Part shown: in pieces, positions 1-64,000 of the stretch
Position numbering within the stretch: position 1 is the first letter of the stretch
Layout of the letters: each line of letters opens with the position of its first letter
DNA from: Promethearchaeota archaeon
GTDB taxonomy: Archaea > Asgardarchaeota > Lokiarchaeia > Sigyniarchaeales > SOKP01
Assembly (NCBI GenBank): GCA_016839705.1
Contig: JAEOTR010000046.1
Location: forward strand, 41,770-105,769
DNA length: 64,000 bases
Direction of reading: 5' to 3'
Made by a program: the position numbers and the translations under genes
Notes under the pieces: model-generated
What the model was told of the DNA's origin: nothing
The model's input: the letters and a program-made list of their open reading frames with translations, nothing else
Database searches by the model: none

Positions 1-2
1 AA

Positions 3-272
3 GTGAAAGGATTTACTGATAGTTTTAGAGGTCCGGGAATTAAATTTTTTGGTGAGGATGTTTTTGATAGCTTTCTAAAAGAAAACAATTTAGAATTGCT
101 TATCAGAGCACATGAATGTTTCCCAGAAGGATTTAGGTGGTTCTTTCAGAAAAGGTTGTTATCAATATTTTCTTCAACAAATTACCGAGGATCATTTTCA
201 CCAAATCCTGCATCCTATGCAGTAATTAGGAAAAATGTAATTATCCCAAAAATTGTGAATATGAAAGAGTGA
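3..272 (+). CDS. PPP-family Ser/Thr protein phosphatase, C-terminal part (truncated by window edge)
   Basis: RG-x4-FG, IRAHE and SIFSSTNY match the PP1/PP2A C-terminal motifs (RGxxxxFG, RAHQ/E, TxFSAPNY). Confidence 0.8.
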   Translation: MKGFTDSFRGPGIKFFGEDVFDSFLKENNLELLIRAHECFPEGFRWFFQKRLLSIFSSTNYRGSFSPNPASYAVIRKNVIIPKIVNMKE

Positions 273-286
273 TATTAACAATAATT

Positions 287-550
287 TTATGTTATTTGTG
301 AAGCATCTGGTTTTATAAAGAGAAGATTATTACCACGGATGAATATTTCATTATATTTAGCCACGGGGCTTCCATCTAAAATTTCGGTGGCATCAGTTAG
401 AATCATATTCATATACGCATCTATTTCCCTTAATAATCCTTTATATTCTGTACCATCTTTTAACCTAAGCAAAATGACACTATTCTGAGCTTGCTGTAAG
501 ATAGAAAGAGGATTTTTTGATCGTTGTTGATTGTTATCTCTATTTGACAT
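287..550 (-). CDS. Sm/Lsm RNA-binding protein
   Basis: Sm1 motif (LKDGTEYKG...DAYMNMIL) and Sm2 motif (IFIRGNNL). Confidence 0.93.
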   Translation of the reverse strand: MSNRDNNQQRSKNPLSILQQAQNSVILLRLKDGTEYKGLLREIDAYMNMILTDATEILDGSPVAKYNEIFIRGNNLLFIKPDASQIT

Positions 551-668
551 TTTTAAACCTTTATTAAAAAATAATTAACTTTACATTTATTGAAAAGATA
601 ATTTAAAGTTAGATTTTTTTCAATTAAAACCTTTTTATCGATATGAAAAATAGAAAGTTTAAAATTAT

Positions 669-1286
669 ATGGTTTTTATAATGGGGAAAAATTTTAAGCC
701 TTTAAGCAAGAAGCAAGAAATTATTAACAGTTATGATTCATCAGCAGGTTATTATGATAATAGATATAGAAAAATACAAGAAGAAAAATATGATATTATT
801 CTCAATAATTATGATTTACTAGAGAAGCGAATTTTAGACAATGGATGTGGTACTGGACTTTTAATCGAATATTTATTAAATTCTAAGATAAATCATCATA
901 TCTTTAAATGTAAATACGTAGCAGTGGATATTTCATGGAAAATGCTGTGTAAATTTAAAAAAAAACTACTAAAGCTAAGAAATAAACCCAATGTGCTGTT
1001 TGTTTTATCAGACATGGAAAATTTACCTTTTCGAAATAATTCTTTTAACTTAATATTTTCACTTACTTCCTTTCAAAATTTACCCAATATTTTAAATGGA
1101 ATTCGAGAATCCCTTAGGGTGAGTGTAAATAAAGGTGATATTAAATTTTCAATTCTAAGGAAAAAATTGGAGCTGGATGAGGTAAAAAATTTGTTAACTC
1201 CATTTGTCAAAGACCTTGAAGTAACAAATAAGGAAGATATTGAAGATATTATTATCCAAGGTATCGTGATAAAAGAACCTACCTAA
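669..1286 (+). CDS. Class I SAM-dependent methyltransferase
   Basis: ILDNGCGTG motif I, VAVDIS, DMENLPF. Confidence 0.88.
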   Translation: MVFIMGKNFKPLSKKQEIINSYDSSAGYYDNRYRKIQEEKYDIILNNYDLLEKRILDNGCGTGLLIEYLLNSKINHHIFKCKYVAVDISWKMLCKFKKKLLKLRNKPNVLFVLSDMENLPFRNNSFNLIFSLTSFQNLPNILNGIRESLRVSVNKGDIKFSILRKKLELDEVKNLLTPFVKDLEVTNKEDIEDIIIQGIVIKEPT

Positions 1287-1291
1287 TTCTA

Positions 1292-2170
1292 TTATATTTT
1301 ATAAAAATTATTTATAATTTCCTCGGGGTTACTTTCAACATTGAATTTCTTTAAAAAATAACTACAAACATTTACAATATCCCTTTCTAAAAATGAATAA
1401 GCATTAGGATGATCTCGAGAGACCCATTGTAACCAATCAATGATGAGGATATTACCCTCTTCATCTAAAACAATATTAAATTCACCTAAATCTCCATGAA
1501 TCATCCCAACATTTTGAAAAATTGTTTTCATTTGTTTTATGATTCGATTAAAAATTTTTTGAGGTTTTTTAATATTCTTATGATAAACTAATTCTTTTCC
1601 TCTTAAATATGACATAATAATTACATGACGATTATACTCTATGGGTTTTGGGGTGTTTAATTTCAAAGGGTGAATTTTTTCTAACGCTTCAAATTCTCTT
1701 TTAGCAGCAAGTCTATTAACATAAAGCCAAGAATAGTGACTTCTATTACCCAAAAGATCTCTATATTTTTTAATAGCTCTAAAACTAGTTCGTCCCATGC
1801 GATAAAACTTTGCTGCAAAGATATTTTCATCATCATCAATACAACTATATACATCTGATTCTTTTCCCTTTCCAATTAAGGGCCCAAGCTGGCTAATCAC
1901 ATTTTTCTCAACTAATGTGTGTAGAGCAAGCAAATCATAAGCTTTTGAGTTAAGTGTATAAGCGATTTCAAATTTCGAAGCATCTCTTATTATAAGATCA
2001 AGCTTATGAACCTTATTTAAGCGAAACAATGTTTCCTCCATCTTATATCTAGAGTAAAATTTAATATTTTTAATGGTCACATATTTAGATCTTTTCATTC
2101 CAATCTCTATTGCCATTAAAATTCTAAAATCTTCTTTTTCCAAAGTAGGTAAAAGATTAGCGATCTCCAC
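1292..2170 (-). CDS. rio2: RIO2 atypical protein kinase
   Basis: N-terminal winged helix (DFRILMAIEIGM), GKGKESDVY, IHGDLGEFN, IIDW. Confidence 0.93.
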   Translation of the reverse strand: MEIANLLPTLEKEDFRILMAIEIGMKRSKYVTIKNIKFYSRYKMEETLFRLNKVHKLDLIIRDASKFEIAYTLNSKAYDLLALHTLVEKNVISQLGPLIGKGKESDVYSCIDDDENIFAAKFYRMGRTSFRAIKKYRDLLGNRSHYSWLYVNRLAAKREFEALEKIHPLKLNTPKPIEYNRHVIIMSYLRGKELVYHKNIKKPQKIFNRIIKQMKTIFQNVGMIHGDLGEFNIVLDEEGNILIIDWLQWVSRDHPNAYSFLERDIVNVCSYFLKKFNVESNPEEIINNFYKI

Positions 2171-2180
2171 GATTTCTCAG

Positions 2181-2963
2181 CTAGAATATATATTTTCGAT
2201 AGGTTTTTAGAAAAGATATAAATTTGTATATAGATGGTAGTTCAAAAATAACCACAGAGAAAAGATTAATTGATATGAAAACAATTATTTCACTTTTCAA
2301 AATATAGAAAATGGTTAATGTAGAACCGCTTTGGAACGTGAAGAGATAAATATCGAAATTTAAATACAGTATTAACCCAAAACAAATAATTAAACCAACA
2401 AGGGAGAAAATAATTATCTGGTTTTCAACCTCAATTAATCCGATAATTAAATTAATTGCTAAAAATAAAATTGTTAGCATAATAAAGATTCTGGAGGTAT
2501 TTATCCATGATTTGAAAGAGGTATTCTGGACTTCTAGATTTATGCTAGAAATTGGCCAAAGCAGAGCTGTGCTCAAATTTAATAAAGAAATTATTGGCAT
2601 AATAATTACAGCTAAAATAGAAATGAAAAAAGCACGTATCGTCATAAATCTACTAATTATTAAAGAACTCACCCCCTCATTTTTTGCGGATTCCAACATA
2701 GCTTCAATTTTCTTTTGAATTTCAATAGGAAAATTTTTCTTTGTTAACATAAGCTGAATGTTGAGTTCAGGGAAATTAGAAATTAACTCTTTTAGCTGAC
2801 CATACCCTATATTGTATCTTTGTCTGGTACTTTTTGATCCACTCCATAAATAGATCAATTCTTTTTCTTCATCCAAAATCACGCACATATCATGTGATAA
2901 TAGTGCATGTTCTTCTTCTCTCCACTGAGATTTGGAATCATCAAAAATGAATGTTCTCAGCAT
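2181..2963 (-). CDS. Gelsolin-like domain fused to about 4 TM helices
   Basis: LLSHDMCVILDEEKELIYLWSGSKST resembles the gelsolin-repeat core; four hydrophobic segments follow. Confidence 0.6.
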   Translation of the reverse strand: MLRTFIFDDSKSQWREEEHALLSHDMCVILDEEKELIYLWSGSKSTRQRYNIGYGQLKELISNFPELNIQLMLTKKNFPIEIQKKIEAMLESAKNEGVSSLIISRFMTIRAFFISILAVIIMPIISLLNLSTALLWPISSINLEVQNTSFKSWINTSRIFIMLTILFLAINLIIGLIEVENQIIIFSLVGLIICFGLILYLNFDIYLFTFQSGSTLTIFYILKSEIIVFISINLFSVVIFELPSIYKFISFLKTYRKYIF

Positions 2964-3055
2964 TTATCATCTAATTATCTTAACAAGAGGAAGTTTTTAT
3001 TCTTTTCTATCATACATCAAGCAAATTAAAACCTAATACTGACTTATGCTTATTA

Positions 3056-3970
3056 TTATCTTTTTTGGGACTGTTGATTAGCAAGTCTGATTTGAATTTC
3101 TTCCCAGATATTATTAATATACTCTCTATAGCTTTTAATAATCTGTTCATCCATAGAGGTAAATCTTTTCTGAAATTTCAGATATTCAGTTATAGGTTTT
3201 CGTCGAGATGCATCTATATATTTTTTACTAGGTTTAGATAACTTAAATTCTCCGTTAATTACTTCATAAAGGGGCCAAAAACCTGTTTCAGTTGCTAGTC
3301 TTCCGATTAAAATAGTATCCTTAGGTTCATAGCCCCATCCAGGTGGACATGGGGATAAAATATGAATATATTTAGTTCCTTTTATCTCTTTAGCTTTCTT
3401 AAATTTCTCGTATAAATCGAGAGGGTATGAGGCATTCGCAGTAGCAACATACGGGATATTATGTGCTTCCAATATCTTTGGCATATTCTTCTTGAGGGTA
3501 AGCTTCCCTTCAGGAGTCGTTGTAGTGCGGACCCCTAATGGTGTTGATCCACTTCTTTGAACTCCAGTATTCATATAAGCTTCATTATCGTAACACGCAT
3601 AAATAAAATTGGTACCCCTTTCTGCAGCTCCACTTAAGGCTTGGATTCCTATATCAGTCGTACCTCCATCACCTGCAAAAGCAAGCACATTTATATCATC
3701 AGATAACCCTTTATCTTCAAGTGATGCTAGTATCCCTGATGCAGAAGCACCTGTGGTTGCAAATGGAGTATGATAAACAGAAACTTTTGTAGTACAAAAA
3801 CCCTGCATTCCATGCAGAACAGTTAGGCAAGATGCTGGTACAGTTATGATTGTATTAGGACCTAATGCTTTAAGTGCAATCCTATAAATTAATGCCATGC
3901 CACATCCAGAGCACGCTCGAGTCCCGGGATAAATAAATTCTTCTTCAGGAAGATCCATAACATTTACCAC
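3056..3970 (-). CDS. porB: Pyruvate/2-oxoacid:ferredoxin oxidoreductase beta subunit
   Basis: ACSGCG, TPP-binding GDGG...DNEAYMNTG, SPCPPGW. Confidence 0.93.
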   Translation of the reverse strand: MVNVMDLPEEEFIYPGTRACSGCGMALIYRIALKALGPNTIITVPASCLTVLHGMQGFCTTKVSVYHTPFATTGASASGILASLEDKGLSDDINVLAFAGDGGTTDIGIQALSGAAERGTNFIYACYDNEAYMNTGVQRSGSTPLGVRTTTTPEGKLTLKKNMPKILEAHNIPYVATANASYPLDLYEKFKKAKEIKGTKYIHILSPCPPGWGYEPKDTILIGRLATETGFWPLYEVINGEFKLSKPSKKYIDASRRKPITEYLKFQKRFTSMDEQIIKSYREYINNIWEEIQIRLANQQSQKR

Positions 3971-3976
3971 TATTTT

Positions 3977-5239
3977 TCACCCACTCTTAAAATAAGTTGA
4001 TTCATCATAATCACCTAATTCATCTAATTGTAAACCCAAAAAATCCGTTTTATTTGTAAATAAACCTTGTTTAAATTCTTTCAAAGCTTTTTGAACACCA
4101 ATAATAATGTGATCTGTTTTGACATCTCTGCCACCTAAACCAACAATAAAACCCTTAATGTTTGGTCTATTATTTAAACTATAGAGCGCAGCTTTTAACT
4201 CGTAAGATAAAACTCCCTCATATCCATATCCAATTTCTCGATCAAATACTATAATATTTTCTTTATCTTGGAAAAATTCCCTCAAATCCTCATGTGGGAA
4301 AGGTCTAAAGAGCTTAAGACTAACGATTCCTATTTTCAATCCTTCTGATCTTAGCTTTTTTAATGCTACTCTAGCTTGAGAAGCAACCGATCCCATAGCA
4401 AAGATTATGGTATTAGCATCCTCTGTTTGAATTGTTTTATAAATGCCATTTCCGTAAGATCTTCCGAATCTTTTAGCAAATTCATTATGAACTTCTTTAA
4501 TAATATTAAAAGAATTTTCCAAAGATTTTTGAAGCGCGTATCTATATTCGTAGTAACCTGGAGCTGTTCCCTCTGAACGGGAGATAACTTGAGGAGTAGT
4601 TACTGGATCAACTCCTTTTACTTGAGAAATATCAGATAAATTAATATGGTGGTCGAGAGGAGGTAAATACTCATCAATATCTTCTTGAGGTTCTAGTTTT
4701 ACGGGCATTGCAGTGTGTGAAAGGATATACCCATCATAAGCACACACTACAGGAAGATATATTCTTGAATCTTCAGCAATTTTAAAAGCTTGGAGGTTTG
4801 TATCATAAATTTCTTGATTAGTTTCACAGAACAATTGAATCCACCCTACGTCTCTAATAGTTACGAAATCTTGATGGTCTGTCCAAACTGACCACGGGGC
4901 ACCTAAACTTCTCGTTGCCAAATTGAGGACGATTGGTAATCGATTACCTGAAGCCCAAGGTAACATTTCATACATCAATTCTAAACCATGAGCAGAAGTT
5001 GCTGTAGCTACCCTGGAGCCTGTAGCAGAGGCCGCACATAAAACCGCCATTGCACTATGCTCCGATTCAACTTTTACAAATCTAGCGTTTAACTTACCTT
5101 CTGCGATAAATTCTGCGATTTTTTCGACGACGGGGCTTTGAGGTGTGATTGGATAAGCAGAAACAACCCCGACTTTTGCTTGTCTAAATGCATGTGCTGC
5201 AGCGTGATTACCTGTTAAAATCATTATATTATTACTCAC
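3977..5239 (-). CDS. porA: Pyruvate/2-oxoacid:ferredoxin oxidoreductase alpha subunit
   Basis: YPITPQ, ESEHSA, GLGGRD. Start placed at GTG 5239, overlapping the porD stop (GTGA). Confidence 0.93.
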   Translation of the reverse strand: MSNNIMILTGNHAAAHAFRQAKVGVVSAYPITPQSPVVEKIAEFIAEGKLNARFVKVESEHSAMAVLCAASATGSRVATATSAHGLELMYEMLPWASGNRLPIVLNLATRSLGAPWSVWTDHQDFVTIRDVGWIQLFCETNQEIYDTNLQAFKIAEDSRIYLPVVCAYDGYILSHTAMPVKLEPQEDIDEYLPPLDHHINLSDISQVKGVDPVTTPQVISRSEGTAPGYYEYRYALQKSLENSFNIIKEVHNEFAKRFGRSYGNGIYKTIQTEDANTIIFAMGSVASQARVALKKLRSEGLKIGIVSLKLFRPFPHEDLREFFQDKENIIVFDREIGYGYEGVLSYELKAALYSLNNRPNIKGFIVGLGGRDVKTDHIIIGVQKALKEFKQGLFTNKTDFLGLQLDELGDYDESTYFKSG

Positions 5240-5535
5240 CCTTTTTTCACCTCTTCCATTGAGATCGCTTTTGCGGGGCATTCCATCATACATATTCCAC
5301 ATCCCTTACAATAATTGAGATCGATCGTCGGAGGGATGGTTCTAGTAACAACTGCTTCTGGGCAATATAGCCAACAATTAAAACACGCATTTTTTCCCGA
5401 TTTAACAGGAATACACTTCTTTAAATCTATTTTTGGCTTTTTAGAACTCCAAGTTCCAGTCTGACCTGCTTCAGCTATTACCGGTTTTTGAACGGAACCT
5501 AAAATTTTTTGATAATCTTTTTTTGAGTCTGTCAT
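5236..5535 (-). CDS. porD: 2-oxoacid:ferredoxin oxidoreductase delta subunit (2x4Fe-4S)
   Basis: TGTW, CFNCWLYCP, YCKGCGICMMECP. Confidence 0.92.
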   Translation of the reverse strand: MTDSKKDYQKILGSVQKPVIAEAGQTGTWSSKKPKIDLKKCIPVKSGKNACFNCWLYCPEAVVTRTIPPTIDLNYCKGCGICMMECPAKAISMEEVKKG

Positions 5536-5799
5536 CTCTACACTTAAAATCAGATTCTTCTAAAAAGTTTAACGTAGTGAAATTTTTAATTCTTACCATT
5601 TAGAAATATAGAAGTTTAAAGGGGATTTCCATTTATTTTTCAATGTAAGTAAATAGAGGATAAGAACCGCTAGGTGATACATTCTTTTAAATAAGAAATA
5701 AATAGGTGTTAATTCATTAATCTATTAATTATTTTACGCTAGTAGAAAATTGTAGAGCAACTTGAATTATGTGGATTAATCTTAAAAATCAAATAAAAA

Positions 5800-8484
5800 A
5801 TGGGAATTTCCGGGATTGATATGGTTTTTTCTAAAGAACTATTTATAGAAATAACTAATGAGATTAATGATTTAATCTTTATTTTAGATTTAGATTTTAG
5901 AATTGAGTATATGAACGAGAAGGTATACTCAAAACTATTAGGATATTCATATGAAGAATTGATTAGTAAAAAGATCAGTAATATCATCGATACTCACGAT
6001 TTTGAAAAATTGAAAGAAAGTTTTGAGAGAAAGGATAACAGGTGTGAAAATTCAATTGATATCCAAATCTTATGCAAAGATGGTAAAAAATTATGGTTTG
6101 AGAGCAAGATTAAGATTATAACAAATAAGAATGGGGAAAGGCGTATTCTTTTTATTTTAAAAGATATTTCGGAGAGAAAGCGAACGGAATTAATTGCTAA
6201 AGAATCAAAAGAAAAATATGAAAGTATAATTAAAACAATTAATGAAGGGTATTATGAGGTTGATCTAAAGGGAAATTTTACGTTTGTTAGTGAAGCGTTA
6301 TGCAAATTTGTTGGATACACGCAAGACGAATTGTTAGGGAAAAACTATACTATGATGACTGAGAGGAAAGCAAATAAATTAGTGTTTAAAACATTTAACA
6401 CAGTTTTTAAAACTGAAATACAGAAAAATCTATTTCAATTTCAGGTTATTAGAAAAAATGGGGAGAGAGCATTTTTTGAAACCTCTGTCTACTTGAAATA
6501 TGCTACAAATGGTAGAAAAATTGGATTTTACGGTATAGTAAGAGATATCACAGAAAGGAAAAAAGAAGAGGATTTAGAAGAGAAATTTAAAGTTGAACTT
6601 GCACAGACCGTAAGGCTGAGAACAAGAGAATTAGAAGAATCTGAAGAGAAATATAGTAATCTCTTCCAACATTCAAATGATGGTATTTTCTTTCATGATT
6701 TGGAAGGAAATATTATTGATGTTAACCAAAAAGTGTTAGAACAATTCGGATATACCAAAACCGAAATATTGGCTCTTAATATTAGTCAACTCCATCCAAT
6801 TAGCGAACTTGTAGAATCAAAAAAGGCTTTTGAACAAATTGCGAAAGATGGATATGTCAGGTTTGAAATTAACTTTAAGAAGAAGAATGGTGATATATTC
6901 CCCGCTGAAGTGTCTTCTAGTTTTTTTACTGTCGGTTCGGAGAGTTTTATCCAAGGAATTGTACGGGATATAACCACTCGAAAACAATCCGAATTAAGAC
7001 TTAAGGATTCTGAAGAAAAGTATCGCAGTATGATTAATAATTTAGATTTAGGATTTTATCAAGTGGATTGGCAAGGAAATTTATTAAATTATAATCCTGC
7101 TTTTAGTTCTTTGCTAGGATTTGAACCAAATGAAAATTTATTAAAAGCTAATGTGAAACAGTTTTGGCAAAATCCCGTTGAGCGTAAGGCTTACCTAGAT
7201 TTATTAAAAGACGAAGGGCTCATTAAAAATTATATTGTACCTTCGCAAAAAAGGAATGGCCAAAAAATCATATTACAATTAAACTCTCATGTAATTACGA
7301 ATGAATTTGGGGAACCCTTTAAGATTCAAGGGTTAATATCTGATATTACAGAAAAATTTGAGTTAGAACAAAAAGTGAAATTGTCTGAGAATAGGTATCG
7401 AAATTTAATAGAATCTGTACCCCTTTCAATAGCACTTGTTGATCAAACAGGTTTTGTTATTTATTGCAATCCTGCAACAGAGAAATTATTAGGATATAGT
7501 GAAGAAGAATTAATTGGTAAAGAATTTAGGAAACTTCCTGCAATAAATCAGAAGTATCTTCCAATGATGCTTGAACGGTTTCAAAAAGTTAGTAAAGGAG
7601 TAATATTACCACCGTTTGACGTGGAATTATATAAAAAAGACGGTAGTGTAATTTGGATAAGCTATCAAACCTCATTAGTCAAGTTAGATGACGAGATTTT
7701 GATTCAGGCAGTTCTTAATGATATTACGGAGCGTAAAAGGGCTAATCTTCTTATTGAGGAGGAAATTCTAAAATTAAAAGAATTAGATCAAATTAGGAAA
7801 GATTTAATATCAAGAGTTTCTCATGAATTGAAAACTCCTCTTGTTTCTGTATGTGGCGCTTCTGAATTACTTTTAGAATTATTTAAAAATGAGTTAAAAA
7901 CAGATATTATCGAATTAATTGAAATGATCGAGAAAGGTGGTACACGATTAAAACACTTAGTTGATAATTTACTTGATATAACTCGTATTGAATATAATAA
8001 ATTTGAATTGAAAAGAGATATCGTCAATTTAAGTGAAATTATAAAAGACTGCGCAAAAGAGATGAGGTATCTGATAAAAATGCGAAAACTAGAACTTGTT
8101 TTCAACATTCCAGATGAATTACACGTAGAAATTGATAAAATTAGAATGGAACAAGTAATATTGAATCTTTTATCTAATGCAATTAAAAACACGCCTCCCA
8201 ATGGAAAAATTATAATGAAATTATATAAGAAAGGAGATTGGGCAGAATTTGCAATAAGCGATACCGGTATTGGTTTAACTCGAGAGGAAATGGATAGGCT
8301 CTTTACAAGATTTGGCAAGATCGAAAGATATGGAGAAGGTTTAGAATATATTGATATTCAGGGTTCTGGTCTCGGATTATATATTTCCAAAGAAATTTTA
8401 GATTTACATGAAGGTCAAATTAGGGCGGAATCTGCTGGGAGAGATAAAGGTTGCACATTTACAATAAAGATACCAATCAAATAA
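5800..8484 (+). CDS. Cytoplasmic multi-PAS (about 5) sensor histidine kinase
   Basis: Repeated PAS/PAC ends (DITERK), SHELKTPL H-box, NAIK, DTGIG and GSGLGL boxes; no TM or receiver domain. Confidence 0.93.
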   Translation: MGISGIDMVFSKELFIEITNEINDLIFILDLDFRIEYMNEKVYSKLLGYSYEELISKKISNIIDTHDFEKLKESFERKDNRCENSIDIQILCKDGKKLWFESKIKIITNKNGERRILFILKDISERKRTELIAKESKEKYESIIKTINEGYYEVDLKGNFTFVSEALCKFVGYTQDELLGKNYTMMTERKANKLVFKTFNTVFKTEIQKNLFQFQVIRKNGERAFFETSVYLKYATNGRKIGFYGIVRDITERKKEEDLEEKFKVELAQTVRLRTRELEESEEKYSNLFQHSNDGIFFHDLEGNIIDVNQKVLEQFGYTKTEILALNISQLHPISELVESKKAFEQIAKDGYVRFEINFKKKNGDIFPAEVSSSFFTVGSESFIQGIVRDITTRKQSELRLKDSEEKYRSMINNLDLGFYQVDWQGNLLNYNPAFSSLLGFEPNENLLKANVKQFWQNPVERKAYLDLLKDEGLIKNYIVPSQKRNGQKIILQLNSHVITNEFGEPFKIQGLISDITEKFELEQKVKLSENRYRNLIESVPLSIALVDQTGFVIYCNPATEKLLGYSEEELIGKEFRKLPAINQKYLPMMLERFQKVSKGVILPPFDVELYKKDGSVIWISYQTSLVKLDDEILIQAVLNDITERKRANLLIEEEILKLKELDQIRKDLISRVSHELKTPLVSVCGASELLLELFKNELKTDIIELIEMIEKGGTRLKHLVDNLLDITRIEYNKFELKRDIVNLSEIIKDCAKEMRYLIKMRKLELVFNIPDELHVEIDKIRMEQVILNLLSNAIKNTPPNGKIIMKLYKKGDWAEFAISDTGIGLTREEMDRLFTRFGKIERYGEGLEYIDIQGSGLGLYISKEILDLHEGQIRAESAGRDKGCTFTIKIPIK

Positions 8485-8531
8485 GAAAATTAAATTATCA
8501 TAAAATTTGAAAAAAATATCCATCGCTAGAA

Positions 8532-10421
8532 ATGAAATACGATAGAGGAGAAATTGAAGAGAGTTATAAAGATTTATTTGACTATTCTTTAGATATAATT
8601 TATGTTAGCGATCTGAGAGGAAATTTTCTTGATGCTAATGATATAGCATTAGAAAGGCTTGGATATAAAAGAGAAGAGGTCCTTAACATTTCCTTTTTAG
8701 ATTTACTTGACAAAGATGAATTAATAAAGGCTTTTGAAGTAATCAAGGAAATAAAAAATACAGGAAAACAATCAAAACATAGACAGTATAAACTTAAAAC
8801 AAAATATGGAGAGATCATATACGTGGAAACATTTGGAATTCCATTGAGAAAGAGCGGTAAAATTTATGCCATTTTAGGTATTGGAAACGATATTACAGAC
8901 ATAAAGTTTGCTGAGCAAAAATTAATTGAATCAGAAGAAAAATATCGACATTTATTTCAGAGTTCTCCTTTTTTTGTGGGATTAGTAGACTTAAACGGGG
9001 TATTAATAGATTGCAATGATATCGTAAATAAGCTTCTTTCGGTTCACACAAAAGAGGATATTATTGGAAAGAATTTTAGAGAAATCTTTGCAATAAATGA
9101 GAAGAATAATGATGTTATCCCACTATTTAAGGCACTTTTTAAGAAGATAATTCAAGGTAAAACTCCAGAACCTATTGAATTTAAGTTAAATCGAACTGTA
9201 GGAGACTTTTTATGGTTAAATTTACGTGGATCACTCATAAATATTGAAAAAAAGAATTTAATTCAATTCATAATTCAAGATATTTCAGACAAAAAAAAAG
9301 CTGAACAAAAATTAAAGGAGTCCGAAGAAAAATATCGGTTTCTATTTGAAGATTCCCCATTTTCTATAATTCTAATAAATTCTAGGGGTATAGTCATTGA
9401 TTGCAATCCTGCAATTCTATTATTAGGGGATTATGAAAAAGAAGATTTGATAGATATCCCATTTAAGGATTTGAAAATAATACCTGAGGAATTCCTTCAA
9501 ACTTTAATAGATTTATTTACACGTTTCATTAAAGGAGAAGTTTTACACCGTATAGATATTCAGTTATATAAAAAAGATAGTAGTCTAATTTGGGCTAATT
9601 TACAAGCTTCTCTGGTTGAAGTTGGTGGTGAAACATTCGTTCAGGTAATTTTACATGATATAACTAAACGAAAGGAAGCAGAACTTTTAATAAACGAAGA
9701 GATCCAAAAGTTAAAAGATCTAGATCAATTACGAAAGGATTTGATCTCGAGGGTGTCACATGAATTAAAAACACCCCTAGTATCTGTATTTGCCAGTTCA
9801 GAATATCTTTTAAGTGAATATAAAGATAAATTAGGAGAAGATGTATTGGAATTAATTCAAATGATACAAAAGGGTGGAAATAGATTGAAGCATTTAGTAA
9901 ATAACCTATTAGATATCACAAGAATTGAATATAATAAATTCAATCTAGAAAAAGAGACAATTAACCTTTCTGAAATAATAATAGAATGTTCAGAAGAGAT
10001 GAAGTACCTAATTAGGGGGAGGAAGCTTGAGCTTGAATTAAATCTTCCACAGAATTTATACTTAAAAATAGATAGAATAAGAATACAACAAGTTATTACT
10101 AATTTACTCCTTAATGCAATAAAAAATACCCCACCTTACGGGAAAATAATAATAATCCTTTGGAAAAATGAGGACTGGGTAGAAATTTCGATAAAAGATA
10201 CAGGAGTTGGGTTAACCAAAGAAGAAATGGAGATAATATTTACCAGATTTGGTAAAATTGAAAGAGTAGGAGAAGGATTAGAATATATTGACATTCAGGG
10301 CTCAGGATTAGGATTATTTATATCAAAAGAAATAGCTCAGTTACATGGTGGATTAATTACCGCAAAATCAGAAGGTAGACATAAGGGAAGTATCTTTACC
10401 ATAAAAATTCCCTTTGATTGA
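8532..10421 (+). CDS. Cytoplasmic multi-PAS (about 3) sensor histidine kinase
   Basis: PAS repeats plus SHELKTPL and HATPase boxes; close paralogue of the upstream kinase. Confidence 0.93.
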   Translation: MKYDRGEIEESYKDLFDYSLDIIYVSDLRGNFLDANDIALERLGYKREEVLNISFLDLLDKDELIKAFEVIKEIKNTGKQSKHRQYKLKTKYGEIIYVETFGIPLRKSGKIYAILGIGNDITDIKFAEQKLIESEEKYRHLFQSSPFFVGLVDLNGVLIDCNDIVNKLLSVHTKEDIIGKNFREIFAINEKNNDVIPLFKALFKKIIQGKTPEPIEFKLNRTVGDFLWLNLRGSLINIEKKNLIQFIIQDISDKKKAEQKLKESEEKYRFLFEDSPFSIILINSRGIVIDCNPAILLLGDYEKEDLIDIPFKDLKIIPEEFLQTLIDLFTRFIKGEVLHRIDIQLYKKDSSLIWANLQASLVEVGGETFVQVILHDITKRKEAELLINEEIQKLKDLDQLRKDLISRVSHELKTPLVSVFASSEYLLSEYKDKLGEDVLELIQMIQKGGNRLKHLVNNLLDITRIEYNKFNLEKETINLSEIIIECSEEMKYLIRGRKLELELNLPQNLYLKIDRIRIQQVITNLLLNAIKNTPPYGKIIIILWKNEDWVEISIKDTGVGLTKEEMEIIFTRFGKIERVGEGLEYIDIQGSGLGLFISKEIAQLHGGLITAKSEGRHKGSIFTIKIPFD

Positions 10422-10439
10422 TTAATAGGTTAAATTGGA

Positions 10440-11027
10440 TTATATTATTCTTGCTAAGTTATACCCTTTTTCTATTAGTTCAAAATTAAATGTTCCTATT
10501 TTCTCACCCAAACGTTTTAAAACCACAGTTTTCAAAAAATCAAGTTTTAATTCTGGTAACCCTTTTGACAGTAATCCTAAGATTGGTGTATTTAAAACAG
10601 GATTCCCATCAATGGTTAAATTTTTATCGAGTGCCAATTTGCTAATATCCGCAACAATTACTTTTGTTTTTTTACTCAATTTATATCTATTCACAAAATA
10701 TTCAGGTTCTCTTTCAGAGTTAATAATAAAGACACCATCTTGTTGAAGAGAAGACACCATTTCTTGGTTTAAAACCGTTTCGTCAAATATCATTAAAATA
10801 TTAGGATATTCTATTTGTGCTCTATCCCAGATTGTGTTTACTCGAGAAAGCTTTGCATATGCTTGAACGGGAGCACCTCTCCTTTCGGCTCCAAATGAAG
10901 GATATGCATGAACATCAGCAAATTTTCCACTTAAATATGCAGCTTCGGCAATTAACTCTGCGCATGTAACTACGCCTTGTCCTCCTCGTCCATTAATTAT
11001 AATTTCTATAATATCAGATCCATTCAT
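10440..11027 (-). CDS. porG: 2-oxoacid:ferredoxin oxidoreductase gamma subunit
   Basis: GRGGQGVVT, PSFGAERRGAPV, NTPILG. Confidence 0.92.
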   Translation of the reverse strand: MNGSDIIEIIINGRGGQGVVTCAELIAEAAYLSGKFADVHAYPSFGAERRGAPVQAYAKLSRVNTIWDRAQIEYPNILMIFDETVLNQEMVSSLQQDGVFIINSEREPEYFVNRYKLSKKTKVIVADISKLALDKNLTIDGNPVLNTPILGLLSKGLPELKLDFLKTVVLKRLGEKIGTFNFELIEKGYNLARII

Positions 11028-11215
11028 CTGTAATGATTATAAATATTGCTTTAAGTTACTTATTAAGAAGTTTATCGAATAATTTAAAATTTGTATATTA
11101 GAATCCCTTATGAAAATAAAACTATAGAACAACAAAAGGTAATAATAATAAGAAGGGTAGGATATTATAAATTATTAAAAATCGGACTTCTATAATTAGC
11201 TGAAGTGATAATATC

Positions 11216-12064
11216 ATGAAAAATCAAACTGGGTACTTCGAAGGAAGAGAATTAACAAAACTATTCTATCAATATTGGTCTCCAGACGCAGGAGAAATTA
11301 AGGCTTATATAATTGGGATTCATGGTTGGGGCACTCATTCTGACAGATTGATACTCCCCGCCGAATATTTAACAGATAAAGGATATGCAGTTTATGCTTT
11401 TGATTTAAGAGGACATTACCGGAATAGTGGGGACACTCCGGGACACATTGAAAGTATAGATCATATCCAAAAAGATATCGTTCTCTTTATGGATGTGGTT
11501 CGTAATATCGCAAATGATAAGAAAATATTCTTGATTGGTCATTCTTTTGGTGGATTGATGAGTTTAATGTATGCTATTAATCACCCCGCATTATCAGGTG
11601 CATTGGTATCTTCTCCATTATTAGGTATGTTCATGAAATTGTCAATGGGTAAGAAAGTTATCAAATCAATATCAAAAAATATCGTTAAACTGGCACCTAA
11701 TAAAATTTTAAATAATATAATTGATCAAAATCAATTGACAAGCGATTTAAAAATATTGAGAAAGCACATTGCTGATAAAAATAAAATTGATATTATCTCG
11801 GCGAAATCAGCTACAGAAATTGATAAATATACAAAATGGGTAATGGAAAATGCTTCAAATTTGATTTGTCCTGTATTGATAATGCAAGCGGGAAATGATA
11901 AAATAGTTGATAAAACGAAACCAAAACAATTCTTTGAGATAGTAAAGAGTAAAGATAAAAGTTATAAAGAATATGATGGATTTCTACATGAGCTATGGAA
12001 TGAAAAAGGAAGGGCTCAGGTGTTTCAAGATATGTTTATATGGCTTGAAAAGCATATAAAATAA
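11216..12064 (+). CDS. Alpha/beta hydrolase (lysophospholipase/monoacylglycerol lipase family)
   Basis: IHGWG, DLRGH, GHSFGG nucleophile elbow, HELWNE. Confidence 0.9.
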   Translation: MKNQTGYFEGRELTKLFYQYWSPDAGEIKAYIIGIHGWGTHSDRLILPAEYLTDKGYAVYAFDLRGHYRNSGDTPGHIESIDHIQKDIVLFMDVVRNIANDKKIFLIGHSFGGLMSLMYAINHPALSGALVSSPLLGMFMKLSMGKKVIKSISKNIVKLAPNKILNNIIDQNQLTSDLKILRKHIADKNKIDIISAKSATEIDKYTKWVMENASNLICPVLIMQAGNDKIVDKTKPKQFFEIVKSKDKSYKEYDGFLHELWNEKGRAQVFQDMFIWLEKHIK

Positions 12065-12223
12065 ATTTCATCTAGTTTTAACATTTTGGGAGTCCCTCAA
12101 GAATAATAAAAAACCTCCCCATCTTCATTATTATTGTTATTAAAAAATTAACAAATACAATTAATATAAAATCACGGTTATAATTGATTATAACAATCAC
12201 CTTAACTCTCAAATAATTTAATC

Positions 12224-15109
12224 ATGGAGGAAATAGACGAAAGGAAACTCACTCCTATGTTAAAACATTGGTATTCTATTCGTAAGAGGTATCCTTCATC
12301 TCAGTTGATTGCTTATAGGATGGGGGACTTTTTCGAGTTCTTCTATGATGACGCTGAAAGAATTTCAAAGTTATTAGGGATAACATTAACGAAAAGAGGA
12401 GATGTTCCTCTTGCCGGTATTCCACATCATTCAGCTAAAAACTATTTCAACAACCTTATGAATCTTGGTCAAACATTAGTGATTGTTGACCAACTGGAAG
12501 ATCCAGCAACTGTGAAAGGGAGAATAGTAAAACGTGGCGTTACTCGAATCCTATCACCTGGTACGGTAACTGAACCTACTCTGCTAAATGCTAATGAAAA
12601 TAATTACATTGCGTCTATAGTAAAGCAGAGGAAAGGTTTTGGAGTCGCATTTACAGATATTTCTACAGGAGAGTTTGTAACTACTGAATTTTCCTCTAAA
12701 TTGGAAGATGCTCAAGAAAAATTGCTAAGTGTTTTTTCTCAATATGATCCTGTCGAATTAATTATTCCTCCCGAACTTAAACAAGATGAGAGATTTTTTA
12801 TTATATTGACAGATTTAACAGGTGCAATTATTAAAACATATCAAGAATACGTTTTTGATTATGACGAAGCATACAACTTAATAACACGCCATTTTAAAAT
12901 TGTTAATTTGGAATCATTTGGATTAGAAAGTTTAGAGATGGCTGTTCAAGCAACTGGTGGCCTATTAGCTTTTTTAAAAGAAACCCAAAGAGATGTTATT
13001 CCAAATATTTTTAAAATTAGTGTAATTCAAGAGAAAGAAATTTTGCATTTAGATTATATTACTCAAAGGAATTTAGAGTTAATACATTCGTTATGGGATA
13101 AAGGGAAGGATGCTACTTTATATTCAGTGTTTAATCAGACCCATACCCCAATGGGTGCCCGATTATTAAAAAAATTTATATTGCAGCCTTTAGTAAAAAT
13201 CGAACAGATAAACAACAGACTCAACATCGTTCAAAAATTTAAGGATGATATTTTCTTAAGATCTGATTTGAGGGAGGAGTTAAGAATTATAGGGGATCTT
13301 GAAAGATATATTAACAAATTAAATTATATTGGTCGCACAAATGCTCGGGATCTCATAAATATTAGAAATTCTCTGGAAAAAATCCCAAAAATTAGAGAAT
13401 TGCTAATAAAAGCAGATATTTCAGAAATTTCACAATTTATCAAGAAAATCAAGCCATTTGACGGAATAAAGGCCCTAATAGGGAATTCAATAAAAGAAAA
13501 CCCTCCGATTAATATAAAAGAGGGTAATATTATTAAAGATGGCTATGATAAGAAAGTAGATGAACTCAGAGATATGCTCTATAACGGAAAGAAATATGTG
13601 TTAGAATATGAACAAGAACAGAAGAAGAGGTGGAAGTTAAGCTCAGGATTAAAAGTTAGTCATAATAACATTCTTGGATATTATATCGAAATAACTCTAA
13701 GAACTATAACATCAATCCCAAAATTACCTGAGGAATACATAGAGCGCGCAACTTTAAAGAATGCAAAAAGATACACTACGAAAAAATTGAAAGAACTTGA
13801 AGAAAAAATAGTTAATGCTGAAGATCAAATCAATAGTTTAGAATATGAAATATTCAGTAAAATTAGAGAGACAGTGGAAAAAGAAACTGAAGATATTCTA
13901 GAAACCGCGCAAAATATTGCCGTTATCGACGTTTTAACGAGTTTTGCCGAAATAGCTGAAAAATATGATTATTGTAGGCCTATAGTTACAGATAATTCTA
14001 AAATAATAATAAAAGAGGGGAGACATCCAGTGGTAGAACAAATCAATATAACCGACAAGTTCATTCCAAACGATTGCTATTTAGACAATGAAACAGATCA
14101 GCTGTTAATAATTACCGGCCCGAATATGGCCGGAAAAAGTACTTTTCTTAGACAAGTAGCTTTAATTTGTCTTATCGCGCAGATGGGATCCTTTGTTCCT
14201 GCTAAATCCGCTACTATAGGTGTGGTGGATCAAATCTTTACGCGTATAGGTGCTTCAGACGATCTTGCTCGTAAATTGAGCACTTTTATGATTGAAATGA
14301 CAGAAACTGCGAAAATCCTTCATTATGCAACTTCGAAAAGTCTTATTATAATTGATGAATTAGGACGGGGAACGAGTACAAGTGATGGTCAAAGCATCGC
14401 AATGGCTACTTTAGAGAAACTAAATAAATTAAAGGTAAAAACTCTTTTCAGCACTCATTACCATCAATTAACAGAGATAAACCTACCAGGAGTGAAAAAT
14501 TATCATTTAGATATCATTGAAAATGATGATGGGACTATAAATTTTGTTAGAAAATTAAAACCTGGGTCTACTGATAAATCATATGGTATTCACGTAGCAA
14601 AATTAGCAGGGATCCCTGATGAAGTTATTATCAGAGCCTTTGAAATTCTTGAACAAATAGAACAAAACGATCCTTTTAGAACGATGGTTAGAGAAAATGG
14701 GAATATGATTTCATCTGACATGCATTATGATAAGATTTTGAATGGAAAGAAAACAGAACTGGAAAGATTAAATCAAGAATTAAAATCTATAAAAGAGAAA
14801 TTAACCGATTACGGTGACGATCTAGGAAGAAAGGAAAAAGAATTAGAAAAAAGAAGTGCTGAGATTAAGGAATCGGAGTTAAAAATAAAAGAGTTTAAAG
14901 CTAAAGCTTCTCAAACTCATACATTGAGAAAAAAAAAGTATGTGCAAACAAGTCTATTTGAACCTGTGGAAAAGAAAGCAGAACTATTCGATGAGGATTT
15001 ACAGACATTAGTAGACTATTTCAAAAAATTTGATATCGATACTTTAACCCCAAATGATTTGAAACAAAAATTAATTGAACTTAAAAAGAAAATCGAAAAT
15101 TATAGTTAA
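12224..15109 (+). CDS. mutS: DNA mismatch repair protein MutS (MutS1)
   Basis: MGDFFEFF mismatch-binding motif, TGPNMAGKST, DELGRGT, SYGIHVAKLAG. Confidence 0.96.
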   Translation: MEEIDERKLTPMLKHWYSIRKRYPSSQLIAYRMGDFFEFFYDDAERISKLLGITLTKRGDVPLAGIPHHSAKNYFNNLMNLGQTLVIVDQLEDPATVKGRIVKRGVTRILSPGTVTEPTLLNANENNYIASIVKQRKGFGVAFTDISTGEFVTTEFSSKLEDAQEKLLSVFSQYDPVELIIPPELKQDERFFIILTDLTGAIIKTYQEYVFDYDEAYNLITRHFKIVNLESFGLESLEMAVQATGGLLAFLKETQRDVIPNIFKISVIQEKEILHLDYITQRNLELIHSLWDKGKDATLYSVFNQTHTPMGARLLKKFILQPLVKIEQINNRLNIVQKFKDDIFLRSDLREELRIIGDLERYINKLNYIGRTNARDLINIRNSLEKIPKIRELLIKADISEISQFIKKIKPFDGIKALIGNSIKENPPINIKEGNIIKDGYDKKVDELRDMLYNGKKYVLEYEQEQKKRWKLSSGLKVSHNNILGYYIEITLRTITSIPKLPEEYIERATLKNAKRYTTKKLKELEEKIVNAEDQINSLEYEIFSKIRETVEKETEDILETAQNIAVIDVLTSFAEIAEKYDYCRPIVTDNSKIIIKEGRHPVVEQINITDKFIPNDCYLDNETDQLLIITGPNMAGKSTFLRQVALICLIAQMGSFVPAKSATIGVVDQIFTRIGASDDLARKLSTFMIEMTETAKILHYATSKSLIIIDELGRGTSTSDGQSIAMATLEKLNKLKVKTLFSTHYHQLTEINLPGVKNYHLDIIENDDGTINFVRKLKPGSTDKSYGIHVAKLAGIPDEVIIRAFEILEQIEQNDPFRTMVRENGNMISSDMHYDKILNGKKTELERLNQELKSIKEKLTDYGDDLGRKEKELEKRSAEIKESELKIKEFKAKASQTHTLRKKKYVQTSLFEPVEKKAELFDEDLQTLVDYFKKFDIDTLTPNDLKQKLIELKKKIENYS

Positions 15110-16017
15110 GCTAAAACTACAGGTATTATAAATACAATCGTGGTTAGATATATATAATAAACAGTTATTATCGATACTAGAATTATTCGATATAAATTCT
15201 TCCTCTCCTCATTTCTAATATTTTCCATAAATATAATTAACAACAATCCAATAAACATTAGATGGGAAGGTTGTAACGCTTTCCAAATTATCGAATCGAT
15301 TATTAAAAGACCCTGTATTTCACCATCACTATATCCCCAATTAGTAATCATTTGGAGGAAATAATCAGGAAAAATCATATACGGAATGAATATAATTGCA
15401 AACGGAATTAAAAAATAGAACAGATCTTTCCACTTAATTTTCCTTGCTATTAATAAAACTGGAATGAAAACTATCGCTGTTATTTTAAAAGTTGCTAGTG
15501 TAAAGAGAATACCTGCAAACCATTTTTGATCTCTTTCTAGATATACAAAAGAATAAAATAATAAGAAGGCAATAAGAAAATTAACGTTGTTGTAATAAGC
15601 GTCGATACTATAACCCACGATACCTAAAATATAAAAAATTAGTAAATCTTTTTTATTTTTAAACATTTTAGGTGATTCTCGTATTATTAGGATAGTTAAA
15701 GCCAATCTTAACACATCCCAAACATACACACTAACTAAACCCCCAGATGGAATAATTTTTATCGGTAAAAAGAGGAAATACCAGAAGTAAAGATAATAGG
15801 GAGGCCAATCAGATATTGATACATCATCATAAAAATTAACTAAACCGTTGTCCATACCTTCGAGCAAGATTTTAAAATCAATATCTTTAGTTTCCTTTAT
15901 CCATGTTGAGATGTCAAAAAAATATAAGAATATCCTCAGAATTACAAAAGAAATTGTTATTATTGCTAAGATGTACATAACATATTTCTGAATCGGAATT
16001 TCTCTTTCATTATTCAT
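15106..16017 (-). CDS. Polytopic membrane protein, GT-C/GT87 (DUF2029)-like glycosyltransferase
   Basis: About 8 TM segments, lumenal DF motif, PPYY, NNVN, ATFK pattern. Confidence 0.55.
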   Translation of the reverse strand: MNNEREIPIQKYVMYILAIITISFVILRIFLYFFDISTWIKETKDIDFKILLEGMDNGLVNFYDDVSISDWPPYYLYFWYFLFLPIKIIPSGGLVSVYVWDVLRLALTILIIRESPKMFKNKKDLLIFYILGIVGYSIDAYYNNVNFLIAFLLFYSFVYLERDQKWFAGILFTLATFKITAIVFIPVLLIARKIKWKDLFYFLIPFAIIFIPYMIFPDYFLQMITNWGYSDGEIQGLLIIDSIIWKALQPSHLMFIGLLLIIFMENIRNEERKNLYRIILVSIITVYYIYLTTIVFIIPVVLA

Positions 16018-16227
16018 AGCAGTATAGCTAAATCATGTGTTCCGTTCTATTAAAATTACTTTGATATATTAAACCAGATTTAAAAGCCTTACTTATAGAA
16101 AAATCATTATTTGGATTTATTTAAACCTTAATAGAGTATTATTTTATATTTGATGGCATTTGGAAATATAGTAACTTAATAGAATATTAATTTCTTAGGA
16201 ATAAAATGCATAAATGCGGGTAATATC

Positions 16228-18090
16228 GTGACGGAGAGGAAAATCAGAAAAATATTAGATGCTGAAAAGATAGCTGCGGGAGAAGTAGTTGAAAGACCAG
16301 CTAATATCGTAAAAGAGCTTATTGAAAATAGTATAGATGCGGGGGCTAAAGAAATTAGAGTGCTTATAAAGAATGCGGGGAAGACTTTAATACACGTAAT
16401 TGATGATGGTACCGGCATCTCATCTGAGGATATAGAAATAGCGTTTGAGAGACATACGAGTAGTAAAATAAGTAATATTGAAGATCTTGATACTCTTTCC
16501 ACTCTGGGGTTTAGGGGTGAAGCCCTCGCCAGTATTGCAGCAGTGAGTCAAGTTGAAATTATTTCACGGTCAAAAGAGAATGAAAGAGGAGTGCATTTAA
16601 CTATAGAAGGAGGAAAAGTAAAAGAAAGAAAGGAAATCTCTTGCCAAGTCGGAACAGATATTAAAGTCAAAAATATATTCTACAATATCCCTGCTAGACA
16701 GAAATTTCTTAAAAAAGATTCGACTGAACTTAGTCACATTACAGATTTTATCCAGAGATACTCATTGTCGTTCCCTGAACTTCATTTCATTTACCGTCAT
16801 AATGAGTTAGATATTTTGAACTGCCCTGCAAAGAATGACTTAAAAACAACAGTATTTCATATATATGGGAAAAATATTGCGAAATTTATGGAACCTATTA
16901 ATTACGCAGAAAAGGACTCTCTTATTAAAATTAAAGGATTATTAGGACATCCACAGATTTCTAAAAAAAATAGGAACTATTCAAGTTTATTCATTAATCG
17001 TCGTTATATTATCAGTGACGTTTTGTTTAGGGCAATTAAAGAAGCATATGAAGGAACATTAATGATAAGTAAATACCCTTTTTTTGTGTTATTTCTAGAA
17101 ATTGATCCTTCAGTCGTAGATTTTAATGTACATCCGAAAAAACTTCACGTTAGATTTGAGAAAGAAGAAATTCTATATAATAGAATATACAATATAATTC
17201 GAAATTTTGTTGAAAATAACTTTATAAGAAAAGAAGCTAAATACATCTCCACTGAATTAGATCCTTACCTCCAAACTTATGAAGAAGAGTTAGATAAAGG
17301 CGTTAATAAAGTTGAGAGTATTAAGGTGGAAGGAAAAATAGCAAATGATGTAGTGGATATAACAAAACAAGAAATAGATAAGGCTCAAGACGGTGTCCAA
17401 TTAAACTTATTAGATCAGATTATACAAAAAAAGAACGCTTCTGAGTCTTATATAAGAGGAAAATATATCATTTCCAAAGATTTTCCGCGACTTCGTTTAA
17501 TTTCTTCTACTGGTCAATTAAGCAACAAGGTTTACATTATATTAGAAGGAATCAATGAAAATAATGAAGAAGGACTATTTATTTTGGATCAACATGCCGC
17601 AGCAGAACGAATTAAAAAAGAAAAATTCCTAAAGGATTATAAATCTGGGAAAGCAAGTAGACAAAAATTAATCCAGCCGTTTAGTATTGATGTTTCTCCT
17701 AGTGATAAAATATTTTTGGAGGATAATATAAACGAAATTAAAAAGCTTGGATTTGATTTTGAACATTTTGGCGGAAATTCCTTCATTTTAAGGGAAATCC
17801 CAACTATCATGAATAAGATTCCTAATATTCATATAATCAAAGAGATAATTAGCGATATCACGGAAATCGGAAAAGATAAAAGCTTTAAAGAAATTAAAGA
17901 AGAAATTATTAACTATTTGGCATGTCATAAAAGTATTAGAGGAGGAGATGATCTATCCTTAACTGACATTAGAAAGCTATTATTAGATTTAGCTGAATGT
18001 GAAGACTCTTATCATTGTGCTCACGGAAGACCGACATTAAGATTTATATCCTTTAAAGAACTAGATAAACTTTTTAAAAGAACTGGTTAA
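16228..18090 (+). CDS. mutL: DNA mismatch repair endonuclease MutL
   Basis: AAGEVVERP, GFRGEAL, DQHAAAERIKKE endonuclease motif, ACH, CAHGRP. Confidence 0.96.
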   Translation: MTERKIRKILDAEKIAAGEVVERPANIVKELIENSIDAGAKEIRVLIKNAGKTLIHVIDDGTGISSEDIEIAFERHTSSKISNIEDLDTLSTLGFRGEALASIAAVSQVEIISRSKENERGVHLTIEGGKVKERKEISCQVGTDIKVKNIFYNIPARQKFLKKDSTELSHITDFIQRYSLSFPELHFIYRHNELDILNCPAKNDLKTTVFHIYGKNIAKFMEPINYAEKDSLIKIKGLLGHPQISKKNRNYSSLFINRRYIISDVLFRAIKEAYEGTLMISKYPFFVLFLEIDPSVVDFNVHPKKLHVRFEKEEILYNRIYNIIRNFVENNFIRKEAKYISTELDPYLQTYEEELDKGVNKVESIKVEGKIANDVVDITKQEIDKAQDGVQLNLLDQIIQKKNASESYIRGKYIISKDFPRLRLISSTGQLSNKVYIILEGINENNEEGLFILDQHAAAERIKKEKFLKDYKSGKASRQKLIQPFSIDVSPSDKIFLEDNINEIKKLGFDFEHFGGNSFILREIPTIMNKIPNIHIIKEIISDITEIGKDKSFKEIKEEIINYLACHKSIRGGDDLSLTDIRKLLLDLAECEDSYHCAHGRPTLRFISFKELDKLFKRTG

Positions 18091-18123
18091 AAAATATATT
18101 TAACTATTTAAAAAACAAGGAAT

Positions 18124-18390
18124 TTATGCTTTTGAGAATGCTATAGCTTCAATACCTTGGATACCCTCAACTTTACCGAACAATTCTTCAAGCCTATCCG
18201 TACCGCCCCATTCTTCAGGATACCGTACGCGAACTCTCGCTTTTTTCAAGCCAAATGCAACAGGCATTATGTCATAGCGTTCAATAGCGCATGTATCAGG
18301 CAAAACTTTTGCTAAATTCCCTACAAATTCTTCAAAATCTACATCTGTTTCTTCTGGAACAACGTCGATTAATGCTATAAATTCTTTCAT
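18124..18390 (-). CDS. ef1b: Archaeal translation elongation factor 1-beta
   Basis: P-x4-D N-terminus, PVAFGLK, GGTD. Confidence 0.88.
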   Translation of the reverse strand: MKEFIALIDVVPEETDVDFEEFVGNLAKVLPDTCAIERYDIMPVAFGLKKARVRVRYPEEWGGTDRLEELFGKVEGIQGIEAIAFSKA

Positions 18391-18416
18391 TTATATTATA
18401 TCCTCTTAACAGTTCT

Positions 18417-18593
18417 TTAGGGGCCCTCAAAATCACATTTCAAGCAGCGAAAAGAGTTTCCTGATTCTCTACAGCGCTCACATCTCCAAATTGTGACATC
18501 TCCACATTGAGGACAAGGAAAGTGTACAGCTGATTCGTATGGTGTTATAGGACGACCACACCCGAAACAAATATTCTTCTTATAAGAGCTCAT
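18417..18593 (-). CDS. Small zinc-ribbon protein (HVO_2753/DUF1610 family), absent from the ORF track
   Basis: Manual translation MSSYKKNICFGCGRPITPYESAVHFPCPQCGDVTIWRCERCRESGNSFRCLKCDFEGP: four CxxC, typical FxCPxCG and FEGP end, usual position upstream of ef1b. Confidence 0.9.
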   Translation of the reverse strand: MSSYKKNICFGCGRPITPYESAVHFPCPQCGDVTIWRCERCRESGNSFRCLKCDFEGP

Positions 18594-18824
18594 GAAGTAA
18601 TCAAATATAACTTAAATTAACCTTGGATTTTAAAATATGTACTAACTTTAATTATTTTTGGTTTATAATACTAAAATAGACTAAGAAAGTTTTTTATGGT
18701 TAAAAATTTAAAATTTACTTAAATAGCATTAATGAAAATATTAATCAAAATTTAAATTAATCAATACTCTAGTTTGCATATAAATAAATACTTATTTTTA
18801 AATTTCCCATAGGAGAGAATTACG

Positions 18825-19355
18825 ATGCCAGAGAATAAAGTTAGAAAATATTTCTCACTAATAGAAGCATGGGCTTGGTGTGATATTTGTGAAGATATGA
18901 TAGCATTAAGATTAGATAAAGATGAGATTATTAGTGGATTAAAGATGGGCATTTATACGAAAGAGCACAAACATTATAATCTTTCCCCTGATCTGGAAGA
19001 TCCCGACGATGCTTCCGGACAAGAGCATACAATTTATATCTATATAAATGATAATTATGATATCACTGGAGTAAAATCATTTTTTGGGGAATCACCTACT
19101 ACAGAAGAAATCGGTGCTGAATCTTTAGAAGCAGGTGATGAAGTAAGAATTCCTGTTATTGTAAAAGATATATCGCCAATGGCCGTACAACTGGGAATGC
19201 TAACAAAAGAACAGTTCAAAGTACTTAAAATTTGTGATGGAATGAACACAATTGAACAAGTAGCCACAATTGCTCAAAGAAGCGTAGAAGATCTCGAAAA
19301 AATGATGGATCAACTCCGAAAAAAGGGATTAGTTCGAGTTATTAAAAGGACTTAA
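18825..19355 (+). CDS. Hypothetical protein: CxxC/His N-terminal domain plus C-terminal winged helix
   Basis: CDIC...HKH...H; VLKICDGMNTIEQVA...LRKKGLV. Confidence 0.6.
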   Translation: MPENKVRKYFSLIEAWAWCDICEDMIALRLDKDEIISGLKMGIYTKEHKHYNLSPDLEDPDDASGQEHTIYIYINDNYDITGVKSFFGESPTTEEIGAESLEAGDEVRIPVIVKDISPMAVQLGMLTKEQFKVLKICDGMNTIEQVATIAQRSVEDLEKMMDQLRKKGLVRVIKRT

Positions 19356-19394
19356 TGTTAAAACCTTCTCTGTTTTTAAAATTAAATGTGCTCT

Positions 19395-20531
19395 CTATCT
19401 AGTAATCATTAAATCTTCCAGTTCTTGTTTCATCTTCTTGATTTTTGGTTTTTCAAAATGTTTTCTTGCGGGGTTCAAGATATCAATGATTTTGCTTGAA
19501 ACGCTATTTTTTAAGTCAAGTGGGTGGATATTTTTGTTAAGATAAGCATCTTCCAATTCTTGATAAGTAAAAAATTCTAAGTCTCCCCCAAATTTTGTTG
19601 GTCTTTCGATTAGGAAATGAGAGTTATTTTCTCGAAAAATAATAAATTTCACCCAATCTAGAATTGGATTAAATAATACATTTCCCTCTGGGCAGAATGC
19701 AGAATTGATTTTTTCTTTAATTTCTTTGGGACTATCATGAATGAATACGGCAGAATCAGGTAATGATTTACTCATTTTCATTTGTGACCATAGTTCTTTT
19801 AATTGATCATCATCTTCTATAGGCCAAATTGGTGGTTTTTGCAAGCCTAAGATCAAATGATTGTGAATACAAATTGGCTTAATTTTCATACCCTTTGAAT
19901 TAAACAGATTATTCTTTTTCATTTTTAAAGCAACCTCTCGAGCAATCACATGAGCTTTCCTTTGATCATAACCAGCATGTGCGAAGTTTACGTTTTGGAT
20001 AAAAATATCTGCTACTTGCATGGCAGGATACAATAATTTTGCAAAATCAATATTTTCACCTTGTTTTTTTCCCATGATAGTAATGCTTCTTTGCATTCTG
20101 CTTAAAGTAGTGTTTTTACACACTTCGATAACAGTTTCCCAGTATTCATCATTATTATGATACAATTCTGATCCAAGAGAAAATTTTACTTTGTTAGAAT
20201 CAGCCCCAACACAAGACAAACCTGCTTTAAGCCCTTCTTTAAAATATCCAACAGCCATCTCTCTTATTTTTTCCATATCTCCCCCTAATTTATCATTAAT
20301 CCAACTGTGCCAATCTGCAAGAAATATGGAACAGTTAATTCCCGCATCAATAAAATCTTTGATTTTTCCCATACAAATAAGTCCTATACCTAAGTGTATT
20401 TTACCTGAGATTTCGAAGCCTATGTAGTGATTTAGGGGAACTCCGGTTTCTAGAAGATGGAGTAAATCACTTTCAGTTAATATTTCCTCAGTTCCTTGTT
20501 TTATTAAGCTAATTTTATCTTGGATATCCAT
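19395..20531 (-). CDS. tyrS: Tyrosyl-tRNA synthetase (archaeal/eukaryotic type)
   Basis: YIGFEISGKIHLG, ADWH, YPAMQVAD, GYDQRKAH, KMSKS, AFCP, HPLDLK. Confidence 0.96.
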   Translation of the reverse strand: MDIQDKISLIKQGTEEILTESDLLHLLETGVPLNHYIGFEISGKIHLGIGLICMGKIKDFIDAGINCSIFLADWHSWINDKLGGDMEKIREMAVGYFKEGLKAGLSCVGADSNKVKFSLGSELYHNNDEYWETVIEVCKNTTLSRMQRSITIMGKKQGENIDFAKLLYPAMQVADIFIQNVNFAHAGYDQRKAHVIAREVALKMKKNNLFNSKGMKIKPICIHNHLILGLQKPPIWPIEDDDQLKELWSQMKMSKSLPDSAVFIHDSPKEIKEKINSAFCPEGNVLFNPILDWVKFIIFRENNSHFLIERPTKFGGDLEFFTYQELEDAYLNKNIHPLDLKNSVSSKIIDILNPARKHFEKPKIKKMKQELEDLMITR

Positions 20532-20596
20532 GTGAAAATAAAATAAAATAAGGAATAATAATTTTGTTGAATATGATTTAAGGTAAATATTTCTGG
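20390..20596. repeat. Direct repeat copy 1: tyrS codons 1-47 plus upstream region
   Basis: Aligns with 27279-27486 at an offset of about 6889 bp. Confidence 0.9.
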
Positions 20597-20740
20597 TTAA
20601 TCAGAACCTTCAAATCACCAGCAATAATGAATATAATAAGGAAAGTAGTTTTATTACTGAAAGTAGTAAATATCAAAACTGAAGAATTTGAATGACACTT
20701 TCGCATTGATTTAAATATGATATACACTATTTTCTTTACA

Positions 20741-20759
20741 TAGATGTAAATTACATCTA
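20741..20759. promoter_or_regulatory. Perfect palindrome, candidate regulator site
   Basis: TAGATGTAA-A-TTACATCTA, about 40 bp upstream of the large surface-protein gene. Confidence 0.4.
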
Positions 20760-20796
20760 AAAGAATATCCTTTAAAACAATACAAGGGATTTTGGG

Positions 20797-23700
20797 TTGA
20801 TGGAAAATAGATACAAAATTCGAGTTTTATATATCTTAATTATAGTATGCTCAATTCCAATTATTTCTTGGGTGAATTGTAACAATCAAAATAATGATTT
20901 TGATAATGATAAGAATAAATATATCCATGATTTAGATTCACAAATTAAACTTTCAAATAATCCTCCAAATAATAATTACTTTAAATATTATAAAGAAATA
21001 ACTATAAATCATTTAAAAGTCTCTGATGACCTTACTAATTTTTCCCTGTTAGTTTCCATATTTGATGAAGATTTACATGATGATGTTCAATATGACGGGG
21101 ACGATATTGCATTTGCAATAGATAATGAGTGGTTAGACCATGAAATAGAATTATTTCATCAAAGTTATAGCTCCACTCACGCGCAATTAGTCGCCTGGGT
21201 ACGAATACCTTCACTTTCAAGTACTATTGATACTAAAATTTATATGTATTATGGAAACTCGACAATGGGGTCGCAACAAAATCCTAGTGGGGTTTGGAGT
21301 TCAAATTATAAAGGAGTATGGCACTTAAATACAACTTTATTAGATTCAACTTCAAATGATAATGATGGTACAAACTATGAGGCAGATGATGGTTCAGCAT
21401 ATATAGCTAATGGTAGGGATTATGATGGGAGTAATGATTATTCAAATATGGGGTCAGATAGCAGTATAGATAACATATTTAATGGGGGTGCGACTATTTC
21501 GGCTTGGATAAAACCAGAGGGATGGGGTGGTGGTCAATATGGTCGAGTTTTAGCCAAATCATCTGTTACAGCTGGTACAGATGGATGGGTTATGTGTGTT
21601 GACGGAGAAGCAGATTCGGTTGATCATCATTTACTTTTTTATCGAGGTTTCGATAAGAATCCTTATAGAGGTCTTTGGTATACTCCTGCTGATTCTATAA
21701 GTCTTAATCAGTGGCAATATGTAGTTGTAACTTATGACGATGGCTCAGATACTAATGTTCCTTCTATCTATATAAATGCCGGAGCGTCTCGCTCCCTTAC
21801 ACCAGAGCCCTCACCTAGCGGAGACGCTGTTGATGATTCTTCTCAAGAATTATATATTGGTAATTATGGAGGAGTACTTAAGGATCGGGCTTTTGATGGT
21901 ATAATTGACGAAGTTCGTATATCGTCGGGGATTAAGTCATCCGATTGGATTCAAACAGAATATAACAATCAATATGATCCTAATTCATTTTATACGGTTA
22001 GTTCCTCATTCGAAATTGATAAAGTTCCCCCGGATATTACGATAAACTTACCAACGAATAATACTTTATTTGGAAGTATAGCACCAAATTTCATCGTTGA
22101 AATAGACGATAATAATAGTATAAGTTCAAGGTGGTATCGTTTACTTAATGGGACAGCAACCACGATTAATACAACTTTTACGTCAAATGGAAGTATTAAC
22201 CAAACACGATGGAATGAGATGGGAAATGGAACAATAACTATTCAATTTTTTGCTAACGATTCTTCAGGAAATATAGGTTTTTCGGAAGTTGTCGTTCGAA
22301 AGGATATAATTTTTCCGTCAGTTGTAATTATTGCTCCAAATAATTTCGATCTTTTTGGATCTACAGCTCCTGACTATAATGTAGAAATTTGGGACCATAA
22401 CGGTGTAGATTATAGGTGGTATACGTTAAATAATGGTCTAGAGACATATTTCAATGATAATGGTACAATATCGCAATCCGCTTGGAGTTTATGTGGTAAC
22501 GGTACGGTTTCAATTAAATTTTATGCGAATGACTCGTTGGGTAATGAAGGTTTTTCAGAAGTGATCGTTCGAAAAGAGATTGAATCCCCAACAATTACAA
22601 TTAAATCTCCCCATGATTTGGATCTTTTTGGAAGTACTGCTCCCGCCTTTAACGTAGAAATTTGGGACAGTAATGGTGTGGATACTATGTGGTATACTTT
22701 AAACAATGGTATAGATATTCCCTTTACTGAAAACGGGACAATATCACCATCAGCTTGGAGTTTATGTGGTAATGGTACTGTTTCAATTAAATTTTATGCG
22801 AATAACACATTGGGTAATACAGATTTTTCAGAAGTAATTGTTAGGAAAGATATGATAGATCCTGTAATTACAATTAACACACCCGATCCTGATGACTTAT
22901 TTGGAAGTACTGCTCCTTCATTTACTGTTATAATCACTGACCCAAACGGAATTGATACTAGGTGGTATACCATTGATGGGGGAATTACAAATACTACTTT
23001 TACATCAAACGGGATAATAAATCAAAGTTTATGGGAATCTCGAGTAAATGGTACTGTAACAATTGGTTTTTATGCAAATGATTCCTTAGGCAATGTTGGC
23101 TATGAAGAAGTTATTGTTCGAAAAGATATTGAACCCCCTTCTATACAAATTAATTCCCCAAATCCTTACGAATTATTTGGAGTAAGTGCTCCTAGTTTTA
23201 ACGTCGAAATAATTGATAGTAGTGGAATAAATACAAGGTGGTATACGATTGATGGGGGTGTAACAAACATAACATTCACTTCAAATGATACTATAAATCA
23301 AGGGTTATGGAGTTTTGAAGAAAACGGAACGGTTACAATCAAATTTTATGCAACAGACTCATTAGGAAATGAAGGATCTTCAAATGTTACCGTTCGAAAA
23401 GATATGGATCCTCCTTTGATACAAATTAATTCTCCACATGATGACGAACTATTTAATGAAATTGCTCCTAACTTTAATGTAGAAATTGGGGACAGTAATG
23501 GTGTGGATACTATGTGGTATACATTAAATAACGGTATAGATATTCCCTTCACTGGAAATGGTACAATATCACAATCAGATTGGTTTATATGTGATTATGG
23601 TAGTATTTCAATTAAATTCTATGCGAATGACTCCTTGGGTAATGAAGATTTTTCAGAAGTGATCGTTCAAAAAGAGCTTAGTCCCCCTTCCATAATAATT

Positions 23701-25485
23701 AATAATCCTATCTCAGATCAACTATTTGGGGTAATTGCGCCCATTTATAATGTTGAAATAACTGATTTTAATGGTATAGATACAATGTGGTACTCTCTTG
23801 ATGGCGGGTTAACAAATATAATTTTTACTACTAATAGCTCAATAAATCAAACAATTTGGGATACTTTTGGAGATGGGAATATTACCATAAGATTTTATGC
23901 AAATAATAGTATAGGAATAATCGGATTTTCAGAAGTGTCAATAGTAAAAGATATTTATGCTCCAATGATTACGATTAATAGCCCAAATAATAATTCATAT
24001 TGTAATAAAGCACCTATCATTAATATAGATGCGTATGATATTAATTTCGACAAATTATGGTGTAAAATTGGGAGTAGTAATATTTCACTTATAAATAACG
24101 CAGATTTTGAATTAAACAGCTCCATTTGGGATAGTTTACCTGAAGGATCTTTTCAAATCTTTATTTATGCGAATGATACGATTGGTCATTTAAATGATAC
24201 TATCGTATTGATGCTCTGTAAAGATACGATTAGCCCAAATGCTCCAATACTCTTAAATTTTCCAACAGGAGAAGTTAGCTTGCCGATTATTTTTGATTGG
24301 GAGGATGGGACTGATGCATCGGGGATTGACCATTATCGATTAATTATAGACAATGAAGAAGATCCTTTTGCAAGTCCCGGTTTTATTTTTGAGATAAATA
24401 TTACCAATATTGGCTCGGAAAGTAGTTATTATGAATTATTTGAATATCTAATTCCTAGTAACTATTACTTTTTTATATATCAAATTGATGAGGCTGGAAA
24501 TCAAGGAAGTGCTGCCTATGATACTTTTACTATAAAAAGCACATCTGCACCAGTAACACAATTTCCATGGTGGATAATTTTAGTAATAGCAGTTCCTTTA
24601 GGATTAGCATTAGTTATAGTTGGTCTGAAAAAATCAAAAAAGAAAGAAATACAGGTAGTGATAATAGACAAGGAATTAGATAAACTTAAGGAAAATAGAG
24701 TTATTTTAGACGCAGAAGCTAAATCTGCTGAAAAATCATATAATTACCTAAAAGCTGCAGATAATTATGAAGATTGTGCCAAAATATCGTATCAGTTATA
24801 CAATGAAGGAGACAAAATTGAGGAATATAAATATAAAGAGTATAAGCGTTTAGAAATGGAAGCAAGATCCAACGCTGAATCCATTCCTTTAAGAAATGAT
24901 TGCATTAACAATTTATTAACTAGATTTTTTGATGAGAATGGGATAAAGTATTATTCAAATCCTCAAATCTATCCTGAAAATCAAGGCATGATAAATGGGT
25001 TAATCCTAAATGATAACAATTTTTTACAAAATAGATTCACCAATCTTGATGATAGCCCAGACCTGGCTGAGGAACTACATACCGATCCTGCCAACTTAGA
25101 AAATGTTAATGCCATACAACTCTTATATGTTATAGATTTATCCGTTGACGCGATAATTGATTATTGCCAAAAGTTTCAGAATCCAAACATGATTCTTTAT
25201 ATTGTAGGTATTGAATGGCCTGCCTATAATTATGAGGAGAAAATTAATCTTCCTAAAGATAAAACCATAAAATACCCAGAAAATATCAAAATATTTGATT
25301 TAAACTTATTTTTCAGAATATTTCTTATAGATGATCAATATAAAGCGAAACTCAATAATATCATTGATTTAAAATCTGATATAAAGGCTTTAGAGGAATT
25401 ATTTGAAACCTCTAAAATTCATTTACATAACTCCCAAGAATTGAAAGATGAATTAAAGCAAAAAGGATGGTTTTTCTTGATTTAA
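20797..25485 (+). CDS. Large single-pass surface protein: DUF2341, LamG, 8 Ig-like repeats, FN3-like domain, TM helix, ~285-aa cytoplasmic tail
   Basis: N-terminal hydrophobic signal; DGDDIAF...AWVRIP...IYMYYGN; LamG FDGIIDEVRIS; ~90-aa repeats; TM WWIILVIAVPLGLALVIVGL followed by KKSKKK. Confidence 0.8.
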   Translation: MMENRYKIRVLYILIIVCSIPIISWVNCNNQNNDFDNDKNKYIHDLDSQIKLSNNPPNNNYFKYYKEITINHLKVSDDLTNFSLLVSIFDEDLHDDVQYDGDDIAFAIDNEWLDHEIELFHQSYSSTHAQLVAWVRIPSLSSTIDTKIYMYYGNSTMGSQQNPSGVWSSNYKGVWHLNTTLLDSTSNDNDGTNYEADDGSAYIANGRDYDGSNDYSNMGSDSSIDNIFNGGATISAWIKPEGWGGGQYGRVLAKSSVTAGTDGWVMCVDGEADSVDHHLLFYRGFDKNPYRGLWYTPADSISLNQWQYVVVTYDDGSDTNVPSIYINAGASRSLTPEPSPSGDAVDDSSQELYIGNYGGVLKDRAFDGIIDEVRISSGIKSSDWIQTEYNNQYDPNSFYTVSSSFEIDKVPPDITINLPTNNTLFGSIAPNFIVEIDDNNSISSRWYRLLNGTATTINTTFTSNGSINQTRWNEMGNGTITIQFFANDSSGNIGFSEVVVRKDIIFPSVVIIAPNNFDLFGSTAPDYNVEIWDHNGVDYRWYTLNNGLETYFNDNGTISQSAWSLCGNGTVSIKFYANDSLGNEGFSEVIVRKEIESPTITIKSPHDLDLFGSTAPAFNVEIWDSNGVDTMWYTLNNGIDIPFTENGTISPSAWSLCGNGTVSIKFYANNTLGNTDFSEVIVRKDMIDPVITINTPDPDDLFGSTAPSFTVIITDPNGIDTRWYTIDGGITNTTFTSNGIINQSLWESRVNGTVTIGFYANDSLGNVGYEEVIVRKDIEPPSIQINSPNPYELFGVSAPSFNVEIIDSSGINTRWYTIDGGVTNITFTSNDTINQGLWSFEENGTVTIKFYATDSLGNEGSSNVTVRKDMDPPLIQINSPHDDELFNEIAPNFNVEIGDSNGVDTMWYTLNNGIDIPFTGNGTISQSDWFICDYGSISIKFYANDSLGNEDFSEVIVQKELSPPSIIINNPISDQLFGVIAPIYNVEITDFNGIDTMWYSLDGGLTNIIFTTNSSINQTIWDTFGDGNITIRFYANNSIGIIGFSEVSIVKDIYAPMITINSPNNNSYCNKAPIINIDAYDINFDKLWCKIGSSNISLINNADFELNSSIWDSLPEGSFQIFIYANDTIGHLNDTIVLMLCKDTISPNAPILLNFPTGEVSLPIIFDWEDGTDASGIDHYRLIIDNEEDPFASPGFIFEINITNIGSESSYYELFEYLIPSNYYFFIYQIDEAGNQGSAAYDTFTIKSTSAPVTQFPWWIILVIAVPLGLALVIVGLKKSKKKEIQVVIIDKELDKLKENRVILDAEAKSAEKSYNYLKAADNYEDCAKISYQLYNEGDKIEEYKYKEYKRLEMEARSNAESIPLRNDCINNLLTRFFDENGIKYYSNPQIYPENQGMINGLILNDNNFLQNRFTNLDDSPDLAEELHTDPANLENVNAIQLLYVIDLSVDAIIDYCQKFQNPNMILYIVGIEWPAYNYEEKINLPKDKTIKYPENIKIFDLNLFFRIFLIDDQYKAKLNNIIDLKSDIKALEELFETSKIHLHNSQELKDELKQKGWFFLI
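22021..24225 (+). repeat. Eight tandem ~90-aa Ig-like intragenic repeats
   Basis: Consensus PxIxINSP...LFG..AP.FNVEI.D.NG...WY...NGTI...FYAND.LGN...EV.VRKD. Repeats 3 and 6 are still near-identical in DNA (about 22650-22740 vs 23475-23570). Confidence 0.85.
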
Positions 25486-25512
25486 TCTTTTCTTTTGATA
25501 TACTAAAATATA

Positions 25513-27069
25513 TTAAATAAGATTTTTAATAGCTGTTAACATTGCTTTTAATTGATTATGGATTTCTGTTTGGTATTCTTTTCCAATCTTGAAGAAAATA
25601 ATGGAACCCATTTTTCTCTCTAATTCCTCATCTATCTGAAATTCGTGTATTAAACTTGACCAGTCATTTTTTTCTGATACAAGGATTCCTATCACCAAGA
25701 CTTTACCTTTTTCTAAAAATTCTAATATTTTACTAACAATATATGTCCATTTAGGATTAATTGAATCTCTATCTCGTGCATCAAAGATACAAAAAACTCC
25801 GTCAGAATCACTTACTTCCTTTAAGAAGTAGATGCAATTTTTTAATATTAAGCCATTTGAATATTGATAATATTTTTCATCCTCTTCATCCTTAAAATTC
25901 AACAGTTGCTTATTATCATTTGCTTCAATCATTATTTGTAAAGCAGGATTCCAATGAGGGTTTTCAGTTAGGAATGTTAAAATTAAATTGTCTTTAAATT
26001 GCATAATATCTCCAATTTCATTCAACAATTCTTGATTTCTTTGTAGTTGGGCTAATTCTTTACATTTGGTAATGAAATTATATGAAATTAATCTAAATGC
26101 ATCCTCAACGTTCTCTCCTGTTAATGCACTAGTTTCAAGGTACAAAATATTTCTATTTGTGGATCCAGTTAAATTTTGCGACATAATAACAGCATCTTGA
26201 TTGTTAATAACACGTTTTTCAACTAAATCCTTTTTATTACCAATAATCATGACGGGCAAATCTTTAATGTTAATAAATTCATTTAACTCATTATACCAAT
26301 TTTTAATATTTTCAAATGATTTTTTACTTGTTAGATCAAAAACAATAAATCCTGCCTGAGCACCGTTATAATAAGTTTTACGATATCTCCTAAAATATTC
26401 TTGTGCGCCTATATCCCAGAGAGCTACATTAATTATATTCCCAAAAGATTCAAACTCATGTGATATAATATTAAGACCAATTGTGGCTCGATAATCTGCG
26501 AGAAATCTATTTTCAGAAAATCTACGAATGATAGAGGTCTTTCCAACATTATGATCTCCAGTAATTATAAATTTAAATTTGTAAATCCCACTAGAATCGA
26601 CGTCTAACTGATAGAGTTGGTTTTTCATTCTTTTTGCTTGTTTCGCTTCATACTTAAAATTTGGAACAGATAATTGCAGATGGTCTCCTTCTTTCACATT
26701 AATAATTTGAGCCGTCTTTTCTGCAAGAAAATAACCATAAGGAGAATATTGCTCAATTGATGCCATAGTATTTAAGACAATGCTAAGCATTATTTTTTCA
26801 TCAACAGTTATGAAAATCAATCTATTGTTTTCTGTTTCAAATGAACATGAGCCGAATTTTTTGAAATCAAATTCAAAGCGTATTCGATCCAATATGGGAT
26901 TGACAATGGTAGTTAATACTGAAACTATCTCCATATCAATATCTTCTCTTTTTTCTCCAGCAATAATCAACCCCTCTTCATCAGATACGATTATAGCTTC
27001 AGTTTCTTTATTTACTTCTAAAAAATTATTAAATAGTTCCTTGAAAAGCGCATTTTTACTTAATGACAA
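25513..27069 (-). CDS. Roadblock domain, Rab-like GTPase and degenerate second GTPase-like domain fusion
   Basis: EAIIVSDEEGLIIA (roadblock); GDHNVGKT, WDIGAQ, NKKD, TSAL; C-terminal DSDGVFCIFD...VLVIG without a P-loop. Confidence 0.8.
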   Translation of the reverse strand: MSLSKNALFKELFNNFLEVNKETEAIIVSDEEGLIIAGEKREDIDMEIVSVLTTIVNPILDRIRFEFDFKKFGSCSFETENNRLIFITVDEKIMLSIVLNTMASIEQYSPYGYFLAEKTAQIINVKEGDHLQLSVPNFKYEAKQAKRMKNQLYQLDVDSSGIYKFKFIITGDHNVGKTSIIRRFSENRFLADYRATIGLNIISHEFESFGNIINVALWDIGAQEYFRRYRKTYYNGAQAGFIVFDLTSKKSFENIKNWYNELNEFINIKDLPVMIIGNKKDLVEKRVINNQDAVIMSQNLTGSTNRNILYLETSALTGENVEDAFRLISYNFITKCKELAQLQRNQELLNEIGDIMQFKDNLILTFLTENPHWNPALQIMIEANDNKQLLNFKDEEDEKYYQYSNGLILKNCIYFLKEVSDSDGVFCIFDARDRDSINPKWTYIVSKILEFLEKGKVLVIGILVSEKNDWSSLIHEFQIDEELERKMGSIIFFKIGKEYQTEIHNQLKAMLTAIKNLI

Positions 27070-27243
27070 AGGTGTTGCCTCTTGACTCTTCTAAAATTAA
27101 AACTTCTTAATGTATTATTGTGGCTCAATTTATCCCTTGAATATATAATGAATTAATAATTATTTAAATATAATTGAGTTTAGCTTCTTTAAGTAAAAGC
27201 AAATATTTCTTCAAAAATGAAAAGCATGAATTAGGAATGCTTA

Positions 27244-27420
27244 TTACCTCGAGGATGAGTCAACTTCTTCGAAGTTTTCTAGATGTATTTTACCTGAGAT
27301 TTCAAAACCTATGTAATGATTTAGGGGAACTCTAGTTTTTAGAAAATGGATCCAATCACCTTCAGTTAATATTTCCTCAGTTCCTTGTTTTATTAAGCTA
27401 ATTTTATCTTGGATATCCAT
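27244..27420 (-). pseudogene. Truncated tyrS 5' fragment (58-aa ORF, first 47 codons tyrS-derived)
   Basis: MDIQDKISLIKQGTEEILTEGDWIHFLKTRVPLNHYIGFEISGKIHL then unrelated ENFEEVDSSSR-stop. Confidence 0.88.
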
Positions 27421-27486
27421 GCGAAAATATAATAAAAGAAGGAATAATAATCTTGTTGAAAAATGTTTTAAGGTGGGAACATCTGG
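27279..27486. repeat. Direct repeat copy 2: tyrS 5' end plus upstream region
   Basis: 13 mismatches over the 141 coding nt by manual count; similarity continues about 55-65 bp upstream of the ATG. Confidence 0.9.
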
Positions 27487-27565
27487 AGAATTATTAAATC
27501 CTACTCAAAAATTATTTCCTTGCCTTTCTTCATTTCTAAATGTAGTGCTTTAATATTCATGTCTG

Positions 27566-27627
27566 AATCACTAAAAATAAAAAGTTTATATATATTAATC
27601 ACTAAAAATAAAAAGATTATATATATT
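27566..27627. repeat. 31-bp tandem duplication containing a BRE/TATA-like element
   Basis: AATCACTAAAAATAAAAAG(T/A)TTATATATATT twice, one mismatch. Confidence 0.8.
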
Positions 27628-28017
27628 ATTCACGGATATTCTGTAAAATAATTAAAATTGTAAGACGTAATTTACTTTTATTGTGGAAATAATATTATTA
27701 TCAATAAAAAATTGTACAATTAGAAATTTTAAGTCTAATAGTTCAAAATCCTCTTTTCTCTTCTTTTCATATATTTTTGTGTTTAAGAATAGTTGAAGAT
27801 GCCCCCTTGGATGATTCATATTTAGTAATTTCACACCTATTAGATATTCCTATAAAAAAGTAAAGAAACTAATATTATACTTCGTTTCAGTTATCTCTGT
27901 CATTTGATTTGCTATTTGTTTTTGTATAAATCTGGTATAAATAATATCTCATTATAAAACCAATTTTCGACTTCTTTTATTTTACTTGTTGTTATATCTA
28001 CTGTTTTTTTTTAATGA

Positions 28018-28665
28018 TTAATTTTGAATTGATTCCCTTCCTTTTCCTACACCAAGGTGTAGGGCTTTAATGTTTGAGTCTACATCTCTTAACCATTCCT
28101 TGATAACTTCTTCATAATGCTCAATTTCAATAAAGGGTAATTTCCCGGTCATTATAGCAAAACCTAGCAAAATAAGATTAACCTGTTGGTTAGAATCAAA
28201 ACTACTTAAAGATATTTCTGTGGCATTCATAAAAAACACCTGATCAGAATAAACATTTAAAATTCCCTTTATTTTTTCTAAGGGAGGATATGTTTCCATA
28301 TCAGCGGTAACTAATATATTTGGAATATCACGTTCATTTATTACAAAACTAGTCTTTATTGATGCAAAAATTCCTTGGCGTAAAGCTTCAACCGGTTCCA
28401 TGCATATATAAAGATCAGCGTCTCCATAGCAAATCAAAGATGATTGCAAATTATATCTAGGATTCTCAGTTAATTTTTTCTGATATCGAGTGTGGCTAAT
28501 TATTGCCCCTTCGCGTTGTGCTAGGCCGTGATGTTCTGCTCCAAAGCATGCCTCGACTCCTGCTTTCTGTGCAGCAAATTCAATTAATCTCTTAAGTGTA
28601 ATAACACCTTGGCCTGCAGTTCCCGCTATAACAATATTGATTATATCGGTTTCCTCAAATTTCAC
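28018..28665 (-). CDS. iorB: Indolepyruvate:ferredoxin oxidoreductase beta subunit
   Basis: AGTAGQG, EHHGLAQREGAI, EPVEALR. Confidence 0.9.
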   Translation of the reverse strand: MKFEETDIINIVIAGTAGQGVITLKRLIEFAAQKAGVEACFGAEHHGLAQREGAIISHTRYQKKLTENPRYNLQSSLICYGDADLYICMEPVEALRQGIFASIKTSFVINERDIPNILVTADMETYPPLEKIKGILNVYSDQVFFMNATEISLSSFDSNQQVNLILLGFAIMTGKLPFIEIEHYEEVIKEWLRDVDSNIKALHLGVGKGRESIQN

Positions 28666-30610
28666 GAAAAGGCACCTCCTCTCCGAATAAATTTATAATC
28701 GACTTTCTAATTGCCCCATTTGGGCATATTTCGTAGCATACCCCACATTTTATACATCGATCTTGATCTATTTGCATTTCTTCAATTCCTTCGGTATTAA
28801 CCCTTCTAATTGCTGGACAACTAAGTACTCTTGCACATTCAAAGCACATTGAACAGCCTCCTATATAATAAGAAACATCTTGAACCTTTTCCCCCTTATC
28901 TTGAAGTGCGTTGATTTGAGCCATTCTCCATCTATGAGCTTGCAATGCGCATTCTCTCTTTACGATTATAATCTTTAATCCATTAGTTTTTAGTGCTTCC
29001 TCTATGGTATTAGTTAGCTTTTTAGGGTTATATGAATCTTCAACTTTAAGCCAAGGCACTCCAATAGCTCGACAAATCTTTTCAATTGAAAATCCTCGAT
29101 TTATTAGGTATCGAAGAACGTCGTCTTGATGTCCAGTCATCGCTGTCCATGAGTTTTCAAAAATCATGAGTAATAAATTTGAGTTATACCCTACTGCTTC
29201 AGCCAAGGGAGCCATCCCGGTATGGAAGAAAGTAGAATCACCAATAAATGCTATTACATTTTGATCTGTTTTCGTTGACATCCCAATAGCTGCGCTCAAT
29301 CCCCCAGACATACATATTACTAAATCTGAACATTGCTGGGGAGGAAAGAAAGACATTACATAGCAACCTATATCACCACTGATTACGGTATTTGCTAAAT
29401 TATTTGTAGCCTTTAAAATCGAGTACAATGTTGCTCTTTCTGGGCATCCTGCGCAAAAAGTTGGGAATCGACTTGGGATAATCTCCTTATATGAATTGAA
29501 ATAATCAACGGCTTTAGTGATCTGCTCACGTGGCTTTTTATCAAATATTTGTGCTAAAGATGTAGCCACTAAGCCGGTTGAAAATTCATTATATTTAGGA
29601 AAGAACTTTTGTCCCAGAATTTCAGCATCAATTCCCTGAATATGGGCAATTTCAGCAATTTTTACCTCCAAGAATGGCTCCAATTCTTCAATTACGATTA
29701 CTTTATCTAACACTTGGATAAAATCAGAAATTTGCTGAAAATTCAAAGGATAAATCATTCCAAGCTTTAAAACTGGAACATCATTTAATTCTAATTGATT
29801 AAGAGCTTCTATGGTATATCCAAATGGCATACCACTTGTAATAACGCCAATTTTATTTTCACCAGGGATAATTTTATTAAATCCTAATTTTGGTAAAGCT
29901 TCTCTAAGTCTTTCTATGCGTTCATATAATCTTATGTGATTATTAATTGCATGGGGGGGTAATGAATTGAATTTAGGAATGTTTCTGATAAATTCGCCAC
30001 TTCTTTTACCAGGCATTAAAGTTCCTAGCTCTACAAAACCCCTTGAATGAGCACTTCTTGTTGATGTCCGAATATTCATCACTAAATCATATTGTTCTGA
30101 AAGTTCAAAAGCTAGCTTAACCCAATCTTTGCATTCCTGGGGCGTGTGAGGTTCTATGGTGGGAAGGTGAAGCATCCACGCATAAAAACGTTCATTCTGT
30201 TCTTGATGTGAACCTAAAGAACCTGGATCAGAACCAACTGAAATTACCATACCTCCCGGATTCGGCCCATTTAAGGCAATTACACTCAAAGCATCACTTG
30301 CAACATTCAATCCTACATGTTTCATAGGATTAAAAGTTCTGCAACCTGTCCATGCTGCTCCTGCACATGCTGATGTTGCAACAGCTTCATTGACAGCCCA
30401 ATAATGTACTAAAAAGTCGCTATATTCGGGAAAATCTCTAATTACTTGATGAAAATATTCACCAATGTCACTGGTTGGAGTTCCAGGATATTGAGAAACA
30501 TATGAAACGCCAGCTTCTAAACATCCTCTCACAAGTGCTTCATTTCCAAGCATTAACACTTTTCCTTCAGATTGCGTAAAACGAGTATCTTTATTCATAG
30601 TATAACCCAA
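28655..30610 (-). CDS. iorA: Indolepyruvate:ferredoxin oxidoreductase alpha subunit
   Basis: LGNEA, YPGTP, MKHVGLNVA, FCAGCP, GDIGC, IGDSTFFH, C-terminal ferredoxin. Confidence 0.93.
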   Translation of the reverse strand: MGYTMNKDTRFTQSEGKVLMLGNEALVRGCLEAGVSYVSQYPGTPTSDIGEYFHQVIRDFPEYSDFLVHYWAVNEAVATSACAGAAWTGCRTFNPMKHVGLNVASDALSVIALNGPNPGGMVISVGSDPGSLGSHQEQNERFYAWMLHLPTIEPHTPQECKDWVKLAFELSEQYDLVMNIRTSTRSAHSRGFVELGTLMPGKRSGEFIRNIPKFNSLPPHAINNHIRLYERIERLREALPKLGFNKIIPGENKIGVITSGMPFGYTIEALNQLELNDVPVLKLGMIYPLNFQQISDFIQVLDKVIVIEELEPFLEVKIAEIAHIQGIDAEILGQKFFPKYNEFSTGLVATSLAQIFDKKPREQITKAVDYFNSYKEIIPSRFPTFCAGCPERATLYSILKATNNLANTVISGDIGCYVMSFFPPQQCSDLVICMSGGLSAAIGMSTKTDQNVIAFIGDSTFFHTGMAPLAEAVGYNSNLLLMIFENSWTAMTGHQDDVLRYLINRGFSIEKICRAIGVPWLKVEDSYNPKKLTNTIEEALKTNGLKIIIVKRECALQAHRWRMAQINALQDKGEKVQDVSYYIGGCSMCFECARVLSCPAIRRVNTEGIEEMQIDQDRCIKCGVCYEICPNGAIRKSIINLFGEEVPFREI

Positions 30611-30804
30611 ATTAACATAATTAAGATTAATCTATAATTTTAAAACCAAGTTCTAAGAAAAAGCTTATCATTATTTATATGAGGTTGAATGACACCAATA
30701 AAGTATACCGAATCTTTAGTGTAAAAATTTATTAATATAAGTTTGATCACTTAATGTTAGAATAGATCATATGTAATTTAAACAAAAATCCTTAAGTGAG
30801 ATAA

Positions 30805-32697
30805 ATGAAAAAATCCTATATTTTAATGACTTTTTCAATATTAGTTTCTTTCTCAGCAATAGTTACCTCAAATTTTCCAATGCCTTATAAAAATAATATT
30901 AATTTCAACCATACTTTTGATACAAACGAAATAGGAATATCAGAAGAACCACCTCTTATTATCGGAGTAAGATCTTATTCTAATGAAATTGATCCTCACT
31001 ACTGTTGGGATCCCTATTCATCTAATATTATCGAACAAGCTTGTGAGGGGCTTTTTACTCATAATTACTCAGATGCATCCTCTAATATAATACCTAACCT
31101 TGCATCTGATTATGGAACTTGGTCTACTGATGGTTTAAATTATACTGTCTCAGTTCGTCAAAATATTACTTTCCATGACGGTACACCTTTTAATGCATCA
31201 GCGATTCAATGGAATTATAATAGATTATCTTATTTTATGAATATTACAGGTTTAGTACCCTTTTATGAACCAACATCACAATTTACGGTGGTTTACTTAT
31301 GGTCAGATAATACTCCTATCATTAATAGAACTGAGATAATTGATCCTTTCACCATCAAATATGTGTTGAATAAACCATATGCGGCACTTGAAGGTTTATT
31401 ATGCTTTAGTGGCTCTTTTATGTTATCTCCTACATCTACGGATCCAGTTAATTTAATTGAACTTGACACTGGTGGTTTGGTTGGTACCGGTCCCTATGTT
31501 TATGAGAGTTATATTGTGGATACAGAAGTGACTTTCCAAGCTTATGACAATTATTGGAAAGCGCAACCTGAAATAAATTCATTAATCTTTGCCATTTACC
31601 ATGATCCCTTAGATTTAAATAATGCTCTTTTAAATGGAGATATTGATGTGCTAATGAATCCTTTACCGTCTTTTTTAGATGTTTTGAATGCGTCTCCCAA
31701 TATAAACCTTATAGATCAAGAAGAAAGAAGTTGGACATCATATTACGTCGGAATGAATAATAATCATATTAACCAAACTTTCAGAGAAGCAATCTCATAT
31801 GCAATTGACTATGATTATGTAATCAATACCTTAAAAAATGGTTCAGCAGAAAGACTAAAATCTCCCATTCCAAAAGGAATTCTATATTCTAATTATTCCT
31901 TAAATGTTCCTTATCTAAATCTTTCTCATGCTAGACAAGTAATGAAATCAATGGGATACGGAGTAGGTTTTACAACAGAAATAGAGTGGGAATCAGCAAC
32001 TTTTGCAACTTTTAATTATACATATTTTAATTATAGTTCAGTCTTAAAGTCAATCGCTCCATTATTAATGAACAACCTATCTAAAATTGGAATTCAGATA
32101 GAGGATGCAGCTCTTGATAGTTGGTTTGAATATCTTATGATGTTAGTAAATGAACCACCATGGGACCGAGATATGCTACAATTATTTATGGTTGGATGGG
32201 TTCCAGATTTTAATGATCCCAGTCAACTATTCAATGTGTTATTCAACAACCGGACAAGTTCAAATCTCTTTAATTTTGCTCAATATAATGGTGGATATGG
32301 TGGGTTTGAACCATATGATAAGGATAATGATGTACAACTCCTCATGGAATCCGCTCTTGAAATAACCGATAAAGATGAGAGAAAACAAATTTATATCAAG
32401 ATTCAGAAACTAATGATAGAAAGAGATTTTCCTGTTGCATGGATGTTTACCCCAAAAGTATATATGGCATATAATAATAAATTAGACGGTCTTCAAGAAC
32501 ACACTTTTTGTAATGTCGATGAGGATGATAAAGCTTCTTTAAAAGGAGATATTACATATTTAAAATGGAAGCCTGATCTCATAAGCGGAGGCCCTGGGCC
32601 ATCAATACCGGGTTACTCCCCCATGATATTCAGTATATTTTTCTTAATATATCTCTCAATAATCTTGAGAAAGAATAAAAAAACTAAAAATAGCTAA
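30805..32697 (+). CDS. ABC transporter family-5 (Opp/Dpp) substrate-binding protein with C-terminal IPGY-TM-basic anchor
   Basis: FHDGTPFNA, GTGPY, REAISYAID, GWVPDF; tail IPGY, hydrophobic helix, RKNKK. Confidence 0.88.
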   Translation: MKKSYILMTFSILVSFSAIVTSNFPMPYKNNINFNHTFDTNEIGISEEPPLIIGVRSYSNEIDPHYCWDPYSSNIIEQACEGLFTHNYSDASSNIIPNLASDYGTWSTDGLNYTVSVRQNITFHDGTPFNASAIQWNYNRLSYFMNITGLVPFYEPTSQFTVVYLWSDNTPIINRTEIIDPFTIKYVLNKPYAALEGLLCFSGSFMLSPTSTDPVNLIELDTGGLVGTGPYVYESYIVDTEVTFQAYDNYWKAQPEINSLIFAIYHDPLDLNNALLNGDIDVLMNPLPSFLDVLNASPNINLIDQEERSWTSYYVGMNNNHINQTFREAISYAIDYDYVINTLKNGSAERLKSPIPKGILYSNYSLNVPYLNLSHARQVMKSMGYGVGFTTEIEWESATFATFNYTYFNYSSVLKSIAPLLMNNLSKIGIQIEDAALDSWFEYLMMLVNEPPWDRDMLQLFMVGWVPDFNDPSQLFNVLFNNRTSSNLFNFAQYNGGYGGFEPYDKDNDVQLLMESALEITDKDERKQIYIKIQKLMIERDFPVAWMFTPKVYMAYNNKLDGLQEHTFCNVDEDDKASLKGDITYLKWKPDLISGGPGPSIPGYSPMIFSIFFLIYLSIILRKNKKTKNS

Positions 32698-32743
32698 ATT
32701 TTTTTTTATTTTTATTTAAAAAATCCTTTTTTTTGAAAATCAT

Positions 32744-33286
32744 TTAACCCTTTCCTTCAGTCATCTTTTGGGCAATAAAATCGAAAATATCCTCTACTTT
32801 ATCTCCTGTTTTAGAAGAACATTCAAAATATCCTTTTAATCCAAAAGTCCTAGACAATTCCTCGGCTTCCTCAGAGGGTACAGATCTTTTATCCTCAAGA
32901 TCTATTTTGCCTCCTACCATAATTATAGGGATTTTAACTTCTTCTTCTGATATAAAATATTCGAAAATGGATAACCAATCTCTTATTTGGCCAAGGCTAG
33001 AAAATCGGGTTGTGTCATACATAAATATCCCCCCATCTGCTCCTTTTGCAAAAGCGGGAAGTAGAACTCGGAAACGGTCTTCACCAGCAAAATCCCATAT
33101 TCGAAGGGTTATATATCTACCATCTATATTTAGGTTTTTAACACTGAAATCAGCACCTATCGTCATTTTAATGTCTTCCTCGAATACTCCTGTGGAGAAT
33201 CTTCTGATTAATGTTGTTTTACCTACACCACCATCACCGAAGACGCAAACCTTAAATGCCAGTTTCTGTTCGATTTTCAACACCAA
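32744..33286 (-). CDS. Rab-like small GTPase
   Basis: GDGGVGKT, TIGADF, WDFAGE, GKID, SSK. Confidence 0.92.
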   Translation of the reverse strand: MVLKIEQKLAFKVCVFGDGGVGKTTLIRRFSTGVFEEDIKMTIGADFSVKNLNIDGRYITLRIWDFAGEDRFRVLLPAFAKGADGGIFMYDTTRFSSLGQIRDWLSIFEYFISEEEVKIPIIMVGGKIDLEDKRSVPSEEAEELSRTFGLKGYFECSSKTGDKVEDIFDFIAQKMTEGKG

Positions 33287-33356
33287 ATTTTCAATTAACC
33301 AAATTAAATACTATATGTAAATAATAACTTTTAAATCAAAATAAATTCAATTGTTA

Positions 33357-33788
33357 TTACTTAATAACATCAGTTATAAAACAAGTTTCAATTATTTTAA
33401 TCCCCTCTATCTGAGAGATTTTTTCTTCGATAAGAGGATTAAATTTATCTATTGAAGGGATATCAACTTTCATTAACAATCCACAATCACCAGATAAACG
33501 CCAAATGTTCTTTATTTCTTCAATAGATCTCAAATCCCTTAGAATTCGTTTAATATCTTTAAAATCAGGAACTGCTTTTATTGTAGCACTTATAGATCGC
33601 TTAGTATCTATATCATATTCGATTGTGAAACGCGTTATAAAATCCTCATCTATAAGTCTTTTAACTCGTCTTCTTACAGTAGCTTCAGTTTTATCAATCC
33701 TTTGGCTGATTTCATTAAAGGATATTCTACTGTTGGTTTTTAGTTCTTCTATAATTTTAAGATCTATTAAATCTAATTTTTTTGGCAA
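33357..33788 (-). CDS. Lrp/AsnC family transcriptional regulator
   Basis: LDLIDLKII...NSRIS...TVRRRVKRL HTH followed by a RAM-like domain. Confidence 0.9.
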   Translation of the reverse strand: MPKKLDLIDLKIIEELKTNSRISFNEISQRIDKTEATVRRRVKRLIDEDFITRFTIEYDIDTKRSISATIKAVPDFKDIKRILRDLRSIEEIKNIWRLSGDCGLLMKVDIPSIDKFNPLIEEKISQIEGIKIIETCFITDVIK

Positions 33789-33960
33789 TTTATCACAAAT
33801 CTAGTAAATAATTTCTTAAACCATTTAAATTAGTTATAAATTGTGATAAATTGTTTATTAAATTATTTTTTTGCATCAAAATGATAAGGTTTTTCTGCAA
33901 TTCTATGAAAAAAAATTGATACTTTTTTGTATTTTCATAAAGAGGGAAAAAAGAACAAAA

Positions 33961-34248
33961 TTAAGATTGTAAATATTTCTTGAGATCAATAAATAAAGTT
34001 TTTTCTATTTCATCCTTATGTTTAATTGAGACTTTTAAAAGCTCACCCTCAATTGACGCATTAATTAATTTTATGTCTCCTAAGTTATCAACCTTTTCTT
34101 CGACATCTATTTTACTATTGGATTTTGATTTTAAACATGTGTTATATTCGTCATAGAGAAAACAATTTTCGCAACAAAAACCAACTGGCATATAACCAAC
34201 AATCGAACATCTGTCGAAAAAGTCGCAATTACAATTCTTACACATCAT
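33961..34248 (-). CDS. Small Cys-rich hypothetical protein
   Basis: Eight Cys in the first 40 aa (CxxCxC...C...CCxxC...C). Confidence 0.6.
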   Translation of the reverse strand: MMCKNCNCDFFDRCSIVGYMPVGFCCENCFLYDEYNTCLKSKSNSKIDVEEKVDNLGDIKLINASIEGELLKVSIKHKDEIEKTLFIDLKKYLQS

Positions 34249-34545
34249 GTTAGTATTAGATTTGTTAATATTTAAATCTGAACATTAATTATGGAAAATT
34301 GAACACAATTACTCAAATTATCTATTCAAATTATTAAATTCAATCATTATAATTAAGATATTCAATCAAAATCAAAATTTTGAGAAATTGAATGATGAAT
34401 CATTTATCAAAATGAATAGAATAATCAAGAAAACTTATTGAAGAAGCAATATTAAGATTACACTCGTCTACGCTCAACACTCCCACGAGGCATTCCAAGG
34501 GGTTCAACTGAATATAATAAGTGTTATGTTTTGCTTAATATTAAA

Positions 34546-35436
34546 TCAAATAAGCGCAGACATATCTTTGATCTTTTGGGCGATTTTCATTATTCTCTTG
34601 ACTTTCTCTTTGTCCTCATAATCCAACTTTCCTATTAATTTATTTGCTTTATTAAAGAGTGTATCTTTTTTAATCCACACTTTAAAGGCTAATTTATCGT
34701 CTTTTTGTAAAAAGGCATCCATAACTTCATTGAAATATTGTTGGATTTCTTTGTAATAGTCTAGCACATTCTCAATTAAACGGAGGTCTTTCAATAGTTC
34801 AGCTAGCTCAACTATTTTTTCAGAAAACATACGGTAATCCATTGCTTTAAGAGGAGTAAATTCACTTGTAGACGAAACATATATTCCTGTTCTAAGATAT
34901 GTTCTAATATGAATGACTAATATGAAATAAAATTTTCTTAATTGCTCGAAATTATCATCTAAATCATTGAATGATTTTTGTTCTAAATCCTCAAACATAT
35001 TTGCTACTAAATATAACAAACGCTGGATTAACTTTTTAGTGGGAATTTCTTTATACCCAAAATTTTGAATAATCATTTTTTGGTTAGTTTCTTCGATAAC
35101 CTCGGTGTTTGGGAGTCTATTGACATATTGCCTAACACTTTTTCTTAAAATTTTACTAATTTCTTTTTCAGATAATATGGTAATCTTAGTTTCACCTGCA
35201 AAACTCTTCTTTAATAATTCCCAGATTACATTCTCGTTTGCTTCTAAAACACTCTCATCTTCTATGATCTCGTCTTCTGGTTCAATTGTTGGCATTATTG
35301 ATAAGGTCCCATCATTTCGAACTTCGATGCCAATTGATGAGCCTGCATTTAATTGATAATTTTCAGTCCATTTTTTAGGAAGGCTGATAACTAATGAACC
35401 CCCTATTTTTTGCAATTTTCGATAAATTCTTCCCAT
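34546..35436 (-). CDS. AbrB-PhoU family regulator
   Basis: RKLQKIGGSLVISLPKKW AbrB N-terminus followed by helical PhoU-like repeats. Confidence 0.85.
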   Translation of the reverse strand: MGRIYRKLQKIGGSLVISLPKKWTENYQLNAGSSIGIEVRNDGTLSIMPTIEPEDEIIEDESVLEANENVIWELLKKSFAGETKITILSEKEISKILRKSVRQYVNRLPNTEVIEETNQKMIIQNFGYKEIPTKKLIQRLLYLVANMFEDLEQKSFNDLDDNFEQLRKFYFILVIHIRTYLRTGIYVSSTSEFTPLKAMDYRMFSEKIVELAELLKDLRLIENVLDYYKEIQQYFNEVMDAFLQKDDKLAFKVWIKKDTLFNKANKLIGKLDYEDKEKVKRIMKIAQKIKDMSALI

Positions 35437-35553
35437 AATTATAAAATAAATTAGTACAATTTATACTTTTCTATTCTGTATATATATTTTATACCATCTA
35501 TTTATACATGAATTTATATATTTACATCTTAGAACCCAATTAAAATCAAATTT

Positions 35554-35823
35554 TTGACAATGAATGTAAAAAAAAAAATAGAAGGAAAATTAGGGAGGGA
35601 AAATGACTCAATTGAATTTTGGGAATTATTTATAATTATATTGAAACTAAGTTTCACACGCAGAAAAAAAGACATTGAAGAAGCTAAAAAACAATATGAA
35701 CTATATAAAAATCTAAATCCTAAATACTTTGAAAATGTAATCACATTAAAAGAAGCCAAGCTTAAAGTAGATTCGTCAGATATAATTTATAGTTCTAAAT
35801 ACAATATTTTTAGGTCTTACTAA
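35554..35823 (+). CDS. Doubtful hypothetical ORF, possibly a decayed gene
   Basis: ORF only; another stop-free frame continues to about 36019. Confidence 0.2.
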   Translation: MTMNVKKKIEGKLGRENDSIEFWELFIIILKLSFTRRKKDIEEAKKQYELYKNLNPKYFENVITLKEAKLKVDSSDIIYSSKYNIFRSY

Positions 35824-36139
35824 AATAAAAATAGATAAAGAGAATAATAAATGGCAGAAATATAGCTTAAAATCAGAATATACTAAGAGATATTCGGAAT
35901 CTATTAATAATAATTTATCAAAATTTACGAAAAAACACATTAAAAAATGCAAACTATTAACGAAATCAATCACTTTCAGAGAAAAGATAGACCCAATTAC
36001 GACACAAAAATCTCACTGATAATATATAATCTTCTGAGGGGATTTTAATTTAGGAATATTCTAATAAATTTTTTAACATTTCTTAAATTTGCATAACCAA
36101 TTATAGCAAGTAAATAAAATTATTGATATTTTTGTCAAG

Positions 36140-36637
36140 ATGAGTACAATAAATTACGAATTCAGAAATGAAGTTTTAAAGTATAACGCCTCATTGAGCT
36201 ATTGCTATCAATGTAGCACTTGTAGTGGTGGCTGTCCAGTTGCTTTACTCACAAACGGCAAATATAATCCTAGGAAAATAATTGAAGAAGCAATCTTAGG
36301 ACTGCACGATAAATTAGTTGAAAAACAAGAACCAAATTCATGGTTATGTTCAACGTGTCAAAAGTGTGTAGAATTATGTCCACAAAAAGTTGAACTCACT
36401 GAAATTTTCACCTTGATAAAGAACTTATGCTTCGAAAGTGGAAAAGTACCTGATGCTTTTATAGCGCAAGGTCGGTCGGTGTTAGAAAATGGAGTTGCAA
36501 TTCCTTATTCTAAAGCGATTTTAACCCGTCGTGAAAAATTAGGTCTTCCTGTTATTAAAACGGCTCAGATTGATGAGATTAAAACAATCCTAAAGGAAAC
36601 CGAGTTTGATAACCACATTCCCAAGGAGGTAGAATAA
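36140..36637 (+). CDS. hdrC: Heterodisulfide reductase subunit C
   Basis: CYQCSTCSGGCP, NPRKII, WLCSTCQKCVELCP. Confidence 0.92.
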   Translation: MSTINYEFRNEVLKYNASLSYCYQCSTCSGGCPVALLTNGKYNPRKIIEEAILGLHDKLVEKQEPNSWLCSTCQKCVELCPQKVELTEIFTLIKNLCFESGKVPDAFIAQGRSVLENGVAIPYSKAILTRREKLGLPVIKTAQIDEIKTILKETEFDNHIPKEVE

Positions 36638-36638
36638 C

Positions 36639-37514
36639 ATGGTATACGATCTATTTTTAGGATGTGTAATTCCTGCAAGATTACCTTATTTAGAAACATC
36701 TTCCAGAAAAGTTTTTGAAAAACTTGGTATAAAACTAAATGATGTTGACGGATTTAGTTGCTGTCCAGATCCTACTGGAATTGAACTTATTGATCACAAA
36801 TCTTGGTTAGCTTTAGGTGCGAGAAATTTAAGTTTATGTAATAAAAATGGTGGTGTAATCTCCTTTTGCTCTGGCTGTGTAGAAACATTAAAGGGAGTTA
36901 ATTATGCCATCAACAACGATCCTCATGCAAAAGAAGAAGTAAATAAGGTTTTAAAGAAAGTTGGAAAATCCTACGATGGTAATGTTGATGTAAAGCATTT
37001 TGCTCAAGTGCTTTATGAATATATGGATAAGATTAAAGCTTATATAGAAAAACCGTTAGAAGGATTCAAGGTTGCTGTACATTATGGATGCCACTATTTA
37101 AGACCATCCGAGATAATTAACTGGGATGATCCGTTTGAACCAAAAACCATAGATGAAATCGTTAGAGCACTTGGGGCTGAATCAGTTGAATATGAAATGA
37201 AAATGGAATGTTGCGGGAATCCTGTAGATAAATCTGATAAAGACTTATCATTATTAATGATTGATCAGAAGCTTAATGCTATCCAAAAAGCAGGAGCAAA
37301 TTGTGTTGTAGTTGTGTGCCCTGCGTGCTATCAACAATATGAATTTAACCAGAGAGAATTAAATAAGAAAAATGATTCAACTTATGAATTTCCTATATTT
37401 TACTTGTCAGAATTAGTAGCTTTAGCATTAGGATTTAAACCAGAAGAATTAGGGTTTAATTTTCATAGAATTAGACCAAGCAAATTATTTGAGAGTATTG
37501 ATTTTACTCCTTAA
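36639..37514 (+). CDS. hdrB: Heterodisulfide reductase subunit B
   Basis: Two CCG domains (GC...SCCP...CSGC; HYGCH...CCG...CPAC). Confidence 0.93.
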   Translation: MVYDLFLGCVIPARLPYLETSSRKVFEKLGIKLNDVDGFSCCPDPTGIELIDHKSWLALGARNLSLCNKNGGVISFCSGCVETLKGVNYAINNDPHAKEEVNKVLKKVGKSYDGNVDVKHFAQVLYEYMDKIKAYIEKPLEGFKVAVHYGCHYLRPSEIINWDDPFEPKTIDEIVRALGAESVEYEMKMECCGNPVDKSDKDLSLLMIDQKLNAIQKAGANCVVVVCPACYQQYEFNQRELNKKNDSTYEFPIFYLSELVALALGFKPEELGFNFHRIRPSKLFESIDFTP

Positions 37515-37564
37515 ATTTTTAATGTAACGAATTTAAAAAAAAATAATAAACGATTTGAAATAAT

Positions 37565-38689
37565 ATGACAGAAGTAAAGCCCAAAAAAACGGTATTAAAG
37601 GATGTTAAAATTTTCAAGAATCTTGAAGATGAGATTATCAAAACTAATAAATGCTGCGCATGCGGTGCATGTGTGGCCTATTGTAATTCACAAGGTTTTG
37701 ATGTTATTAAAATGGAGGGATATACTCCTCAATTTATATCTAATGCGAATGTAGATAACTGTAAGGAATGTGGTCTCTGTTATTATATTTGCCCTCAGAC
37801 TTTACCTTTAATGAAAGAAATAAACGAAGAATATCGCATTAAAGATGAACTTGGATATATTCGACTTGTAATCGCAGCGAAAACAACAGATGAGAAAATA
37901 AAAGAAATAGGACAAGATGGGGGGATGGTAACCACTCTCTTGACATATCTTTTTGATAAAAATAAAATAGATGCTGCGCTAATATCTGAATATGATGAGA
38001 AATTAAAACCAATTCCAAAAATCATCTATAACAAAGAAGAATTATTAAAATCTTCTGGAACGCGATATTCCATATCATCGAATATTTTGCCATTGCAGAA
38101 TCTTTATAGCATAGCAGAAGATATAGTAGACAAACACCATCAAATTTATGATATCAATCAGATTCGCATGGCTTTTGTTGGAACTCCCTGTCAATGTAGG
38201 GCCGTGCGAAAAATGCAATTTTTAAATATTAGCCCGAGTCACGTTATTAAATATGTATTTGGCTTATTTTGTATGGAAAATTTTGACTATGAAAAGTTAT
38301 TCCAGTTAGTGAAAAAGGAGACTAATGAAGACCCTTCAAATATAGCCAAGATGAATATTAAAAAGAATTTTTTCATAACTAATAAAGAAAATAAAGTATA
38401 TGAAGTCGAACTGAAGAAGTTTGACGATGCTGTGAGAAATCATTGCCATGAATGTGATGAATTCACAAGTAGATTTGCAGATATAAGCTTTGGGGGTTCC
38501 GGGGCGGTTCAGCAAAATTCAATGGTAGTGATTCGTACAGAAAAAGGTCAAGATTTAATCAGAAATGCAATTATAGCAGGATATATTAATAAATTTACTC
38601 CTAAAAAATCTACAATCGACGAATGGAGAGCTAGTAAAATAGATTTGCTTAAAAGAATGACAAATAATAAAATTAAAAAATCTAAATAG
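37565..38689 (+). CDS. FrhB/FpoF-like F420-binding oxidoreductase subunit with N-terminal ferredoxin
   Basis: 2x4Fe-4S motifs, GQDGGMVT, SGTRY, VGTPCQ, GLFCMENF, CHEC...ADISFG. Confidence 0.85.
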   Translation: MTEVKPKKTVLKDVKIFKNLEDEIIKTNKCCACGACVAYCNSQGFDVIKMEGYTPQFISNANVDNCKECGLCYYICPQTLPLMKEINEEYRIKDELGYIRLVIAAKTTDEKIKEIGQDGGMVTTLLTYLFDKNKIDAALISEYDEKLKPIPKIIYNKEELLKSSGTRYSISSNILPLQNLYSIAEDIVDKHHQIYDINQIRMAFVGTPCQCRAVRKMQFLNISPSHVIKYVFGLFCMENFDYEKLFQLVKKETNEDPSNIAKMNIKKNFFITNKENKVYEVELKKFDDAVRNHCHECDEFTSRFADISFGGSGAVQQNSMVVIRTEKGQDLIRNAIIAGYINKFTPKKSTIDEWRASKIDLLKRMTNNKIKKSK

Positions 38690-40003
38690 GTGAAAAAATT
38701 GGGAGAAGATTCAAAATCAGTTGTTATTATTGGAGCTGGAATAGCTGGTATTCAAGCAGCTTTAGATTTAGGGGATATGGGAATACAGGTACACCTTGTT
38801 GAGAAACAACCATGTATTGGAGGTAGAATGGCTCAATTGGACAAAACCTTCCCTACGCTTGACTGCAGTATATGTATTCTGGCACCGAAGCTTTCTGAAT
38901 GTTATAGACATCCTAACATTACACTCCATACCCTTTCGGAAGTTCAAAAAATAAAAGGGACCGTAGGAGACTTTACTGTTGATGTTTTAAAACATGCAAG
39001 GTATGTGAAGGAGGACGTCTGTACAAATTGTGGTGACTGCGCTGAAATATGTCCAGTTCGAGGAATTACAAATTTCTTTGATGCTGATTTAGCTACTCAA
39101 TCAGCTGCACAAATAGCCTTTCCTGCAGCGGTTCCTGCTGTTTATCGTATTGATCCAAGCAAATGTTTATACTTAAATTATGAGATTTGCGGATTATGTT
39201 ATCAGAACTGTGGTGCGGATGCGATTGATTTCACACAGAAAGATTCACTGCTTAGCTTAGATAATGTTGGAGCAATTATAGTTGCTACCGGTCTGGATTT
39301 AGCAGAAGATATTCATACTTTAAATATCTATGGATATCAAAAATATGATAATGTAATTACAGCAATGGAACTTGAAAGATTAATATGTGCTTCAGGTCCC
39401 CAAGCGGGTCATCTAGCAAGATTAACTGATGGAAAACACCCACATAAAATTGCTTTCCTTCAATGTATAGATTCAAGGTCTTCAAGAGGACAGTTATATT
39501 GTTCATCAATCTGTTGCATGTATACAACAAAAGAAGCTATGATTGCCTATGAACATGATAATGAGTTAGAATCTTATGTCTTTTATATCGATATGAGAGC
39601 TGGAGGTAAAGGTTTTCAAAAGTTTCTGCGAAGGGGAGCTAAAGAATATAATATAAAATATATAAAAAGTAAAATTTCTCATATAGAAGTTGATGAGAGT
39701 GATAATCCTATAATTACGTATGAAGATTATGAAACATCTGAAATAAAACAATTAAAAGTAGATTTAGTGGTGTTAGCAACTTGTATTATCCCATCATTAG
39801 GGATTAATAAATTGGCAGATGTATTAGGTATTGAATTAAATCATTATGACTATGTGAAAACAAATCCATTTTTACCGGTTGAGACAAGTGTAGAAGGAAT
39901 CTATACATGTGGTTGCGCTCGTGAACCAATGGATATTCCTCGCTCTGTTGCTGAAGCTAGTGGAGCAGCAGCACGAGCAGCTGAGGTAATTAAAGGAGGT
40001 TAA
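38690..40003 (+). CDS. hdrA: HdrA-like flavoprotein, N-terminal module of a split large HdrA
   Basis: GAGIAG, LDKTFPTLDC, inserted ferredoxin, QCIDSR, YCSSICC, PMDIP. Confidence 0.85.
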   Translation: MKKLGEDSKSVVIIGAGIAGIQAALDLGDMGIQVHLVEKQPCIGGRMAQLDKTFPTLDCSICILAPKLSECYRHPNITLHTLSEVQKIKGTVGDFTVDVLKHARYVKEDVCTNCGDCAEICPVRGITNFFDADLATQSAAQIAFPAAVPAVYRIDPSKCLYLNYEICGLCYQNCGADAIDFTQKDSLLSLDNVGAIIVATGLDLAEDIHTLNIYGYQKYDNVITAMELERLICASGPQAGHLARLTDGKHPHKIAFLQCIDSRSSRGQLYCSSICCMYTTKEAMIAYEHDNELESYVFYIDMRAGGKGFQKFLRRGAKEYNIKYIKSKISHIEVDESDNPIITYEDYETSEIKQLKVDLVVLATCIIPSLGINKLADVLGIELNHYDYVKTNPFLPVETSVEGIYTCGCAREPMDIPRSVAEASGAAARAAEVIKGG

Positions 40004-40010
40004 GATTAAA

Positions 40011-41690
40011 ATGTCTGAGAAAAAAGAAGAAACTAGAATTGGTGTTTACGTCTGTAGCTGTGGTTCAAATATTGGTGGACTTATAGATGTGAAAGCTCTT
40101 GCAGAATATGCTAAAACCTTACCAGGAGTGGCATTTACCGAGTATAATTTATATACATGCAGCGAAACAGGACTCGCTCAAATAAAAAAGGGTATTAAAG
40201 AACATAATTTAAATCGTGTAGTTGTTGCATCATGCACTCCAAGAACGCATGAACCACTCTTCCGTAATTGCATTGAGGAGGAGGGCGTAAATGAATATTT
40301 ATTTAACTTTGTCAATATCCGCGATCAGTTAACTTGGGTTCATCAAAAATACCCAAAGGAAGCTTTTGAGAAAGCAAAAGACGTAATCCGCATGGGTGTC
40401 GCTAAAGCTGCCAGGTTAAACGCATTAGAAAATATTACCGTTGATGCGACCCCTACCGCAATAGTGATTGGGGGAGGAGTTTCAGGGATGACTGCTGCTC
40501 TTAGTTTAGCAAATCAAGGATTTGAAACATATTTAGTTGAGAGAGAGAAGGAATTAGGAGGAAGAATAAAAACTTTATATAAACTTTTCCCAAATGACCA
40601 AGAGGCACAAGTATTATTAGAAAACCTTAAGAAAAACGTTGAGAATAATAAAAATTTAACAGTATATACCTCAGCGCAGGTAAAAAACATTGAGGGTTTT
40701 GTTGGCAATTTTGAGGTAGAAGTAGAACAAAATGGTAAGAGAATTGATCTAACAATAGGTGTTATTCTTGTTGCTGTTGGAGCCTCTCTTCTTACACCTA
40801 GCGGGATGTTTGGTTATGATGGGAAAACCCGAATTACTCAGCATGAATTAGAAGGTAAATTAAAAAATAATGAAATTAAAGCAAACAACGTTGTAATGAT
40901 ACAATGCGTTGGCTCTCGTAATGAGGAGAGAACATATTGTTCAAATGTGTGTTGTATGACTGCCTTGAAAAACAGCTTAATTATAAAGGAGAATAATCCT
41001 GAGGCAAACGTAACAATCTTATTCAGGGACTTATTTACTCCTGGTACGTATTATGAAGATTATTATAGAAGAGCAAGGGAAGAAGGTATTATTTTTATGG
41101 AATATAACCTTGAGAAAGAACCATTAGTAGAAGAAAATCAAATAAAAGTTTATAATGAATACTTAGGAGAGGAAATGATTATTCCTTATGATCTTCTTGT
41201 GCTCTCAACACCTTTAGTTGCGAATAATGATAATAAAGCGCTTGCCCAAATGTTAAAAGTACCATTAGAAGAAAATCAATTCTTTTTGGAAGCTCATGTA
41301 AAATTACGTCCGATGGACTTTGCTACCGATGGAATTTATATCTGTGGTTCGGCGAAATGGCCTGTAGATATTACTGAGTCTATAACTCAAGGATATGCCG
41401 CAGCATCAAGAGCAAGTACCATAATATCTCATGACACTATTGAAGTAGAAGGTGCAACTTCATTCTTACCAGATTATAATAAAAATCTATGTAGTGGCTG
41501 TGAAGTATGTATAACTGTCTGTCCGTATAAAGCAATAAGGAAGAATGAAGATGATGAGATCGAAATAACTCAAGTACTTTGTAAAGGATGTGGTGTATGT
41601 GGTGCCACTTGCACAAATCATGCGATAATAATTAGACATTTTACAGATGAGCAAATATTATCTGAAATTTATGCATTCGGAGGTAAGTAA
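40011..41690 (+). CDS. hdrA: HdrA-like flavoprotein, C-terminal module of a split large HdrA
   Basis: RIGVYVCSCGSNI, ASCTPRTHE, GGGVSG, QCVGSR, EAHVKLRP, C-terminal ferredoxin. Confidence 0.85.
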   Translation: MSEKKEETRIGVYVCSCGSNIGGLIDVKALAEYAKTLPGVAFTEYNLYTCSETGLAQIKKGIKEHNLNRVVVASCTPRTHEPLFRNCIEEEGVNEYLFNFVNIRDQLTWVHQKYPKEAFEKAKDVIRMGVAKAARLNALENITVDATPTAIVIGGGVSGMTAALSLANQGFETYLVEREKELGGRIKTLYKLFPNDQEAQVLLENLKKNVENNKNLTVYTSAQVKNIEGFVGNFEVEVEQNGKRIDLTIGVILVAVGASLLTPSGMFGYDGKTRITQHELEGKLKNNEIKANNVVMIQCVGSRNEERTYCSNVCCMTALKNSLIIKENNPEANVTILFRDLFTPGTYYEDYYRRAREEGIIFMEYNLEKEPLVEENQIKVYNEYLGEEMIIPYDLLVLSTPLVANNDNKALAQMLKVPLEENQFFLEAHVKLRPMDFATDGIYICGSAKWPVDITESITQGYAAASRASTIISHDTIEVEGATSFLPDYNKNLCSGCEVCITVCPYKAIRKNEDDEIEITQVLCKGCGVCGATCTNHAIIIRHFTDEQILSEIYAFGGK

Positions 41691-41691
41691 G

Positions 41692-42453
41692 ATGAGTTTT
41701 GAGCCAAAAATACTGGGATTTTTATGTAATTGGTGTTGTTATGCGGGAGCAGATTTAGCCGGAGTAAGTAGGATGCAGTATCCTCCAAATATCCGGGTTA
41801 TTCGTGTTATGTGTTCTGGAAGAATTGATCCTGCATTTATTTTTGAATCTCTTAGAGTTGGGGCTGATGGAGTCTTTATTGGAGGTTGTCATTTAGGTGA
41901 TTGCCATTATCTTGAAGGCAATTATGAAGCTGTGAAAAAATTTGAGATGGTTCAAAAATTCCTTAAGCTTATAAATTTTGATAATAGAGTAAGATTAGAA
42001 TGGGTATCTGCTTCAGAAGGTGCTAGATACGCAGCGACTATGAAAGAATTTACAGAACATATAAAATCATTAGGACCATCTCCCGCAGGTGGAAATAATC
42101 CAGATAAGTTAATACTTAATAAATTACGAGCGATGGAAGAAGCTGCTTCTGGTGACCGAATGAGAGTACTAGTGGGGCGTGAAAGAAAGATTACAGAGCA
42201 AGAAAATGTGTATGGAGAAAAAACCGATATGGATAATTTTTTTAAAATATTTGATAAAGCTATAGTCGAAGAGTATGAACGCGCTCGAATTTTTATTGCA
42301 CTTGAAGAAAAATCAAGATCAGTAAAAGATATAGCAGCTGAATTAGATATAGATCCAAGTATTGTTTTAGAACATATGATAATATTAAAAAGCCGAGGTC
42401 TAGTCGATTTCGGAGAAATAGTTGGAATTACACCAATGTTTATTAAAATATGA
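41692..42453 (+). CDS. mvhD: MvhD-like 2Fe-2S subunit with C-terminal winged-helix extension
   Basis: FLCNWCCYAGAD, MCSGR, GCHLGDCHY; tail SVKDIAAELDIDPSIVLEHM...RGLV; ATG at 41692. Confidence 0.88.
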   Translation: MSFEPKILGFLCNWCCYAGADLAGVSRMQYPPNIRVIRVMCSGRIDPAFIFESLRVGADGVFIGGCHLGDCHYLEGNYEAVKKFEMVQKFLKLINFDNRVRLEWVSASEGARYAATMKEFTEHIKSLGPSPAGGNNPDKLILNKLRAMEEAASGDRMRVLVGRERKITEQENVYGEKTDMDNFFKIFDKAIVEEYERARIFIALEEKSRSVKDIAAELDIDPSIVLEHMIILKSRGLVDFGEIVGITPMFIKI

Positions 42454-42464
42454 GGAGAATAATT

Positions 42465-45400
42465 ATGGAAAAAATAGGAGCAGTAATGGTTGTAGGAGCG
42501 GGAATTGGGGGATCTCAAACAGCGTTAGATTTAGGAGATTCTGGTTATAAAGTATATTTAATTGAATCCTCGACTAGTATCGGCGGAGTTATGGCTCAAC
42601 TTGATAAGACCTTCCCAACCAATGATTGTGCTATGTGTATTGTTTCACCTAAATTAGTAGAGACTGGACGCCACCAGAATGTAGATTTAAGCATTAATTG
42701 TGAAATTTTAGATGTCTCTGGTGAAGCGGGTAATTTTACGGTAAAAGTAAAAAAGAATTCTTTATTTATTAATCCCGATAAATGTACTGGTTGTGGAGTT
42801 TGTGGCCAAAATTGTCCTGTAGAAGCAATTGATTTATTTAATGAGGGTTTAGCGAAATATGCTGCTACATCAGTCAAATATCCCCAGGCAGTTCCACTTG
42901 TTTATGCAATTAATAAAGATTATTGTATAGGTTGTGGAGTATGTGCGGGGGTTTGCAAGGCGAAAGCAGTAGAATATGACCGAGGGGATGAAATCGTAAA
43001 CCTTAATGTTGGCGCTATAGTACTGGCCCCTGGTTTTGATGAGTTTGTTCCTCAAGCTGCCAATAAGTATGGGTATGGTAAGTATAAGAATGTAGTTACC
43101 AGCATTGAGTTTGAACGTATATTGAGCGCTAGCGGTCCTTATGCTGGTAGAGTTTTAAGGCCTTCTGATGGAGTTATTCCAGAAAAAGTAGCCTTTCTTC
43201 AATGTGTAGGATCACGAGATTATTCAGGAGAAGGACAACCATATTGTTCTTCTGTGTGCTGTATGTACACAGCGAAGGAAGCTGTGATAGCACATGAACA
43301 TCAACACGAAGTAAAACCCACCATTTTTAGTATGGATATTAGAGCTTATGGAAAGGATTTTGATAAGTATATTATCAGAGCTCAGGAAGAATATGGTATT
43401 AGATATATTAGAAGTAGAATTTCATCTGTAGTAGAGGTTCCTGAAACCAAAGACTTAAGGCTCAGGTATGAAACCGATGATGGAAAGGTAGTTGAAGAAG
43501 ACTACAATATGGTCGTGTTAAGCGTTGGCTTAAATCCTCCTGATGATGCAACTTATCTTGCTGAAAAGTTTGGAATTGAATTGAATGAATATAAATTTGC
43601 AGCAACTGATATTTTTAATCCTGTACAAACATCTAAGCGGGGTATTTTTGCATGCGGAGCATTTTCTCAACCTAAAGATATCCCCGAAACAGTTACTCAA
43701 GCAAGTGCTGCAGCGGGATGTGTGAATCAACTTCTATATTCCGAAAGAGGTACATTAGTTACTGAAAAAACCCTCCCTCCAGAGATTTTTGTCGCAGGAC
43801 AACCCCCTCGAATAGGTGTGTTCATTTGTCATTGTGGGATTAACATTGGTGGTTATGTAGATGTCCCCGAAGTTACCAGATACGCAGCTACTCTACCGAA
43901 TGTAGTTATGTCAGATAGAAATTTATATACATGCTCTGCTGACACTCAAGGGATAATCAAAGAAAAAATTGAAGAGTATCATTTAAATCGTGTTATTGTT
44001 GCATCCTGTACACCAAGAACTCATGAACCTCTATTCCAAGAAACAATTCGAGAAGCGGGATTGAATAGGTATCTATTTCAAATGGCTAACATCAGAGATC
44101 AGTGCTCTTGGGTTCATATGAAACAACCTAAAGAAGCTACACAAAAAGCGAAAGATCTCGTGAGAATGGCGGTTAATAAAGCAAGACGTATATCTCCAAT
44201 AGATAGAATAAAGCTGGGTGTTACACAGAAAGCAATGGTTATAGGAGGAGGCATCACAGGTATGGTTGCCGCCCTAAATTTTGCGAGTCAAGAATTTGAA
44301 ACTTATTTAATCGAAAAAGAAGCAGAGTTAGGAGGTTTTGCAAAGCATATATATCATACGCTTGAAGGTGGAGACGTTCAAGCTTATGTAGATAGCTTAA
44401 TTGAGAAAATTAAGTCAAATGAATTTATTCATCTCTATACTAACGCCGAAATTGAAGCGATTGATGGTTATGTTGGAAATTTCAAAAGTACAGTTGCTTT
44501 CGGGCCAAAAAAAGAAAGGGTAGAATTTGACCATGGTGTCGTAGTTGTAGCTACAGGAGCACAAGAATATAAACCGAAAGAATTCCTTTATGGTCAAAAT
44601 GAAAATGTACTATTACAATCCGAGTTTGAAAAAATCCTAAATACGAATGGAAAGGTCAAAGATAAAAAATCAATTGTAATGATTCAATGTGTAGGCTCTC
44701 GTAACGATGAGCATCCATATTGTAGTAAAATGTGTTGCACAGAAGCAATTAAAAACGCATTACTTGTGAAAGAACAAGATCCCTCTAGTGAAGTAATAAT
44801 CTTATTTCGAGATATAAGAACATATGGGTTTAAAGAAAAATATTACAGAATGGCAAGGGAAGCTGGGGTTATTTTCATCCAATATGATGAGAAAAATCCA
44901 CCTCAAATTACTCCCGATGGATCACTTTTAAAAGTGAATGTTAGCACGAGAAAAGAGGGAAATTTATCTATTGTTGCAGATTTATTAGTACTAAGTGCCG
45001 GTATTGTGGCATCCCATGAGGAAAATGAAGAACTTGCTAAAATGTTAAAAGTTCCCTTAAATGATGATAATTTTTATTTAGAAGCACATGTAAAGCTTCG
45101 TCCAGTTGATTTTGCTACAGAAGGTGTCTTTGTCGCCGGGATGGCACATTGCCCTAAAACAATCGAAGACTCAATTTCACAAGCTAATGCTGCCGTTTCA
45201 AGAGCATGCACTATTCTCTCTAAAGATGAGATTGAAGCAGAAGGAAAAACGGCGGTTATCAATATGTCTCGATGTGCGGGATGCGGTATGTGTGTCGAAA
45301 ATTGTGCATATAACGCAATAGAAATGATTGAGGACCGTAGATTTGGACTCGTCGCATCTATTAATTCCGCCTTATGTAAAGGATGTGGGGCATGTAGTGG

Positions 45401-45479
45401 AAATTGTCGATGTAGTGCAATCGACGTGTTAGGCTTTACAGCTGAACAAATATATGAAATGATTACAGCAAGATTATAA
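42465..45479 (+). CDS. hdrA: Large fused HdrA-like protein with two flavin modules
   Basis: Both HdrA modules in one chain; GAGGAG ahead of ATG 42465. Confidence 0.9.
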   Translation: MEKIGAVMVVGAGIGGSQTALDLGDSGYKVYLIESSTSIGGVMAQLDKTFPTNDCAMCIVSPKLVETGRHQNVDLSINCEILDVSGEAGNFTVKVKKNSLFINPDKCTGCGVCGQNCPVEAIDLFNEGLAKYAATSVKYPQAVPLVYAINKDYCIGCGVCAGVCKAKAVEYDRGDEIVNLNVGAIVLAPGFDEFVPQAANKYGYGKYKNVVTSIEFERILSASGPYAGRVLRPSDGVIPEKVAFLQCVGSRDYSGEGQPYCSSVCCMYTAKEAVIAHEHQHEVKPTIFSMDIRAYGKDFDKYIIRAQEEYGIRYIRSRISSVVEVPETKDLRLRYETDDGKVVEEDYNMVVLSVGLNPPDDATYLAEKFGIELNEYKFAATDIFNPVQTSKRGIFACGAFSQPKDIPETVTQASAAAGCVNQLLYSERGTLVTEKTLPPEIFVAGQPPRIGVFICHCGINIGGYVDVPEVTRYAATLPNVVMSDRNLYTCSADTQGIIKEKIEEYHLNRVIVASCTPRTHEPLFQETIREAGLNRYLFQMANIRDQCSWVHMKQPKEATQKAKDLVRMAVNKARRISPIDRIKLGVTQKAMVIGGGITGMVAALNFASQEFETYLIEKEAELGGFAKHIYHTLEGGDVQAYVDSLIEKIKSNEFIHLYTNAEIEAIDGYVGNFKSTVAFGPKKERVEFDHGVVVVATGAQEYKPKEFLYGQNENVLLQSEFEKILNTNGKVKDKKSIVMIQCVGSRNDEHPYCSKMCCTEAIKNALLVKEQDPSSEVIILFRDIRTYGFKEKYYRMAREAGVIFIQYDEKNPPQITPDGSLLKVNVSTRKEGNLSIVADLLVLSAGIVASHEENEELAKMLKVPLNDDNFYLEAHVKLRPVDFATEGVFVAGMAHCPKTIEDSISQANAAVSRACTILSKDEIEAEGKTAVINMSRCAGCGMCVENCAYNAIEMIEDRRFGLVASINSALCKGCGACSGNCRCSAIDVLGFTAEQIYEMITARL

Positions 45480-45492
45480 GAGGTTTTTAAAA

Positions 45493-45942
45493 ATGACTGA
45501 AACAGAAATAGAAAATAAGAAAAATGAAGAGAATTGGGAACCAAAAATAATTGCATTCCTATGTAATTGGTGTTCTTATGCGGGAGCTGATCTTGCAGGT
45601 GTGAGTAGAATTCAATATCCCCCTAGTATAAGAGTTGTGAGAGTACCCTGTTCGGGAAGAGTCAATCCCTATTTCATAATAAAGAGTCTAACTGACGGGT
45701 GGGATGGTGTCCTCATCAGTGGGTGCCATCCTGGTGATTGTCATTATATTAGTGGAAACTTGGTTGCTCGGAGACGATTTGCAATATTAAATGATTTATT
45801 AGAGTTTTTTGGGTTAAAAAACAGAGTACAATTCATGTGGGCTTCTGCCGCTGAGGGTGAGCGCTTCGCAATGTTGGTGAGGAAGGCTACAAAGGTAGTA
45901 AAAGAATTGGGACCAAATACAAAATTTCAAAAGGAGTGGTAA
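45493..45942 (+). CDS. mvhD: MvhD/FlxD-like 2Fe-2S subunit
   Basis: FLCNWCSYAGAD, PCSGR, GCHPGDCHY. Confidence 0.9.
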   Translation: MTETEIENKKNEENWEPKIIAFLCNWCSYAGADLAGVSRIQYPPSIRVVRVPCSGRVNPYFIIKSLTDGWDGVLISGCHPGDCHYISGNLVARRRFAILNDLLEFFGLKNRVQFMWASAAEGERFAMLVRKATKVVKELGPNTKFQKEW

Positions 45943-45945
45943 AAA

Positions 45946-46956
45946 ATGACTATTGAAACTGAAAATAAAGAGATTGAAAATTCAATAAGGGATATTGCTA
46001 AAAAGTTACTTAGTGAGAAAACAGTCGATGTAGTTATAGGTTATTCAGAAGGTACTGTACCACTAAGTTCTACTCCAATATTTATCAGGAAAGAAGAAGA
46101 CGTCGATAAACTAATCTGGAATAATCTCTGTTATATTAATTTAGCTAGATATTTAGCGCCCCTAATGCCCCAACTTTGTGATTCAGAGGGAAACCCTCTT
46201 AAAATTGGAATTGTTGCAAAAGGTTGTGTTGGCAGGGCAGTAAATCTTTTAGCCGCAGAGAAACAGATTGACCTAGAAAACATAAAGATGATTGGCATTA
46301 ATTGTAATGGAAATGTGAATAGAAGTATAATCGATCTTGAAATTGGGGAAAAAGAGATTCTTGATGTTTCAATAAAAGGGGATGATATCATCGTGAAGGG
46401 AAGAGATTGGGAACAAAAGTTTCCCTATGATCAGTATATTAATGAGTTATGTAAGGTATGCCAAGTAAAATCCCCTTCAGCTACTGAAGCAACATGTGTA
46501 GGAGAATGCCAGGAATTAGAATCTATACATGATGAATTTACCGATATTGATGATTTTGAAGCAAAATCTGCCGAGGAGAAATGGGAATACATTAAAAATT
46601 CTTTAGAAGCTTGTACTCTATGTTATTCTTGTCGTCAGGCATGTCCCGTGTGTTATTGTAACCTATGCTTCGTAGATCAAAATTTACCTGTGTGGTTTGG
46701 AAAAACAACTGAATTCACGGATATATTCACATTTCATTTTATCCGCGCGACGCATATAGCGGGTAGATGTGTAGCATGTGGAGCATGCTCATCAATATGC
46801 CCAGTTGGTATTGATCTTAATTTTATCACGAGAAAACTGGAAAAAATTGTAAAAGAGAGGTTTGATTATACATCGGGTCTGAATGCAGAAATGCTTCCTC
46901 CTATGATGGATTTCAAAATGGAAGATGAACAAGAATTTATGTTGGAGGAAGATTAA
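45946..46956 (+). CDS. FlxC-like iron-sulfur protein
   Basis: DVVIGY, AKGC, CTLCYSCRQACPVCYC, HIAGRCVACGAC; position in the flx-like run. Confidence 0.75.
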   Translation: MTIETENKEIENSIRDIAKKLLSEKTVDVVIGYSEGTVPLSSTPIFIRKEEDVDKLIWNNLCYINLARYLAPLMPQLCDSEGNPLKIGIVAKGCVGRAVNLLAAEKQIDLENIKMIGINCNGNVNRSIIDLEIGEKEILDVSIKGDDIIVKGRDWEQKFPYDQYINELCKVCQVKSPSATEATCVGECQELESIHDEFTDIDDFEAKSAEEKWEYIKNSLEACTLCYSCRQACPVCYCNLCFVDQNLPVWFGKTTEFTDIFTFHFIRATHIAGRCVACGACSSICPVGIDLNFITRKLEKIVKERFDYTSGLNAEMLPPMMDFKMEDEQEFMLEED

Positions 46957-46972
46957 AGAGGTGAACTAAAGA

Positions 46973-48034
46973 ATGGAACAAAAAATATTAAAGAAGGATG
47001 AAATTGGAAAATTATATAAAGTATTCGAGGGTGAATATAACTTTTATGCTCCGATTAAGAAGAAAGCAAACATTGTTTTTGAAAAAGTTGAAAATCCTGA
47101 AGATATAGTGCTTGATTACTTGAATTCAAAGATTCCACCAAAATCAATTTTATTTCCTCAAATGGAAGTACTGTTTGAATATACTTTAGATGAAAAAGAT
47201 GTAGAGATTACAGATAGACAAGATCTTGATCAAAAATTCCTAATCTTTGGGATCCGACCATGTGATGCCTATAGTTTTGTATTGTTTGCAAACTTTTTTT
47301 CATCTCATGGAAATTGGAAAGATGAGATCTATTTGAAGAAAAAGGAAAATACAACGCTTATTGGAATTGGATGTAATACACCAAGAACTACTTGCTTTTG
47401 TACTTCTGTAGGAGGAAATCCTTTTAATAAAGAAAACATGGATGTTTTTCTCACTGATTTAGGGGAAAATTATTTGGTTGAAGCTATTAGCGAGAAAGGT
47501 AAAGAAATTGTCAAGAAATTATCATGGCTTTCTGATGCTAGTAATAGCGATGTGAAAAAATCCGCTGAATTAGCCAAACAGGCAGAAGAAATGATAACTG
47601 CACAAATAGATTCGGAGATGATCGTAAAGAACTTAGAAACAAATTTTGAACACCCCGTATGGAAAGAAATAAGTGAATCTTGTATAGGGTGTGGTTCTTG
47701 CAGCTACTTATGTCCTACATGCACGTGTTTTGATGTGATTGACGAAACAGATCAATATAATAATCGTGGTCGTAGAATAAGAATCTGGGATACCTGTCAA
47801 TCATGCCTTTATTCACTTGAAACAAGTGGTCATAATCCTCGCGACACCAAGATCCAACGTTGCCGTAATAGAATAATGCATAAATTTAGTTATTATCCAA
47901 CGAATTATGGGCTATTGGGTTGTGTTGGTTGCGGAAGGTGTATAACAGTATGTCCTGCTAATAATGATATTCTCACAATTTTACATAAAGTAGAAAAAAT
48001 AGAAAAAAAGGAGGATGAGAAAGTAGTTGCCTAA
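46973..48034 (+). CDS. FlxB/AsrA-like 4Fe-4S protein
   Basis: GIRPCD, CFCTS, CIGCGSC...CPTCTCF, HKF...GCVGCGRC. Confidence 0.82.
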   Translation: MEQKILKKDEIGKLYKVFEGEYNFYAPIKKKANIVFEKVENPEDIVLDYLNSKIPPKSILFPQMEVLFEYTLDEKDVEITDRQDLDQKFLIFGIRPCDAYSFVLFANFFSSHGNWKDEIYLKKKENTTLIGIGCNTPRTTCFCTSVGGNPFNKENMDVFLTDLGENYLVEAISEKGKEIVKKLSWLSDASNSDVKKSAELAKQAEEMITAQIDSEMIVKNLETNFEHPVWKEISESCIGCGSCSYLCPTCTCFDVIDETDQYNNRGRRIRIWDTCQSCLYSLETSGHNPRDTKIQRCRNRIMHKFSYYPTNYGLLGCVGCGRCITVCPANNDILTILHKVEKIEKKEDEKVVA

Positions 48035-48866
48035 TCCATATATTCCTTATTTAACCAAAGTAAAATCGGTAGTAGCGGAAAATAAAGTTAATGATATAAA
48101 AACTATCGAATTGGAATTTAAAAATGAAGAAGATTACAAGAAATTTGACTACATTCCTGGACAATTTGCCGAAATCAGTTTAATTGGAAAAGGAGAGTGC
48201 CCTATTGGGATTGCTTCTTCACCGACCGAGGAAGGCACAATTAAATTCACCATAAAAAAGATGGGAACTGTTACCTCTGGATTCCATGGCAGTGAAGTAG
48301 GAGATATTATTGGTGTGAGAGGTCCCTGTGGTAATGGGTGGCCGATGGAGGAAATGAAAGGAAAGAATATCGTAGTTATCGGTGGAGGATTTGCTTATTC
48401 GACTTTAAGATCTCTCATTATATATTTGCTGGATGAGAGATATCGAAAAGATTATGGGGATATTACCACAATCTATGGAAACAGAGATTCAGGAGAAGTC
48501 TTATATAGAGATCTTTTAGAAGAGTGGGAAAAACGTGACGATATTAAAGTAGTTTTAACTATTGATCGTGAAGAAGAAGGATGGACTCGCGAAGTTGGCT
48601 TTGTTGCAGCAATCGTCAAGAAAGTTGCGCCCTCCCCAGATAATGCTGTTGCGATTATTTGTGGCCCTCCTATAATGATTAGAACTGCTGTGGCTGAACT
48701 TGTAGAACTTGGTTGGAAGGACGAGCAGATTCTAAACAGCTTAGAGATGAGAATGAAGTGCGGTATAGGTAAGTGTGGACGATGTAACATTGGAAATAAG
48801 TTTGTCTGCACAGATGGTCCCGTATTTTCTCTCGCAGAGCTAAAGAAAATGCCTAATGAGTATTAA
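48027..48866 (+). CDS. FlxA/AsrB-like FAD/NAD(P)-binding subunit
   Basis: PGQF, RGPCG, GGG, CGPP, MKCGIGKCGRC...CTDGPVF. Confidence 0.88.
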   Translation: MPNPYIPYLTKVKSVVAENKVNDIKTIELEFKNEEDYKKFDYIPGQFAEISLIGKGECPIGIASSPTEEGTIKFTIKKMGTVTSGFHGSEVGDIIGVRGPCGNGWPMEEMKGKNIVVIGGGFAYSTLRSLIIYLLDERYRKDYGDITTIYGNRDSGEVLYRDLLEEWEKRDDIKVVLTIDREEEGWTREVGFVAAIVKKVAPSPDNAVAIICGPPIMIRTAVAELVELGWKDEQILNSLEMRMKCGIGKCGRCNIGNKFVCTDGPVFSLAELKKMPNEY

Positions 48867-48997
48867 AGATCAATTGCTTTTTTAATATTTTTCACTATTT
48901 TTTTATCAATTTCTTGTCTGTATAACTGAAATTTAAAGTTTAGCAAAAGCCTTTTTAGTTAGACTATCTTCCTATTTTTTAATCCTAACTTTGAAGA

Positions 48998-50773
48998 TTG
49001 AAAACTATGTCTACTTCAACCCTCGACGAATTTACTCAAGCAAAAAAATTAGTAAATGCAGGGAAAATGGAAGAAGCGCTTGAAATTATCAAAAAATTAG
49101 CATGGAGAGCGTGGGATCTTAACGCTCAAGGAGATGCTGATGAGGCATTAGAAATAGCATTGAACTCTAAAGAACTACTTTTAAAAATCGGTAGTCAAAA
49201 ACATATAGCGAATAATTATCTTTTGATTGGCAATATCTACCGTGGAAAACTTAAAACAGAAGCTGCTATAAAATTTTGTAAGAAGAGTCTTGAAATTCAT
49301 GAAAAATTGGGGAATCAAAGGCGTATAGCTTCAAGTCTCAGTTTGAGGGGAAATCTAAATTGGGACCAGGGGAATTATGAGCAAGCTATCAAAGATACAG
49401 AGCAAAGTCTATCCATTAAGGAAATATCTCCACTTGTTAAATTGGAAATTTTAGGCGGTTTAGGGGGAGGTTATTTAGTATGGGGAGAACTAACTAAAGC
49501 CCTAAAATACTGCGAAAATGGAATCGAACTTGCTAAGCAGATTAATCTTATTTTTTTTTGTCCACATTTTTTTTACATAATGGGACTTATTTATTTCATG
49601 AAGGGAGATTACGAACATAGTGAAGTTTATTTAAACAAAAGTTTGATTCTTACCGATAAGCTTGAATTGAAAACCCTAAATGTAATAAAAGGATTAACAC
49701 TTTTGGCATTAATCTGGCTACAACTTAGTATAAATTTTGGGGATAAGGCAAAAGGTTATTTAAGTAATTTGAAAAATCTTGTTAATCAAAGCGAAACTAT
49801 AGAATTATTATCCATTTTTTCTATAGCTAAAGGAATGATATTACAACAGAGCAGTAAATTACGAGATCGGGCCGAAGCTGAAAAATTATTTAAAGAAGTA
49901 GTAGATAGTGAAATTGTGGACACTCGATTTAGTATAGATTATATATATCCTTTTGCTTTATATTTTTTGTGTGACTTTCTTGTAGAAGAATTAGGCATGT
50001 CCAATGATGTAGGATTAATCGATGAAATTAATACCTACATTTCGAAATTGGGTGATTTAGGAGAAAAATTTAACTCATACTTATATCGAACTGAGGCAAA
50101 AGTATTTGAAGCTAGACTGGCATTAATCCAGCTAAACCTCGATGAGGCAAGAATTACGTTAACCCAAGCTCAAAAGATGGCCGAGACGCACAATCTTCAA
50201 TATTTTGCACAAATTATATCTAACAATCACGATCGCTTACTCGAGCAGCAAGATTTCTTGGAGCAATTAAAAAAAAGGGATGCTCCAATCTCAGAAAGAT
50301 TAATATTTGCCTCTTTTGATGGAGTTTTAGCGCGCTTGAAAGGAAAACAATCGACCGAGTCATCGGAATTCATTAATGAGACACCAGTATTACTCCTAAT
50401 CATCACGAAAGGTGGTTCACTAATATTCTCAAAAGCTTATTCTGAAACCTTGACCGTCGAGAGTGACCTCATAAGTAGTTTCTTGTCTGCGTTCGAGTCG
50501 TTTGGGGATGAGCTTTTTTCTGAGCGGCTCGATCGTATTAAATATGGTGAAAATACGATACTATTAAAGCCGTTAGAACACTTTTCCGTGTGTTACTTGT
50601 TCAAGGGTCAATCTTATCCAGCATTGCAGAAATTAACGAGATTTACCGAAGCGATACAGGAAAATTCTGAAATTTGGCAAGCTTTAAACAAGTCAGTAAA
50701 AACAAGCGAGATGCTAGAACTTGATAACTCCCCTGCTCTTAAAACTGTGATTGAAGAGATTTTTATCAATTAA
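48998..50773 (+). CDS. TPR-repeat protein with C-terminal longin-like domain
   Basis: TPR helices (G..EEAL, G.YEQA); C-terminal PVLLLII..GG..IFS...LISSFLSAF..F..ELF. Confidence 0.7.
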   Translation: MKTMSTSTLDEFTQAKKLVNAGKMEEALEIIKKLAWRAWDLNAQGDADEALEIALNSKELLLKIGSQKHIANNYLLIGNIYRGKLKTEAAIKFCKKSLEIHEKLGNQRRIASSLSLRGNLNWDQGNYEQAIKDTEQSLSIKEISPLVKLEILGGLGGGYLVWGELTKALKYCENGIELAKQINLIFFCPHFFYIMGLIYFMKGDYEHSEVYLNKSLILTDKLELKTLNVIKGLTLLALIWLQLSINFGDKAKGYLSNLKNLVNQSETIELLSIFSIAKGMILQQSSKLRDRAEAEKLFKEVVDSEIVDTRFSIDYIYPFALYFLCDFLVEELGMSNDVGLIDEINTYISKLGDLGEKFNSYLYRTEAKVFEARLALIQLNLDEARITLTQAQKMAETHNLQYFAQIISNNHDRLLEQQDFLEQLKKRDAPISERLIFASFDGVLARLKGKQSTESSEFINETPVLLLIITKGGSLIFSKAYSETLTVESDLISSFLSAFESFGDELFSERLDRIKYGENTILLKPLEHFSVCYLFKGQSYPALQKLTRFTEAIQENSEIWQALNKSVKTSEMLELDNSPALKTVIEEIFIN

Positions 50774-50853
50774 ATTAATTAAATCCTTTCTACTCTTAAT
50801 GATTTCACAATTTTTAGACATATGTTTAAATATCAGTTAGGTGTATATTTAAC

Positions 50854-50989
50854 TTGACACCTTGATAAGTTATTCATTTCCAGTATGACTATACTTTGGC
50901 CGGATTATGATTCAATAGCAATTGAATCAGAAGTTAACTATAAATTCATAATCTATGCATCGTATCGGCTTTATATCAGGTGTACTCAA
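50854..50989. ncRNA. Candidate structured intergenic element
   Basis: Several nested complementary segments (see findings); no family recognised. Confidence 0.25.
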
Positions 50990-51189
50990 CCTTGAATAGA
51001 AATTAAACTCCGTTAAAAGTGTTTAATTTTACGCTATTGCTCTCTTTTCATTAAATGTTTATTGATTCACTATATGCCTTCTGCTGCTTTATAATCCTGA
51101 TATATTGCATCATAAGATTTGAATAACCAATTATTTTGTCCCAACAAAAAAGTGAATTGATTATAAAATACAAAAAAGAGGTAAAGGTT

Positions 51190-51432
51190 ATGTTAGAATT
51201 TAAGGATACCTTGAGGGAAGGAGGAATTAAGGAGGTTAAAATATTAATAGTTGAAATAAGAAAATCCCGCAAGCTTATTCATAGTATTTCTAAGAAAAAC
51301 CAAAGATTGCGAAAAATAATCGTGATGGGGTTATTTAATCCTGAATTCATTAAGCATTTACAAGAAATCTTAAGAACAAAAAGGTTCAGAAGTGCATTGT
51401 ATAATATTTGTTTTCAATTTGGATTAGGATAA
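51190..51432 (+). CDS. Small basic hypothetical protein
   Basis: ORF with ATG at 51190 after a GAGGT-like element; function unknown. Confidence 0.35.
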   Translation: MLEFKDTLREGGIKEVKILIVEIRKSRKLIHSISKKNQRLRKIIVMGLFNPEFIKHLQEILRTKRFRSALYNICFQFGLG

Positions 51433-51461
51433 ATAAAAAACCCACAAATGAGTTGAAAAAA

Positions 51462-52442
51462 ATGAATATAACGAGAAAATTTAAATGGTATAGATTTACT
51501 GTCATGAAAAGAATCGAGTTTTTAGAAGGTGAGGAATTAATCAGTGAATTAAAGGATACTATAGAAGATATCCGGAATAAAAAATTAGATAAATGGGGAT
51601 TATTTCAACAGCTGACACAAAGTTTAGAACATCTGATAGCCGAAACGAAGTCTGGGCCAAAACAGAAAAGTAGGCAATATGATGCTTTTTATATTCCTCG
51701 CTCTGGTGATGGTCGGGTTGCCCTTTTTGGGCTCTCAAATGTTGGAAAAAGCACATTAATGAACGCGATTACAAATACAGATGTAAAAACAAGTCATTTC
51801 CTTCACACTACAAAAACGGCCCTAGCAGGTACATGTGAGATCCATAATTTAAAGATCCAAATTATTGATGTACCGGGATTTTTAGATTTCAAAGAGGATT
51901 GGGCAATTAGCAAACAGATAGTAAGAGTTGCTCGAACATGCGACGCTATACTTTTAGTAATTGATTTATCTATGGAAATAAATCGCCAATATAACTTTCT
52001 TATAGAACAACTCGATAATGCAAATCTCCTAAAAGTTGAAGAATTAATGTACAAATATGGTATTATAGCTACGAAAGGTGATCTTCCTGGTTCAGAGGAA
52101 AATTTCAATATATTAAAATCAAAAACATCTTGGCCTATTCACCCTACTTCAATTAAAAACAGAGAATCACTTGAGAAACTCAAGGAATATCTTTTCACGG
52201 TTTTAGAACTGATGAGAATTTATACAAAACCCCCAAGATGTGATGTGGATTTCACAGAGCCTTTTATTTGCCCCATAGAGACAACAGTAGGTGAGATTGC
52301 TGATAAAATTCATAAGGATTTCATTAAATTTTTCCGTTATGCAAGAGTATGGGGCTCATCTGTTGAATTTCCCGGTCAACATGTCGGATTTGATCATAAG
52401 CTAAGGGATACTGATGTTGTGGAAATTATAATAAAAAGGTGA
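51462..52442 (+). CDS. DRG/Rbg-like OBG-family GTPase with TGS domain
   Basis: RSGDGRVAL, GLSNVGKS, DVPG, TKGD, RIYTK...YARVWG...GQHVG.DH.L.D.DVVEI; start uncertain. Confidence 0.85.
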   Translation: MNITRKFKWYRFTVMKRIEFLEGEELISELKDTIEDIRNKKLDKWGLFQQLTQSLEHLIAETKSGPKQKSRQYDAFYIPRSGDGRVALFGLSNVGKSTLMNAITNTDVKTSHFLHTTKTALAGTCEIHNLKIQIIDVPGFLDFKEDWAISKQIVRVARTCDAILLVIDLSMEINRQYNFLIEQLDNANLLKVEELMYKYGIIATKGDLPGSEENFNILKSKTSWPIHPTSIKNRESLEKLKEYLFTVLELMRIYTKPPRCDVDFTEPFICPIETTVGEIADKIHKDFIKFFRYARVWGSSVEFPGQHVGFDHKLRDTDVVEIIIKR

Positions 52443-52479
52443 TCATCAGAAATAAGAAAAAAAAATTTAGGTGAAATAA

Positions 52480-52671
52480 ATGGATATAAAAAGAGCCAAA
52501 GAATTAATAAAGGAATTAAGCAATTTGGTAGACCAAATTGAAGAGGAAGAGATAAGTGTGATGAATAAAATGACTGAAGGCCATCAGGTTGAAATAAAAA
52601 CTAAGACCATGGCAATTCTAAATGAATTAGATATAAGACCCTTAGAAATTGGACTACGAGATGAATTTTAA
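52480..52671 (+). CDS. Small helical hypothetical protein
   Basis: ATG preceded by GGTGA; acidic, coiled-coil-like. Confidence 0.5.
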   Translation: MDIKRAKELIKELSNLVDQIEEEEISVMNKMTEGHQVEIKTKTMAILNELDIRPLEIGLRDEF

Positions 52672-52778
52672 ACAAGAGAAATCAGGATAAAAGATTGAAA
52701 TCTAATTATTATTGATATTTTTTTTTTTGACTTTACTATTTCTTATTTAAAGAAATAATTCATTCTAAACCCCTTAAT

Positions 52779-53015
52779 GTTTTTGCTGCTGGATCATGTC
52801 GTCACGTATTTTGTAGTTTAGAAAAAGATTGTCTTGCAATGGAAAGTCAAAGGTGCCGATTTTCATTAAGAGCGAGACCTTCAATTGAAGCAGTCGGAAT
52901 AGATGTGTATAGAATGGTTGCTCAAGTAGGTTGGGAGATTTATCCTATGGCAACCAACATGAAGGCTTCAGAAGTACCTAAAGGTACGCTTGTGGGATTA
53001 GTAATCGTGTATTAA
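52779..53015 (+). pseudogene. 5'-truncated DUF2284-like metal-binding protein remnant
   Basis: Translation FAAGSCRHVFC...CRFSLRARPSIEAVGIDV...GW...LVGLVIVY; in-frame stop at 52728 upstream, N-terminal half missing. Confidence 0.7.
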
Positions 53016-54310
53016 ACTTCAAATTCAGATAGAATTTTATTTTTCTTTTTTATATCATATGATTCGGCCATATGAGGAAGTAAAAGGTATACTGCTGCTA
53101 AATAGAGGGGGATTAGTGATAATTCGACAAAGATCGATATTATGAAAGGGAATTTGGGACTAATTAAATCCCACACTATTCCTCCTAAAATTGGACCTAT
53201 TACGCTTCCTAAAAACGCAAAAAAATCACCTACTCCGAAGATTTTCCCTCTATGCTCAGTAGAAATTCTGCTCATTAAGTTAGCGAATATTAATCCTGCA
53301 GACATTCCAATTGCTAAATCAAATAGGAGAAAAGTCGAGAAAAGCCATATGTTAGCCGAATTTATTAAAAAAAATGTCATTAACGCTCCTAGTGAACTAG
53401 TTATTGTTATGCCTAATAAAGGAGGAAGTTTATCCACAATAGCACCTAATTTTGGAGCTAAAAGAGTCGCCAATAGTCCTGCTGGTAGGTATGCCCAAAG
53501 CACTAAGTTGATATTACTTTCAATATTTTCTATGATATAGATATTTAAGAAAGGTCGTGCTATTGATCCATTAATACTTCCCATAAAGAGAATGGATACA
53601 AGAAAAAACGCACCAATAATCATAGATTTAGAAGTAAAAAATTTAGTATCCGTTTGATGATTTTTTGAAGTATCACTTGGGGATGAAGAGAATTGAACGG
53701 TCTCATCTACTTTACGATAAAACAAAATACCTGCAAATAGGTTTGAAATCCCATATATTGGAATGGCGCTATATATTATAACCGGATTATTTGTATAGGC
53801 ACTCGCTATCATAATAAGAGTAAAACCAAATACTGCTCCAATCATTTGACCTATTGCATTTATAGAATCTCTTTTTCCATAGGCCTGAGATCTATTATCT
53901 TTATTTGACTTTTCGGCTACCAAAATGTTAAAAGGTATCCAAAATACTCCTGCCATGAAGCCCAAGGTCCCGTGGCCTATACCTAAGAGAAGTATCTGAT
54001 TAGAAATAAAAGCAGCATAAATAATGAAATAAGCAATTGCTCTTCCAAAAGATCCAATTAAAACGAGTGATGTTCTTGATTTAATGCGATCAACTATAAA
54101 ACCTATGATAAAACCACTAGTCATGCGACCTATAACATTAGTCACTACTACTAAGCTTATTTGAAAAGCAGTAGCACCCATATTCGATCTAGCTATAATA
54201 GGAAGCCAAAAACCAAGAAAAAAAAATCCGAGAGAGTTTAAAATGATAATCCTTAACATCTGATTGTAATCGTGTGTAAAACGATTCTCATCTACTTTAA
54301 AGAGTTTCAT
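53012..54310 (-). CDS. MFS transporter
   Basis: About 12 TM segments, GFIVDRIKSR motif A, RGKIFG, GPILGG. Confidence 0.9.
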   Translation of the reverse strand: MKLFKVDENRFTHDYNQMLRIIILNSLGFFFLGFWLPIIARSNMGATAFQISLVVVTNVIGRMTSGFIIGFIVDRIKSRTSLVLIGSFGRAIAYFIIYAAFISNQILLLGIGHGTLGFMAGVFWIPFNILVAEKSNKDNRSQAYGKRDSINAIGQMIGAVFGFTLIMIASAYTNNPVIIYSAIPIYGISNLFAGILFYRKVDETVQFSSSPSDTSKNHQTDTKFFTSKSMIIGAFFLVSILFMGSINGSIARPFLNIYIIENIESNINLVLWAYLPAGLLATLLAPKLGAIVDKLPPLLGITITSSLGALMTFFLINSANIWLFSTFLLFDLAIGMSAGLIFANLMSRISTEHRGKIFGVGDFFAFLGSVIGPILGGIVWDLISPKFPFIISIFVELSLIPLYLAAVYLLLPHMAESYDIKKKNKILSEFEV

Positions 54311-54438
54311 AATAACTTAGAAAAGAAGTGCTATTGATTTCGTAAATCTAGAATAAGTTAAATGGTTTCACATTTGATGAAATTGACTTTTTTGTAATAT
54401 TATAATATAAATATACTAGTATACTAAAAAATTCAAGA

Positions 54439-55419
54439 TTAAATTTCAAAGATATTTCCGGTGTTATATATTGTCTCCTCTAAACCAAGATTAAGATGCC
54501 CCCCAGAAGCAGTTTCTACAGCAAAATTAATCCCTTCTAATACTCTTTTCATCATAAATTCTTGAGCTGTAAAACAATCTTCAAGTTGAGCCGTACTTTT
54601 TTCAGCATAACAGAGAGATATTGCGGGAACTAGTTCAGGAATAAAATCTTGGCTTATCATGATCTCTTCAGCATCAATCATAACTTCTTTGGCAATTGTG
54701 AAAGGATTATTGACATCCATTTGAGCAAACATTATTTTGCAAACAAAAAGCGATGCTTTGATTTCTTTCATAATGAATTTGATTCGATTTTTATCATCTA
54801 AAAACTTTTTAAAAGTTATAGCGTTTATAATATCTTCATTAGTAATAGTGTTTGAAGTATCCATTAGGTCACTAACTCTATCGGACATCCTCTTTGAAGA
54901 TAACATCAATTTAAGGTTCATCTTATTCTTTTTATAATAATCCTTATAGAAGGCGGAAAGAAACGTATGAGCTCCAAGAATCTGCTGGTCTTCACCAAGC
55001 TCTAAACTATATTTATTCTCTTTAAACTTATCCATAAAATGTTTGATTATTAAAAATTTCAATTTTAGTCTATGTAACGCAAAAAAAAGACACAACCTAG
55101 TTTTGGTATATGCATCAACATTCCCCATTCTAATCCTATCATGATGATCTCGCTCGTACATTACGATAGGTTTTAACTTACTCACAATTACTTCAATAAA
55201 ATATTCAATAATTCTCTCAAGGGGCTCACAATCGATTACTCGAAATTTCTCTATAAGAATATGACTTGATGGTTGGGCTTGTGGTAGCTCTTTAATTTCA
55301 TCATAATTATAATACTCAAGAAATAGAGATGTTAATGCCTCCATTTCTAAAACCGTCCGACAAGGAATAAAAACCTTGTTTAAATCATATAAGATTGTGC
55401 TATTTTCTGGCATGTTCAA
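54439..55419 (-). CDS. Hypothetical alpha-helical protein
   Basis: Long clean ORF co-oriented with alba and actin; no motif recognised. Confidence 0.6.
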   Translation of the reverse strand: MNMPENSTILYDLNKVFIPCRTVLEMEALTSLFLEYYNYDEIKELPQAQPSSHILIEKFRVIDCEPLERIIEYFIEVIVSKLKPIVMYERDHHDRIRMGNVDAYTKTRLCLFFALHRLKLKFLIIKHFMDKFKENKYSLELGEDQQILGAHTFLSAFYKDYYKKNKMNLKLMLSSKRMSDRVSDLMDTSNTITNEDIINAITFKKFLDDKNRIKFIMKEIKASLFVCKIMFAQMDVNNPFTIAKEVMIDAEEIMISQDFIPELVPAISLCYAEKSTAQLEDCFTAQEFMMKRVLEGINFAVETASGGHLNLGLEETIYNTGNIFEI

Positions 55420-55624
55420 AAAACCTTTTGATCATAATTTAGAGCTAATAAATCAATAACCCTCTCTTTTTCAAATAATATTTTAGTTATCCTCAAAATT
55501 AAGCTTTATGATTGACTATTTATTGTTGATATATTTTAAAATAGAGAAAGAGTAATTAAATATCCTATATATCAATGCACACTGAGTAACTAAAAAAAAA
55601 ATTTTCAAAAAATTCGAGTTCTAT

Positions 55625-55915
55625 TTATTTCGGAGGTGAAACAACGATCTCCATTGAGCTTACATTATTTTCACGGCCTTCCTCGCCCTCAAGTTGCTCC
55701 GTAGAAATGCGAATCTCTTTATATTCCGCTCCTTTCAAAAAGCGATTTTTTAAAATCTCACAAATGTCAACGGCGTGAGAAATCGCTCTACCGCGAGCTT
55801 TTACAGTACAATCTTCTCCTTTATTCAAGATCATCATCACTGCCATTACATAATTCATCGTAGGACGACGTCCAACGAAAACTGCATTCTCTTGACCTTT
55901 CTCTTTTTTTCCCAT
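55625..55915 (-). CDS. albA: Alba chromatin/RNA-binding protein
   Basis: VFVGRRPTMNYV, KARGRAISHAVD, VSSMEI. Confidence 0.95.
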   Translation of the reverse strand: MGKKEKGQENAVFVGRRPTMNYVMAVMMILNKGEDCTVKARGRAISHAVDICEILKNRFLKGAEYKEIRISTEQLEGEEGRENNVSSMEIVVSPPK

Positions 55916-56322
55916 TTTCTATTTTCTCTGAATTGTTGTTTTTTTATTCTCTATGTTGATAGGTTATTTTATGTATTATGATTTAAATTCTTGTGGAATA
56001 CTTGGCTATTTGTGAGTATTTTGGTTCTCACATTATTTACTCAATCTCATAATAAGGAAATTTCAAAAGAGCATTCTGGTTCTTTTCCAAACCTTTCAAC
56101 AAATAATATAGGATGTGTTATCGATTGATATATATAAAATGAATTAATGATACTTATGGGAAATGTTGATCAATCTATTTCATGCTCTAATTTATCGAAG
56201 ATTATTTTAGGAGAAAATCTTAATTGAGAATTTAATGATTTTTTATTAACTTAACGCATCAATGAATTTATTTTTTTAAGAAACAATAAAAAAAAGGGAT
56301 AAAATAAAAAACTTATATTTTT

Positions 56323-56343
56323 AACCAGTTTGGGAAACTGGTT
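56323..56343 (-). terminator. Hairpin just 3' of lokiactin, followed by U-rich tracts
   Basis: AACCAGTTT-ccc-AAACTGGTT on the minus strand, 15 nt after the stop. Confidence 0.55.
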
Positions 56344-56358
56344 TATTTTTTTAATGGA

Positions 56359-57504
56359 TTAGAAGCATCTGTGTATTACTTGAGGACCCATTTCCTTGTA
56401 CTCCCTTCTCGTGACCCACATGCGGTGAAATGTTTTTAGAGATGAGAGAATTGAGCCACCAATCCATACGGAATACATACGCTCTGGAGGTGCGATAATC
56501 TTTACATCAACGGATTCTGGAATCTGTTCTTTAATTTCCTTGGTTAAGCGTTCCTTAATACCAGGGAACATTGTAGAACCACCAGAAAGAACTATATTGC
56601 TATAAAGGTCTCTTCGAAGGTCAACATCGCATTCTGAAATAGCTCCAACGATAACATCATCTAAAGGCTCCAACTCTTTACCGATTACTGAAGGATTGAA
56701 GAAACATTCAGGTGCTAAAAATCTTTCAACACCAACATTAATAGTTTCACCATCAGGAAGCATATAGCTCTTTTCCATTCCAGCGACTTTCTTTGATAGC
56801 ATCATCTCTTTTTCTGGATCAATAGCTACATAACAGAGCTTTTCCTTAATATCTCTAACTATTTCTTTCTCTGCTGATGTGGTAAAAGAGTATCCTTTTT
56901 GCCTGAGAAGCCTCTGTAAATATGTTGTAATATCTCGCCCAGCAAGATCAATTCTTTGGATTGCATGACTTAAAGCAAATCCTTCGAAGATTGGTACGAC
57001 GTGAGAAACACCATCACCAATATCTATAACACACCCGGTAGTACGGCCAGAAGCGTATAAAGATAAAACTGCTTGCATGGCTACATAAAGAGCAGGTGTA
57101 TTAAATGTTTCAAACATGATTTCAGCCATTTTTTCTCGGTTTGGCCGTGGATTTAAAGGTGCTTCAGTTAAGAGTACTGGATGTTCGCTCGGATCAATAC
57201 GGAGGTCTGTGTAAAAGGTGTAATGCCAGATTTTCTCCATAGCGGTCCAATCTTCTATGATACCATGTTCAACAGGGAACATGAGTTTTAATACACCTTT
57301 AAGCTGCATGGCCTCTTCTCCGATATAGTATTCCCGTGTATAATGCTCGACATCAGTCATTATAGACTCATATTTGGGATAACCAATTAGAGTTGGGAAA
57401 ACGGAACGTGGTTGATCTTCTCCAGCAAAACCATTTTTAGAGATTCCCGTACCATTATCCACCACAAGGGCTTTGGCGTTTAAAAAGCTTTCTTCTTCTG
57501 CCAT
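56359..57504 (-). CDS. Lokiactin (Asgard actin)
   Basis: [63 protein letters not shown]. Confidence 0.97.
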
Positions 57505-57943
57505 ATTTTATTATCAGCCTATATTTTTAATTTTAATTATTTTGGAATATATTTATTTTCAAATTACTTGTGGTAATTTTAGTTTTTATATTTTTATCAA
57601 AAAATTGTTTTTTTTGATTGTAAAATACAAAATTTAATAATCTAATAAATTATGTATTTATAAATTTTTTTAAACCAGAAAGAAAAAGTACACTATATTA
57701 GAGGGATTTATAAATAAAAATTGTAATAACGTAAAGAATTTGATTAGTAAGTAAGTCCATTACAATCTAAGCTTATTTGAGTAGTATCAAGATATTATAA
57801 CAAATTGTTGTAAAAATTTGTAGAAACTGATAAGAATTGTTATAAAAAACGTGATTTCCGACAATAATATCTTATACTAAAAAACTATAAAGTGCTATCA
57901 TTCACAATTCAGAATAAAAAAGTAGAAAAATAATTTTTGTTAA

Positions 57944-59398
57944 TTGGGAATTGAAATGGAATTCGATCCTGATTTAATTAAGGAAAATTTAGCTGAAATT
58001 GGAAAAAAAGAAGGTTTAATCCTTCTGAAAGAACTTATTGAAAATTCAATAGATCCTAATTTGCGGAGGAGGGCGTTGGAGAATTATGGAGAGCTTGAGG
58101 ATGGAAAGAATTTCAATTTTTTTGAAAATATTTTTTTCTCTGATGAAGATTTACGTATGAGATTAATTGCAGGAGAAGTATTAATTAACCAATACTCATC
58201 TGATAAAAAACTTATTCCTCTCTTAGAGTATACTTTAAAGAAGATGAGCAACATTAAACAAAAGATCTTTTCTTTAAGATCCCTAAGCTCTCAAGACAGT
58301 ATTAAAACTCGTAAAATTGTAATTGATTATTTAAAGTCCTTGATTAAAGCCAAATTTAAGGATAAAATGAAGAATCTTCTAGAAGAAATTCTTAATTTTG
58401 ACTATAAAACTAGTATTCCAGAATCGGCAATAGAAATCTGTATTAATTTAATTTTAAATGATTACTATGTAAGAGTTTGTGGATACTTATCGTCTCTACG
58501 CAAAGGTAAAATTATTTCATTAGATTGTCAAAGTTTGAATATAGAAAGTATTGGTGATATCATTGGAATAAAGAATCTTAAAGATTTGGAACACCTGAAT
58601 ATCCAGAGAACTAGGATCAACAATATTGATAATCTCCAACACTTTAAAAAACTAAAATATCTGAATTTATCATATAATAAATTAGAAAAAATTGAAAATT
58701 TGGAGAGTTTAGTTGGTTTAGAAGAATTAAATTTATCTCATAATAAAATTCGTAGGATTGAGAATTTAAAGTCGCTCAAAAGATTAAGAAAGTTATCGCT
58801 GAATAACAATTTAATTACAGAAATTGAAAACCTTAACTTTTTAACTAATTTAGAAGAGTTAAATTTAATTCATAATAATGTCTCGGAAATTAAGAATCTA
58901 GAGAAGCTAGAAAAACTTAAAAGGTTAAATATCTCCTCTAATCGAATAGAGGCATTAGGAGGGCTCACTAATTTAAAAAATTTGATATGGCTATCTATAA
59001 ATGATAATAAAATTTCTCACATTGAAGGATTATCATCTCTTGATAACTTGCGATTATTATATATATCGAATAACTTAATCGAGAAAATTGAAGGACTTGA
59101 CAATTTGTTTAATATAAGGAAATTAGAGCTCTCTAGCAATAAAATTTCTAATTTAGAAGGCTTACAAAACTTGGTAAATATACAGGAATTATATTTAGAT
59201 GATAATGATATTGAGAAATTAGAAGGTTTGGATTATTTAAGTAAGTTAATTATTTTACACATAGGGAGAAATAAAATATCTAAATTTAGGATCGAAGATA
59301 TTAAACCCCTAACTAACTTGAATTTTCTATTTCTGAATGAAAATCCTTTAGATCAGGAAAGTTGGGAGCACTATAAGAAAAAGTTTAGATTCCCTTGA
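57944..59398 (+). CDS. HEAT-like N-terminus plus SDS22-type leucine-rich repeat protein
   Basis: More than 10 22-aa repeats of the form LxxLxLxxNxIxxIENL. Confidence 0.88.
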   Translation: MGIEMEFDPDLIKENLAEIGKKEGLILLKELIENSIDPNLRRRALENYGELEDGKNFNFFENIFFSDEDLRMRLIAGEVLINQYSSDKKLIPLLEYTLKKMSNIKQKIFSLRSLSSQDSIKTRKIVIDYLKSLIKAKFKDKMKNLLEEILNFDYKTSIPESAIEICINLILNDYYVRVCGYLSSLRKGKIISLDCQSLNIESIGDIIGIKNLKDLEHLNIQRTRINNIDNLQHFKKLKYLNLSYNKLEKIENLESLVGLEELNLSHNKIRRIENLKSLKRLRKLSLNNNLITEIENLNFLTNLEELNLIHNNVSEIKNLEKLEKLKRLNISSNRIEALGGLTNLKNLIWLSINDNKISHIEGLSSLDNLRLLYISNNLIEKIEGLDNLFNIRKLELSSNKISNLEGLQNLVNIQELYLDDNDIEKLEGLDYLSKLIILHIGRNKISKFRIEDIKPLTNLNFLFLNENPLDQESWEHYKKKFRFP

Positions 59399-59482
59399 AT
59401 TCGAAGAGGTCCTCTTTAAACTGAGTTGTAAAAGATTAATTTTTATAACTTTTAAGATAATTATTATCTATCAAGCTTTTTT

Positions 59483-60322
59483 GTGATATTAATGATTCAA
59501 GAAGAAAATGATACACTTTTTCAACCACGTCTAATAAAGGAAGATGATTTATATGGGAAAGAAGGATATATATTAAATCTTATGAGGCCAAACGTTTATC
59601 AATTTCATTCCTATGGGTCAGGGTCTCATGTTTATCTTATTATTGGTGAAAATCTTAATGTTTTAATTGATACAGGCGTAATTACCAAATTTAATAGTTT
59701 AAATTATCTTCTTACAACAGAAATAGGTATAAAAATCGAAGATATAAATCTAGTAATCAATACCCATGAGCATTTTGATCATATAAGTGCAAATGCTTAT
59801 TTTCACTGCCCTATTGCTGCACATCGTTGGGCTGCAACAAAAATACAACATACCGATGAATTGATTACGAAGGGGAGAAAGAGAGGAGTGGATTTATCCA
59901 ATTTGAAAATTAATATCTGGCTCGAGGATAGAAATATCATAGATATTGGTAATACTATTTTGAAAATAATTGAAACTCCCGGTCATACTTCGGGTAGTAT
60001 TTGTATCTATGAACCTTTCCAGCAATATATGTTTACGGGAGATACATTATTTAAAGGTGCAACAACAAATATTTATGAATCGGGGTCGATTTCAGAATAT
60101 ATTAATTCATTACAATTCTTATACACTTTAAGAATTAACAGCTTTTTCCCTAGTCATGGAAAATTTGTTTTAGGGGAAGAAAATGTGAAAAATGAAATTC
60201 ATTCATCTATAAAAAATGCTGAAATTGAATTAGAAACTTATATTTATAGATTGAAATCCAAACCCCCAGAAGAGGGAAAGCCGCCTCCATCGTTGTATAA
60301 ACGAGATCAAGAGGATTTATAG
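59483..60322 (+). CDS. Metallo-beta-lactamase fold hydrolase
   Basis: THEHFDH, TPGHT, FTGD, PSHG. Confidence 0.9.
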   Translation: MILMIQEENDTLFQPRLIKEDDLYGKEGYILNLMRPNVYQFHSYGSGSHVYLIIGENLNVLIDTGVITKFNSLNYLLTTEIGIKIEDINLVINTHEHFDHISANAYFHCPIAAHRWAATKIQHTDELITKGRKRGVDLSNLKINIWLEDRNIIDIGNTILKIIETPGHTSGSICIYEPFQQYMFTGDTLFKGATTNIYESGSISEYINSLQFLYTLRINSFFPSHGKFVLGEENVKNEIHSSIKNAEIELETYIYRLKSKPPEEGKPPPSLYKRDQEDL

Positions 60323-60330
60323 TATTAGGT

Positions 60331-60939
60331 TTAGAGCACAACATCAAGTCCAATATTTTCTCCGCAGAAGTTACAAATTTTCAATTTCTTTGAAAAGAGT
60401 TGACCACAATGTTTGCATACTTGCAAATCTCTCTCGATTATTGCTTTAACTACGTTTAAAAAAGCTTCCTCTACATTTTCTCCCGTTTTCGAAGATGTGC
60501 CTACGGGTTCCCCATAGCATTTAAATTTTTCACTTATTTTAAGAGCATCGGCTTTAGATATCTCCCGATTCTCTTTTAAATCGATTTTTGTACCGATAAT
60601 TATCTTAATTATATCTTTGGAATTTTCATCAATGATTTTAACCCAGTTTCTAATATCTTCTAAAGTTGATTTATCTGTAGTATCATATAATAATAAAGCT
60701 GCTGAAGCCCCTTTCACATAAGCCGGAAGGAGGATACGATATTTTTCTTCACCACCAAAATCCCAAATGCTTAACTCAATCTTGAAATTTTCTTTAAAAT
60801 TGACCTCTTTTCTTTTGAAAGCGACACCGATGGTTCCTTGTGTGGTTTCACTAAACGAATTATCACAATAACGAGTAATAAGAGAACTTTTCCCTACGTC
60901 TTTAGCGCCTGCTACGACAATCTTGTATTTTAACATCAA
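60331..60939 (-). CDS. Rab-like small GTPase with C-terminal zinc ribbon
   Basis: GAKDVGKS, TIGVAF, WDFGGE, TKID, SSK; CKHC-x10-CNFC. Confidence 0.9.
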   Translation of the reverse strand: MMLKYKIVVAGAKDVGKSSLITRYCDNSFSETTQGTIGVAFKRKEVNFKENFKIELSIWDFGGEEKYRILLPAYVKGASAALLLYDTTDKSTLEDIRNWVKIIDENSKDIIKIIIGTKIDLKENREISKADALKISEKFKCYGEPVGTSSKTGENVEEAFLNVVKAIIERDLQVCKHCGQLFSKKLKICNFCGENIGLDVVL

Positions 60940-61057
60940 AAAGTAAAATTTCTTTAATAAGCTTATTAAGTAAAAAGTAAATTAGAATCTTATTAATAGG
61001 TTTTCATGCAGAGATTGCATTTATTTTGAAGATTATAAAATGATTGAAAATTTTAGA

Positions 61058-61624
61058 TTATTCATTTTTATTTAAGTAATCATCTATCCAGAGCTCCATA
61101 AGAACCTCGTCATAATATTGTGAATCCATATAAAACTGTTTTTTTCTCACACCGATTGTTTCAAAACCTACTTTCTCATAGAGATTTAAAGCTCTTTCAT
61201 TAGTTGAAAAGCAGCTTAAAATTATTTTTTCTTTATTATTCAATATTTTTGATTCTCGAATCGCAAGATCAATTAAGTTGAATCCAATACCTAAATCGCG
61301 ATATTCTTTTTTTACAATAATTCCTAAAGTTCCTACATGTAACGCCGCATCCCAATTTGAATTGGAAATTTCACATTGTCCAATAATGTTATGAGGAATT
61401 TTATTATTTTGATTTTCTGCTATAACACAGACTTCTTTTTCCTTTTTAATATTATGGTACCAAGAATCTTTTTCTAGTTGAGATCTAACAGGAAAAAAGA
61501 TAGGTATATAAATTCCTTCATCTACAACCTCATTGAAGTTATTCCAGACACCTTCAACATCTGATTTACTTAGATGCCTAAGAGTGATCTCTTCACCTGT
61601 TTTCAACTCTAAAATCCTCTTCAT
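61058..61624 (-). CDS. GNAT acetyltransferase
   Basis: YRDLGIG, NERALNLYEKVGF. Confidence 0.9.
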   Translation of the reverse strand: MKRILELKTGEEITLRHLSKSDVEGVWNNFNEVVDEGIYIPIFFPVRSQLEKDSWYHNIKKEKEVCVIAENQNNKIPHNIIGQCEISNSNWDAALHVGTLGIIVKKEYRDLGIGFNLIDLAIRESKILNNKEKIILSCFSTNERALNLYEKVGFETIGVRKKQFYMDSQYYDEVLMELWIDDYLNKNE

Positions 61625-61668
61625 TAGGTAAATATAAATTTTTATAATTTTAATCTTATGGTAATATT

Positions 61669-62100
61669 ATGGAAAAAAAAAATGAAGAGCCTTCAAAAGA
61701 AGAAGAAGATAATGATATACCAACACATCACAAAAAACCTGTTGCGAAGGATTTAGTCACTTTAAAACATGTAGAAACAAAAAAACAAGAAATAAGCCCA
61801 GAAACTCGTAGTCTTGCACAAACATTAAAAGAAAGTTATATTGAACACGATCAGTTTGAACGACTTTCAAATGATGAAATCACTATCCTTGAAACGTTTA
61901 TGGGGAAAAGATTGTTTTTAGAGAGAATTGCGATAATTGCTAACCAGTCTAGGGTACCCTTAGGGATACCTGGTTTTAAGAAAGCAGAATTAGAAAAGAT
62001 TCTTGAAGACTTAATTTCGAAAGGATATATTCAAGCTGAACTTGTTGGGGCTAAAAATGTGTATTTCCTTACGGAACGGGGAAAGTATCGTGTTCAATAA
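61669..62100 (+). CDS. Winged-helix protein with disordered N-terminus carrying an LKHVET motif
   Basis: C-terminal LEDLISKGYI...YFLTERG winged helix; charged low-complexity N-terminus. Confidence 0.7.
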   Translation: MEKKNEEPSKEEEDNDIPTHHKKPVAKDLVTLKHVETKKQEISPETRSLAQTLKESYIEHDQFERLSNDEITILETFMGKRLFLERIAIIANQSRVPLGIPGFKKAELEKILEDLISKGYIQAELVGAKNVYFLTERGKYRVQ

Positions 62101-62190
62101 TCTATCAAATAGTGATCCTTTTTTGGTATAATTTATCATCAGTTAAAGCTTATTAAATTTGATTAGTTTCAAATTTCTGAGGAAGATAAA

Positions 62191-63267
62191 TTGGTTGAAT
62201 TTATTGATATACTAAATTTAGTTATTCTTTCAATATCTTTAATTTTAATAATAGTTGCAGTCATTCTCTTAATCCTTAATTTTCTTGCGAATAAACATAT
62301 TCATATGCTTTATTTAATGATAGCATGGATTTCCTTATTGATTAATAATATCTTCTATATGATTTCTTATGTTTTTTTATATTCAAACACTTTAGCGTTT
62401 ATTGATAACTTTTTTGCTATATTTGGTTCGCTTTTTATAGTAATCTTTGGGGAATCTATTTCAAGAAAAACGCCAAGTATTAAAAAATTAATCTGGTTTT
62501 CGATTTTTATCGGATTGTATTCTTATAGTTCATTTCTTAACTATATTATTTATCCTCTGGCTTCAATTCCAGAAAATATCGTCGCTCTTAATACAACTAT
62601 TCAAGTTTATAGTTTTTTAATTTTAATGTTAACAGGGAGTTTTTTAATGCCTTTTTATTTATTTAAAATTTATAGATTTGCTCCCAGAAAACTGAAAAAT
62701 GATACATTCATATCATTTATTGGGGGAATTGTTTTTGGTATAATCGCACCGATATTGCTTATTAGCTTACGGGAAGCAAGTACTTTATTCATTCTATCCA
62801 GCTCAGTCGGGATGTTAATAATAGTTTCAGCAATTTTTATTAAAAATCCAAAATTAGCGTTTATTTTACCTTTCAAAGTTATGAGATTAAGTGTGATTTA
62901 TTCAGATCGTGGTACTCTGTTATTCTCCCATAATTGGAAATCTGGGAGAGAAATAAAAGGTGATGATCTTTTTTCTGCGATGTTTCAAGGAATTATTATG
63001 ATCTTAAGAGAATCCTTAGGAAAAGGAGATCTGCAAGAAATAAATTTGGAGAAAGCTATCGTTATAGCTCACAAAAGTACGCAATTTCCTCTTGTCTATA
63101 TTTTAATTGCTACAAGTACTTCCAAATCTCTAAAAAATGGTTTGAATATGTTTGTCAAACGTTTTGAAACGAAATTTAATCATGAAATAGATAAAGCTAT
63201 CATTTCCGGTCGAGTTTTACCTGCATCTGAGATTATATCAGATACTTTTTCTTTTTTACCTGATTGA
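62191..63267 (+). CDS. About 7-TM membrane protein with C-terminal longin-like cytoplasmic domain
   Basis: Seven hydrophobic segments, then RLSVI...GTLLFSH.W...DLFSAMFQGI..ILRESL. Confidence 0.65.
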   Translation: MVEFIDILNLVILSISLILIIVAVILLILNFLANKHIHMLYLMIAWISLLINNIFYMISYVFLYSNTLAFIDNFFAIFGSLFIVIFGESISRKTPSIKKLIWFSIFIGLYSYSSFLNYIIYPLASIPENIVALNTTIQVYSFLILMLTGSFLMPFYLFKIYRFAPRKLKNDTFISFIGGIVFGIIAPILLISLREASTLFILSSSVGMLIIVSAIFIKNPKLAFILPFKVMRLSVIYSDRGTLLFSHNWKSGREIKGDDLFSAMFQGIIMILRESLGKGDLQEINLEKAIVIAHKSTQFPLVYILIATSTSKSLKNGLNMFVKRFETKFNHEIDKAIISGRVLPASEIISDTFSFLPD

Positions 63268-63388
63268 TCTACTAAAAGAATTTACATTCTGACAATATTG
63301 ATTAAATTCTAAATTTAATAATAATAATAATATTTACGATACCTTGAAGCTGAAGAGCTTAGAGATTCAAAAAAAAGTGGTAGTAATA

Positions 63389-63691
63389 TTACTCTTTTTT
63401 TAGGATTAGTCTGTGTATAGGGATATCTTGAAATTCGCCACTCGGATTGTCTCTTCTAATAGTTAATGGCAGGATTCCCGCTCTCAATTCCAGCATCGCT
63501 AGTTTGATGGGGTCTATTATCTCTGTAGGTTTCTCGATTAACAAAGGTGCACCAAAACTCAATTGTAACGCACGAGCTCCCACGATCCTTGCCTTCTCGT
63601 ATCTTGTCAAAAAGATCGGTCCAATTTTAACATACTCTCTGACTTTTTTATAGAGTTCACGTAATTCTCGAGATTCTAAAAAACTAGACAC
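63389..63691 (-). CDS. rpo6: RNA polymerase subunit Rpo6 (K)
   Basis: LTRYEKARIVGARALQL.GAP, DPI.LA..EL, PLTIRR. Confidence 0.95.
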   Translation of the reverse strand: MSSFLESRELRELYKKVREYVKIGPIFLTRYEKARIVGARALQLSFGAPLLIEKPTEIIDPIKLAMLELRAGILPLTIRRDNPSGEFQDIPIHRLILKKE

Positions 63692-63779
63692 GGTTCAAAA
63701 AACCAAGAAGTAAGTAATTAGATTTTAAAAATGTATTATATCATATAACTTTTTCGAATTTTCTAATGTATGAAGTGAA

Positions 63780-63914
63780 TGCGCGAGGAGGGAAGTATTC
63801 AAGCCGAAATAGGTTTTCGGAATTTTGAACCCCCGACCATCGAGACTTACATTTTGAATCAATGTAAATTTACACGGTGTGAGCGTGTCGTTATAGCCAC
63901 TAAACCACTCGCGC
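63780..63914 (-). tRNA. tRNA-Val(CAC) with two non-canonical introns (63839-63870 and 63795-63824)
   Basis: Acceptor GCGCGAG/CTCGCGC plus A73; anticodon arm ACACG-CTCACAC-CGTGT; removing 32-nt and 30-nt inserts gives variable loop AGGTC, T arm GGGGG-TTCAATT-CCCTC and a 73-nt tRNA; CCA not encoded. Confidence 0.9.
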
Positions 63915-64000
63915 TAATTTCAATATAAGTATAATGGAAAGTGTGAATTAAACTTTACTGTATTCAAATTTTAAATTTAATTTATTAAATTATTAGTAAA

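Follow-up and report, generated by a model that had tools for sequence, protein, structure and literature searches.

Free-standing LAGLIDADG homing endonucleases lie behind duplicated gene ends in fungal mitochondria. Gene ends are also duplicated by the dusA islands, which insert into the 5′ end of a translation-related gene, provide it with a new 5′ end and leave the original one as the outer boundary of an island carrying mixed cargo. An integrase is always encoded by these islands, which have a common att consensus of 21 bp and are excised in circular form (PMC4482086). The att sites of archaea can be longer than 100 bp and can be located within coding genes (PMC8371274). In bacteria, homology-facilitated illegitimate recombination, in which homology anchors the incoming DNA at one end while the joint at the opposite end is illegitimate, has been described (PMC3240628). 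It has been invoked for the displaced 3′ ends, mostly of toxin genes, in the Vibrio T6SS/Rhs arrays, where orphan gene ends are left past the new cargo and repeated events occur at one hotspot; the mechanism is rare in the laboratory (PMC5361080). Finally, variable GTPase-bearing regions are already known in Asgard archaea. Those of Atabeyarchaeia are presence/absence regions rich in MGE genes, and their eukaryotic-signature GTPases are Arf-like (PMC11529989).

The locus considered here shares some traits with each of these systems. As in the bacterial cases, the island has a homologous anchor at one end and a joint that looks illegitimate at the other, orphan gene ends stand past the cargo and a hotspot has been used repeatedly; here, however, the host is an archaeon, and the event concerns the 5′ end of an aminoacyl-tRNA synthetase gene, tyrS, with a mirror event at a 3′ end. 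As in the dusA islands, the insert supplies the new 5′ end of the gene and the original 5′ end is found at the outer boundary, but here an integrase and a recurrent breakpoint are lacking, the repeat is a homologous one of 190 bp and the cargo is native. Duplicated gene ends round inserted DNA recall the fungal mitochondrial case, and two relatives hold a LAGLIDADG ORF at the slot; in contrast, the island itself has no nuclease gene. A eukaryotic-signature GTPase in a presence/absence region is reminiscent of Atabeyarchaeia, but here only two genes are involved, none of them an MGE gene, and the GTPase is a probable Ras-family roadblock fusion. The tyrS scar is a real and fairly ordinary recombination scar, of a known kind. 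The features of the locus are given below, with positions counted in the window, that is, the whole stretch of 64,000 nucleotides of Promethearchaeota archaeon DNA that was analysed. Judging by its actin and roadblock GTPases, the source organism is probably Lokiarchaeia-like.

18825–19355, plus strand: conserved wHTH-domain gene (weak PF16221 match; 33/36 genus genomes), fixed low-coordinate flank of the variable site.
19395–20531, minus strand: intact tyrS of the second TyrRS type ('B'), 378 aa (PF00579).
20391–20584, minus strand: proximal repeat copy, replacement tyrS 5′ end (codons 1–47) with about 53 bp of upstream DNA; the upstream match to the relative G077 stops at about 20585.
20472–20532, minus strand: core of 61 nt identical in both copies (partner 27361–27421; permutation P = 0.008).
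20585–20699, no strand: spacer (about 115 bp) that separates the cargo from the DNA upstream of the replacement tyrS start; no match in the relatives searched, none notable in its own genome.
20700–20796, plus strand: conserved, promoter-like upstream region of the surface-protein gene; the match stops at about 20700 in 8 relatives.
20797–25485, plus strand: first cargo gene, single-pass surface protein of 1562 aa (DUF2341, LamG, some 7 repeats of 273 nt that are Ig/PKD-like, a TM segment and a cytoplasmic tail).
25513–27069, minus strand: second cargo gene, 518-aa protein with a Ras-family GTPase domain (PF00071, E = 2e-42) and a putative N-terminal roadblock-like part.
27070–27279, minus strand: upstream region of the GTPase gene, fused directly to tyrS codon 47; source of 11 junk codons and a stop.
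27280–27500, minus strand: decaying tyrS 5′ end (codons 1–47, ATG at 27420), the displaced original, with the native iorB-tyrS spacer.
About 27501–27565, minus strand: second stub of 65 nt, displaced iorB 3′ end (NIKALHL...KEIIFE, then stop).
27566–28017, no strand: inserted non-coding DNA (about 450 bp) that sets the iorB stub apart from the end of the present iorB; 27597–27733 matches intergenic DNA at unrelated loci of two relatives (G019 and G034).
28018–28665, minus strand: iorB-like POR subunit gene (PF01558; synteny) with its present, replacement 3′ end.

Along the minus strand follow, in turn, iorA, iorB, the non-coding DNA of about 450 bp, the iorB 3′ stub, the native spacer, tyrS codons 1–47, the GTPase upstream region and gene, the convergent surface-protein gene, the 115-bp (approximate) spacer and the intact tyrS, preceded by 53 bp of its upstream DNA. 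The two copies of the direct repeat align without a gap between 20390–20571 and 27279–27460 (91% identity, spacing of 6889 nt). With one gap, the repeat reaches 191 nt and extends 53 bp upstream of the ATG (E = 1e-69); the initial annotation had seen the repetition of codons 1–47 6.9 kb away but had credited it with about 60 bp of upstream DNA, where the homology covers about 50 bp. A third copy is absent from the 3.36-Mb assembly. Recounting gave the same figures as those first put forward for the coding part: tyrS codons 1–20 are identical, and the 141 nt of codons 1–47 differ at 13 positions. Six of these differences are synonymous, and the 5 that fall in codons 35–47 are all among the six. 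The identical core exceeds the length expected by chance and may mark either the crossover tract or a later conversion.

The two ends of the island differ. On one side, the 190-nt copies run on into the intact tyrS and provide a homologous anchor. On the other side, the joint is non-homologous and abrupt: at 27279 the tyrS homology stops and homology to the GTPase upstream region starts. The distal copy breaks there after codon 47, between KIHL and G, inside the HIGH-equivalent motif HLGI (HLGT in orthologues), and 11 sense codons lead to a TAA, as had been noted. The region of the distal stub is 86% identical to G077 over 27279–27514, and about 70% identical to G018 and G067 over 27276–27557. 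Since the ancestral upstream context, made of the iorB tail and the native spacer, is kept at the distal copy, against about 53 bp at the proximal one, the distal copy is the displaced original and the proximal copy the replacement, in agreement with the earlier view of a displaced fragment at the far boundary.

The iorB 3′ stub had been missed by the first reading. Aligned with the iorB ends of three relatives (G018, G067 and G027), it matches at 38/48 nt, as compared with 32/48 for the present iorB end of the source genome, and this match is better than those of 2000 shuffles (P < 0.0005). The distance from KEII to the ATG is 89 nt at the stub versus 91 in G018. Because of this match and of this spacing, 27280–27565 is the ancestral iorB-tyrS junction, stranded between two inserts, and it preserves both directions of gene-end replacement. 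Sequence comparison shows this structure, and the two insertions may have come in either order. A simple tandem duplication of the iorB-tyrS junction was rejected because it predicts the opposite stub order to the one seen, iorB 3′ then tyrS 5′. No protein match was found for the insert of about 450 bp, and its derivation from a LAGLIDADG remnant was ruled out on comparison.

Such an arrangement might also be produced by the assembly, either as a chimera of two strains or as an empty chromosome and a circle, joined via the 61-nt identical core. Logan unitigs indeed break at this core in all runs, the phasing across it rests on the original assembly, and the MAG, 93% complete, has 6.8% contamination. 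However, both junctions lie within zero-difference unitigs at flank depth, and two of the three flanks are recovered in independent samples: the break at 27279 is bridged in X1, the probable source sample, in which one unitig spans 24576–27390, the junction between tyrS upstream DNA and cargo is bridged in three samples (X1, X2 and X3), and the stub-to-iorB side in two (X1 and X3). A joint from X2 (20326–27293; side 30, depth 3x) and the small-share runs X5–X7 were assigned to other organisms and left out. In addition, the stub carries decay changes, such as G30R at an invariant codon, unlike what another strain's working allele would show. An artefact of this kind is therefore extremely unlikely. 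The initial annotation had called for reads across both junctions; the unitigs span these junctions and break at the core.

The gene affected is an accessory second type of TyrRS rather than the core tyrS of the genus. Its closest PDB entry is 2cyc (E = 5e-142). It shows 72–90% identity to its counterparts in about 12 genus genomes but only about 40% to the usual type, from which it forms a separate clade. The distribution is patchy (about 12/54 genus genomes), and most carriers retain the usual tyrS too. Only type B is seen in the source assembly, from which, at 93% completeness, about 14 kb around the usual tyrS are also missing.

In the genus, the slot between the wHTH gene and a 180-aa Rab-like gene behaves as a nested hotspot. 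These two genes are adjacent in many genomes, and the neighbour of the wHTH gene varies among relatives, being Rab180, iorB, tyrS or cargo. iorAB have been added to the slot in G013, G024 and G027; tyrS directly follows iorB, with a 70-nt gap, in G018, G067 and L113; other relatives hold a methyltransferase, a LAGLIDADG ORF or further cargo. The comparison of iorB-tyrS synteny that had been proposed as a check has thus revealed both an empty site and variable cargo, and the empty junctions bear out the idea that tyrS took up, as an insertion, the DNA now lying between the repeats. Other genomes carry scars at the same site: an independent, decayed iorB 3′ stub stands past tyrS in G002, and of tyrS itself G025 keeps just the 3′ part. 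No second tyrS-B 5′ stub was found in 54 genus genomes (one per species) and the metagenome loci examined, nor was a donor with the GTPase gene, the surface-protein gene and tyrS adjacent found in these genomes and 80 metagenome loci. The exact junction sequence has no match in the genome contigs searched. Among metagenome relatives of tyrS-B, the best is 81% identical and none is conspecific; the 11 closest loci, once annotated, showed no second island.

Two relatives suggest that a nuclease may have acted at this slot. G004 has an intact 490-aa double-motif LAGLIDADG ORF between iorB and tyrS-B, and G002, which also has the iorB 3′ stub, contains a remnant of it (74% identity) in the same slot. 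Another scar of the source genome, on contig C88, encloses a LAGLIDADG ORF as well. It may be imagined that a free-standing LAGLIDADG enzyme cut near the end of iorB or the start of tyrS, that repair by copying of a donor displaced the gene end, and that the nuclease was later lost. However, the Pfam match spans 35 residues only, which makes the ORF a candidate nuclease with a putative target; neither a homologue nor a remnant was found in the island or in the rest of the source genome, and a flanking direct repeat encloses the ORF at only 1/14 other homologue loci. We consider homing-endonuclease repair quite unlikely.

The cargo had been described as eukaryote-like signalling genes. This holds for the GTPase, whereas the other gene encodes a LamG/DUF2341 surface protein, with 9 paralogues in the source genome. 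GTPase orthologues (73–86% identity) occur in 12 relatives, always elsewhere than at this slot. Eleven relatives have the GTPase gene paired convergently with the surface-protein gene, each time at another locus and never adjoining tyrS, and a paralogous pair is present on contig C86 of the source genome. A foreign origin was discarded, as the GC and GC3 of the cargo equal those of the flanks and a paralogous module exists elsewhere in the genome; the cargo is a native module. The match to a contig of one relative (G010:C429) starts exactly at 27279, and in other relatives the homology upstream of the cargo ends at variable positions (27171–27236). The module therefore has no fixed terminus, since its homology ends vary among relatives (27171–27279). 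With only 81% identity, G010:C429 is the nearest module sequence at the joint, and this limits the view of any microhomology.

These observations bear on the view, raised by the initial annotation, of an integrative element. In such a model, a site-specific element resembling the dusA islands would have inserted at the HIGH-motif codons of tyrS, its integrase being lost or acting in trans. The geometry is the same as that of the dusA islands (PMC4482086 Fig. 3), the break falls within a conserved motif, and two tyrosine recombinases (PF00589), the only ones of the source genome, are encoded on contigs C1 and C67. In the same genome, no serine resolvase was found. On the other hand, profile searches confirmed that an integrase is absent in or near the island, a result with which homology-mediated insertion, also envisaged at first, agrees; the relatives examined show none at this site either. 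About 12 tyrS-B genes of the genus and 80 metagenome loci yielded no second island at codon 47, and at its other loci the module is free of tyrS DNA and its ends vary. No att-like fixed end was found, and no excised form was seen in the unitigs, which break at the identical core.

Moreover, the mirror stub of iorB and scars elsewhere in the genome strike unrelated genes. Scanning of the intergenic DNA of the source genome for gene relics within 30 kb of the parent gene yielded 15 local relics, all on the same strand as the parent. Five were dropped (C3, two on C53, C81 and C97) because they were paralogues with frameshifts, a pseudogene or merely a tandem copy; the two ambiguous ones, on C11 and C55, were kept out of the curated set. 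The 8 curated relics bracket 1–2 cargo genes with the polarity expected for gene-end displacement, and none of these cargo genes is either of the two tyrosine recombinases. The island is not a member of the dusA type, having neither an integrase nor a reused att site; it is devoid of its own machinery and is not a self-mobile element. A site-specific element at tyrS is, in our opinion, very unlikely.

The explanation that we favour, to which we would give a probability of about 0.55, is a homology-anchored illegitimate insertion by host recombination, having occurred twice, at tyrS and at iorB, in a hotspot of gene turnover. Several lines of evidence support it: the empty site and the variable cargo at the slot; the cargo-side homology that starts exactly at the break, without a fixed element end; the iorB 3′ stub of G002 and the half tyrS of G025 at the same site; the genome-wide scars of the same polarity without recombinase cargo; and the 61-nt core, which fits a crossover tract. 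In the ancestor, iorB would have been directly followed by tyrS-B, as is observed in relatives. Incoming DNA from close kin would have carried the GTPase and surface-protein module beside its own tyrS-B start, and would have recombined by homology inside tyrS, its other end being joined illegitimately after resident codon 47. In this way tyrS would have stayed whole, and the old start would have been left behind to decay, as the polarised changes described below indicate. A separate event of mirror geometry would have replaced the 3′ end of iorB and brought in some 450 bp, leaving the native junction stranded. The island could be lost, and tyrS restored, if RadA recombined the two repeats with each other. 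Against this reading stand the search for a donor, negative in the genomes and loci given above, and the rarity of the mechanism in the laboratory. No DprA above cut-off was found in the source genome, a result that bears on how the DNA might have entered. Homology-facilitated illegitimate recombination is not known to have been demonstrated in archaea.

The substitutions between the two copies were polarised with 11 orthologues as outgroups. The working, proximal copy has 5–6 synonymous derived changes and 1 nonsynonymous, while in the distal stub only 1 change is synonymous and 5 are nonsynonymous, L23W and G30R among them, the latter at an invariant codon. This split between the copies (Fisher P = 0.03–0.08) reflects purifying selection on one copy and decay of the other. 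The synonymous bias had been taken to suggest two once-functional alleles. It lends this no support, because 6/13 synonymous changes compare with 4.5 expected under neutral decay with the observed mutation spectrum (P = 0.25), and because most changes in the stub are nonsynonymous; the counts being too few, the pattern neither proves nor excludes two alleles. The tree of both 5′ copies, recommended at first as a check, does not separate the proximal copy, the distal copy and G077 on 141 nt.

Identity between the two copies (91%) exceeds that of either to the nearest species (88%), and both differ from G077 at 10 common positions. This resemblance, the neutral appearance of the changes in the stub and the native character of the cargo, with its paralogous pair on C86, would all suit a duplication linked to repair. 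The module would have changed place inside the genome, and about 190 bp of its target would have been copied during template switching or the repair of a break; the two copies would have been identical at the outset, with decay of the stub coming later. However, the working copy has 5–6 synonymous changes over about 33 sites against 6–7 changes over 141 in the stub, which places the stub, in these small numbers, below neutral decay over an equal time. Furthermore, the iorB stub is nearer to other species than to the iorB end of its own genome, which suggests a replacement from outside. We hold a duplication of this kind to be unlikely.

If insertion by host recombination is correct, the locus offers a clear, dissected example of an Asgard lineage gaining and moving genes without mobile-element machinery, where a GTPase and surface-receptor module and a second TyrRS type have been shuffled at one hotspot. 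It would also imply that att-like gene-end repeats in MAGs need not signal integrative elements. One may further wonder whether recurring, integrase-free displacement of gene ends, perhaps started by free-standing LAGLIDADG enzymes, is a main route by which accessory modules pass between loci and strains in the genus. This broader proposal is doubtful. Were it true, the modules moved would include pairs of eukaryotic-signature GTPases and surface receptors as well as the alternative TyrRS, and the iorB-tyrS slot would record several rounds.

A separate observation concerns iorB itself, which contains a candidate BHB mRNA intron, 31 nt long and located at codon 45, in 7 relatives. This candidate BHB-type intron may outweigh the tyrS scar in importance.

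Interruptions of another kind, candidate introns, are found in the iorB genes of seven relatives.

after the FGSE codons, equivalent to about window 28520: insert site in iorB, placed by orthologue comparison

At this single shared position, the iorB genes of seven relatives (loci L093, L094, L040, L089, L092, L091 and L113) are interrupted by an insert of 30-31 nt, which is missing from the gene of the present genome (G000) and from nine other orthologues. The insert would fold into a hairpin whose closing helix has 4 bp and a 3-nt bulge on either side. All four pairs form in five of the seven sequences, three and two of the four in the remaining two, and the fully paired helices differ in their bases (AGCG/CGTT, AGTG/CATT and AGTG/CACT). 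Cutting both bulges between their second and third bases would leave a frame free of stops in 7/7 cases. From these sequence features, the insert is a candidate bulge-helix-bulge intron of an mRNA. An archaeal precedent is cbf5 (PMC2738675); no other surfaced in the literature searched.

Further genes and gene stubs were noticed as well.

window 30805-32697: gene for a solute-binding protein of family 5, flanked by iorA and the Rab-like gene
L040:4645-6117 (genome G004): free-standing double-motif LAGLIDADG ORF of 490 aa, between iorB and tyrS-B, the gene of the second TyrRS type
L032:7469-7813 (genome G002): remnant of a LAGLIDADG ORF, 74% identical to that of G004

The solute-binding protein gene, present at this slot in G000 and G027 and missing from G018, G002, G004, G067 and G077, is another insert without an integrase. 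Beyond the window, contigs C34, C56, C60, C73, C88 and C9 of G000 carry more displaced gene-end stubs flanking one or two genes; the cargo enclosed by the C88 scar has a LAGLIDADG domain. Distant homologues of the LAGLIDADG ORF of G004 occur in 25 of the 54 genomes of the genus.

The second TyrRS type is also housed at the usual tyrS locus, which includes a ppdK-like gene (L033, L035, L036, L034 and L096). Its gene precedes the usual tyrS in tandem in G009 and G028, precedes a truncated usual tyrS in G006, and replaces the usual tyrS in G032 and G063. This looks like gene displacement seen at several stages.

Some smaller details of the window may be added. A 31-nt tandem repeat (two copies, 87% identical; 27559-27620) lies at the outer edge of the displaced iorB 3' end. 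In the cargo GTPase (25513-27069), the G3 motif reads WDIGAQE, alanine replacing the usual glycine of DxxG. Finally, the actin-like gene at 56359-57504 shares 96% identity with a homologue from a lineage for which the mutL identity is only 54%.

What the first reader, a model, noticed from the sequence alone, without database searches (positions are those of the whole stretch)
61669..62100. Beta-thymosin/WH2-like actin-binding motif fused to a winged helix, about 4 kb from lokiactin
Seen: a disordered charged N-terminus contains VAKDLVT-LKHVETKKQE (LKHVET begins at 61762), followed by a winged-helix domain. Established: LKKTET/LKHVET is the core G-actin-binding motif of beta-thymosins and WH2 domains. 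Inference: a candidate Asgard actin-monomer binder linking actin to DNA or to a winged-helix protein scaffold. Caveats: the motif is short, and the upstream amphipathic helix typical of WH2 is short and preceded by a Pro.
Basis: partly seen in the sequence, partly recalled or inferred. Interest (0 to 1): 0.7.

Follow-up and report, generated by a model that had tools for sequence, protein, structure and literature searches.

The report
Asgard winged-helix protein with actin hook
A small, unstudied protein of Asgard archaea (the closest prokaryotic relatives of eukaryotes) carries a strongly conserved short peptide that probably grips actin at the same spot as eukaryotic actin regulators do, which would add a new kind of actin partner to the few known in these organisms.

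Summary
Observation confirmed. The 143-aa ORF has LKHVET at 61762, a C-terminal winged helix, and lies 4.2 kb from lokiactin. The hexamer alone is chance-level in this proteome (2 found, 1.4 expected). Its conservation is not: among motif-bearing orthologues LKHV shows 77% pairwise identity, against 36% for the winged helix and 9-14% for the flanks. It is kept in 41 of 57 sampled orthologues, in two Asgard classes, and varies within the WH2 range (LKHV, LKKV, LKPV, LRPV). A profile of the motif alone hits one PDB sequence, an N-WASP WH2/thymosin chimera (E 0.065). The complex model puts it on actin's canonical LKKT site: score 0.68, best control 0.01; that mark was reached by 58 of 80 solved and 2 of 110 mismatched pairs, and the pass may be from memory. 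It is not a WH2 domain or beta-thymosin: the adjacent amphipathic helix is missing and both Pfam models fail. Linkage to lokiactin holds in one family only. Best reading (about 0.6): a helix-less WH2-like hook that tethers a winged helix of unknown target weakly to actin. I found no paper on it, and no earlier scan note on the motif. Testable in cultivated P. syntrophicum (DSAG12_01469).

The parts
61669..62100 (+). Gene for the 143-aa protein; single copy, conserved across Lokiarchaeia and present in further Asgard lineages
61669..61740 (+). Residues 1-24: charged, disordered, unconserved (9% pairwise identity). Some relatives carry a distal amphipathic helix here; this copy does not
61744..61788 (+). 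Residues 26-40: conserved linear motif A[KR][DE]x[VI]xL[KT][HK]VE[TV]KKQ, the candidate actin hook
61762..61773 (+). LKHV core (residues 32-35), WH2-like LKK(T/V) signature; modelled on lokiactin G28-D30, S351, I352
61798..61851 (+). Residues 44-61: helix of low sequence conservation; residues 45-53 touch actin in the model
61864..62094 (+). Residues 66-142: winged-helix domain of PadR/RosR and Cdc6/Orc1 type, with invariant N92 and near-invariant R95
61625..61668 (.). 44-bp AT-rich spacer shared head to head with the GNAT gene, with a conserved TTTTTATAA box; probably a bidirectional promoter (inference)
61058..61624 (-). GNAT acetyltransferase, the most constant neighbour within the order
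56359..57504 (-). Lokiactin, the predicted partner
63389..63691 (-). rpo6 (RNA polymerase subunit), conserved convergent neighbour

Best explanation
The protein has two modules. Residues 25-43 are a linear motif, unstructured on its own, that binds lokiactin in extended form along the path used by the LKKT segment of WH2 domains, thymosin and the gelsolin linker: Leu32 at I345/S344, His34 and Val35 on the D24-D25 loop, then on towards D56-K61 (eukaryotic numbering). Lacking the helix that fills the barbed-end cleft, it should bind weakly and act as a tether or adaptor, not as a sequestering or nucleating factor. It would bring its winged helix, and whatever that binds, to actin. The winged helix more likely binds a protein than DNA. 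Shown: motif, conservation, fold. Modelled: the actin contact. Inferred: weak affinity, tether role, the winged helix's partner.
For: Core motif about twice as conserved as the folded domain (0.77 versus 0.36; flanks 0.09 and 0.14). Present in four families of the window's order, in a sister family of the class, and in family f19 of another class; 41 of 57 sampled orthologues. Variants LKHV, LKKV, LRHV, LKPV, LRPV, LKRV keep Leu and Val/Thr and allow Pro in the middle, as WH2 motifs do (own knowledge). LKHV is the motif of Heimdall 2DGel and FKHV that of human gelsolin (PMC9433394); LKHAET that of actobindin (PMC2132640). A motif-only profile returns one of 177,635 PDB sequences at E up to 10: 3M3N chain W, whose aligned stretches read as WH2 and thymosin segments, E 0.065. 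Complex model: 0.68 in three runs, best of 3 controls 0.01; the mark was reached by 58 of 80 solved complexes and 2 of 110 mismatched pairs; runs share at least 87% of contacts; partner pLDDT 68-69. The interface maps to G23-P32, D56, E57, K61, E93, Y143-T148, I341-L349. The motif does not fold onto its own winged helix in monomer models.
Against: Many WH2-actin and thymosin-actin structures are solved, so the model's pass may show likeness only; no control carried an LKxV motif. The PDB hit is not significant and sums three repeats. These lines all stem from one resemblance and are not independent. No WH2-type helix next to the motif in any of 65 rows. Position 2 is T, S, Q, V or E in over a third of rows, whereas K-to-E changes abolish thymosin cross-linking (PMC2132640). 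The motif is lost several times (at least 5 changes on the tree) in lineages that keep actin with an almost unchanged site. The gene was not found in L. ossiferum or H. repetitus, and L. ossiferum has an actin cytoskeleton. The conservation figures come from rows chosen for having the motif. No experimental data.
Confidence: 0.6

Rival explanations
1. The motif is a real binding peptide but for another partner (the GNAT, RNA polymerase, a roadblock or GTPase protein), and the WH2 likeness is coincidence picked out of a whole proteome.
For: LKxV-type strings occur at chance level in this proteome. GNAT and rpo6 are more constant neighbours than actin. The conserved stretch is wider than the WH2 signature (A26, K27, D28, Q40). 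The motif is lost while actin stays.
Against: The four most conserved positions are exactly the WH2 signature and vary within its range. The f19 orthologues keep the motif but lack the GNAT and rpo6 neighbours. Unrelated controls score 0.00-0.01 where actin scores 0.68.
Confidence: 0.25
2. The protein is a DNA-binding regulator (PadR/RosR-like) whose N-terminal arm serves self-association, for example by pairing as a strand across a dimer; actin is not involved.
For: Best structural matches are DNA-binding regulators: RosR Z 13.5, rmsd 1.4 over 78 residues, then MarR/PadR proteins. The gene shares a short spacer with a GNAT gene, a usual regulator layout. Alternating hydrophobic residues V30, L32 and V35 could form a strand.
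Against: The domain has no net positive charge (mean -0.2). The recognition helix and wing hold no conserved basic residue across lineages; the conserved polar residues are D69, N92, R95, T135. A shared fold shows no function. Homodimers could not be modelled (one job only).
Confidence: 0.12
3. The motif is not functional: low-complexity K/E-rich sequence that happens to look alike.
For: Lost in several lineages; short.
Against: More conserved than the folded domain across lineages whose proteins are 20-45% identical; 120 of 120 close homologues keep it.
Confidence: 0.03

Closest known systems
WH2 domain (Pfam PF02205; WASP, WAVE, WIP, Spire)
   Same: LKK(T/V)-type core, hydrophobic residue two places before the Leu, disordered setting, same modelled site on actin
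   Different: No 9-10 residue helix before the motif, which PMC7407642 names as the hallmark; no Pfam match; archaeal; joined to a winged helix
Beta-thymosin (PF01290) and actobindin
   Same: Hexamer LKHVET resembles LKKTET and LKHAET; a helix follows the motif and touches actin in the model
   Different: No N-terminal helix or thymosin linker; sixth position is mostly Val in close relatives; no Pfam match; part of a larger folded protein
WH2-like linker of gelsolin and of Asgard 2DGels (LKHV, LRRV, LVDV, LKDV; PMC9433394, PMC7444086, 10.1101/2025.11.30.690169)
   Same: The same four residues as Heimdall 2DGel; a motif without its own WH2 helix; shown to bind actin in Asgard proteins
   Different: In gelsolins domain 1 supplies the cleft-binding helix; here no gelsolin domain is present. 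These were the only Asgard carriers that I found in the library
PadR/RosR/MarR and Cdc6/Orc1 C-terminal winged helices
   Same: Fold: RosR Z 13.5, Cdc6/Orc1 (2qby) Z 10.0 over 88 residues; Atlas Cdc6 winged-helix clusters TM 0.55-0.58
   Different: Identity 15-24%; below all Pfam cut-offs; no AAA+ domain or C-terminal dimer helices; no conserved basic recognition surface
Plasmid segregation adaptors (TubR, AspA, ParR)
   Same: Idea of a small DNA-binding fold coupled to a cytomotive filament by a flexible tail (own knowledge); TubR and AspA appear among the fold matches
   Different: Chromosomal single-copy gene; no centromere-like repeats seen beside it; DNA binding not shown; fold likeness is generic

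Membership tests
WH2 domain | LKK(T/V)-type tetrapeptide | tested here: met
   LKHV, conserved; variants LKKV, LKPV, LRPV, LKRV
WH2 domain | Amphipathic helix of 9-10 residues directly before the motif | tested here: not met
   0 of 65 rows have the pattern; 13 have a helix pattern ending about 12-16 residues upstream, not this copy; no helix in monomer models
WH2 domain | Match to Pfam PF02205 | tested here: not met
   No match for ten N-terminal fragments, nor at this locus in the genome search
WH2 domain | Binds G-actin with the motif on D24/D25 and I341/I345 | tested here: inconclusive
   Model passes (0.68 versus best control 0.01; 58 of 80 solved and 2 of 110 mismatched pairs reach the mark) with that geometry, possibly from memory; no measurement
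Beta-thymosin | N-terminal helix plus conserved linker before LKKTET | tested here: not met
   Absent; PF01290 gives no match in the genome
Beta-thymosin | Second helix after the motif that reaches the pointed face of actin | tested here: inconclusive
   Helix 44-61 exists, residues 45-53 touch actin in the model, but it is poorly conserved (14%)
Beta-thymosin | Sequesters actin monomers | not testable with these tools
   Needs a pyrene-actin assay
Gelsolin family (2DGel) | Gelsolin domain(s) flanking the motif | tested here: not met
   No PF00626 match at this locus; the genome's gelsolins lie elsewhere
Winged-helix superfamily | Three-helix bundle with a beta-hairpin wing | tested here: met
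   H68-76, H84-98, H105-118, strands 121-126 and 129-134; Z up to 13.5
PadR-like transcription regulators | Pfam PF03551 above cut-off | tested here: not met
   13.6 bits against a cut-off of 27 for this protein; weak matches in 33 of 58 members
PadR-like transcription regulators | Sequence-specific DNA binding as a dimer | not testable with these tools
   Only indirect: neutral domain, no conserved basic wing

The most novel reading that the evidence does not exclude
The winged helix binds DNA and the arm binds lokiactin, so that the protein couples actin to the chromosome in Asgard archaea: either an actin-sensing transcription factor or an adaptor for actin-based DNA positioning, built on a free-standing precursor of the WH2 motif.
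Probability: 0.13. Interest if true: 0.9.

Novelty: new variant of a known kind. Interest (0 to 1): 0.62.

Why it matters
Known Asgard actin regulators are mainly profilins and gelsolins (10.1101/2025.11.30.690169), and the WH2-like motif has been described there only inside gelsolins. A carrier outside the gelsolins, kept in at least two Asgard classes, would show that the LKKT segment already worked as a portable actin hook before eukaryotes. That bears on the origin of WH2 and thymosin modules, which drive eukaryotic actin nucleation. The claim is cheap to test: a 46-residue peptide, rabbit or Asgard actin, and an orthologue in a cultivated organism.

Tried and rejected
Pfam WH2 and Thymosin: no match. 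Other carriers of the extended motif in this genome: none above noise. Synteny as support: lokiactin lies 3-8.4 kb away in 16 of 17 same-family loci with at least 5 kb of upstream flank, but in 0 of 9 loci of other families with about 9 kb of upstream flank and in none of the f19 loci; rejected as evidence of function. Co-occurrence of motif and actin: none, motif-less lineages keep actin. Actins of motif-less f20/f21 genomes carry F36W and Q67N in the modelled interface, but two other motif-less lineages do not, so it is not counted. Expression: the only RNA run is assembled into a 37-kb contig across all genes and shows nothing. Lokiactin co-IP in L. ossiferum cannot speak: the gene was not found in that genome, where GNAT and rpo6 are adjacent. 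Weak profile hits in f31, f16 and second hits in f1 are other winged helices; f16 is uncertain. Longer forms: one fused copy only, weak search. Intramolecular folding of the motif: not seen in two models. Bacterial promoter scan: at chance.

Full report
Observation. The ORF at 61669-62100 (+) encodes 143 residues, with L32 of LKHVET at 61762. Homologues named in the databases are Promethearchaeota/Lokiarchaeia hypothetical proteins. Two AlphaFold2 models leave residues 1-43 without secondary structure, give a helix at 44-61 and a confident winged helix at 68-142. Lokiactin starts 4165 bases upstream on the other strand. The description is accurate.

Is the match more than chance? Not by itself. 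In this genome's ORFs the thymosin-like hexamer pattern occurs twice against 1.4 expected, and the looser five-residue pattern 23 times against 22.6. The case rests on conservation.

Distribution. The gene is single-copy here and was found in 137 of 161 genomes of the class. Profile searches add clear orthologues in three families outside the class (f19 19/19, f20 5/5, f21 5/6); an f20 protein is labelled Jordarchaeales and an f7 protein Helarchaeota by NCBI. P. syntrophicum has it as DSAG12_01469, with the motif as LTHVET. It was not found in L. ossiferum or H. repetitus; in L. ossiferum rpo6 and the GNAT gene are direct neighbours.

Conservation of the motif. All 120 closest homologues keep L-x-H-V-[ED]; 91 read LKHVEV and 16 LKHVET. 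In 28 non-redundant motif-bearing rows, mean pairwise identity is 0.77 for residues 32-35 and 0.55 for 26-40, against 0.36 for the winged helix, 0.09 for residues 1-24 and 0.14 for 41-65. These rows were chosen for having the motif. Without that choice, 41 of 57 sampled orthologues carry it (two uncertain f16 rows left out), and a tree of the winged helix needs 7 changes, at least 5 forced by supported branches. The motif sits on both sides of the midpoint root, which suggests an old motif lost several times; the tree has only 83 columns and no real root, so this is inference. In f19, whose proteins are 20-25% identical to the query, the core reads LKHV, LKPV, LRPV or LKRV after [IV]Q. From my own knowledge that is the range seen in WH2 domains.

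Likeness to known actin-binding motifs. The signature is Leu, two basic residues, Thr or Val; Heimdall 2DGel has LKHV and human gelsolin FKHV, with actin Asp25 at the site (PMC9433394). Actobindin has LKHAET (PMC2132640). A profile built from the motif region alone matched one of 177,635 PDB sequences at E up to 10, chain W of 3M3N, listed as N-WASP, in three stretches of which the last reads like thymosin beta-4; E 0.065, no stretch significant alone. Against membership: the hallmark helix before the motif (PMC7407642) is absent in 65 of 65 rows. Thirteen relatives have an amphipathic pattern ending about 12-16 residues upstream, but this copy lacks it. Pfam WH2 and Thymosin do not match.

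Complex model. Lokiactin with residues 17-62, both as alignments, scored 0.68 in three runs; the best of three controls scored 0.01. That mark was reached by 58 of 80 solved complexes and 2 of 110 mismatched pairs, counts that hold only roughly for my own alignments. The runs share at least 87% of contacts and the partner's pLDDT is 68-69. The surest contacts are H34-D30, V35-E29, L32-D30/G28/I352 and T37-V35. In eukaryotic numbering the interface is G23-P32, Y53-E57, S60-I64, E93, Y143-T148 and I341-L349, the path of the LKKT segment in WH2 and thymosin complexes (own knowledge). Many such complexes are solved, so the pass may be from memory, and no control held an LKxV string. The model supports binding; it does not show it.

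Neighbourhood. Lokiactin lies within 3-8.4 kb in 16 of 17 same-family loci with enough flank, but not in other families; in P. syntrophicum the two genes are about 530 kb apart. The constant neighbours within the order are a head-to-head GNAT gene, across a spacer of about 45 bp with a conserved TTTTTATAA box, and rpo6. These two stay linked when the gene is missing, and f19 has other neighbours. Nearness to actin is therefore not evidence of function. An earlier scan note (e1-5588806) described the same neighbourhood in another genome without the motif.

Winged helix. It resembles RosR (Z 13.5, rmsd 1.4, 78 residues), MarR/PadR proteins, and the Cdc6/Orc1 C-terminal domain (Z 10.0, 88 residues; Atlas TM 0.58) at 15-24% identity. 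It is neutral on average. Across all lineages the conserved polar residues are D69, N92 (57 of 57), R95 and T135, not a basic recognition helix or wing. I therefore lean to a protein-binding role, with low confidence.

Mechanism. Most likely (0.6) the arm binds actin through the LKKT site without filling the barbed-end cleft, so weakly, and tethers the winged helix and its partner to actin. Rivals: a motif for another partner (0.25), a self-associating arm of a DNA-binding regulator (0.12), no function (0.03). Points against the best reading: non-basic residues at position 2 in over a third of rows, repeated loss of the motif where actin stays nearly unchanged, and apparent absence of the gene from L. 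ossiferum.

Novelty. It works like the central segment of WH2, thymosin and gelsolin, but belongs to none of these families. In the library searched, Asgard WH2-like motifs are described only within gelsolins, and nothing names this family. The library lacks most subscription papers. Verdict: new variant of a known kind, interest 0.62.

Noticed in passing
window 2184-2963 (-): 260-aa ORF with a weak gelsolin-domain match at its N-terminus (PF00626 E 0.006, below cut-off) followed by about four hydrophobic stretches: a possible membrane-anchored gelsolin-like protein.
   Followed up: partly
L033:15413-17247 (P. syntrophicum); also L032, L040: About 7 kb downstream of the orthologue lie a gene with an eight-proline run and a very divergent actin-like gene (about 26% to lokiactin), conserved in three genomes of family f3; no close counterpart in this genome.
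   Followed up: partly
L124:3-2387 and P0268: One genome (G107) has a second copy of the protein fused behind about 750 residues that include acidic repeats, with no Pfam match; real fusion or assembly artefact not decided.
   Followed up: partly
L127, L128, L129 (actins of f20/f21): These actins have Trp for the otherwise invariant F36 (F31 in eukaryotes) and Asn for Q67.
   Followed up: partly
window 60331-60939 (-): Rab-like GTPase with WDFGGE in switch II and a C-terminal zinc ribbon; noted by the scan in other genomes.
   Followed up: no
window 62191-63267 (+): Membrane protein with no Pfam match, inserted between the gene and rpo6 only in this genome among the loci compared; read by a first-stage note as 7TM plus longin-like domain.
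   Followed up: no
G000 C64:6317-7330: The genome's two-domain gelsolin carries LKDV, the variant reported for L. ossiferum 2DGels.
   Followed up: partly
L072, L075-L077: A separate family of PadR-like winged helices with a C-terminal zinc ribbon (about 210 aa) is common in Lokiarchaeia.
   Followed up: no
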